A stretch of 63,311 nucleotides of DNA, filler included, from Octopus bimaculoides (GCF_001194135.2; 5 parts of 5 records of this genome joined end to end with filler, not necessarily neighbours in it), one strand, 5' to 3'; positions 1-63,311 are shown, numbered from the whole stretch's first letter. Translations and numbers: made by a program. The notes: generated by a model not told the origin, from the sequence alone.

Positions 1-1507
1 TATATATATATATATATATATATATGTTTATATATGCCTATATGTATGTATATCTTTATATATATGTATGCATTGATGTATTGATGTATAAGTGTGTATG
101 TGTGCATTAAAATATCTGTGCGTATGCATATATGTATAAATGTATAAATGTAAGCGTGAGTGCTAGGTGGAAACTAAAACAATAAATTGTTTTATATTAG
201 TATTATTTTGGTCTCGTGTATGCATACAATTTATTTTTCTATGTCCGTATAGAGTTAGTTTCGTTTATAGGTATCGATAAGTATATGTATGTGACTAAAT
301 GAATAATGGGGTATATATGTAGCTATAGCGTATTTATCGTATTTAGTTTGTTGTTTGGCTCGTTGTTAGTATGTGGGACATTTTGTTTATATTGTATTAT
401 TTTACTCTTTTTCTAAGTATATATTTAGATTATTGATATTTCGCTGAACGTATCGAATTGATTTTGTTTATCTCCCCTGCATTCTAATAGATTAATAATA
501 TTTAGATTTGAATTAATATATAAAATAAGACTTTAACATAAATAGATACAGATGTGTATGAATTGTATATGTATGTAAATTTTTAAAATATATGTGTACG
601 TGAATATGTATCTGAGTATACGTACATGTGTGTGTAAGTATGTATACATAAATGATAGGAATATGTGTACATATATAAGTATATATAAATATGTATATAT
701 GAACGTGTGTATTGTGCAAAAAATCGGTTATAGAAGGGAATATTTATAGATTTAAATTTATGAGTTTACCTCTTATAAATTGTTTTCGTAAAGCCTACTA
801 GTTCTCACGTGCAACATCTTGCATGTTAAAAACCTATATGGTCTTATGCATCCAAGAAATGTGGTATCGTGCAAATTGATGTAATGTTTGCATTGCTCGA
901 TTAAATGGAGTCGCCTGAAACGGTCGTAATGTACCAATACCTTGGCATCATTCTTACTCATTCACTTCTTATTCATCTTACTTCAAGCTGTGCTGATGTA
1001 ACCGGACTGACTTGGTGACTCAACCTAAGTACGTAATTCAACTGAACCTTAACTATTTCTTACATATATAGTTATATATATAATAAATGTATGTGTTTAG
1101 GGGGAGGGTTATAAGTGTTATAGATTTTCTTTGTATATTCTATATTCCATGATTGAACCCGATGGAATAAGAAGCAAATTTAAAACTAAATAAGTACAGG
1201 TGTCTATTTGGTCATCTAAAGCATTCAAAATGGCCGCAGTCATGCTCTACTTAAGAAATAGAAATCAGTTTGACATGAGCTTCCCTGACAAAAAAGTACA
1301 CATTTTAAATTTAAAAAACAATAGGGATTTTTATAGTGTTAATATTCAACTGGGAACGCTAAGATTTGTATTTTCACTTCTAAATCGGAGCTAACTAGAG
1401 TTAAATTTAAAACTGAAGAGGAAATATTGTTACAAGGACAACGTAACAATGATATGGAGAAATTGTAATATATGAGCTACATTAAACAGATTCAAATATA
1501 TACTCAC

Positions 1508-1658
1508 GGAGGTAAACATGTTCCGAGAAATTTCTTTGTGGCGTTAACGTCTTTAACTCCTTTATAGATGCAGGTGTGAGTCCAGCAAGCCCACCCGTCC
1601 CTGATGATCGTCCATTTTGTGCTTTCAGTAACACATCTGCCATCAACCTTCTTACAAT
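1508..1658 (-). CDS. Secreted Cys-rich protein, copy 1: exon 3, (Y)CKKVDGRCVTESTKWTIIRDGWACWTHTCIYKGVKDVNATKKFLGTCLP(P)
   Basis: Acceptor cataacaacag, donor CC|gtgagt, 151 nt, phase 1-2, open frame. A paralogue of identical length lies at 15094-15244. Confidence 0.85.
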
Positions 1659-1703
1659 CTGTTGTTATGAAAATATATCAATTATTCTATTAAAACTATT
1701 TCT

Positions 1704-1934
1704 TATTTCTTTATTGCCCTCAAGGGGCTAAACATAGAGGGGACAAACAAGGACAGACAAAGGAATTAAGTCGATCACATCGACTCCAATGCGTAACTGG
1801 TACTTAATTTATCGACCCCGAAACGATGAAAGGCAAAGTCGACCTCGGCGGAATTTGAACTCAAAACGTAACGGCAGACGAAATACCGCTAAGCATTTCG
1901 CCCGGCGTGCTAACGTTTCTGCCAGCTCGCCGCC
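1704..1934 (-). mobile_element. tRNA-type SINE, near-consensus copy with 14-bp target-site duplication
   Basis: Member of a family seen repeatedly in the window (GGCGGCGAGCTGGCAGAAACGTTAGCACGCCGGGCGAAATGC...). TSD TTAAAACTATTTCT at 1690-1703 and 1935-1948. Confidence 0.85.
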
Positions 1935-3258
1935 TTAAAACTATTTCTATGACATAATTCAAGTCAGAAAGCTAGAAAAATTCCGATAAACTAATATGCC
2001 CGGCGTGCTAACTATTTTGCCTTCTCATCGTTTCAGTTACTGATATTCTGATATATGTTTAGGTAACGTAAATTGTTATGCGCATTTTTATATTGAGTTC
2101 ATATTCTTAAAATCGGAATAGATTAAAGTAATCGTTTTCATAGTTTGTAGTTCGTTTTAAGGACAGGTAGAAGAGATTTCTGTATCATAAAAGGTATTTG
2201 AAGCCTTATATTATAAGTTGACTTCTTGTTAATCCTAAATTTTCATCATTATATAAATATATTAATTTTTTTAACTTTAATTCTTTTATTACTATAATTA
2301 TTTCTTTACGTATTTGTTCACACCGCCATTCGCTGAGTTTCTAATCTTTGACTTTATAATTTTTCTATAATATATTATTTAAACATACATTTTGCCTGAA
2401 CACCATAAACTGACATCAATATCTCATGGATTTTCTGCCTTTTACATTCAAAGTATGTGTGTTTAATTTATGTCTGGTTATAGAGAATTAGCATTTTATT
2501 GCATCATTTATACATTATATTAAATTCTGATCATTCTAAACAATTATTCTTTAAATATTTAAACGTTCTATCCATTTCTTAATATATTTTTATAGATTAT
2601 ACTTTAATACTTTATATACATTTTACTTATATTTTTTTAAAATTATTTTAAACCTAGTATGGTTTATCCCAATTCTGTCTTTCTGCAGTCCCCTTTATAG
2701 GTTGTTCATTTTTTACTCTCTATCTTCTATCAACTCCTCTATTAATAAAGTATTAGCAACTTACTGCATAACTTAAATAATATTTTATTTCTATTAACTA
2801 TAATCTACTTTTCTTAATTCTTAATCTTAATACTTTATACATTTTACGCCAGTTTCTTTCTATTCTGTACTTCATTCGGAATTTATTTTTCTTATATTTT
2901 CTTTATTTCTCTATTTTCTCTGTTTTTATTTATCTTCAATTCACCTAAGCTATATTCTTTCAAAACGATCAAATGTTGTAACATTCTTGACCATTTTTGT
3001 CTTAAATTCTAAATGCTAGCTTCCTGCTTTAATTTTTCCGGGCACATGTAACCCATTAGATTTCTCCTTCATTTTCATTTCATTTTCATCTTTATGTCTC
3101 ACCATATCACATTCTAAGTCCACTAGAATACGTATACTGGCTAACATGTGATAATTCTGTGATTAAATCACACAATATTTTAAACGACTAATTCCGATTC
3201 TCATATTGTAGTTAATTTCAGATATTTAAACAAACATTCATGTTCGAGATGTGTACAC

Positions 3259-3745
3259 ATGCGCGTGTAGGCAGAAATGTTCATAGGCTGACTGTAAGTA
3301 AGTGATCCTGGAACTGTGAAGTCTTGCATGCGTCCATTTCAGCTTTTCATAATAATGACTGTATTGTTTGTTTTCTTGTTGTCTTTTGTTGTTCAAATCA
3401 ACTGTCATCTGACTATTAAATAGTTGAGACTTCTCTTGAACATGGAGAAAATGTATTACCTCCAGGAAAAAGGTTTATCCCCCAAAGTTATTCACGCTAA
3501 CACGATTGGTACATTAGTGAATGGTGATCCATCTTTATCAACTCATAGTACATAAGTGAGCAGCTGAATTTTAGAGGGGAATAGAGAATAGTAAAGATGA
3601 TCCAAGATCTAGACATCTTGCAACACCCACTACCGACAAATACATTGGTCGTGTTCATCATATGCTGATGGAGAAATGGCGAATGACTATAAATCAAATA
3701 ACCAATGCTATCCGATTTCTGCATGAGATATTTCAGCACCAGAAA
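3259..3745 (+). mobile_element. 3'-truncated mariner remnant, paralogous to 17702-19026
   Basis: Left TIR-like end (...ttcataggctgac) and degenerate transposase N-terminus (atggagaaaat...). It aligns with 17702-18190. Confidence 0.75.
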
Positions 3746-4101
3746 TGCATATCCCATGAGATGTCTCTGCCCACCAGAAACGTTAGTGCATCTGCCAAAA
3801 TGCTTTACGGTATTTAGATGCCTTTTTTACGCACTGAGATTTAGCGCTATTGTGTTGAACATTAAATTTTGTCACTTAAGTTCAATAAACGAAGAATCAG
3901 TCGTTTACTTGGGTTGATATAACCGTCTACGAGTTGGGGTACATCAATACCACAAGCACCACTGGAAGATGGTCAGTAAATAAGAGATATCGAACAAGGC
4001 CTATCCAATTCGAATCAAAGCAAATATAAAACTTCTTTGAGATTTTGATATATCAAAACACGTAGTGAAGAGAGGACACAAAAGTTTGTTTATCAACTTA
4101 C

Positions 4102-4242
4102 ACAAATTTGTTTCATTTACTGTCATTTCACCATCAATCCACTCGCATATTCTCCTGGCACAGGTATCGAACATCTTTTCCACCCATTCTTCTCCGTTAT
4201 TGCGGCAATTACCGTCCACGATACATCCATATCCACGACACA
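4102..4242 (-). CDS. Secreted Cys-rich protein, copy 1: exon 2, (V)CRGYGCIVDGNCRNNGEEWVEKMFDTCARRICEWIDGEMTVNETNL
   Basis: Acceptor ttttatttag, donor T|gtaagt, 141 nt, phase 1-1, open frame. A paralogue at 19935-20069 has the same splice sites and conserved Cys positions. Confidence 0.85.
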
Positions 4243-4689
4243 CTAAATAAAAATACATATATTATGATAATATCTACTCAGCAATATTAGATATTTTACA
4301 ATACAGATTTTTTTTATAAACTAGGAGAAGTAAAGATGGTTCTAATAATATCCAACAGAGATCATATCTTTTACTTCCTTCCAAATCATATATGAAATTC
4401 AGTCGGATCTTTTACCTCTTTACTGGGTCCTGTTTTGGATAAGACAAATACCTGAGAGAAGTATATTGATACCAATTTAATGAACAGATACGTTCCTCTA
4501 CAAAGATTTCCTCTACGTATAGGCGTGATTTGAAAAGACCAAAAACTTTTGGTGTGAAGTGTTGAACCGCATAAAGTATTGGACACTCCGGTATTCAGGT
4601 CTCGGTGTAGGCGTTGTTTGTTGGCTACAATTTGTGAACGCTAAAATATAAAACTAATAATAACAGCGTTTTCTACTGTCCCTAGAAAA

Positions 4690-5850
4690 ACGTTATTTAG
4701 GAACACTAGAAATCAAGAGAGGCATCTTCCAAGAGAAATGCCTGTCCCCACTGATCTTTGTACTGTGCATAGTATCACCAGCACTGAGGAAATAAAAGGC
4801 TGTGTGCGTATTCAAAAGCCGCCAACAAAATGTCAACCACTTCTTTCTCATGGATGACCTCAAACTTTATGGTAAAGATGAATCCCAAGTCAGTTCCATC
4901 GTTGACAAGGTGTATACTTTCAGTGTTAATATCCGAATGGATTTCGGACTGAAAAAAGTGTGGTGTGTTAGTCTTGAAGAGAGGCAAAATCAAATGTACG
5001 GACGGGCTAGCGATTCCATCGGTGGATGTAAAAGAGACGGGCTATAACTAATTGGGGATATTGGAAATGGATAAATTGATGGAGAAAGAAATGACAGAAT
5101 AAATTAAGGTGGAGTAATTGTGTTTACTGAGACTGATCCTTAAGTCGAAATTAAACGGACAGAATAAGATTGAAGCTATCAATACCTAAACGGTTTCACT
5201 CCTTAGATATGGAGCAGCGGTAATCGCACGGACAGCAGATGAACTAAACAGCTTAGATAGAAAGACGAGAAAGTTGCTGACTAGATACGTGATACTCTAT
5301 CCAAAACGTGACACAGACTGTATGCACCAAGAAAAAGAGAGGGAAGAGGAGAGATTGGATGCGAAAACAGCATTAGAACAGAAGAAAACAACATAGTATG
5401 GGTATGTAACAAAATGCACACAACCACTCTTATTTGAAGTAAAAAGGTTAAGATTGTGTAGGATGGACGTTTGTAAACATAAAACAATATACAAGTACGT
5501 GAGAATGAATGAAACTGAAAATAGGTGGATAAAGAAAAGAATTCATGGACATTTTCATAGGGATGTTGAAGATAAGACAGACAGAGAAAATAGATGGCTG
5601 TGGATGACTAAAAGTGATTTAAAACGGAAACGGAGGCTCTAGACTGTACTGCCCAAGAGCAAGCACTATCAACGAATTACATAAAATACAGAATAGAAAA
5701 CACATCAGAAAGTGCTTAGTGCAGAATCTATGGACAACATGGTGAAACCGTATAGTATATTACCAGTCGATATACGCCACTAGCCAGAAAGAATATGAGA
5801 TATATCATGACAATATAGCAAATATTGTCATTGGAGACTTTGCAATGCCA
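4690..5850 (+). mobile_element. R4/Dong-like (restriction-like endonuclease) LINE remnant: RT C-terminal half plus zinc-knuckle region
   Basis: Frameshifted motifs IKRGIFQ..CLSPLIFVLC, NHFFLMDDLKLYGK, ILKSKLNG.NKIEAINT and HGHFHRD...WLWMTKSDLK. Confidence 0.8.
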
Positions 5851-5899
5851 AGGTCAGCGCTCTCATTGATCGCTAAAATAGTAAACACATTTGACCCAA

Positions 5900-7280
5900 A
5901 GTTGTGAGGTTTCTTTTGTCGAAATTAATGACTATGATACTCTAAAACTGAGTATAGACAAAGAATTGAAAGTCACAGATCTTAGAATGTATCGCCGATA
6001 GTATCTCCCCAAAATTAGAATTGATAATAAAACCATATCAATGATAAATAACACGAACCTGGACGTCACAGAACTAATGGGCGTAGAAAGAAACGTCAAT
6101 ATGACCAGGTTAAGGTATATAGTATATGCAGCAGGGTCTGTAACTGCAAAAGACGGTAGATATCCCCTCAAACCCATCCAAACAGACGTACCACCACACA
6201 GACAAGGCCTGTGGATAAATAATATCCAGGAGAAATAGAAAATAAAAGTATGTGTCCATCTTTAACGTTACTAGAAAACAATCAACATTACAAAGCAGCA
6301 ATAAAAGAAAAATACTACGCAAATACAAAATTACAGAACTTTTAATTTATTTCTCGACAAAATCTTTTCCTGTTTCGGCAGTAAGGAGCGCTACAATAAG
6401 CACCTCTCTCGGTGGTGATGTGCCCGCCCGACCCACACCCTCTACCATCTTCCCATATGTTCAATATCTACCCCGCTTCCGTGTTTATAACCACTTCTAA
6501 CCTGTCCTCTTATTCCTCCTGTCGGTCTGAATGGATCATACTAAACTTGCTATGTAAAAAGTCTTCCCGGCCTCCCTGCTTGATCTTCTTTTCCTTTTCC
6601 CTTTATTGTTTTCTATCTCTCCCTTTCTCTCTTCTATTTTGTTGTGAATGCCGAGGTGGTGAGGGAAATTCAGCGCTCATCGCTTATAGAATGCCGCAAT
6701 GGCCTGCGCAAGACCTGACACTCAAGACCGACTCCATCGCCAAACCAACAGGAGAAGAGTGAATAAAGTTGGGTATCTGGCGCCTTCAAATAACCAGTGC
6801 TCCGAGTAGGCTGTACTCGTTAACCTTGGATGGCAAGAAGCCTAGGAGAACGACCACTCTGAGTTCAAATCGAGGGGAGCAAGGCTCCTGCCGCCTTGGA
6901 CGATTACCTTCATAGAAATTGTGGCTTTATAAAAATACCGTTGGTAGCAACCTAAAAGCATACCTCAGCTTTGAGTGAAAATAGCAAGCAGAATAGATAC
7001 CGATAAAGGCGTTAACAGGATTGGAATCAGCGGTGAAGGTACAGCTTTCGGTAGGTGCTCCACTGTGCAGCGTCGTAATCCAGCCACTACTAACCATGCT
7101 ACAAGACACAAGTGGAGTAAACAAGACAACATGATGGTTATGGAGTGTTGCTACCGAAGCACGCCAGTGAATGGAAATGGCATGCTTGTCAAAAGGATAC
7201 AGAAAACAAATGCACAGTGAATGGAAGGCAATGGATCTGTTTGAAATTACTCAACAAAGATTATGTGACGAAGCTCACTG
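5900..7280 (+). mobile_element. N-terminal and 5' UTR fragments of R4/Dong-like LINE(s)
   Basis: LRYIVYAAGSVT...PPH (6041-6238) and TRHKWSKQDNMMVMECCYRS...GYRKQMHSEW (7080-7260) resemble the N-terminal region of R4-type ORFs. A more GC-rich leader lies at 6400-7000. Confidence 0.55.
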
Positions 7281-7532
7281 GATGGGAGTATATTATTAGT
7301 TAAGGGGAATATTTAAAATGTACGGCAACATAGGTTATAATTGAAGTAAATGAAACTATCATAAATAAACAATATATTAACAACAATTTACCAACTTCGA
7401 CATCATTGGATATTTCACACACAGACGCAAGTATATATGTAGACATGTGTGCATGTGTTTCTCTTCTGTATTTAATCATTTAAAGTCTTCTGTATGCATG
7501 CAAGAGAAATTCATTATACACACACACGCACG

Positions 7533-7609
<77 letters not shown>

Positions 7610-7754
7610 TAGTATATACATACACATGTGCATACTATTCGTTCAATGTAAATCAAGTATCGGCAATTGTAACACATTCAAAACGTGAAAAGATTTGCTG
7701 CTCAGGCAATTTCGAAATATATTTTCATATATTTTCATATGACTGGCAACTTAC

Positions 7755-7827
7755 CTTTTCCAGGTTCTGCCATATCAACTGTTAATGCTAATAAAGTCAA
7801 CAAGCAAAAGGAATGTAGTTGTGTCAT
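7755..7827 (-). CDS. Secreted Cys-rich protein, copy 1: first coding exon (signal peptide) MTQLHSFCLLTLLALTVDMAEPGK, phase-1 end
   Basis: On the minus strand the acceptor cttccag is followed by ATCAAT and then ATG at 7827. The frame is open with a hydrophobic core FCLLTLLALTV. The donor G|gtaagt is at 7754. Phase 1 joins in frame to the exon at 4102-4242 (G+TG = Val). Confidence 0.75.
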
Positions 7828-8913
7828 ATTGATCTGGAAGTACAAATGTAATTTGAGGTGATCGAACTAGTAACTGTCTTTTTTTATTTCAAGGAAAAAG
7901 AGGAACAACGCAAAGAGATACGTGAGTGTATGCATTCTATACGCATATATTGGTGAGGCTGTGAGTGTATGTGTGTGTGTTTGTGTGTGTGCGTGCGTAT
8001 GTGTATGTATATATATACACCTATCTGTCTAAATGCATATATATATATACATATATATACATATATACATATACATATACATATACATATACTTATATAT
8101 ATATATATATANNNNNNNNNNNNNNNNNNNNNNNNNNNNNNNNNNNNNNNNNNNNNNNNNNNNNNNNNNNNNNNNNNNNNNNNNNNNNNNNNNNNNNNNN
8201 NNNNNNNNNNNNNNNNNNNNNNNNNNNNNNNNNNNNNNNNNNNNNNNNNNNNNNNNNNNNNNNNNNNNNNNNNNNNNNNNNNNNNNNNNNNNNNNNNNNN
8301 NNNNNNNNNNNNNNNNNNNNNNNNNNNNNNNNNNNNNNNNNNNNNNNNNNNNNNNNNNNNNNNNNNNNNNNNNNNNNNNNNNNNNNNNNNNNNNNNNNNN
8401 NNNNNNNNNNNNNNNNNNNNNNNNNNNNNNNNNNNNNNNNNNNNNNNNNNNNNNNNNNNNNNNNNNNNNNNNNNNNNNNNNNNNNNNNNNNNNNNNNNNN
8501 NNNNNNNNNNNNNNNNNNNNNNNNNNNNNNNNNNNNNNNNNNNNNNNNNNNNNNNNNNNNNNNNNNNNNNNNNNNNNNNNNNNNNNNNNNNNNNNNNNNN
8601 NNNNNNNNNNNNNNNNNNNNNNNNNNNNNNNNNNNNNNNNNNNNNNNNNNNNNNNNNNNNNNNNNNNNNNNNNNNNNNNNNNNNNNNNNNNNNNNNNNNN
8701 NNNNNNNNNNNNNNNNNNNNNNNNNNNNNNNNNNNNNNNNNNNNNNNNNNNNNNNNNNNNNNNNNNNNNNNNNNNNNNNNNNNNNNNNNNNNNNNNNNNN
8801 NNNNNNNNNNNNNNNNNNNNNNNNNNNNNNNNNNNNNNNNNNNNNNNNNNNNNNNNNNNNNNNNNNNNNNNNNNNNATACATACATACATACATACATAC
8901 ATACATACATACA

Positions 8914-8945
<32 letters not shown>

Positions 8946-9556
8946 GTTTTCTTAATGCATTTCCATTTGTTGCTATTTATATGTTATTCTTAGGACTCAA
9001 TGATTCGACGCAATGCATCTTAACTTTACTATGATATTTAATTTTTATAAATAATAGTGTTGCTACTGGATTTAATCTCATTATTAAGACTATTTTCCTA
9101 TCACAATCTCCAATGTTGATATTCGTACCACGACTATTATTGTGGTGATTATTGTTACTAATCATAGTCCACACAGTAACTATATTGCTATATAGTCCAC
9201 ACAGTAACTATATTGCTATATATATATATATATATATATATAAGGATAAGATCGTTTTTTTTTAAATAAAGATCATATCAAGTGGCTAGCATAGGAATAA
9301 AAACCTCAGAGGTAATAATTATTATTAAAATTATAATTAAAGGTATCTAAATGATACCATCATGCTAGAGATAGCAATCAAAACTTGACTTTAAAACCAT
9401 ATCAAATATTCATAGAGCACCAGGAGAGTCAAGTTTTCACTTGCTATTTCTAGCATGATAGTGTCTTTTAGATACCCTTAATTATAATTATANNNNNNNN
9501 NNNNNNNNNNNNNNNNNNNNNNNNNNNNNNNNNNNNNNNNNNNNNNNNNNNNNNNN

Positions 9557-9603
<47 letters not shown>

Positions 9604-9687
9604 AGACAGAGAGAGAGAGAGAGAAAGAGAGAGATAGAGAGAGAAATAGAGAGATACATATATATATATACACACACACAGAGATAA

Positions 9688-9751
<64 letters not shown>

Positions 9752-11639
9752 GGGAGAGAGAGAGAGAAAGAGATGCACAGAAACTAAAAATACAATTAGT
9801 TTAGATCTAGACCTTATAGTTTGTTCTTTACCAATAAAATCAAATCAAAACACTGCCAGGTAACTTTATATTAGGCTCTTTTCGATTTTATGTACTATAA
9901 GAAAGCATTGACGAACAAATAAAAATTTTAAAATCATATCTGAGTTATAATGCAAAACAGTCGTTTAAATATTTCATACAAATTCCATTAAAAAAATTAG
10001 ATACTTTTAGAAGTTCACTTACGTATACCAAAAGGACAAAACTGTGAAGAAATTTAAAAGAATGATGTGTGCCAAAGCGATGAGTATTTATAACTGAATG
10101 TAACACCTCCAATATTAATAAACAGCTGGTGACAATATATCTCAGTCCCAAACCTGAAATGTATAATAATGACATCTTATAAAATACTTGCTGAGAACTA
10201 AAGATATTTTATGGCTCGTAGGGATGTGCAAACAACGGTTTCTTCTTCTGCACCTGAAGTTAAGGAACGGAATAAATAAAGTTTGCCCCAATCGAAACAA
10301 CTCAATAGATAATATCCAAAAGAGATCGATCGATAGATAGATACATATGCGCATGTACAAGCTACGCCAGGTTTTTGAAGACATGTTTCATGAGTTTGAA
10401 TTTTCTTGCTAATACAGGTTTTTAAAGCCTTACATTTCAAGCAACTAATGTAAGACTCGAGATTGTCTCAGCAATTTCAATGGCACGCTACATTAGTTGA
10501 CTTAAAAGCGCAAAATAGTTATAAGGAGATGGCTGCTTGCTGTAAGTTTCTCTTTATTTATTATGTCCCAGACATAATCGATAAAAACATCAGAAAACAT
10601 CAGAAGTCACAATATTCAGTCCATTTGTATCAACATCACACTTCTTCAATTTTCCAAATTTGCGATCATTTTACAATTTACCATTTTTCTGTAAAGAATC
10701 GACACTACACTGCTCAGGAAGCTTATATCTTCTGATATTTTTCTTTCCCACCAAGATAGTTTCTTTCGGGTTTTTTTCCATCAATGTTCTTTTCTCATTT
10801 GATCATCAATACTATTCTTTCGTGGATTACAGCCGGGCCCGTCTCGCTCCACAGTGGAAGACAACCAAGGCGTAGCATCATCCCCATTGGTTCCATTCCT
10901 GTTCATACAGTTATCGTTAGCTATTTTGCTCGGCATTTTCATTTATAAATGAGTTGTATTTTAGCTTACCACCGACGGGTAATTTTATCAAGATATTATC
11001 TCCCGCAAGGTTGCTCACCAAGTTATATCAGTTATTGCTGACCATATGAGAAACAAAAAGGGCATAATTGCTCACAAGAGTATACTGTTGTGAGTGGTGC
11101 AGAGATTATTTAAACGATGAAGGGTTATGATGTATTAAATACAAAAGTGTCAGAATTTATGTTTGACTTCAAGAAAGCTAACCAATGGAGACTAAACTGG
11201 TCATTTTCCTCTTTTAAGTTTGTTTCTCTCCCTGCATCTCTCCCCCACACTCTCTCTTTCTTTCTCTCTATGTCTCTTTCTTTCCCATCTTTGATAAATT
11301 TCAACCCATTAACACATGGACTTCAACCAAACCTAAAAATTCACCTCCCCCTTTTTAGTATGCTGAACGTTTCACCTCCAAATTTTATAATTATAATTAC
11401 TGGACTCTACCCAGTGCTCTATTGGTAGTGTTAATGGCAAGGAGGGAGTAGTAAGAGCCCCTCCACACAGTATATTTCAGTCAACTATCGATGACCTCAC
11501 AGGACAGTTAAAACTTTTCAGTTATTATATAATTAAGATTAATTCTAGGAAAAGGGGTTAAATAAATAGGTAATTAATTATTACGACGTAACGTTTTCAT
11601 TAAGCATTACCTAGAATTATTATCTGTAGTTTTTATTCT

Positions 11640-12300
11640 TTAGTTATCTATGAAGTATAACGTAGAATTCTTACCTGACGTTTTTGTTCTACTTCGCGAA
11701 TGGCAGAATGTGAACCGGTTTTCGTCCCTGTATATTCTGCCTCCTATATCTGGAACGACAGATTTCATTTCCTGTAATAAGTAAAATCTAAACAGGTCGG
11801 TGTCAGGGGCTGAGTTGCTTACACCCATAGTTATGTCAAAGTTATTCATTCTATACTTACGAGTACATATTTTGTTACTGCAAGAGATTATTGTTTTCCT
11901 AGACGTCTGCGTCCTTCGTAGACGCGTGCGTCCTTTCTAGAAAAAAGATGTGTGTTTCATGGCGAGGATTAAGGCCTTAATGTGAAGTATAGGTTTGATA
12001 AATATGTACAATTAGTCAATATCTATGTGTATAAATTCAGTGTGTATTTTGTAAAATAACTTCTTAAACCATTCAATTACGACAGTAGTGTACGACCTAA
12101 GGTCAATATTTCCATGGTTCCTAAATTTTGGGAGCGTTTTATCCATAATCGATTTACCACTTGACCAATATTCGACTTGGATGAGGTAATCAATCTAGTG
12201 CCTATGTCAGAGGTGAGGAATCTCTTTAAGTCTGCAGACCGAATTAACTTGAATTGTGATCTAACAAGGCAGCAACAAAAGTTTCATTATAATTTTTTAA
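11640..12300 (-). mobile_element. Penelope-like element RT remnant
   Basis: Frameshifted motifs SNIGQVVKSIMDK, VIEWFKK, FIHIDI and NNFDITMG...RIYRD, typical of Penelope-like RTs. Confidence 0.7.
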
Positions 12301-12499
12301 ATTCCATATTTTGTAATAAATCTCAGAACTAAAGAGGAATGACTAATTTGAAATTTTTTTTTCATATTTTTAAAATGTAGCATTAAGGTTCGAAGTTTAA
12401 GCTGATCTTCTAGACGGGCGTCCATAATTTGCGACCTGAAGGGACCTTGATTTTGTTTACGTATGAAAATATAAATTCGCAGCAATATGTCGAATAGAA

Positions 12500-25269: not shown

Positions 25270-25570
25270 AACGCATCATCCAAAATACTACCTGGATTTA
25301 CATGGGATTATATCTAAGGGCCTATACCTTCATGGAAATACGGACCAACCTCCATAACCCCTGGAAAAAAGAGATCTGTGAACTTTATTCTCCTGTCTGT
25401 TTTCTTCTATCTTATTTTATTTATTCTTTTATTTTATTCCTTAAACTCTGTAAATTTCCCTGTCTGAAACTTTCATAATACTCACCTTGTCTCTGATGAA
25501 GGAATACCCAATGTATGGACATGCTAGCTTATCACTTGGGATATCCCAGAAACAGATGTAAGACTTGAAA
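25270..25570 (+). mobile_element. Penelope-like 3' fragment (GIY-YIG C-terminal region and 3' end)
   Basis: Degenerate FTWDYI...SWKY...TPGKKR followed by ctgatgaagg...cccagaaacag, an ending typical of Penelope-like elements. Confidence 0.45.
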
Positions 25571-25581
25571 TTTACACTAAC

Positions 25582-25621
<40 letters not shown>

Positions 25622-25987
25622 NNNNNNNNNNNNNNNNNNNNNNNNNNNNNNNNNNNNNNNNNNNNNNNNNNNNNNNNNNNNNNNNNNNNNNNNNNNNNNN
25701 NNNNNNNNNNNNNNNNNNNNNNNNNNNNNNNNNNNNNNNNNNNNNNNNNNNNNNNNNNNNNNNNNNNNNNNNNNNNNNNNNNNNNNNNNNNNNNNNNNNN
25801 NNNNNNNNNNNNNNNNNNNNNNNNNNNNNNNNNNNNNNNNNNNNNNNNNNNNNNNNNNNNNNNNNNNNNNNNNNNNNNNNNNNNNNNNNNNNNNNNNNNN
25901 NNNNNNNNNNNNNNNNNNNNNNNNNNNNNNNNNNNNNNNNNNNNNNNNNNNNNNNNNNNNNNNNNNNNNNNNNNNNNNNNNNNNNNN

Positions 25988-27300
25988 CAGATAACTAGGG
26001 TAAGTGTACATCTGAAATTTCATTTTGAAGGTGATCTTTAAAAAATGATAGCTTTTTTTCCGAAATGCTTCAATTTGTTGCCACATGTCATAAATTGATT
26101 TTGTTTTACCCTGCAAATAAATATTCAAGTCATTTTGCTTTGACATGATATCTCAAAGAAATAGAAATATTCCTATAGAAATATTCGTCCAATAATTCAC
26201 ATTGTTCATTCCTTTCTTTATAAAATTTTCTTATCTACCCGCGTAAACTTGAAAAGTTTACTCACATCTGTGCTTGCGATAGCCAACGAATTTTAGAATG
26301 CACACTGAATACCTTATTGTCTAATCGCAGCATGTTACGAAACTGACGATGCATTGTCGCATCGGCAAGATATATAGTTAACAATATTTATGACATTCTG
26401 CGAAGTGTCACATAAATGGTCGATTTAGCACAAAGGTTTTGCTGGTGCAATACACAATGAAAAGAATTGAGAACATCTGGATCTGATACGACATTTTGTT
26501 TATCTGGGCAATAAATCCTACATGATTTCCATTCACAGAAGGAGCACCGTCTGTGTATACGCTAACTAAATTATCCAAATTCAACCCAACTTCTAGACAT
26601 TCATCCTGAAAGATTGTGAGGATATATATCCCTCGTGTTCCTCCCGTAAGAGTACCCAAAGCCAGTAATTTTTCGTATTAAATAAAATCTTCTGTTGTGG
26701 CACAACCGAAATATGAAACATGCGCCGTGTCAGCAGTATCAGTTGATTCATCCAGAGCGATTGTATAATATGAATTTTCATTTTGAAGTATAATGTGAAG
26801 TTGTTCTGTTACATCGAGGGCCAATTCATGTCGCTGACCTGTTATGGTTCTCCTTGAAAGAGGTAATTGGTTTTACTTCCAAACCTTGTCGGGATCTAAG
26901 CATCCAACGACTTCAACAATACTCTTTCACAATTTCAACATGGCTGAAAGGCTTACGTTTTTTTTTTTTTACCTCGGTGTATAAGCAACTTTATAAGCAA
27001 CTTCTGTGACATAATTTGCAGATTTCGCCACGTCTTAAATAGTTGTCTCTGCTTTTGTCTTCAATTTTTTCATTTATTGCAGAGCAACCTTTCATGCTTC
27101 CCCTCTAATTTGAAATATTTATTATTTTCAAGTGTCGTATAGTGTTGATGTGCGTTGAACGTCTTTAATGTCGTTATCTCAGCAACACAAAGCAAACAAA
27201 TCATTTTTCTCTTTCGAAGACAATTAGTTATACTGCAGTTCCCAATCTTCATTAAAGACCCCGTTTTTCTTACTGGATCATACTCTTAATCGTTTTTCAC
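25988..27300 (-). mobile_element. hAT (Charlie/SPIN, GTF2IRD2-like) transposase remnant, unit 2
   Basis: MICLLC...TFNAHQHY (zinc-binding N-terminus), LVSVYTDGAPSV.G and MSKQNDLNIYLQGK...QIEAF. Confidence 0.8.
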
Positions 27301-27928
27301 ATTATTGTTTCTTTAAAATTTAAACAATTATGAGTCTAAATTGACGCTGTGTAACTATTGTCTCTTTTTGTAGCAAGTCAAATACATCACTATCACAAGT
27401 GGACGAAATACTGACATACTCGCAAATCATGCGACGCACGTTCTAGTCATGTTGCTAGATAGTGCCATTACTTATTTTACAGTCAATTTTAGTTTTTTAA
27501 TAAAGTAGCCATTATAATTTCAAAATAATGTCAATGTTTGAAGCCATATATATATATATATATATAATTTAGAGAAAAAACCCCACAATTATTGAATTCA
27601 TCCATGAAACTCCACAATCACATATAGAAAAATTTAATAACTAAATACACTAGAAGTATTAAATATTAAGAGTAAAAATGACTACACGTGTTTCATAAAC
27701 ATATTTTCAAATAGAAAATAAATAAAAATCAATATATAGATATGTGTATGTATGTATGTATGTATGTATGTATGTATGTGCAATCCGTGTGGGTGTTTTT
27801 TCAAAACACTGTCTGGTTTAAAAAGCCACATCAGACGCCATGAAAGGGCTAAGGTGTAGGTGCAGGAGGTGGTCAAACTCTGTTTAAGGAGTAGACAACC
27901 ACCATGTATGTATGTGTATATATATATA

Positions 27929-28028
27929 NNNNNNNNNNNNNNNNNNNNNNNNNNNNNNNNNNNNNNNNNNNNTTAATTAATTAANNNNNNNNNNNNNNNN
28001 NNNNNNNNNNNNNNNNNNNNNNNNNNNN
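27929..28028. other. Artificial contig linker 44N-TTAATTAATTAA-44N
   Basis: Exactly 100 bp; the 12-mer gives stop codons in all six frames; the same cassette occurs four times. Confidence 0.95.
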
Positions 28029-28265
28029 CCGCCATGAGGACAGCCTCCAAGTATTGATGGTCTACCCTATCGAAAGCTTTCGATTGATCTAAATTGATCA
28101 GGGCCCCACCCATGCCAGATTCCTTAACTACCCGCTCTATGATGTAGCGCATCAGATGGAGGTTGTCATGGATGCTCCTGCCCGGCACGGCGCACGTTTG
28201 CGCCTTGCCGATCAGTTTCTCGATGACAAGCGCCAACCGCTTGGCTAACACCTTGGCCAAAATTT
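28029..28265 (-). mobile_element. Tx1/L1-clade LINE RT fragment with open frame
   Basis: ILAKVLAKRL...QTCAVPGRSIHDNLHLMRYII...LINLDQSKAFDRVDHQYL. It is cut off by the linker gap. Confidence 0.85.
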
Positions 28266-29314
28266 TCATAGATAGATAGATAGATTTGAATAGAAGATTA
28301 TTGGGTGTATTCACAAGTCTTCCGCATGTCTCCACTGAACTGTCCAGTTGCATTACATTAGACATGGGTACGATTTTTCAGTTCTTGTCATTATGTCTCA
28401 ACGCTTTTAACTGTTTAAACAATGAGTTTGGCGACAGGAACAGAAGGGCAAACACAGTGTAATGGAGGACAAAAGATTTACCCACGATTACATGAATAAG
28501 TATTAGCATTGACACGTATGGTAAAGGTTATATATCAATTACAAAGGTGCAGTGGTGTTAAGACGGGCGAAACGTGTTCCCAATTGTCTCCTCTGCTTGC
28601 CGAAAAAACGAATGCATTAGTAGTAGTAGTAGTCAATTACCACCCTTGCATTATCCAAACCATATAAATATTTCAAGTTAGCTTTTCAAGTGCACTGTAT
28701 TAAATATACTCATATTAAATTAGATACATGTTTATGAATAATAACCATATAAAAAGTAAAACATATTATATCCATTTACATTCGTGAAATTTCTGGTTGA
28801 TATTGGGTCAAATGATTCCTTCGGACAGAATGAATGAATACCAAACATAAACCTCCGTTGGTGTTTATTTATTGTCTTTCTGTGTGATCAAGTGTATTTG
28901 TTTGTGAAAGACTCACCATCGTACTATGTAGTAAATTTTTTCATGTGTTTTATCAAAGCCCGAAACGTTACCTCCAAATCTGCCAGATGTACAAATATTT
29001 ATGAAACAGACGTATTTTATCGCATGTTGGTATAATTACACTATATGTCTTCGCTTGAACAAGACGGTGAACGCGTGTATGTATGCACACAGGCATATGT
29101 TTGTGTGAGTGTGTGTTTACGTATGTTTATAATATATAGATAGATAGATAGATACATAGATACATACATACATACATACATACATACATACATAGGGATC
29201 AAGAGCAACATATATTCTTGTGTATACAGTATGTATATATATGTGTGCATATTGTGTGTGTGTGTGGATGGATGGGTATACGAATGTATGTATATGTATT
29301 TATATATGTATATA

Positions 29315-29350
<36 letters not shown>

Positions 29351-29504
29351 TGTATGTATGCATGCATGAATGGTGAGAGAGAGAGAGAGAAGAAAACATT
29401 CATACATAGACATACAGTGATGGAGCTAAAGAAAGAGAATACAGGGAGCAAAGATAGGAATAGTTCTTGTTCAGAATTGACAATTAGGAGTAATTCATAA
29501 AATT

Positions 29505-29586
<82 letters not shown>

Positions 29587-29879
29587 CTACTACAGCTGCA
29601 GACTAGTTCTTGTGATAGGCCATGCTATATTCTCTCAGAAATGCAAGCATATACCTGGACCTATATTCCGTGGAGACACGGTTGTCTTATTTACTTTGTT
29701 TCAATACATAAATTTGTTGTTCATCATCTCTGGAGGTTCACAGTGTTGTGTAGAGTTTGTGATGGACTAGTTACTACCTTGTATGAGCAAAACAGAAGTC
29801 GGTTGTTCGGAAAATGTTTCCGCCAAATAATATGAAGGCACTGAAATGATTGGATATTGACAGAATTCAACTTTCAGCA

Positions 29880-30330
29880 ATACCTACTTGTTTTAGTCAA
29901 GTTCTAGCAAACTCATTGGTTCTGAAATGTGGAATGTATACCGCCGGCACATCAGGCAGCTTGAACAGTTCAATACAAGATCACTGCACGCAATCAAGGG
30001 CATCTGCTGGCAGGACAGTTTCTAACAAGGAGTCCTAGACAGAGCGTAGTCCACGAGCGTCGAGGCACATCTGTTCAAATCTCAGTTGCGCTGGGCCGGC
30101 CATGTCACCAGAATGAACGACCACCACATTCCCAGACAGCTGAAGGAAGGCACAAGGCCATAAGGTAGACCCAAGTTGAGGTATAAGGACACTCATGAGG
30201 GAAACCTAAGGTGGTGTGGATTCCAGCCTCGCAAACTCGAGAAGGCAGCCACAAACAGAACTTCCAGGAGGTCAAACACCTACACTATTATAGCTGCCTC
30301 TGAAGAGTATACACAGCAACACCTCACAGT
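29880..30330 (+). mobile_element. RTE-clade LINE 3' remnant
   Basis: YRRHIRQLEQF...ICWQD, KSQLRWAGHVTRM and GRPKLRYKD. Confidence 0.8.
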
Positions 30331-30439
30331 GGCAACAGACGGACATCAGCGGGCCGCATCATCCTTAGTCCCAACCATAGACTACCAGTGTTCATCGGAG
30401 ATCGATGGACTTCCAAGAGAATAAAAAAATTCATTGCGT

Positions 30440-31200
30440 CGCTTCATGACCAAACTTCAAGAAAACAGTTTATGCTGCCGCTGCCAATGTATTGGTCTTC
30501 TAGACATCAAGCATAGCACAAGATTCTGTTCAATCATGATTTATTCAGAAAAGAGCACTGAAGACAGAAATCATTATTCTGCCATAAATGAATTTTGTAG
30601 AGAGAATTGAGGCAATGAAGAACATGCAGTAGTTGAGCATACCCTCAGATATTCCACTGGCGTTTTTCACAAAAAGATTCCAAAATAATGTAAAACTTGT
30701 TTTAAAACAGATGATTTGTCCCAGCCAATCACCTACGACACCTTTTAGATCCAGTGCTGTATCTGCTTTAATCAATGATCCTAAAATTATTTTGAAAAGA
30801 TAACTAGAGAATTTCACATATCTTTTTCACATATTATTTGTAATTGATGAGAACGTTATAGAAGACTACCATAGTAACATGTTACTGATGAAATGGATAA
30901 TATTCCTAAAATAAAGGATGGCTGAATTGCCATTAAACACATCAATTAAGGTAAATCATCCGGGAGCTGATAATATACTAGCTGAGTTCATTGAGCATAG
31001 TAGAGTTTCAGTAACAGATTTTGCGACCACACTAATTTTAAATGTTTGGAAAATTTTATCATTTCACAAAATTACAGATCTGCTACATAAGTTTTACCGT
31101 ACGAGAGAAATGCTATTAAGTCAATCTGAAATCTATTACATGTTATTTCCTTGCTTATAACACGAAACATGTATTGCATCAGCTGGAGATATGCGGACGT
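30440..31200 (+). mobile_element. Heavily degraded RTE-like LINE fragment (endonuclease-RT linker)
   Basis: HPGADNILAEFI resembles the KAPGxDxIPAE motif that precedes the RT domain. Confidence 0.45.
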
Positions 31201-31246
31201 TTCACCGTTATCTCAGAGTGTCAATGCTGGCTTAGATCTCATAATA

Positions 31247-32641
31247 CAGGGTGGGGCAGAGAGAACGGACGTTTTTGAAATGGCTATTCCTCTGCCCCAG
31301 GGTTAGGGGAGAACATATGTCCGACAAGTACCACTCGGTCCGTGGTATCTTAGGTTTTATGGATTCTTTTCAGGTGAAGCCATGGCGCTGTGGAAGATAG
31401 AGCATCGCATGTTTGCCTACGACAGTTACGTGAAGAATAACGAGTCTGTCACAGCAGTTCAGCGTGAGTTTCGGCGCTACTTCAACATTCACCGAAATCA
31501 GGCACTTCCCACCCTTAACACAATCTTACGTTGTGTGAATGCAATTCGTACACGAAGTACACTAATGAATAGNNNNNNNNNNNNNNNNNNNNNNNNNNNN
31601 NNNNNNNNNNNNNNNNNNNNNNNNNNNNNNNNNNNNNNNNNNNNNNNNNNNNNNNNNNNNNNNNNNNNNNNNNNNNNNNCGGGTCCGGAAAATGTGAAAC
31701 GAGTCAGACAAGCTTTGATACGAAGTCCGAATCGCTCTGCTCGGAGGCATTCCACTGAACTTGGTAATGGTAATCGATCGGTAAGGCGTATCTTACATGA
31801 AGATCTGCATTTCCACTTATATAAATTGAAACTATGAGACTATGCACAGCGGCTTAGCTTCGCACGTCAGTTGGAAACAATTTTTGAGGCAAATCACAAC
31901 CTCATTTTGTTAATGAGTCATGAAGCTCATTTTCATCTCAACAGCATGGGGAATCAACAGAACTGTCGTTACTGAGCTCTTGAAAATCCGAGAGAACTGC
32001 ACGAAAGACTACTGCACAGTCCAAATGTGACGGTGTGGTGTGCTGTTGGAAAAGCTGCCGTCATTGGTCCTTACTTTTTTAAAGACGATAATGAAAATGC
32101 TCTTGCTGTGAACTCCGAGGATTACATCGAGATGATATACAACTTCTTTGTGCCTGAATTACGACAAAAACGTACGTCTATTTGATGTGTGTGATTTCAG
32201 CAGGATGGGGCGACGGCCCACACAGTGAGAGCATCAATGGACGTTCTTCGCTCTCTCTTCGGTGACCGCCTCATTTCCAGATTTACTGACATTTCTTGGC
32301 CCCTGACTTGTCCATGTGTGATTATTTTTTGTGTGGAATCCTCAAGGCACGTGTGATTGCGCATAAGCCCCGTATATTAGACGATTTGAAAGAAGTTATT
32401 CGCATGGCAGTCACCCAAATCGACAGAGCAATGCTGGAGAAAGTGGAGGCCAACTTCCAAGAACACCTTCAGAAATGCATCAATGAAAACGGATACAATA
32501 TAATAGATGTTGGTTTCTACAGTTGATTTTGACAAATGCTAATTCAATACGAACACATCAAAGTCAAAAAGATTTGTTTGCATCTAAAATTAATGATTTT
32601 GTGAAGTTTTCAAACATGTAAGTCCTTTCTGCTCTACCCTG
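31247..32641 (+). mobile_element. Tc1/mariner-superfamily transposon (rosa/maT-like), near full length and disrupted
   Basis: TA-flanked inverted ends cagggtggggcagagagaacgg / ctttctgctctaccctg. Motifs include an HTH (VTAVQREFRRYF), S(H)EAHFHL, FQQDGATAH and PDLSMCDYF. Spacing is about DD41D if a small deletion in WPxxSPD is restored. Confidence 0.85.
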
Positions 32642-34710
32642 TAGCACCCTAAATAGTGTCTTTAACGTTAGAAAGTTCCAGGGTTAGAGTTAGGGTTGCA
32701 GGATAAATTGAAGTTGCAGGATAAGTTAATAAAATAAAGACACCTTCGTTACCAATTTTTCTTTGATTTACTGAAGGCCTTTGAGATAATAGATTTAAAT
32801 TTGCTTTGTGAAATCATAGGATTTATATTATTTACCCTTGTTTGTTGATTTTTTGTCGAACAACATACAGGTATGAAGCTTTTAACTTGAATTGTGTTCT
32901 GCTAGATTTCAGTATACAAAGACGTTAAACCTGCACCAGCTTTATTCTCCATAGGTTTTGCTGTTGCGTTTTCCCATGTCTTTAAGTACTTTGATCTAGA
33001 TAATTTAACCGTTAACAGGGTAAACTATTTAATCTGAATCGTTTCAAAGCTAAATCTTAAATCTTTATCAATTTTGTTTGTGATCTGTTGTGTACTGACG
33101 ATTGTAATCTTGTAACTCAGTTTCAACAAGATATTCAGAAAATAATGAAAATCTTTTGTATTTCAGTTTACAATAAGCCAGCAAAAAACAAAAAATTGAT
33201 AGGTTTGCACATACTCCAAGAGAGATGTATGTCGAACCAAGTATACTTGTAGGAGATGAAAAGTTATGTGACAATGTCACAATTGCTAAAAGGCCTCTTT
33301 AACAGTGGAGATATTTAAATACATGTTGTTTTCCCCTTAGACAAAGGATAAGCGCCCGAAACATTGCATGTTATAATCATTACGGCAGATGCATTCATTT
33401 CAATATATTTTAATCTACGAACTTTTGCCAATCCATAACAACACCAGTCACACTGAATTCTGGGTCTTACTATATCAATTGTGCGAGCATACTTCTATCA
33501 GGTCTTTCATTAGCCAGGTAGAAAATTGATTCACTTAATTATTATCCACGCTAACTTCATAATGTCACTTTCACAGCTGAATTGTTTATAAATTTAATGT
33601 ATATGTGTCCATTGTGTATGTAGTTATGCAAAACCTATCAGAAATGCAGATGCATGTACACTCCAAATCTAGATGGCCTACACAATTTTAGAAAACGTAT
33701 ATTAAATCAGCGTACCAAATATGTTTAGGAACATATATTCCAAGCAATTGAGACAAGAGTCTTGATTTCAGAAGGATACGAAATTTATCATTAAAGGTAT
33801 TATCAGATTTTATTTTTTAGTTATTTCAAGTTCCACATATACTGTTGGGGAGAGGTGGAGAGGTTTAGTAATGAGGAAAGTTAGATGCAATATAAAATAT
33901 AAAACACAGCGTAGTACTACCTCAATGAATATTTAGGTTTCGATAAATAAATAAAGACATATCAATATATTTAGATACCTATCCACTTATTACTAATCTC
34001 CCTTTCTCTCTCTTTTCTCTCTCTCACTCTCTATCGCTATTTCCCTCTTTATAAACACACACAGATACATACATACACACGTTCTCGCAAACGCATACAC
34101 ATTTAAGTGTATGTTTATATTCGAATCTGCATATTCGGTTTTCCAGTCATTCTAACGATTATTTGTCAAAAGAAACTTTATCCCATTCAAGTAAATGTCA
34201 ACAATTTTAATGGCTTTTATGTTTCATTACAATTTTTAAACGAGTATGTTGTATGCCGTTCAATCGAAAGGTCAAGGTTTACATGCAATCGTTACTACAG
34301 AAACTTATAAGCATTACGATAGTACACTTCACCATGCTCCAGCTTTGTAAGAATATGCACATTCATCCGCAAAATTTCATTTAAAATATTTCTTGAAGAT
34401 AACATTTATTTGTAAATAAGAATATGCAATGCACGTGTAATTTTGTAAATAAACAATGATAAATAAATAATGCTGAATAAAAAAAATGATAGGTAACTGG
34501 AATATTTTCTTTGGATATTGAATATATGTAATATATATATATATATTCATATATTGAATATAAATATATTTACTCAAAATTTGACATATTCGCACATACG
34601 AATATACATATGCATAAGTATTAACACATTAGCATTCATGTATATNNNNNNNNNNTATATATATATATATATATATATATTATGTGTGTGTGTTTGTATA
34701 TATCTATATA

Positions 34711-34741
<31 letters not shown>

Positions 34742-34743
34742 TA

Positions 34744-34793
<50 letters not shown>

Positions 34794-35489
34794 TATATAA
34801 TATATATATATGCATACATATATATATATATGCATAGATACATATATGCATACACATATATAAGCATTTATTATATATACAAATGCATATGTATACATAC
34901 ATATATTTATGTATGTATGTATGTATGCATGTATGTATGTATGTTTGTACGTATGTATGTATGCACGTAAATATGTGTGTGTACGTATGCTATGTATGTA
35001 GACATAGAAAGAGAAAATCAGAAAGGGATGCAAGAAATGAATGAAGAGAAAATATTTACAGAATACGCGGAAATGTGAAATACACTTTATTCGACAGCCA
35101 TACATTCTGACATTGACGAAGAAGGTCAGTCTTGAATGTAATTCATCAATGAAGATATGCTATCTGATGAGAGAAAGGTTTTATTTTTTTCGACGTACAT
35201 TTTAGAAATTCGCCAGATAACAAAGAGAAAGTTAAGAGGGATATTGGCCGTGTTACAATCTCTTGAGAATGCCCAAAGGTTTAATAGAAAGAACACTTTA
35301 ACGAGGCAATTCAGCTTCTTATATCCCTATTGTCAAGCACTTTCAACGATAACGTTTTAGTACCTCTTTACAGAAAGTGGGAGAACATATTCTCTGTATA
35401 AAGTTCGATTTGATTCGTGGAATCTCTTGCCAATGAGATTTCAATTGTTATTGTCATTGTTACCTCGTGTGAAATATCAGAGGTTTTCT

Positions 35490-35532
<43 letters not shown>

Positions 35533-35539
35533 CAGTAGC

Positions 35540-35606
<67 letters not shown>

Positions 35607-36424
35607 TTGGGGTAGAAGAGAAGGCCGTATAAATGTAGATAGCGTTGCTCTTTTTTGCTCTGTCTTGTTATTTCTTGTTTGTACAATAGTACCATTTTTT
35701 TAAAAGGGAATAGTATAATCGATCAAATGGACAGTAGTATATATTACTACTAATGTTATTTTTTCCCTGAAGTTCAGAAAGAAACAAGTCAATTGAAAGT
35801 TGTATGTGGAGGAAGGTGAATCTAAGTATCCAAGGCATTTAAATGGTACGCCACCTTCCTGTCACTCTATTACTTTTCTTTTATAATTACGCCTTCCACT
35901 TAAGCAGAGAAACAAAAAAGAAAATATATGATACATTTTCTTTCAAATACAAGGTTTATTATAAGTACCGTAGCTTTAGCGAGAGCTATGACATGAAACA
36001 TAAAGCTTTGGTAAAACTGAATTTTCGTACAATATTATACGCCTTCTGCAGTTGGACTTGAACTCCCAAACAGAAATCTTGTACAATACAGTTTACCTGT
36101 AAAAAGAACTTTTCCTAAGACATTGTGAAGGTTTGCAAACGCTTAAAATGTCTCAAAAATGTGCCATCAAAGAGCGGATATGGAGTGAGTGTATTTGTTT
36201 GGTTTTGGCCATGACAAAAATATCCCTTTTTCTCTCAAGCCAAAACGTTATGGTTGGACAGATGCAGTGAGGTAGGTATGGTAGACAATATCAATAGAAA
36301 TATAGGGAAATAATATATGAAAGCGATGACATAGTACTTTAATCAAGGAACAGCGCACAGGAAGGCTGCCTGCTGGAAGAAATCATTTCCTGGCAGACAA
36401 CGTTAAAAAACGCAAAGACATTCT

Positions 36425-37100
36425 GTTGTCAGCAGCCGCTGAGGGGTGGATTCAGCAGGTCATGGTTAATGATGCACAGACATGCACTGAAGTTGCGACA
36501 TCTCCAGCGTTTCCTCGACAATGAACAGGTGTCATTGCCGTTTGCCAGATAGGATTTTCCGTAGTTCGTCTCATTGACGGAGCTACAGTCCTGGATCAAG
36601 CATAGACCGAGAAAGGGCGCCTGGCAAGTGGAGTATGTGCATATGTTCATAGACATGTGCCAGTAGAGCAATGTGGTCAGTGAAATTTGCACATTGGAGT
36701 TGTTTGGGATATTAGTGGTGGGCAAGAGCCATGATGTTCTCGGGGAATCTCTGGCCATCGGGAGAGATCAATTGGCTGTTTTTTTCCGAAGGAACTCCGG
36801 GTGAGAGCCAATGGATAATTTCCAGAAATGCTTGGCCTGGCAGTGCTACCTATTTGAGACAAGCTCTGCAAGCACGGAGATGCTGTCAGACTGATCTGTC
36901 CGAGATGTGTGCAGGGTGATGGAACCTTTCTGCATGTACCCCTCCTGGGTCCGGGTATTGCTGCCTTGTAGCGTTTTGTCGACCAGCTCTTCTCACGTTT
37001 TGGACAGACCCAGTTAACGGCCAAGTCCATCGTGAAGATCGCCCCACCGGCATCTTTTGGCCAGGAAAGGCAGGCATTTTTTTTTCTTTGTATTTCCACG
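36425..37100 (+). mobile_element. Tx1-like LINE ORF2 3' region, degenerate
   Basis: WLMMHRHALKLRHLQRFLD...SLTELQSWIK and MDNFQKCLAWQCY. It is the reverse complement of the copy at 39490-40420. Confidence 0.7.
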
Positions 37101-38329
37101 CAGTAGAAATTTCCAAACACCACCCACTCGTCTTTGGTTGGCGTTTCAACCCGCCGAAACAACGTTAAGTTCCTGCGCATCGATTAGTTTGGACAATAAC
37201 GTTGTACCGCACCATTTAATTTCCTTTCATTCGTTTTGAGTATGATTATCCATCTTCAATTATTTCTCTCTGCAGTTCAAATCTTTCTGCGCCTTGAGTT
37301 ACGTAAGTAAACAAAATATGTTGATTTAATTATCTGGCGTGTATCTGGATAACACTTTTTACTATATTTGGCATTGCTACTGTTACTTCGTTTGACAGTG
37401 ATGGAGTGGACGGCCACAGTTACGATGCTGTTGTCAGTTATTAAAGAGACCGTTTTTGAGTTGGTGACAGTCGGCTGCTGTGGTGAAATTGGTGCTGGTG
37501 ACGGTGGTAGTCATGGTGCCACTGTTGTTGCGATCATTCTTACACGTTGCCATAGTAGCAGTGACGGTGATAGTGTTAGACAGGTTGTTGTTCTTATTTC
37601 TGTGTGTGAGTGAGTGAATGAGTAAGTGTGTGTGTGTGTGTGNNNNNNNNNNNNNNNNNNNNNNNNNNNNNNNNNNNNNNNNNNNNNNNNNNNNNNNNNN
37701 NNNNNNNNNNNNNNNNNNNNNNNNNNNNNNNNNNNNNNNNNNNNNNNNNNNNNNNNNNNNNNNNNNNNNNNNNNNNNNNNNNNNNNNNNNNNNNNNNNNN
37801 NNNNNNNNNNNNNNNNNNNNNNNNNNNNNNNNNNNNNNNNNNNNNNNNNNNNNNNNNNNNNNNNNNNNNNNNNNNNNNNNNNNNNNNNNNNNNNNNNNNN
37901 NNNNNNNNNNNNNNNNNNNNNNNNNNNNNNNNNNNNNNNNNNNNNNNNNNNNNNNNNNNNNNNNNNNNNNNNNCAGAGCAATAGTTTTAACAATGGATTT
38001 TTTAAAAACATCAGTGAAAAAGAAACAAAATTTTCTAACGATATAAATTGGTGTCTTGTAGATACAAAAGCATAATAATAATCCTTTCTACTCTAGGTAC
38101 AAGGCTTGAAATGTGGTGGGAGAGGACTAGTTGATTAGCTTAACAAAGGACTGAATTTGAACCCAAAGCCGGAAGACATCCCGCAAAGCATTTTGTCCGG
38201 AGTGCTAACGACTTTGCCAACTCACCAATAAGAAGCAATAATAAACTGTTACTCTTTTTTCTCGAACTGTTTTTTTTTTTCTTAATGTATTTTCTTTTTC
38301 TCTCCATTCTTTAAAAGTAAATGTTAAAA

Positions 38330-39200
38330 TTTTGAACATCACTAACATTGCAAATCCTTATTTAGAATTAATGATTTTTTCTTCATTTTCCGAATTGAGT
38401 TTGTTTTCCCTTCCCTTTTCTTGAACCAGAATTTCTTTACCTACTACAGATTTTGATAGTATGCCCTTTCGCTCAGTCCTAAACAAACCTGATAAACCTA
38501 TACTTAATAATTTGCTTCAGAGCAGCTTTACTTATATTGTTATCATCTTCAACCTCTTTTAAGAAATTCTATAATCTATCCCCTGTGGAACCCTATATCA
38601 GCAATAACGTGTTGAAATCCAAGAAACCAGATTTCTCTCTACATGTCTCAACTACATTAACGGAGTTTTTTCCCATTCTACTCATGAGCGTCACATTACT
38701 CTATCAGCTAAACTGTATGAAGCTATCCTTTTTGTTTTCTATTTTTGCATTCTCTTCATTCTCATCAATATTTCTAGTTTTAATAGCTGTTTCCTTTTTG
38801 AATTTTTTTCTCTCAGTAATCGCGCATCGTGTTCCAACGCTGTCAGCAGACTCTTGTCAAACACAGTGTCAAATTTTTTGTCTCCAGTGTCTAGTTTTGT
38901 TCGTGCAGGAAGAAGAGATTTAAATATGTGATAATACCTCTTTTCAACAATCTCCCAATTAATTGGGTAGTAAAAATAGCCTGTACACCTTTTATTTCTC
39001 TCCATAGAAGATTTCTGGTTAGAAAGCAATGATCTTTAATAGCCAGATTCTTCTGGCCTCTCAGTTTTAATTGTATTGTTTTCATTTTTGGTATGACAAT
39101 TGTGTTGTTCTTTAAGAGGTTCTATATGGAGATGTTGTGAAACAAAAAGCACAACACTAACAACAACAATAGTAATTATTAGTAGTTTTCCTTGCACACT
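38330..39200 (-). mobile_element. Degraded Lys/Glu-rich ORF1-like retroelement fragment (tentative)
   Basis: A-rich minus strand with overlapping frameshifted K/E/R-rich ORFs (38739-39085) and no diagnostic catalytic motif. Confidence 0.3.
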
Positions 39201-39489
39201 AGAACGAAGGACGATACAACACAAAAGACTGGGGATTTACATATAGTGCGTGTAAAGAGGGAAAACAATAACAATCAACAATGAAAATTCGAATAATGAA
39301 GTTCACCAAAATGGAGGGAAGCTCAAAACAGGGGCGACCAAGGAACTTCACTCATCTTGGATACCCCAGATATCAAGGGCACCTTGGGTGGGCACCCCTC
39401 TCTTCTCCATTCATTCCGTCCTACAGGTGCATGTTCATAGTAGGCCCATTCACACTGGCCTTCCTCGCCGCATTGACCCACTTTTAACA

Positions 39490-53457: not shown

Positions 53458-53599
53458 TTAATAAATGGAGTAATACGCATATGTTAAATGAATTCTTTTA
53501 TTTCCAACATATGTTTCGAAAATTACAAATGGTTTCTTCCAAAGGAATAAGCGATGTTGATAAAGATGTAATCTTCTCTTCAGGGAAATACATAGGAAC

Positions 53600-53940
53600 T
53601 AGCTTGGTTCATTCCCACTGCGTGGCACCTTGGGCAAGTGTCTTCTACTATAGCCTCGGGCCAACCAAAGCCTTGTGAGTGGATACGGTAGTCGGAAACT
53701 GAAAGAAGCCCGTCGTATATATGTATATATGTATATGTATGTGTGTGTCTGTGTTTGTCCCCCCAACATCGCTTGACAACCGATGCTAGTGTGTTTACAT
53801 CCACGTAACTTAGCGGTTCGGTAAAATGAGACCGATAGAATAAGTACTAGGCATCCAAAGAATAAGTCCTGGGGTCGATTTGCTCGACTAAAGGCGGTGC
53901 TCCAGCATGGCCGCAGTCAAATGACTGAAACAAGTAAAAG
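53600..53940 (+). mobile_element. SINE family 2
   Basis: Well-preserved body and 3' end (...ccagcatggccgcagtcaaatgactgaaacaagtaaaaga). A further 3' half lies at 55270-55490. Confidence 0.8.
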
Positions 53941-54092
53941 AGAGAAAGAGACAGATACATACATACACGTATTTGCTGAAAGATTGGAACGGTACGAGGA
54001 TTGGGAATATAGATGATTCAACTATCTATTCTAATCAAGAATTGAGTAAGATACGAGAGAGGGTGAGCGAATGAGAGAGAGAAGGAGAGAGA

Positions 54093-54130
<38 letters not shown>

Positions 54131-54895
54131 AAGATAGATAGATAGAGAGAGAGAGAGACAGACAGACAGACACAGAGAGAGAGAGAGAGAGAGAGAAAAG
54201 ATATAGGGTAGAGAGAAGCTTGATGTAAGTGAAAGTAGGAGAAGGATTAAAATCGCTTAGATTAATGAGATAGACAAACTGACCGAACAATAGAGAATGA
54301 GACAGATAAACAGACAGCTAGACAGTTCGGTGTGCGTGATTGCATGTCCCGCACATATTTTAATCCTTCTTTGCTAGACAAACTTATTTCTAAAAACCAT
54401 TATATTTATTAACTGTCATTCGTTAGATATCAGTGCCGACATGGATAAAAAGGCACTTTAACGTGGCTATCGGATTTTGCAAGTTGACTTGTTTTCATTG
54501 AGCATGTCGAACTAACTGTCGATGTTTCCACGTGCATTCAATTGAATAAAAGCACATAAATGTATGGCATCTGTATGTATGTATGAATGCATGTATGTAT
54601 GTATGTATGTATGTATGTATCCATGTGTATATGTATGTCTATGTACGCATGTATGTTTGTAAGTATGTATGTTTATGAGTGTGTGCGTATATACGTACAT
54701 GCATGTGTGTATGGAAGTATATCCAAAACGTATCGTGTATGTATGTCTTAATGCGTATGCATATATGTGTACCTGCGTTCACATGTATTTATGTCCATGA
54801 ATGTACATGCATACATGTTTCATGTGTAAATCTATATCTTGATTTAGCTTTGCCATAACGTTGATTTGGGTTCTGTCTCAATGCGCCAAATTGAC

Positions 54896-54952
54896 GAATA
54901 GCCCCCAGTTTGAATTAACGTGTGTATATACGAAATAATGAATGTATATATG

Positions 54953-54986
<34 letters not shown>

Positions 54987-55052
54987 TATAATATATATAT
55001 ATACATTCATTATTTCATATATACACACGTTAATTCAAACTGGGGGCTATTC
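54896..55052. repeat. 157-bp near-perfect palindrome: 52-bp arms (51/52 match) around a (TA)n core
   Basis: 54896-54947 is the reverse complement of 55001-55052 apart from one mismatch. Confidence 0.9.
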
Positions 55053-55203
55053 ATATATACATATACACACACACGTACATATACATACACGCTTACGTAC
55101 ACGCAAGCACACTCACACGCGCACACAAACACACATACGCAGATTGCTATAGCCCCAGATTGACGAATGCCTTGTAAGTGGACAGGCATACACACATGTG
55201 TGT

Positions 55204-55280
<77 letters not shown>

Positions 55281-55671
55281 ATTTCTATTTGTCCACCGCA
55301 ACGATCACCGCCAGAACTTGACATTTATAATTGCTATTTTTTTGCCGTCCCCGTAACACAACTGTTCGGCAAAAGAGACCAACAGAGTAAATAACAATCT
55401 CAAAATAAGTACTGAGGTCTAATTGTACGGCTAAAACCTTTCAAGGCGATACCCCAGCATGGTCAAAGTCCAATGACTGAAATAAGTATATATCAGTTTG
55501 TCTACATGGATGTACGTGTAAATAAGAGTGACTAGACTTCTGTTATGTGTATATGTATGCAGGAACGCATGTATATATGCATGTATGTATGTATGTATGT
55601 ATGTATGTATGTATGTATGTATGTATGTATGTATGTGTGTGTGTGTNNNNNNNNNNGTATGTATGTATGTA

Positions 55672-55730
<59 letters not shown>

Positions 55731-56792
55731 GCGTGCATTTATATATGCATTTATATAATATATTAAAAATTATCTTTCGCAAATAAGAGCTGGTGATTAA
55801 CTACCTGTCGTTTGTTTTTACCTGAATGTGCACGGATATGAGTTTATGTATACCTATAATATATGTATATACGTGATGTAAGGCATCAATTTGAAAATAA
55901 TTTCATATCAGAATATACTTGCAGACTGGACTTTCATTTGCTTGTTTTTTAAAAGGAAAGAAATATCTCACCAAGAATCAATTATTTTTTTCTCATTTCT
56001 AAAATAAATTAAATGAACTGAAATATATCACATAACCTTTATACATTTAATTTGTTTTTAATGTTTCAACAACAAAGTTCCTAATATTCGTAGATAGAAG
56101 TCATTTTAATCATACCTATTCAGTACGAAGAAGTCATTAAAGGTATGCTAATTACTTTATACAAGGCGGTTGAGCAGCATTTCTTCCAGGTCTTTACGTT
56201 CTGCGTTCACATTCCGCTGCGATCCGTCATTCCTTCGGGCTCGATAGAATATGGTAACAGCTAACTACTGCGGTCGATCCGATCGATGCAATCGACTTGT
56301 CCCGTCCCTCAAAATTGCTGGTATTTTCTCCTTTGATAGACTGGTGTACCGCTCAGAGGGTGTGTTGTGTCTATTAATCACTTATACGCCTTCGAAACTG
56401 TGTAATCAGCCGAATGACTTCTCGGTCTTGAGAAAAAAGAATGCTTTATATAATTTACACGATAAAGGAAAACGGAAAACATTTTAGAAAAGAGTAAAGT
56501 AGAGTGAGGTAAACATAATTTTCATAATTCAATAGCTGTGTAGATTTCGCATAAAAGCAGCAAGATGGCAGAATCACTAGAGCGGCAAATAAATACTTTG
56601 AGGTGCTTGCTCCGGTTCATTGCGATCTGGGTTCATATTTCAACAGAGTCAACTTTCCCTTTTATCCATGAAGTACCAGTCAAGTACAGCGGTACAATTC
56701 TCAGTTATACTGTATGAAGCTGCAACAAAAAGAGAATTATACCCCACCTCCAGTTATTTAGTATCTTCTGTTCTTTTTTTTTATTTTGATAG

Positions 56793-56951
56793 GCGAATAT
56801 GAATATAAACCATCGTTTGTTAAAGAAGGAACGCCTACAATTGACGTCGGTGGGCAAGAAACGAGTCATGAAGATTTTGGTGGGAGCCCTAGTGTATCAA
56901 GACCCCAATCGACATCGATAAATGATCCTTATTTATCATCTCGAAATAAAA
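56793..56951 (+). CDS. Dmbx: Penultimate coding exon of a Dmbx-like homeobox gene, xEYEYKPSFVKEGTPTIDVGGQETSHEDFGGSPSVSRPQSTSINDPYLSSRNK
   Basis: Strong poly-T acceptor ending gatag, donor A|gtaagt, 159 nt, phase 1-1, open frame. It splices in frame to the exon at 58318. Confidence 0.7.
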
Positions 56952-58317
56952 GTAAGTTTACACATGCGTAACATTGTTATTATTGACGTTGTTGCTGTTT
57001 TTTTATTGCTGGTATTGTTTTGTTGGCATTTTTGTTGCTGAAACTCAAGATAGTTCGTCTTTAATAAGTATTCCTGTGAACAGAAGTGTTCCAACAATTT
57101 TCATCCCATCTCCTTTATTTTTCCTTTGTCGGACAACATTATCCAATGACAATACAATTTCTGGTAAATCTAACAAAATTGAGGTATTTTCGTCGCCTCA
57201 ATGAATAGTATGGTGTTTTATTTTGATTTATAGTATAGTCTTTATGTATTTTTTTCATTTTATTTTAAGCTTTTATACAATTGTTATGTAACAAAAACTT
57301 TAGATACATATTAAATTAGAATATTACCGTATCCCTTGTGTATAACGACTGTGTACTGTGTTCTGTTAGCACGAAGTTAAATACTATTGGCGGTTAAAAA
57401 AGTAGAAACAAATTAGAATTCTTAATTAAGAGTACCAGACGTTCTTGAGTGTAATTGCTAACATGATTTTCTTTCAAACAATAAACACGTGAACCGTGTA
57501 CAATCCGTGGGCGTGTTTCTCTTTTCTTTTTCTAATGGGAACTTATAATGTACAATATATTATTCTTATACATATTATGCTACTTGTCACTATGCATTTC
57601 AACAACCTTAAATATTGAAGGAAATCGAAAACATAATAAAAAACTTTAAAATAATGAAACAAATTCGAATGCTAAACGTGCTAAATATTTGATTATGGAA
57701 GGAAATATTTTTATAGGTTCAAAATGCTTAACTCTGAAAAGAAATCTTAGATATAATCCAAATGTTTATTGGAAATTATTGAAAATCTATAATTCTATGC
57801 ATCAAAACAGAAATACGAACATTTATAAAACACAGGATTTCCATGGACCCTGTTAGTCTACAATAATATCTTTAAATTTATTTCCTACCGTACTTATTGC
57901 ATTATACTTAATAATAGTGTTTAATATCAAATTTATTTGCACATAATGGAGACTTTATATTTCTATGTTACCTTTGTAATGAATAAAGTAATCCCATATA
58001 TACGTTCCTTTTGCATCCTCATCCTTCTCGTCACTGTCGGCGTCATCATTATCACCATCCTCACTCTCACCGTTGTCTTTATCCTCATCAGCATCTTCGT
58101 CGCTGTTATCGTCGTCGTCGTCGTCGTCGTCGTCATCATCATCCTCATTATCATCGTGGTCATCGTTGTCGTCACCGTCGCCATCGTCGTCATTGCTGTT
58201 GTCATCATCGTTGTTGTCATCATCATTGTCACCCCAACTACCATTCCTCTACCACTACTATCCTTCTGTTTCATTGTGACCGTACGTATTGACATTACTA
58301 TTTATTTTCTTTCACAG

Positions 58318-58790
58318 ATTCATCGTCTCCTAACTACAGTCGGGCACCACTAACTTTTTCATCTCCTTACCATCAATTCGGACTTCTTAATGTTCATCAC
58401 CAGACGTTGGCTGCGGCCACATCATTACTTCACAAACCTTTTGCTCACAGCACTCCGGGACCAAGCAACACGGGTTCGGGTATTTTACAAATCAGTCCTA
58501 ACGGGGCCCTCACGGCCGCTTATTCAGGTTGGCCTTATTACATTCCAGCGCCTTTACCACAGTTGTCTACCCTGGCAGGCGATTCGTTTCAGACTGGTCT
58601 TCAACACACTTCTAGTCAAAATGCAAACCTGCAATCTGTATCTCCAGTTACTGCCGCAGCGGCAGCAGCTGCAGCTGCAGCAGCAACTTCCGGTGACGTC
58701 AGTGGTCAGAAAGACGCCATATTGTCATCGAGCATCGAAAATTTACGTTACCGTGCTCGCCAACACACAGCATCCTTAGGATTATTCTAG
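58318..58790 (+). CDS. Dmbx: Terminal coding exon of a paired-class (PRD) homeobox gene with OAR motif, most similar to Dmbx: (N)SSSPNYSRAPLTFSSPYHQFGLL...poly-Ala...SSSIENLRYRARQHTASLGLF*
   Basis: Acceptor tttattttctttcacag, in frame with ORF 58407-58790, rich in Ser/Pro/Ala with an 11-Ala run. The C-terminus matches the OAR motif and specifically the Dmbx1 ending as I recall it (TSIENLRLRAKQHAASLGL). The homeodomain was not seen. Confidence 0.8.
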
Positions 58791-59181
58791 GTTTTGTTTC
58801 AGCTCCATCACTGGACACAAATTATCTAGTTTAATAAACTTTTCTTCTTTAATATATATATATATATATATATATANNNNNNNNNNNNNNNNNNNNNNNN
58901 NNNNNNNNNNNNNNNNNNNNNNNNNNNNNNNNNNNNNNNNNNNNNNNNNNNNNNNNNNNNNNNNNNNNNNNNNNNNNNNNNNNNNNNNNNNNNNNNNNNN
59001 NNNNNNNNNNNNNNNNNNNNNNNNNNNNNNNNNNNNNNNNNNNNNNNNNNNNNNNNNNNNNNNNNNNNNNNNNNNNNNNNNNNNNNNNNNNNNNNNNNNN
59101 NNNNNNNNNNNNNNNNNNNNNNNNNNNNNNNNNNNNNNNNNNNNNNNNNNNNNNNNNNGTGTGTGTATGTTTGTGTGTATG

Positions 59182-59222
<41 letters not shown>

Positions 59223-59245
59223 GTATATGCATGTATATATAATGT

Positions 59246-59276
<31 letters not shown>

Positions 59277-59291
59277 CCTATATATATATAT

Positions 59292-59324
<33 letters not shown>

Positions 59325-59827
59325 TATATATATGCTGCATTTCTTCCTTTTGCTACAACGATGGCGCAGTCAACATTTATACTAAACAATTACACTTTGC
59401 ATTACAGCAATGAACGAAAAGATAGAGAAATAAAAGAAAACAAAAGAAAAGTAAAATCTTATCATCGTTTAAATATCGTCGACTGACACTGCTGATGCCT
59501 TTCATCTGAAACATATTTCTTCCTCTCCCCACCACTCTCACTATCTGTCTGCATGCATATTCTGACAGTAAAAGAAGAAAACAAGAAAAAAAATAAAAGA
59601 AGAAATTCTGTTTTTCTTTGCTTAAATGACTCACAAACTATTATTAAAGATGCCGTAAGAACGGAATTAACAGACTTTAACCATTTTTTTTTACTGATGT
59701 TTACGTGTTAATAATACTTGTTACTCTGCTGCTGCTGCTGCTGCTGCCACTACAACTACAACTACTACCAACACCACCAACACCATCACTACTACGGCTA
59801 CTACTACCACCACTAATAATAATAATA

Positions 59828-59867
<40 letters not shown>

Positions 59868-59868
59868 C

Positions 59869-59910
<42 letters not shown>

Positions 59911-59963
59911 CTTCTATTATGGGCACAAGGCCTGAAATTAGGGGGCGCAGTGTTTCACTGGTA

Positions 59964-60063
59964 NNNNNNNNNNNNNNNNNNNNNNNNNNNNNNNNNNNNN
60001 NNNNNNNTTAATTAATTAANNNNNNNNNNNNNNNNNNNNNNNNNNNNNNNNNNNNNNNNNNNN
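59964..60063. other. Artificial contig linker 44N-TTAATTAATTAA-44N
   Basis: Identical 100-bp cassette. Confidence 0.95.
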
Positions 60064-60102
<39 letters not shown>

Positions 60103-60299
60103 TGCACACACAGGCATAGAGACGCAGACACACACACAATTTTGGGGAAAGGGCAAGCTCATTAAGTCGATCCCCAGTGTTTAACTGGTACTTATTTTAT
60201 TGACACCGAAAGGGTAAAAGGCAAAGCGAACTTCGGCGGAATTTGAAATCAGAACGTAAGGACAGCTGGAAGGCCGCAAAGCATTATCTTCGACGCAAT

Positions 60300-60460
60300 A
60301 ATAATGCTGCTGCTACTGCTTCTGCTGCTGCTGAGGGCGATGATGATGATCGTGGTGTCGGTGATGACGATTATGATGACAAAAATGGCTATGACGATAA
60401 CGACAATAAAAAAGACAACGACGACGACGATGATAATAATAATGGTGATGATGATGATGC

Positions 60461-60491
<31 letters not shown>

Positions 60492-61144
60492 GATGGCGAT
60501 GATGATGATGATGATGACGATGATGATGATGATGGTGATGATGANNNNNNNNNNNNNNNNNNNNNNNNNNNNNNNNNNNNNNNNNNNNNNNNNNNNNNNN
60601 NNNNNNNNNNNNNNNNNNNNNNNNNNNNNNNNNNNNNNNNNNNNNNNNNNNNNNNNNNNNNNNNNNNNNNNNNNNNNNNNNNNNNNNNNNNNNNNNNNNN
60701 NNNNNNNNNNNNNNNNNNNNNNNNNNNNNNNNNNNNNNNNNNNNNNNNNNNNNNNNNNNNNNNNNNNNNNNNNNNNNNNNNNNNNNNNNNNNNNNNNNNN
60801 NNNNNNNNNNNNNNNNNNNNNNNNNNNNNNNNNNNNNNNNNNNNNNNNNNNNNNNNNNNNNNNNNNNNNNNNNNNNNNNNNNNNNNNNNNNNNNNNNNNN
60901 NNNNNNNNNNNNNNNNNNNNNNNNNNNNNNNNNNNNNNNNNNNNNNNNNNNNNNNNNNNNNNNNNNNNNNNNNNNNNNNNNNNNNNNNNNNNNNNNNNNN
61001 NNNNNNNNNNNNNNNNNNNNNNNNNNNNNNNNNNNNNNNNNNNNNNNNNNNTGATGATGGTGATGATGATGATGATGATGGCGATGATGATGATGATGAC
61101 GATGGCGATGATGATGATGATGATGACGATGATGATGATGATGG

Positions 61145-61175
<31 letters not shown>

Positions 61176-61480
61176 GATGATGGCGATGATGATGATGATG
61201 ACGATGGCGATGATGATGATGATGATGATGACGGTGATGATGATGATGGTGATGATGATGATGGTGATGATGACGATGATGATGATGATCGCGGTTTCGG
61301 TGATGACGATGACGTTGACAAAGAAAACGACGAGGAGGGCGCGGCGACAATAAAGAAGTGACGATGACGATTATTAACTACGACGACGATAAAGGCAACG
61401 ATGATGACGATGAAGTTGATAACTATGACAACAACAACAGCAACAACAACAACAACAACGACGACGACGACAACATTGAC
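60300..61480. repeat. Long degenerate (GAT)n array with GGT/GGC/GAC interruptions, spanning an N gap
   Basis: Visible directly; it yields the poly-D, poly-M, poly-H and poly-S pseudo-ORFs. Confidence 0.95.
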
Positions 61481-61940
61481 TAAGAGGACGTAGATGGAGA
61501 CAATGAGAAAAAAGCAAACAAAAAAAACAACAAAAAAAACAAGAGAAATGCAGTGAAAATCCCCAAGTCCACGAGCGCTGCAACTCCAATTTCATGGATG
61601 GTTTCCAATAAGTCTGCGATCGACGATGTTTTCCACAGAAGCAATTCCGATTCTTGCCAAATATTCAATAACACACTCCTAGGACTTCTTTTCTCTTCTC
61701 TGCCTCAAAGTAATAATATAAGAGAGAGATTCTTCAGGTAGATGAAGAATTTGATGGAGAAAACACTAAAAACAAGGAAATTGATTTTGTGCCAAAAAAT
61801 TAGCGAAACACTTTCTACATTCTAAAAGGAAATAATGTATACATACATATATACATACATACATAGCGATGCACGCGCTCACACACACACGACACACACA
61901 CACACATACACACAAACACACACACACACACACACACACA

Positions 61941-62040
61941 NNNNNNNNNNNNNNNNNNNNNNNNNNNNNNNNNNNNNNNNNNNNTTAATTAATTAANNNN
62001 NNNNNNNNNNNNNNNNNNNNNNNNNNNNNNNNNNNNNNNN
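61941..62040. other. Artificial contig linker 44N-TTAATTAATTAA-44N
   Basis: Identical 100-bp cassette. Confidence 0.95.
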
Positions 62041-62130
62041 TAATAATGATGATGATGATGATGATGATAATTATAATAATTATAATAATAGTAATAATAG
62101 TCTCTGAAATAAAATGCAAATCAATTGGGA

Positions 62131-62271
<141 letters not shown>

Positions 62272-62664
62272 AATAACAACAACAACAACAACAACAATAA
62301 TAATAATAATAATAATTGATTATAATAATAATAATAATAATTGATAATAATAATAATAATGATTTAATAATGAAATATATCTAAAAGGTCAAAATGTTAA
62401 CTTAAAAGAGTTATTTTGTTTCATTTTATTTTAATATGGTGATGCTGCTGGTATTTGTCTATCTATTCACAAAGGTGATGATGAGGAGGGCGACCATGAT
62501 GATGACGGTGATGATGATGATGATGATGACAATGATAATGATGACAGTGGTGATGATGATAATTATTGTATGCGAAATGTTGTCCAAATCATTGGACCAA
62601 TTAAATATTAAGATTACTGAGCAAATATCAATATTCCAAGTAGGGAAACAAACAAATTGGGGTG

Positions 62665-62718
<54 letters not shown>

Positions 62719-62968
62719 CAATAATAATAAAATGATGATAATGATGATGATGGAAATAATCATAATTCTTAGGCATATGTGGGCAAAGGATATTGAGAGA
62801 TTATTAAAAAAATAGTGAAAAAGTTAATGGAACTAGCTTCCTAACAGAATCATTTATGAATAAAATATAATAAAAAAGAAAGGTAAAACAACTTCATAGA
62901 AAAAAAAAAACTGAAATGAAACGTCCCAATAGGGGTATAACTTTGCCAGTGAATAATAGAAGCAGCAG

Positions 62969-63019
<51 letters not shown>

Positions 63020-63020
<1 letters not shown>

Positions 63021-63311
63021 GGCATGATAGAGCTGCACAATATATTCACTGGGTAATAAGGCATGATAGAGCTGCACAATATATTCACTGGGTAATAAAA
63101 TGAGACCATCGATCATGTTGTCTCCATGTGCAGTCTGCTTGCGCCTACAGAGTATCTCAACAGGCATGATAGAGCTGCACAATATATTCACTGGGTAATA
63201 TGCAAAAACCTGGACTTGCCCCATGATAAAAACTGGTGGGAACACAAACCACCCCCAGTACTTGAAAATGATCACATTGCACTCCTCTGGAACTTCACCA
63301 TTCAAACTGAC
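63020..63311 (+). mobile_element. 5' junction of a young R4/Dong-like LINE inserted in (TAA)n; runs off the window end
   Basis: Open frame NETIDHVVSMCSLLAPTEYLNRHDRAAQYIHWVICKNLDLPHDKNWWEHKPPPVLENDHIALLWNFTIQTD (63099-63311), homologous to 21960-22180. It is preceded by two extra copies of an internal 39-mer and by (TAA)n. Confidence 0.85.

Follow-up and report, generated by a model that had tools for sequence, protein, structure and literature searches.

The window, a stretch of 63,311 nucleotides from Octopus bimaculoides (GCF_001194135.2), contains two neighbouring, ~20% diverged copies of a 13–16 kb unit belonging to a more extensive tandem array, i.e. unit A (~1–14.4 kb) and unit B (~14.5–27.9 kb), arranged head-to-tail. 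Each of them carries a predicted minus-strand gene for a small secreted cysteine-rich protein. The reading preferred here, to which a probability of nearly nine in ten is assigned, is that the two are adjacent members of a multi-copy octopus array, in which an ancestral unit consisting of a gene and transposable elements (TEs) was amplified and later remodelled, the encoded proteins being in the course of diversification.

Self-BLASTN with the low-complexity filter on, together with a more sensitive search of the A half against the B half, joins positions 1467–13693 to 15053–27115 by seven plus/plus block pairs in collinear order: A 1467–1815 / B 15053–15409, A 3148–3736 / B 17582–18205, A 3770–4329 / B 19609–20163, A 5407–5839 / B 20848–21285, A 8941–9186 / B 24400–24684 (an AT-rich non-coding intergenic block, 80% identity), A 12818–13381 / B 25994–26564 and A 13380–13693 / B 26791–27115. 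The seven pairs total ~3 kb at 78–83% identity, with E-values of 1e-47 to 1e-157 and offsets of 13.2–15.8 kb, and their K2P distances (0.19–0.26) are homogeneous, irrespective of whether a block is TE-derived or not. The homology covers non-TE sequence—exons, intron 2, the AT-rich spacer and the flank of a mariner element—as well as a common TE insertion site. Adjacency in the same orientation, collinearity and near-uniform A–B divergence, the marks of a tandem array, are all present. The initial annotation had described such collinear, same-orientation blocks at coordinates within ~20 bp of those obtained here, exactly so for the exon 2 pair (4102–4242 / 19935–20069), and had correctly ended the first pair at 1703 / 15299, since the SINEs beyond that point are non-orthologous; the part 1705–1815 / 15300–15409 of the first block, in which a young A-specific SINE is paired with an old one, was rejected. 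It had also called for a self-comparison, which gave the collinear order but not a continuous diagonal: only ~1/4 of each unit is aligned, and the diagonal is broken into blocks because the units have apparently been remodelled separately. A tblastx comparison of A with B was dominated by microsatellite translations.

The predicted protein has ~120 amino acids (~100 mature residues) with 10 cysteines, and is encoded by three exons, the first for the signal peptide and the other two rich in cysteines. In copy A, exon 1 (7755–7827, minus strand) contains the ATG, the signal-peptide-like stretch MTQLHSFCLLTLLALTVDMAEPGK and a GTAAGT donor in phase 1; exon 2 (4102–4242, minus strand) is symmetric (phase 1-1) and carries five of the cysteines; exon 3 (1504–1658, minus strand) encodes (Y)CKKVDG...GTCLPP followed by a TGA, which overlaps a GTGAGT donor. 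Copy B has an intact exon 2 (19935–20069, minus strand), in which 6 nt are deleted in frame as compared with A, and an exon 3 (15090–15244, minus strand) with an intact ORF and then a TGA. The splice sites, phases and ORFs of exons 2 and 3 are conserved between the two copies, whose proteins are 69% identical. An internal repeat of the exon 2 and exon 3 modules, suggested by the cysteine spacing, was unsupported (hhalign E 0.08).

An exhaustive profile search with the exon 3 alignment as the query gave a sole real homologue, the uncharacterized protein LOC128248175 from O. bimaculoides (P0002; 129 aa), the other four of the five matches being repetitive, unrelated proteins; no match came from a word-indexed search for homologues of the spliced A protein or from a PDB sequence search. 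The exon 3 of both A and B is homologous to exon 3 of LOC128248175. The boundaries of exons 1, 2 and 3 in the gene model of the latter equal those of A, which validates exon 1 of copy A and bears out the exon calls of the initial annotation; the copy A gene, as predicted, looks complete. LOC128248175 resembles A in its three coding exons, intron phases, similar signal peptide (MTQLLPSCLL...) and all 10 cysteines, as well as in the mariner in intron 2 and the hAT element in the spacer, its identity per exon being 58–62% to A and 42–43% to B. It differs by a short fourth coding exon (QVIEDTQNKTA), reached from the GTGAGT donor after exon 3, a counterpart of which was sought near A and B and not found, and by an intron 1 lacking the Dong/R4-like LINE. 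Both cysteine-rich exons give a weak match to DUF7478 (PF24290) in A (E 8e-5, 23.4 bits) and B (E 0.007), with scores (A 23.4 and 21.8, B 17.1) below the gathering threshold of 27 bits; the first ~70 profile positions have no counterpart, LOC128248175 itself gave no hit to this profile, and a literature search on DUF7478 found no papers. AlphaFold applied to LOC128248175 with the exon fragments gave a pLDDT of 41.

The locus of this paralogue (L001; CM046606.1 at ~107.0 Mb) is 70–84% identical to the window and contains a full unit, C. Upstream of C lies the diverged exon 3 of a further copy (D), and downstream of it exon 1 of yet another (E), the periods being 16.5 and 19.4 kb. Since the full unit has a portion of another copy on either side, a tandem array rather than a single duplication is indicated; of the local gene duplication proposed initially, the local tandem origin thus stands, but not its being an isolated event. 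Exon 1 of copy A matches that of LOC128248175 and of copy E, the part of intron 2 adjoining exon 2 in A (3770–4101, minus strand) is homologous to B 19609–19934 and to C, and both the exon 3 acceptor CAACAG and the GTGAGT donor are conserved in A, B, C and D.

The relationships among A, B and C are star-like, the three being about equidistant, and rooting them with D as the outgroup brought no resolution (informative sites 5/5/3). The block distances are mosaic, B and C being closest in the mariner and intron-2 blocks (0.126–0.136) and farthest in the exon 3 and hAT blocks (0.23–0.26 outside mariner/intron 2), and A and C share a 109-bp segment with 94.5% identity. A and B, therefore, are not necessarily the two products of one duplication, and units may have exchanged sequence. 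The mosaic distances and the 109-bp segment also speak for the duplications being much older, with the ~20% divergence held down by gene conversion or unequal exchange. Most of the blocks are, however, uniformly ~0.2 diverged, without long near-identical tracts, and the unit-specific TE insertions have not been homogenised, so that such a greater age is considered rather unlikely.

With regard to the TEs, the mariner is present in copy A as its 5′ part only (3263–3736, plus strand), the 3′ part and flank being deleted (~1.46 kb), and in copy B at full length (17703–19025, plus strand; 1323 bp), where the terminal inverted repeats are imperfect and 31 nt long and the ORF is decayed. Its length and terminal repeats are those of Tc1/mariner elements, and its translation matches PF01359/PF17906 proteins at E 1e-14; a TA target site is possible on both sides, although not clean, the element ends being decayed. 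The intron-2 sequence flanking the 5′ end in A (3148–3262, plus strand) is common to B (17582–17702) and, proximally, to C, and the 3′ flank (19026–19369) is common to B and C (82%). The homology past the terminal repeat, noted already in the initial annotation, amounts to 113 aligned nt of the 5′ flank with 82% identity between A and B. The intergenic Buster-type hAT remnant spans 12045–13729 (minus strand) in A, where 12818–13693 pairs with B and 12045–13693 with L001, and 25988–27469 (minus strand) in B, where its low side is cut by the gap 25622–25987, owing to which A 12045–12817 has no assembled counterpart. Its translation matches Buster/GTF2IRD2-like transposases at E 1e-68 (GTF2IRD2B-like and Buster3-like, carrying PF14291 and PF05699), and both the DUF4371 and the hAT dimerisation regions of a Buster-like hAT are found. 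The transposase matches thus uphold the original labels of mariner and hAT.

In the three units A, B and C, both elements occupy the same place in the same orientation; the duplications are younger than the mariner, the Buster-type hAT remnant and an old SINE adjoining exon 3, in agreement with the order of events given earlier for the first two. The old SINE remnant (1956–2050 in A, minus strand, where it is internally deleted) lies directly upstream of exon 3, abutting its acceptor, in A, B, C and D. A young SINE-like insertion specific to A (1704–1936, plus strand) is bordered by a perfect 14-bp target-site duplication, TTAAAACTATTTCT, at 1690–1703 and 1937–1950, and is 90% identical to another copy in L001, whereas intron 2 of B has a SINE copy of its own (19398–19607, plus strand). 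ARAGORN and Rfam revealed no RNA genes, and the putative SINE is without a tRNA or Rfam match. A pogo/Tigger transposase fragment (22605–23226, plus strand; DDE_1, HTH_Tnp_Tc5), specific to B, occupies the expected position of B exon 1; it was the only element recognised by Pfam on the plus-strand concatenated six-frame ORFs and single TE ORFs. The young A SINE, the 1.46-kb deletion in A, the pogo fragment in B and the extra SINEs of B all postdate the duplication. The Dong/R4-like LINE fragment in intron 1 of A (5407–5839, plus strand), with an RT motif further 5′ at 4802–5047, pairs with B 20848–21285, which belongs to a LINE 3′ part (20848–21888, plus strand) that has an (AAT)n tail (21809–21888) and is preceded by an (AAT)n array (20430–20857). 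The putative class is based on an FxDD RT motif, KPDIV...D motifs seen by eye and the (AAT)n tail in B, the RVT_1 match being weak (E 0.066) and a database comparison giving no significant match.

It could be argued from these data that only the exon pairs are paralogous, the mariner, LINE and hAT blocks being independent collinear insertions. The SINE family, of at least five copies, has members ~80% identical at unrelated window positions, meaning that family-level similarity can mimic unit divergence, and the LINE pair, absent from unit C, is without a testable shared flank—the caution expressed at the outset, that this pair may be independent insertions, was justified. On the other hand, the non-TE flank of the mariner is common to A, B and C, the mariner and hAT match in place and orientation in three units, K2P is alike in TE and non-TE blocks, and the non-coding, non-TE intron 2 and AT-rich spacer are collinear as well. 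Independent insertion is thereby largely refuted for the mariner and hAT, and is very improbable as an account of the whole.

Concerning copy B, its exon 1 is absent from the assembled sequence by nucleotide, protein and signal-peptide-plus-donor scans; the exon may have been lost or left unassembled, and copy B may be a recent pseudogene. This absence, along with the conserved GTGAGT donor that the LOC128248175 model uses to reach its small fourth exon, would also suit a single gene in which the B and A exon 2–3 pairs are alternative cassettes or successive domains served by one first exon. Splicing of B exon 3 to A exon 2 would, however, break the frame, the former ending in phase 2 or at the stop and the latter starting in phase 1; moreover, an ATG and a signal-peptide exon belonging to A lie between the two exon pairs, the annotated paralogue is a stand-alone protein, and a decayed hAT and a ~7-kb spacer lie between the units. 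A single gene is accordingly held to be highly unlikely, and two separate genes are preferred.

An artefactual origin of the second unit in the assembly, whether from a haplotig inserted in tandem or from mis-scaffolding over N gaps, might be suggested by the five gaps of the region, all at microsatellites, and by the seemingly short-read-based assembly. It is scarcely credible, given that the units are ~20% different and differ in TE content, far beyond haplotype divergence, that the A and B proteins share only 69% of their residues, that the independent chromosome-scale locus L001 has the same repeated architecture, and that the blocks follow one another in unchanged order over all the gaps. 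The gap 20757–20766 lies inside a single (AAT)n array, and no gap breaks an exon or an aligned block; the gap lengths make the period of the units only approximate, and 'ORFs' spanning gaps are translated N.

As far as selection is concerned, neither the reading frames nor any of the 10 cysteines have been lost in A and B, with P = 0.001 in a neutral simulation for no stop codon plus all 10 cysteines retained. The dN/dS ratios are 1.4 (A–B), 2.3 (A–C) and 2.5 (B–C), and the B–C non-synonymous distance is 0.306 versus 0.136 in the adjoining intron (p = 1e-6); for A–B alone, the excess of dN/dS over 1 is non-significant (p = 0.25), dN being equal to the intron rate. Judged from these comparisons of predicted exons, the non-cysteine residues appear to change at or above the neutral rate. 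Fixed cysteines with fast-changing other residues are what is usually seen in extracellular ligands, defence proteins or toxin-type proteins undergoing diversification, and venom and immune peptide arrays consist of tandem, fast-diversifying, small disulfide-rich secreted proteins. The array would be analogous to these in its tandem duplication, in a signal peptide encoded by a separate exon, and in a cysteine scaffold that stays invariant while dN ≥ dS holds at the other positions.

The history probably started from a unit with a minus-strand gene of three coding exons, whose intron 2 harboured a mariner as well as a SINE, and with a Buster-type hAT in the spacer. This unit would have been multiplied repeatedly within a short time, either through unequal crossing-over or through a replication-based mechanism of tandem duplication. 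Going by the octopus TE clock published in a study that describes TE classes like those found here (PMC13282606), the duplication would very roughly date to ~30 My ago. The units were then remodelled separately through insertions (SINE, LINE and pogo), through deletions and through the growth of microsatellites, while the coding exons stayed open and kept every cysteine, their remaining residues changing at or above the neutral rate. Coleoid genomes contain multi-megabase tandem arrays, including arrays of genes without similarity to known proteins, according to PMC9068888. The clade-specific arrays described there are similar to the present one in the single head-to-tail orientation, the lineage-restricted domainless protein and the TE-rich spacer; the octopus array differs in being small, with five units observed, periods of 13–19 kb and one annotated member, and its gene family is not named in the part of that source consulted.

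Tandem duplication being routine, especially in octopus genomes, the structural finding matches expectation. It adds two unannotated members, with a full gene model for A, to a family having a single annotated representative, and the shared versus private TE insertions provide a clean relative chronology for the array. The invariant cysteine scaffold, combined with dN above the neutral rate, makes the family a candidate for lineage-specific adaptive evolution. More tentatively, and with somewhat less than even expectation, the array may represent an octopus-restricted and hitherto undescribed family of secreted proteins with 10 cysteines under diversifying selection, most members of which—A and B included—are unannotated, with amino-acid change at up to twice the intron rate on an invariant disulfide scaffold. 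Such a family, if real, could be a new class of venom, immune, chemosensory or reproductive effectors.

Self-BLASTN over the 27,928 bases, performed with the low-complexity filter on, left 19 hits, seven of which form a strictly collinear + / + series connecting two neighbouring units, A (approximately 1-14.4 kb) and B (approximately 14.5-27.9 kb); a more sensitive search recovered the same blocks. In A and B, respectively, they cover positions 1467-1815 and 15053-15409 (block 1), 3148-3736 and 17582-18205 (block 2), 3770-4329 and 19609-20163 (block 3), 5407-5839 and 20848-21285 (block 4), 8941-9186 and 24400-24684 (block 5), 12818-13381 and 25994-26564 (block 6), and 13380-13693 and 26791-27115 (block 7), with E-values from 1e-47 to 1e-157 and an offset shifting from 13.2 to 15.8 kb. 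The tandem duplication both observed and deduced in the initial annotation is thus borne out by seven same-strand blocks, and its block coordinates were matched almost to the base. The continuous diagonal anticipated there for a self-comparison of 1-28 kb is absent, the diagonal being broken into blocks because only ~3 kb of each ~12 kb unit aligns. After global realignment, the K2P distance was 0.19-0.26 in all seven blocks, regardless of whether they are derived from transposable elements (TEs). The stretches between blocks 4 and 5, 5840-8940 (3101 bp, 765 N included) and 21286-24399 (3114 bp), are of nearly equal length without detectable shared sequence, which is probably a coincidence.

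Concerning the assembly, the region contains five runs of N, each adjoining a microsatellite, the gap 20757-20766 lying inside one (AAT)n array. None of them touches the exons or the aligned blocks, and the block order is kept across every gap. In B, the hAT block is cut short by the gap 25622-25987, and the A/B repeat period is only approximate because of the gap sizes. Long "ORFs" spanning gaps were rejected as translated N. An imperfect palindrome of 167 bp (9326-9492; 76% self-complementary) abuts the gap 9493-9556.

The gene carried by both units lies within blocks 1 and 3, where minus-strand open frames and canonical splice sites are kept in both copies. Exon 2 (A 4242-4102, B 20069-19935) is of symmetric phase 1-1, while exon 3 (A 1658-1504, B 15244-15090) begins in phase 1 and terminates in CLPP and a TGA stop overlapping a conserved GTGAGT in A and B. 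The spliced exons 2 and 3 encode 97 residues in A and 95 in B, with 69% identity and 10 invariant cysteines in common, and with one in-frame two-codon indel between them. Scanning upstream of exon 2 for an ATG, a hydrophobic stretch and a phase-1 donor gave a sole credible candidate for exon 1 in A (minus strand, 7827-7755; MTQLHSFCLLTLLALTVDMAEPGK followed by GTAAGT), and none in B. A pogo/Tigger transposase fragment (22605-23226; DDE_1, E 2e-12; HTH_Tnp_Tc5), private to B, occupies the interval expected for exon 1 of that unit.

As for the identity of the protein, Pfam yielded only a below-threshold match to DUF7478, and neither the PDB sequence search nor a word-indexed protein search gave any match. 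An exhaustive profile search with both exon 3 peptides retrieved one genuine relative (E 2e-12), P0002, a 129-residue sequence annotated as "uncharacterized protein LOC128248175 [Octopus bimaculoides]" and the sole member of its cluster; its AlphaFold model is poor (pLDDT 41). P0002 starts with MTQLLPSCLLILVALTDVMPNPK, which validates exon 1 of A, and its exon junctions coincide with those predicted for A and B. Its gene model differs in having an additional small fourth exon, reached via the GTGAGT donor, for which no counterpart was found in searches near A and B. An internal repeat of exons 2 and 3, to which the cysteine spacing pointed, has no statistical support.

The genomic locus of P0002, here L001 (CM046606.1:106,998,605-107,028,227), is distinct from the window, and the two share 70-84% identity across the same set of blocks. 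Their gaps are also alike in style (sized gaps plus 10-N gaps), so the window probably derives from O. bimaculoides as well. Besides one full unit (C), it contains part of a copy upstream, D (a diverged exon 3 at L001 about 2000-2140), and part of a copy downstream, E (exon 1 at L001 29414-29497), with internal periods of 16.5 and 19.4 kb; moreover, the B-A intergenic spacer is homologous to the C-E spacer. The duplication is part of a tandem array, not a single event. A GTGAGTATAT motif directly 3' of exon 3 is present in all four copies (A 1497-1512; B 15083-15098; C, L001 ~18625-18640; D, L001 ~2140), overlapping the stop codon in A, B and C and following it in D, where the stop comes immediately after the last cysteine; in the NCBI model of C, this motif serves as the donor to the fourth exon. 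It should also be mentioned that, among the long intergenic blocks, 9781-10562 (~2-2.7 kb upstream of exon 1) is the one best conserved between the window and L001 (25746-26527; 84% over 787 bp); nothing in the assembled B unit corresponds to it, and its ORFs carry no TE signature.

Several transposable elements are older than the units. The mariner is full length in B (17703-19025, with 31-nt TIRs) and whole in C, but only its 5' 470 bp are present in A. A and B share 82% identity over the 113 nt preceding its TIR, the proximal 60 nt being kept also in C, and the 3' flank is common to B and C (82%). The mariner is therefore older than A, B and C, and ~1.46 kb, comprising its 3' part and flank, was later lost from A. 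A hAT remnant occupies the same place and orientation in A, B and C. In one search, the conceptual translation of this remnant gave matches to Buster/GTF2IRD2-like transposases (E 1e-68) and the mariner part to PF01359 proteins (E 1e-14). In A, B, C and D, an old SINE, partly deleted in A, lies directly against the acceptor region of exon 3. Later insertions include a SINE private to A (1704-1936), with a perfect 14-bp target-site duplication, two SINEs private to B (14857-15009 and 19398-19607), and the pogo/Tigger fragment of B.

The Dong/R4-like LINE pair fits shared ancestry in both divergence and position, but may also represent independent insertions in A and B; the copies overlap by only ~430 bp without a testable common flank, and the element is absent from C. 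The B fragment is flanked on both sides by (AAT)n (20430-20857 and 21809-21888), as expected for a Dong-type insertion into a TAA microsatellite, and no such arrays surround the A copy. At the A/B junction, inverted repeats (13757-13886 and 14224-14313; ~81% identity, ~400 bp apart) might represent the two termini of a TIR element private to A; the homology of A to B and C ends just before them.

When the three full units were compared over 1972 sites, the private branches of A, B and C amounted to 142, 164 and 155 changes, and the informative sites with D as outgroup were split 5/5/3. Judging from these similar branches and this split, A, B and C arose in quick succession; D is older (p about 0.35). 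The A/B/C distances are mosaic from block to block, hinting at exchange between units or uneven rates. Within intron 2, an AT-rich stretch of 109 bp (A 2482-2590; C, L001 17531-17639), absent from B, is 94.5% identical between A and C, against ~80% for the neighbouring sequence; gene conversion, a conserved element or insertion of a young repeat could each account for it. With octopus TEs calibrated at about 25 My for a per-lineage distance of 0.09 and about 56 My for 0.2 (PMC13282606), the pairwise K2P of about 0.22 suggests, as a rough estimate, that the duplications are roughly 30 My old.

The dN/dS ratios for the coding exons (Nei-Gojobori, Fisher p) were 1.41 for A-B (p 0.25), 2.32 for A-C (p 0.048) and 2.49 for B-C (p 0.009). 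The non-synonymous distance of B-C was 0.306 versus 0.136 in the adjacent intron (p = 1e-6), that of A-B being 0.171 versus 0.191. Random substitution at the same number of sites left the frame open with 10/10 cysteines in only 0.1% of trials; the cysteine scaffold is therefore constrained, and the residues outside it evolve neutrally or adaptively. Tandem arrays of this kind have already been described for coleoid genomes (PMC9068888). The two units in the window belong to a small tandem array; its gene is octopus-restricted, fast-evolving and mostly unannotated, and is predicted to encode a secreted cysteine-rich protein.

Follow-up and report, generated by a model that had tools for sequence, protein, structure and literature searches.

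A probable tandem family of three-exon genes for secreted ten-cysteine proteins in Octopus bimaculoides

A minus-strand locus of Octopus bimaculoides, from here on gene 1, is best explained (we put the probability at roughly 75%) as a real coding gene of a tandem array, with three coding exons per unit and a secreted ten-cysteine product bearing variable loops. It lies in a window, the whole stretch of DNA analysed, of 63,311 nucleotides, filler included. An initial annotation had proposed a spliced gene for a small secreted cysteine-rich protein at this place, and that proposal is now supported by a paralogue in the window (gene 2) and a RefSeq gene model that share its architecture. These two, the latter an independent model with the same junctions, together with a neutral simulation described below, make gene 1 more than a chance assembly of open frames.

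The exon borders, splice sites, junction phases (1 and 1) and peptide first described for gene 1 were reproduced exactly. On the minus strand, exon 1 (7827-7755, 73 nt) begins with the ATG at 7827, encodes the predicted signal peptide MTQLHSFCLLTLLALTVDMAEPGK plus 1 nt (phase 1), and ends at a G/GTAAGT donor. Within intron 1 (4243..7754, 3.5 kb) lie an (AC)n microsatellite and, at 5413-5834, a block that is also present in intron 1 of gene 2. Exon 2 (4242-4102, 141 nt, phase 1-1) lies between the acceptor TTTATTTAG and a T/GTAAGT donor and encodes V-CRGYGCIVDGNCRNNGEEWVEKMFDTCARRICEWIDGEMTVNETNL, with cysteines 1-5 and a sequon at N67. Intron 2 (1659..4101, 2.4 kb) shares large colinear stretches with its counterparts in gene 2 and the RefSeq gene. 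Exon 3 (1658-1508, 151 nt) follows the acceptor AACAACAG, is itself followed by GTGAGT, and, taken with its stop (1504..1658), reads Y-CKKVDGRC...GTCLPP, with cysteines 6-10 and a sequon at N110. Both junctions being phase 1, the joined exons give a peptide with ten cysteines after a hydrophobic N-terminus, which holds one further cysteine and reaches a Kyte-Doolittle 11-residue mean of up to 2.6. From this hydrophobic N-terminal exon we infer that the product is secreted, with cleavage after T16 or A20 as estimated by eye. The exon 1 profile scores 58 bits at this exon. Directly upstream of the ATG, a block at 7828..7940 (minus strand) can be aligned to the sequence preceding each of two paralogous first exons at the RefSeq locus. 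About 65 nt ahead of the ATG it has a TATA-like GAAATAAAAAAAG, and it likely represents the 5' UTR and a putative core promoter.

The RefSeq relative is LOC128248175, an uncharacterized Octopus bimaculoides protein of 129 aa encoded on chromosome CM046606.1 at about 107.0 Mb (assembly GCA_001194135.2). Two protein collections were searched, and no other true relative turned up in them. With the exon 3 profile LOC128248175 scores 63 bits (E = 1.9e-12 in a search of 1.84 billion proteins), and with the family profile 218 bits. Its protein is 55-57% identical to gene 1, and tblastn of gene 1 against its locus gives 62% and 57% identity. The likeness covers the signal exon beginning MTQL, the phase-1 junctions, the acceptor and donor sequences and the ten-cysteine spacing, and it extends to introns and spacers, which are colinear with the window. 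Nevertheless, LOC128248175 is a different locus, with 72-84% identity at the nucleotide level; exon 1 is shorter there by 6 nt, both gene 1 sequons are absent, and it is modelled with an extra fourth exon of 11 residues that has no counterpart in the window. Exons homologous to gene 1 exon 1 occur at 10001-10067 and 29414-29486 of the LOC128248175 locus, where the latter and another at 1998-2137 are two further family exons; with the colinearity to the window, these two exons point to a tandem array. The suggestion of a lineage-restricted family outside any named one holds, its sole relative found being this uncharacterized protein from the same species. The description of the gene as hidden goes too far for the family as a whole, since RefSeq already lists one paralogue. 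Neither of the two window copies was found as a protein in the protein collection searched, and gene 1 itself is apparently unannotated.

Gene 2, also on the minus strand, comprises an exon 2' (20069-19935, 135 nt, CNGCMVDGRCRNNGEEWVDKTIDMCSRKICERINGKLTVNETNL) and an exon 3' (15244-15093; 15090..15244 with the stop), the latter reading CKLVDSSC...GTCVPP and then TGA at 15092-15090. It is 69% identical to gene 1 and keeps its exons 2 and 3, all of their splice sites, the frame, all ten cysteines and the stop. Colinearity predicts its exon 1 at about 23,300, and searches of the assembled window sequence brought up neither an exon 1 nor a promoter match for it; since this first exon is not detectable, gene 2 may be disrupted or incompletely assembled. 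The spacer from gene 2 to gene 1 (9781..13693, minus strand) is colinear with the downstream spacer of LOC128248175 (22825-26527 of its locus), and a portion is found again at 25998-27115, upstream of gene 2, which marks it as part of a tandem repeat unit. This arrangement of the sequence indicates that gene 1 is one unit of an octopus tandem array. As a separate observation, a pogo/Tigger-like transposase fragment on the plus strand (23005..23277; Pfam DDE_1, E = 5.4e-10) adjoins the predicted place of gene 2 exon 1.

Gene 1, gene 2 and LOC128248175, the three fully readable members, share all ten mature cysteines and the spacing between them. The framework is C-x2/4-C-x5-C-x14-C-x4-C-x15-C-x6-C-x15-C-x4-C-x17-C, with five cysteines in each of exons 2 and 3. 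The three copies are 16-28% diverged, yet the cysteines, frame, splice sites and stop are kept and a 6-nt indel is in-frame. In a neutral simulation, all cysteines and an open frame were retained in 0.16%, 0.025% and 0 of 40,000 trials for the three pairs. Outside the cysteines the picture is one of rapid change. The dN/dS values, whose dS was computed on only about 55 synonymous sites, are 1.49, 2.34 and 2.54, and dN exceeds dS significantly in only one of the three pairs, the most distant one (Fisher p = 0.012), the other pairs fitting relaxed constraint except at cysteines. Substitutions are evenly spread over the codon positions (18/15/13), dN (0.20-0.40) matches or surpasses the intron distance (0.19-0.28), and the signal exon is conserved no better than the mature part. 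Gene conversion between tandem copies could distort these rates. Fixed cysteines amid such change are in keeping with a secreted disulfide scaffold shaped by diversifying selection, of the kind known from toxins, immune effectors and reproductive proteins.

The same rates could be taken as lost constraint, the copies then being decaying pseudogenes or chance open reading frames. With dN/dS not below 1, no third-position bias, exon identity about equal to intron identity, a first exon missing from gene 2 and the window copies absent from the protein collection searched, decay would account for several observations. It would not account for the retention of cysteines, frame, indel phase, splice sites and stop at such divergence, for which the neutral expectation is 0.0016, 0.00025 and below 1/40,000, nor for the conserved promoter-like upstream block, and LOC128248175 is modelled as protein-coding in RefSeq. 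We therefore regard pseudogenes as improbable and keep to the reading of a functional coding array.

Exons 2 and 3 had been described as each holding one copy of a repeated motif. The part C-x6-W-x7/8-C-x4-C is right, and the spacing at its start is C-x1/2-VDG rather than C-x2/3-VDG. The two halves align only over VDGxC-x6-W, with a shuffle p of 0.04 (0.09 with cysteines fixed), and a profile search with exon 3 did not detect exon 2. The sole recurring spacing between them is C-x5/6-C-x14/15-C-x4-C. This recurrence is what remains in favour of the exon duplication suggested earlier; set against the short alignment and the profile that misses exon 2, it makes a weak case.

The stop TGA of gene 1 (1506-1504) overlaps a potential splice site, the same bases being readable as a donor, CC/GTGAGT. 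Read-through of exon 3 gives CCG TGA, that is, Pro and then stop, which closes the gene 1 frame at 122 aa. The sequence CCGTGAGTATATATTTGAA is kept in all three copies, each with an in-frame TGA directly after Pro-Pro, and a more divergent paralogue has TAA right after Cys10. The coding region thus most likely ends at the TGA after Pro-Pro, with 122 aa. The terminal exon that the initial annotation still expected is probably unnecessary, given this conserved TGA and a fourth exon without a counterpart in the window. We consider it less likely that exon 3 is spliced at CC/GTGAGT to a fourth coding exon for a short C-terminal tail, as in the RefSeq model of LOC128248175, where exon 3 is joined to an exon 957 nt downstream encoding QVIEDTQNKTA. 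GTGAGT is a perfect and conserved donor on the intron side, and such an exon could sit beyond the window edge, 1.5 kb downstream of gene 1. However, the donor has a poor exon side (TCC), every copy reads Pro and then stop when translated across the site, the divergent paralogue stops before this donor site, and no homologue of the LOC128248175 fourth exon was found downstream of either window gene. The mature scaffold is unchanged either way, because the tail adds no cysteine.

Searches against Pfam matched a single family, DUF7478 (PF24290), for which we found no mention in the literature searched. The scores are 23.6 bits (E = 6.8e-5) for the mature part of gene 1 and 17.1 for gene 2, both in one register (profile positions 71-149); a score of 21.8 bits was also obtained, and LOC128248175 is not matched. 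No member reaches the gathering threshold of 27 bits. Were this match genuine, the octopus proteins would be distant members covering the C-terminal half of a 163-position domain and hence not an octopus-only invention. Nine cysteine-fixed shuffles and the reversed sequence are unmatched, the best unrelated score being 13.5 bits, and beyond the match protein and profile both run on for 14 positions, consistent with an end at Pro-Pro. Changing Cys to Ser at six of the seven cysteines within the match costs 2.6-5.3 bits each, and replacing all cysteines abolishes it; the model thus has Cys-preferring columns at the same spacing, a fit that extends over about 76 residues. On the other hand, the cysteines together contribute about 24 bits, as much as the entire match scores, so that the non-cysteine residues add nothing, and the score rises when either conserved Trp is removed. 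The likeness stops at the cysteines: only the C-terminal half of the model is covered, and neither the non-cysteine residues nor the conserved Trp of DUF7478 are matched. Nor is the gene 2 match independent, gene 2 being 69% identical to gene 1. With the score under the curated cut-off and LOC128248175 unmatched, membership of DUF7478 appears doubtful, and we continue to treat the octopus proteins as a family of their own.

A resemblance to von Willebrand type C (VWC), single-domain VWC (SVWC) and beta-microseminoprotein modules had also been suggested, and it was not borne out. CxxCxC and C-terminal CC(xxC) motifs define VWC, and the ten-cysteine pattern of MSMB includes CxCxC and CC. The three octopus members contain no CxxCxC, CxC or adjacent cysteines, which agrees with the earlier remark that the terminal CC is absent, and the likeness to VWC/SVWC (Vago) comes down to a loose C...G-E-x-W...C in exon 2, where G-E-E-W after a cysteine is faintly like VWC. 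At E-values up to 10, Pfam searches with gene 1, gene 2 and LOC128248175 returned no VWC (PF00093), SVWC or PSP94 (PF05825) match, and PDB profile searches returned no MSMB or VWC chain. Against human MSMB the hhalign probability is 0.2%, and against the VWC domain of COL2A1 it is 0.15%; in each case the reference sequence may be approximate. That the family is a divergent VWC, SVWC or MSMB/PSP94 member is therefore highly improbable. The MSMB fold combines a Greek-key N-domain with a four-stranded C-domain; the AlphaFold2 models of the octopus proteins are of too low confidence (pLDDT 45.9 and 43.4) for a comparison with it, and Foldseek against the PDB gave nothing below E = 0.6.

The organisation of MSMB does invite the comparison. 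MSMB/PSP94, MSMP and USM are likewise secreted, measure about 95-100 residues and have ten disulfide-forming cysteines; in them, too, a signal-peptide exon is followed by two exon-encoded halves, tandem duplicates occur, and exons evolve at least as fast as introns, without third-position bias and with conserved cysteines (PMC3268785). A cephalopod example exists in the squid Loligo, whose beta-MSP is reported to be an egg-capsule pheromone (PMC3268785). Yet MSMB has three disulfides in its N-terminal domain, one in its C-terminal domain and a fifth that joins the two (PMC3268785), which implies a 7+3 split of cysteines between the halves, against 5+5 here. With a different cysteine pattern and without sequence or profile similarity, the octopus family is very probably not an MSMB member.

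Under the preferred reading of a tandem coding family, exon 1 would provide the signal peptide and exons 2 and 3 five cysteines each of a secreted mature product some 100 residues long (11-12 kDa), which probably is N-glycosylated and has up to five disulfide bonds. The stretches between the fixed cysteines appear to be replaced at or above the neutral rate, and a rigid disulfide scaffold may thus present variable loops to a co-evolving extracellular partner, with duplication and diversifying selection generating a repertoire of secreted variants. By analogy, such a design would fit a role like that of venom or saliva proteins, immune effectors, or proteins of reproduction or chemical communication, of which beta-microseminoprotein is an example. 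A classical cationic antimicrobial peptide is made slightly less likely by the sequons and by a pI in the near-neutral to acidic range (5.0-7.7). Conotoxins, like the octopus proteins, form a multigene family with invariant cysteines and a hypervariable mature region. The same holds for MgCRP-I of Mytilus (PMC4558851). MgCRP-I and conotoxins differ from the octopus family in being much shorter, with 6 cysteines and unrelated sequence, and in their pre-pro organisation, in which the signal and pro regions are highly conserved.

The spliced gene proposed by the initial annotation (gene 1, minus strand) can be reconstructed. Joining a 73-nt exon 1 (ATG 7827 to 7755, border G/GTAAGT), a 141-nt exon 2 (4242-4102, flanked by TTTATTTAG and GTAAGT) and an exon 3 starting at 1658 (preceded by AACAACAG) in phase 1/1 gives a peptide identical to the one first reported. 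Relatives were also found, and the core claim of a spliced gene for a lineage-restricted, Cys-rich protein that is predicted to be secreted and has no named family is upheld. The surrounding sequence is AT-rich animal DNA (33% G+C) and contains microsatellites, transposon debris and assembly gaps, one of them at 8112-8876. The 122 aa precursor has a hydrophobic core at residues 7-17, with signal cleavage estimated by eye near residue 16-20, and the mature protein is about 11.6 kDa. Because the mature protein contains ten Cys residues, up to five disulfides are predicted.

A tblastn search of the window with the gene 1 product revealed a second copy, gene 2, on the same strand, represented by exon 2 (20069-19935) and exon 3 (15244-15093). 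These exons are about 13.6-15.8 kb upstream of gene 1, beyond the region considered by the initial annotation. The two proteins are 69% identical; gene 2 shares the acceptor and donor sequences of gene 1, carries one in-frame 6-nt deletion, keeps all ten cysteines and has the same ending, CCG TGA GTATAT. Introns and flanks of the two units are colinear at 71-83% identity. The first exon of gene 2 is absent from the assembled sequence, with blastn, a scan for signal exons, an HMM of exon 1 and patterns for the promoter and for the ATG all failing to detect it; its promoter block is likewise missing there (about 21300-25600). Colinearity would place this exon near 23,300, adjoining a fragment of a pogo/Tigger-type transposase (23005-23277, plus strand; a 90-aa ORF matching the Pfam DDE_1 endonuclease, E = 5.4e-10). 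The expected site directly borders transposon fragments and is flanked by two assembly gaps, 20757-20766 and 25622-25987. Disruption of gene 2 at this site, or an incomplete assembly there, may account for the absence.

A word-indexed search of 5.8 billion proteins with the 122-aa gene 1 product gave no candidate. An exhaustive HMMER search of 1.84 billion representatives, with a profile built from both translated exon 3 copies, gave one genuine match (E = 1.9e-12), the 129 aa 'uncharacterized protein LOC128248175 [Octopus bimaculoides]', here P0002, which has no precomputed Pfam domain. The other four of the five matches were rejected as repeat or low-complexity artefacts. Word-indexed searches with P0002 and with a four-sequence family profile returned only P0002 itself. 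Its genomic locus, L001 (CM046606.1 106,998,605-107,028,227, assembly GCA_001194135.2), encodes a signal exon beginning MTQLLPSC, has two phase-1 junctions like those of gene 1, and contains an exon 3 with the ending shared by genes 1 and 2, CCGTGAGTATATATTTGAA. L001 also holds a divergent family exon 3 (1998-2137, plus strand), reading CRLINAVCSKIDTSYVTISDDKCWNYTCKYQGDSKIITTVEYAGLC, with Tyr in place of Trp and TAA directly after Cys10, and another family first exon (29414-29486, plus strand) with the signal peptide MTRLFPFCLLIWATLKVHMTVADK, beginning MTRLFPFC; the L001 gene list has no gene called at either position. Colinearity of window and L001, at 72-84% identity, extends over exons, introns and spacers alike, and the window is therefore another stretch of this kind of tandem array, either a paralogous stretch within O. 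bimaculoides or the corresponding region in a close relative. The window and L001 together show five family loci, only one of which is present in the protein databases searched, a case showing how annotation misses short spliced genes of this kind. No literature mention was found for the LOC number, DUF7478, PF24290 or the peptide motifs, and no matching sequence emerged from the literature on cysteine-rich proteins of octopus, on Octo-SAP or on the squid pheromone.

The initial annotation treated the reading frame as still open at 1508, but the bases that follow are CCG TGA, so the unspliced message ends in Pro-Pro-stop after 122 residues. This TGA after Pro-Pro is kept in three copies, within an element, CCGTGAGTAT, that combines the Pro-stop with a consensus 5' splice site (window 1500-1509 and 15086-15095; L001 18628-18637). 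In the RefSeq model of one copy, LOC128248175, GTGAGT acts as the donor, and a fourth exon 957 nt downstream of exon 3 encodes QVIEDTQNKTA. The same splicing could give gene 1 an alternative C-terminal tail, and just 1.5 kb is available downstream of gene 1 in which to see such an exon; blastn-short and tblastn found no homologue of the fourth exon in the window. Together with the conserved TGA and the earlier TAA of the divergent L001 paralogue, this favours the Pro-Pro end and makes the tail less likely; it would in any case bring no additional cysteine to the gene 1 product. Three paralogues also share a conserved block of about 110 nt upstream of the ATG, with a TATA-like GAAATAAAAAAAG inside it. 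Rfam and tRNA scans returned no match.

Cysteine spacing is identical in the three fully readable copies (C-x2/4-C-x5-C-x14-C-x4-C-x15-C-x6-C-x15-C-x4-C-x17-C), and the rest of the protein changes rapidly. Pairwise dN/dS (Nei-Gojobori, with significance by Fisher test) is 1.49 for gene 1 versus gene 2 (p 0.43), 2.34 for gene 1 versus P0002 (p 0.09) and 2.54 for gene 2 versus P0002 (p 0.012). Substitutions are spread evenly over the codon positions (18/15/13), and dN (0.20-0.40) is at least as high as the Jukes-Cantor distance measured for the adjacent introns (0.19-0.28). When the observed number of substitutions was placed at random in 40,000 trials, all ten Cys were retained together with an open frame in 0.16%, 0.025% and 0 of the trials for the three pairs. 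Loss of function was rejected as an explanation, random substitution rarely preserving both the ten Cys and the frame; the conserved block upstream of the ATG also speaks against it. As read from these substitution patterns, the disulfide scaffold appears to be under strong purifying selection and the remaining residues under selection that ranges from relaxed to positive, with significance in one pair. The predicted sequons N67 and N110 of gene 1 are retained in gene 2 and not in P0002, and gene 1 has a pI of 7.7, gene 2 of 6.7 and P0002 of 5.0.

The halves encoded by exons 2 and 3 have the common spacing C-x5/6-C-x14/15-C-x4-C, and in both an aromatic residue follows the second Cys at a distance of seven positions. 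The repeat motif of the initial annotation needs correction in its first spacing, which is C-x1/2-VDG rather than x2/3. The suggested exon duplication is not borne out: the best local alignment between the halves covers 12 residues (p = 0.04, rising to 0.09 when Cys are fixed), and with the exon 3 profile exon 2 scores no better than noise. A duplication is possible, and would be consistent with the symmetric phase. AlphaFold2 models of P0002 were unusable, with a pLDDT of 45.9 from a three-deep alignment with the window exon rows and 43.4 from P0002 alone, and a Foldseek search of the former against PDB gave noise only.

The resemblance to VWC, SVWC and MSMB (beta-microseminoprotein) modules that had been proposed found no support. 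Gene 1, gene 2 and P0002 match neither these families (VWC, SVWC, PSP94) nor other named extracellular modules in Pfam, an NCBIfam search gave no match, and sequence and profile searches of PDB gave chance matches only, with no relative among them. Probabilities from hhalign were 0.2% for human MSMB and 0.15% for a VWC domain, both test sequences having been entered by hand. The CxxCxC and CC motifs that define VWC are absent from the family, as is the MSMB Cys layout. Given these negative searches and missing motifs, the family is not assigned to VWC, SVWC or MSMB.

The sole Pfam lead is DUF7478 (PF24290), which scores 23.6 bits (E = 6.8e-5) against mature gene 1; for gene 2 the score is 17.1 bits. 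True homology is suggested by the gene 1 score and by the failure of nine Cys-fixed shuffles and the reversed sequence to match; yet both scores are below the cut-off of 27, P0002 has no match, and removal of either conserved Trp increases the score. The match is lost when all Cys are changed to Ser, and single Cys-to-Ser changes lower it by 0.8-5.3 bits each, summing to about 24 bits. Since the cysteines thus account for the score and Trp removal raises it, the DUF7478 model shares cysteine spacing with the octopus family and little else, and homology is unlikely.

A repeated element of about 220 nt, probably SINE- or MITE-like, occurs in both orientations at 80-90% identity in the window (1705-1924, 19398-19607, 24729-24802 and, inverted, 14857-15009) and in L001 (14774-15005 and 8442-8505), one copy being directly upstream of exon 3. 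Two homologous minus-strand ORFs (3497-3757 and 17978-18193; ...SPF[LI]HQH..N.FVGSGCC.MSRSWIIFTIL...) have no Pfam match and sit inside a conserved intron 2 block, also matched by L001 15715-16256; they may be what remains of an old mobile element already present before the duplication. Two plus-strand ORFs related to each other (21381-21725 and 22163-22423; ...NRKPDIV...C..ID...P.D.N...KE.EK...Y..L...), likewise unmatched in Pfam, recall the C-terminal part of retrotransposon ORF2 proteins. Long microsatellites are found at 20430-20857 ((AAT)143), 16549-16842 ((ATAC)74), 14325-14427 ((TAT)35), 9558-9751 ((ATAG)49) and 7518-7592 ((AC)38); several adjoin assembly gaps and produce long spurious ORFs in the mechanical ORF list.

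Our tentative reading, to which we give a probability of roughly 0.4, is that the window carries two members, so far unannotated, of a family that is restricted to octopus, has a disulfide-rich fold not described before, and is amplified in tandem and driven by positive selection. Until now the family was known only as one computer-predicted, unnamed RefSeq protein; new here are the second copy, the tandem array, the link to the RefSeq paralogue, the conserved stop and an exon rate at or above that of introns around a Cys frame that does not vary. Invertebrate genomes commonly contain orphan families of this kind, and tandem arrays of secreted disulfide-rich proteins in which Cys is fixed while the rest changes are the usual signature of molecules at prey, pathogen or mate interfaces, very few of which, to our knowledge, have been characterised in octopuses. 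The best-supported mechanism would be a scaffold of disulfides that presents rapidly changing loops to an extracellular partner evolving along with it. On the tentative reading above, the products would be candidates for a cephalopod-specific venom or saliva component, a mucosal immune effector, or a mate- or egg-recognition signal, and tissue-specific expression (salivary gland, skin or sucker mucus, oviducal gland, testis or spermatophore) would make the genes direct candidates for functional work.

The closest functional and evolutionary analogue is the MSMB/USM group, to which the octopus family is alike in Cys number, halves, tandem copies and exon rates. Members of that group have ten Cys in two exon-encoded halves and occur in tandem copies, their exons evolve faster than their introns with no third-position bias, and one squid member is an egg-capsule pheromone (PMC3268785). 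The likeness is one of behaviour, not homology; on the tentative reading above, the octopus proteins would be functional analogues of the squid beta-MSP pheromone without being related to it.
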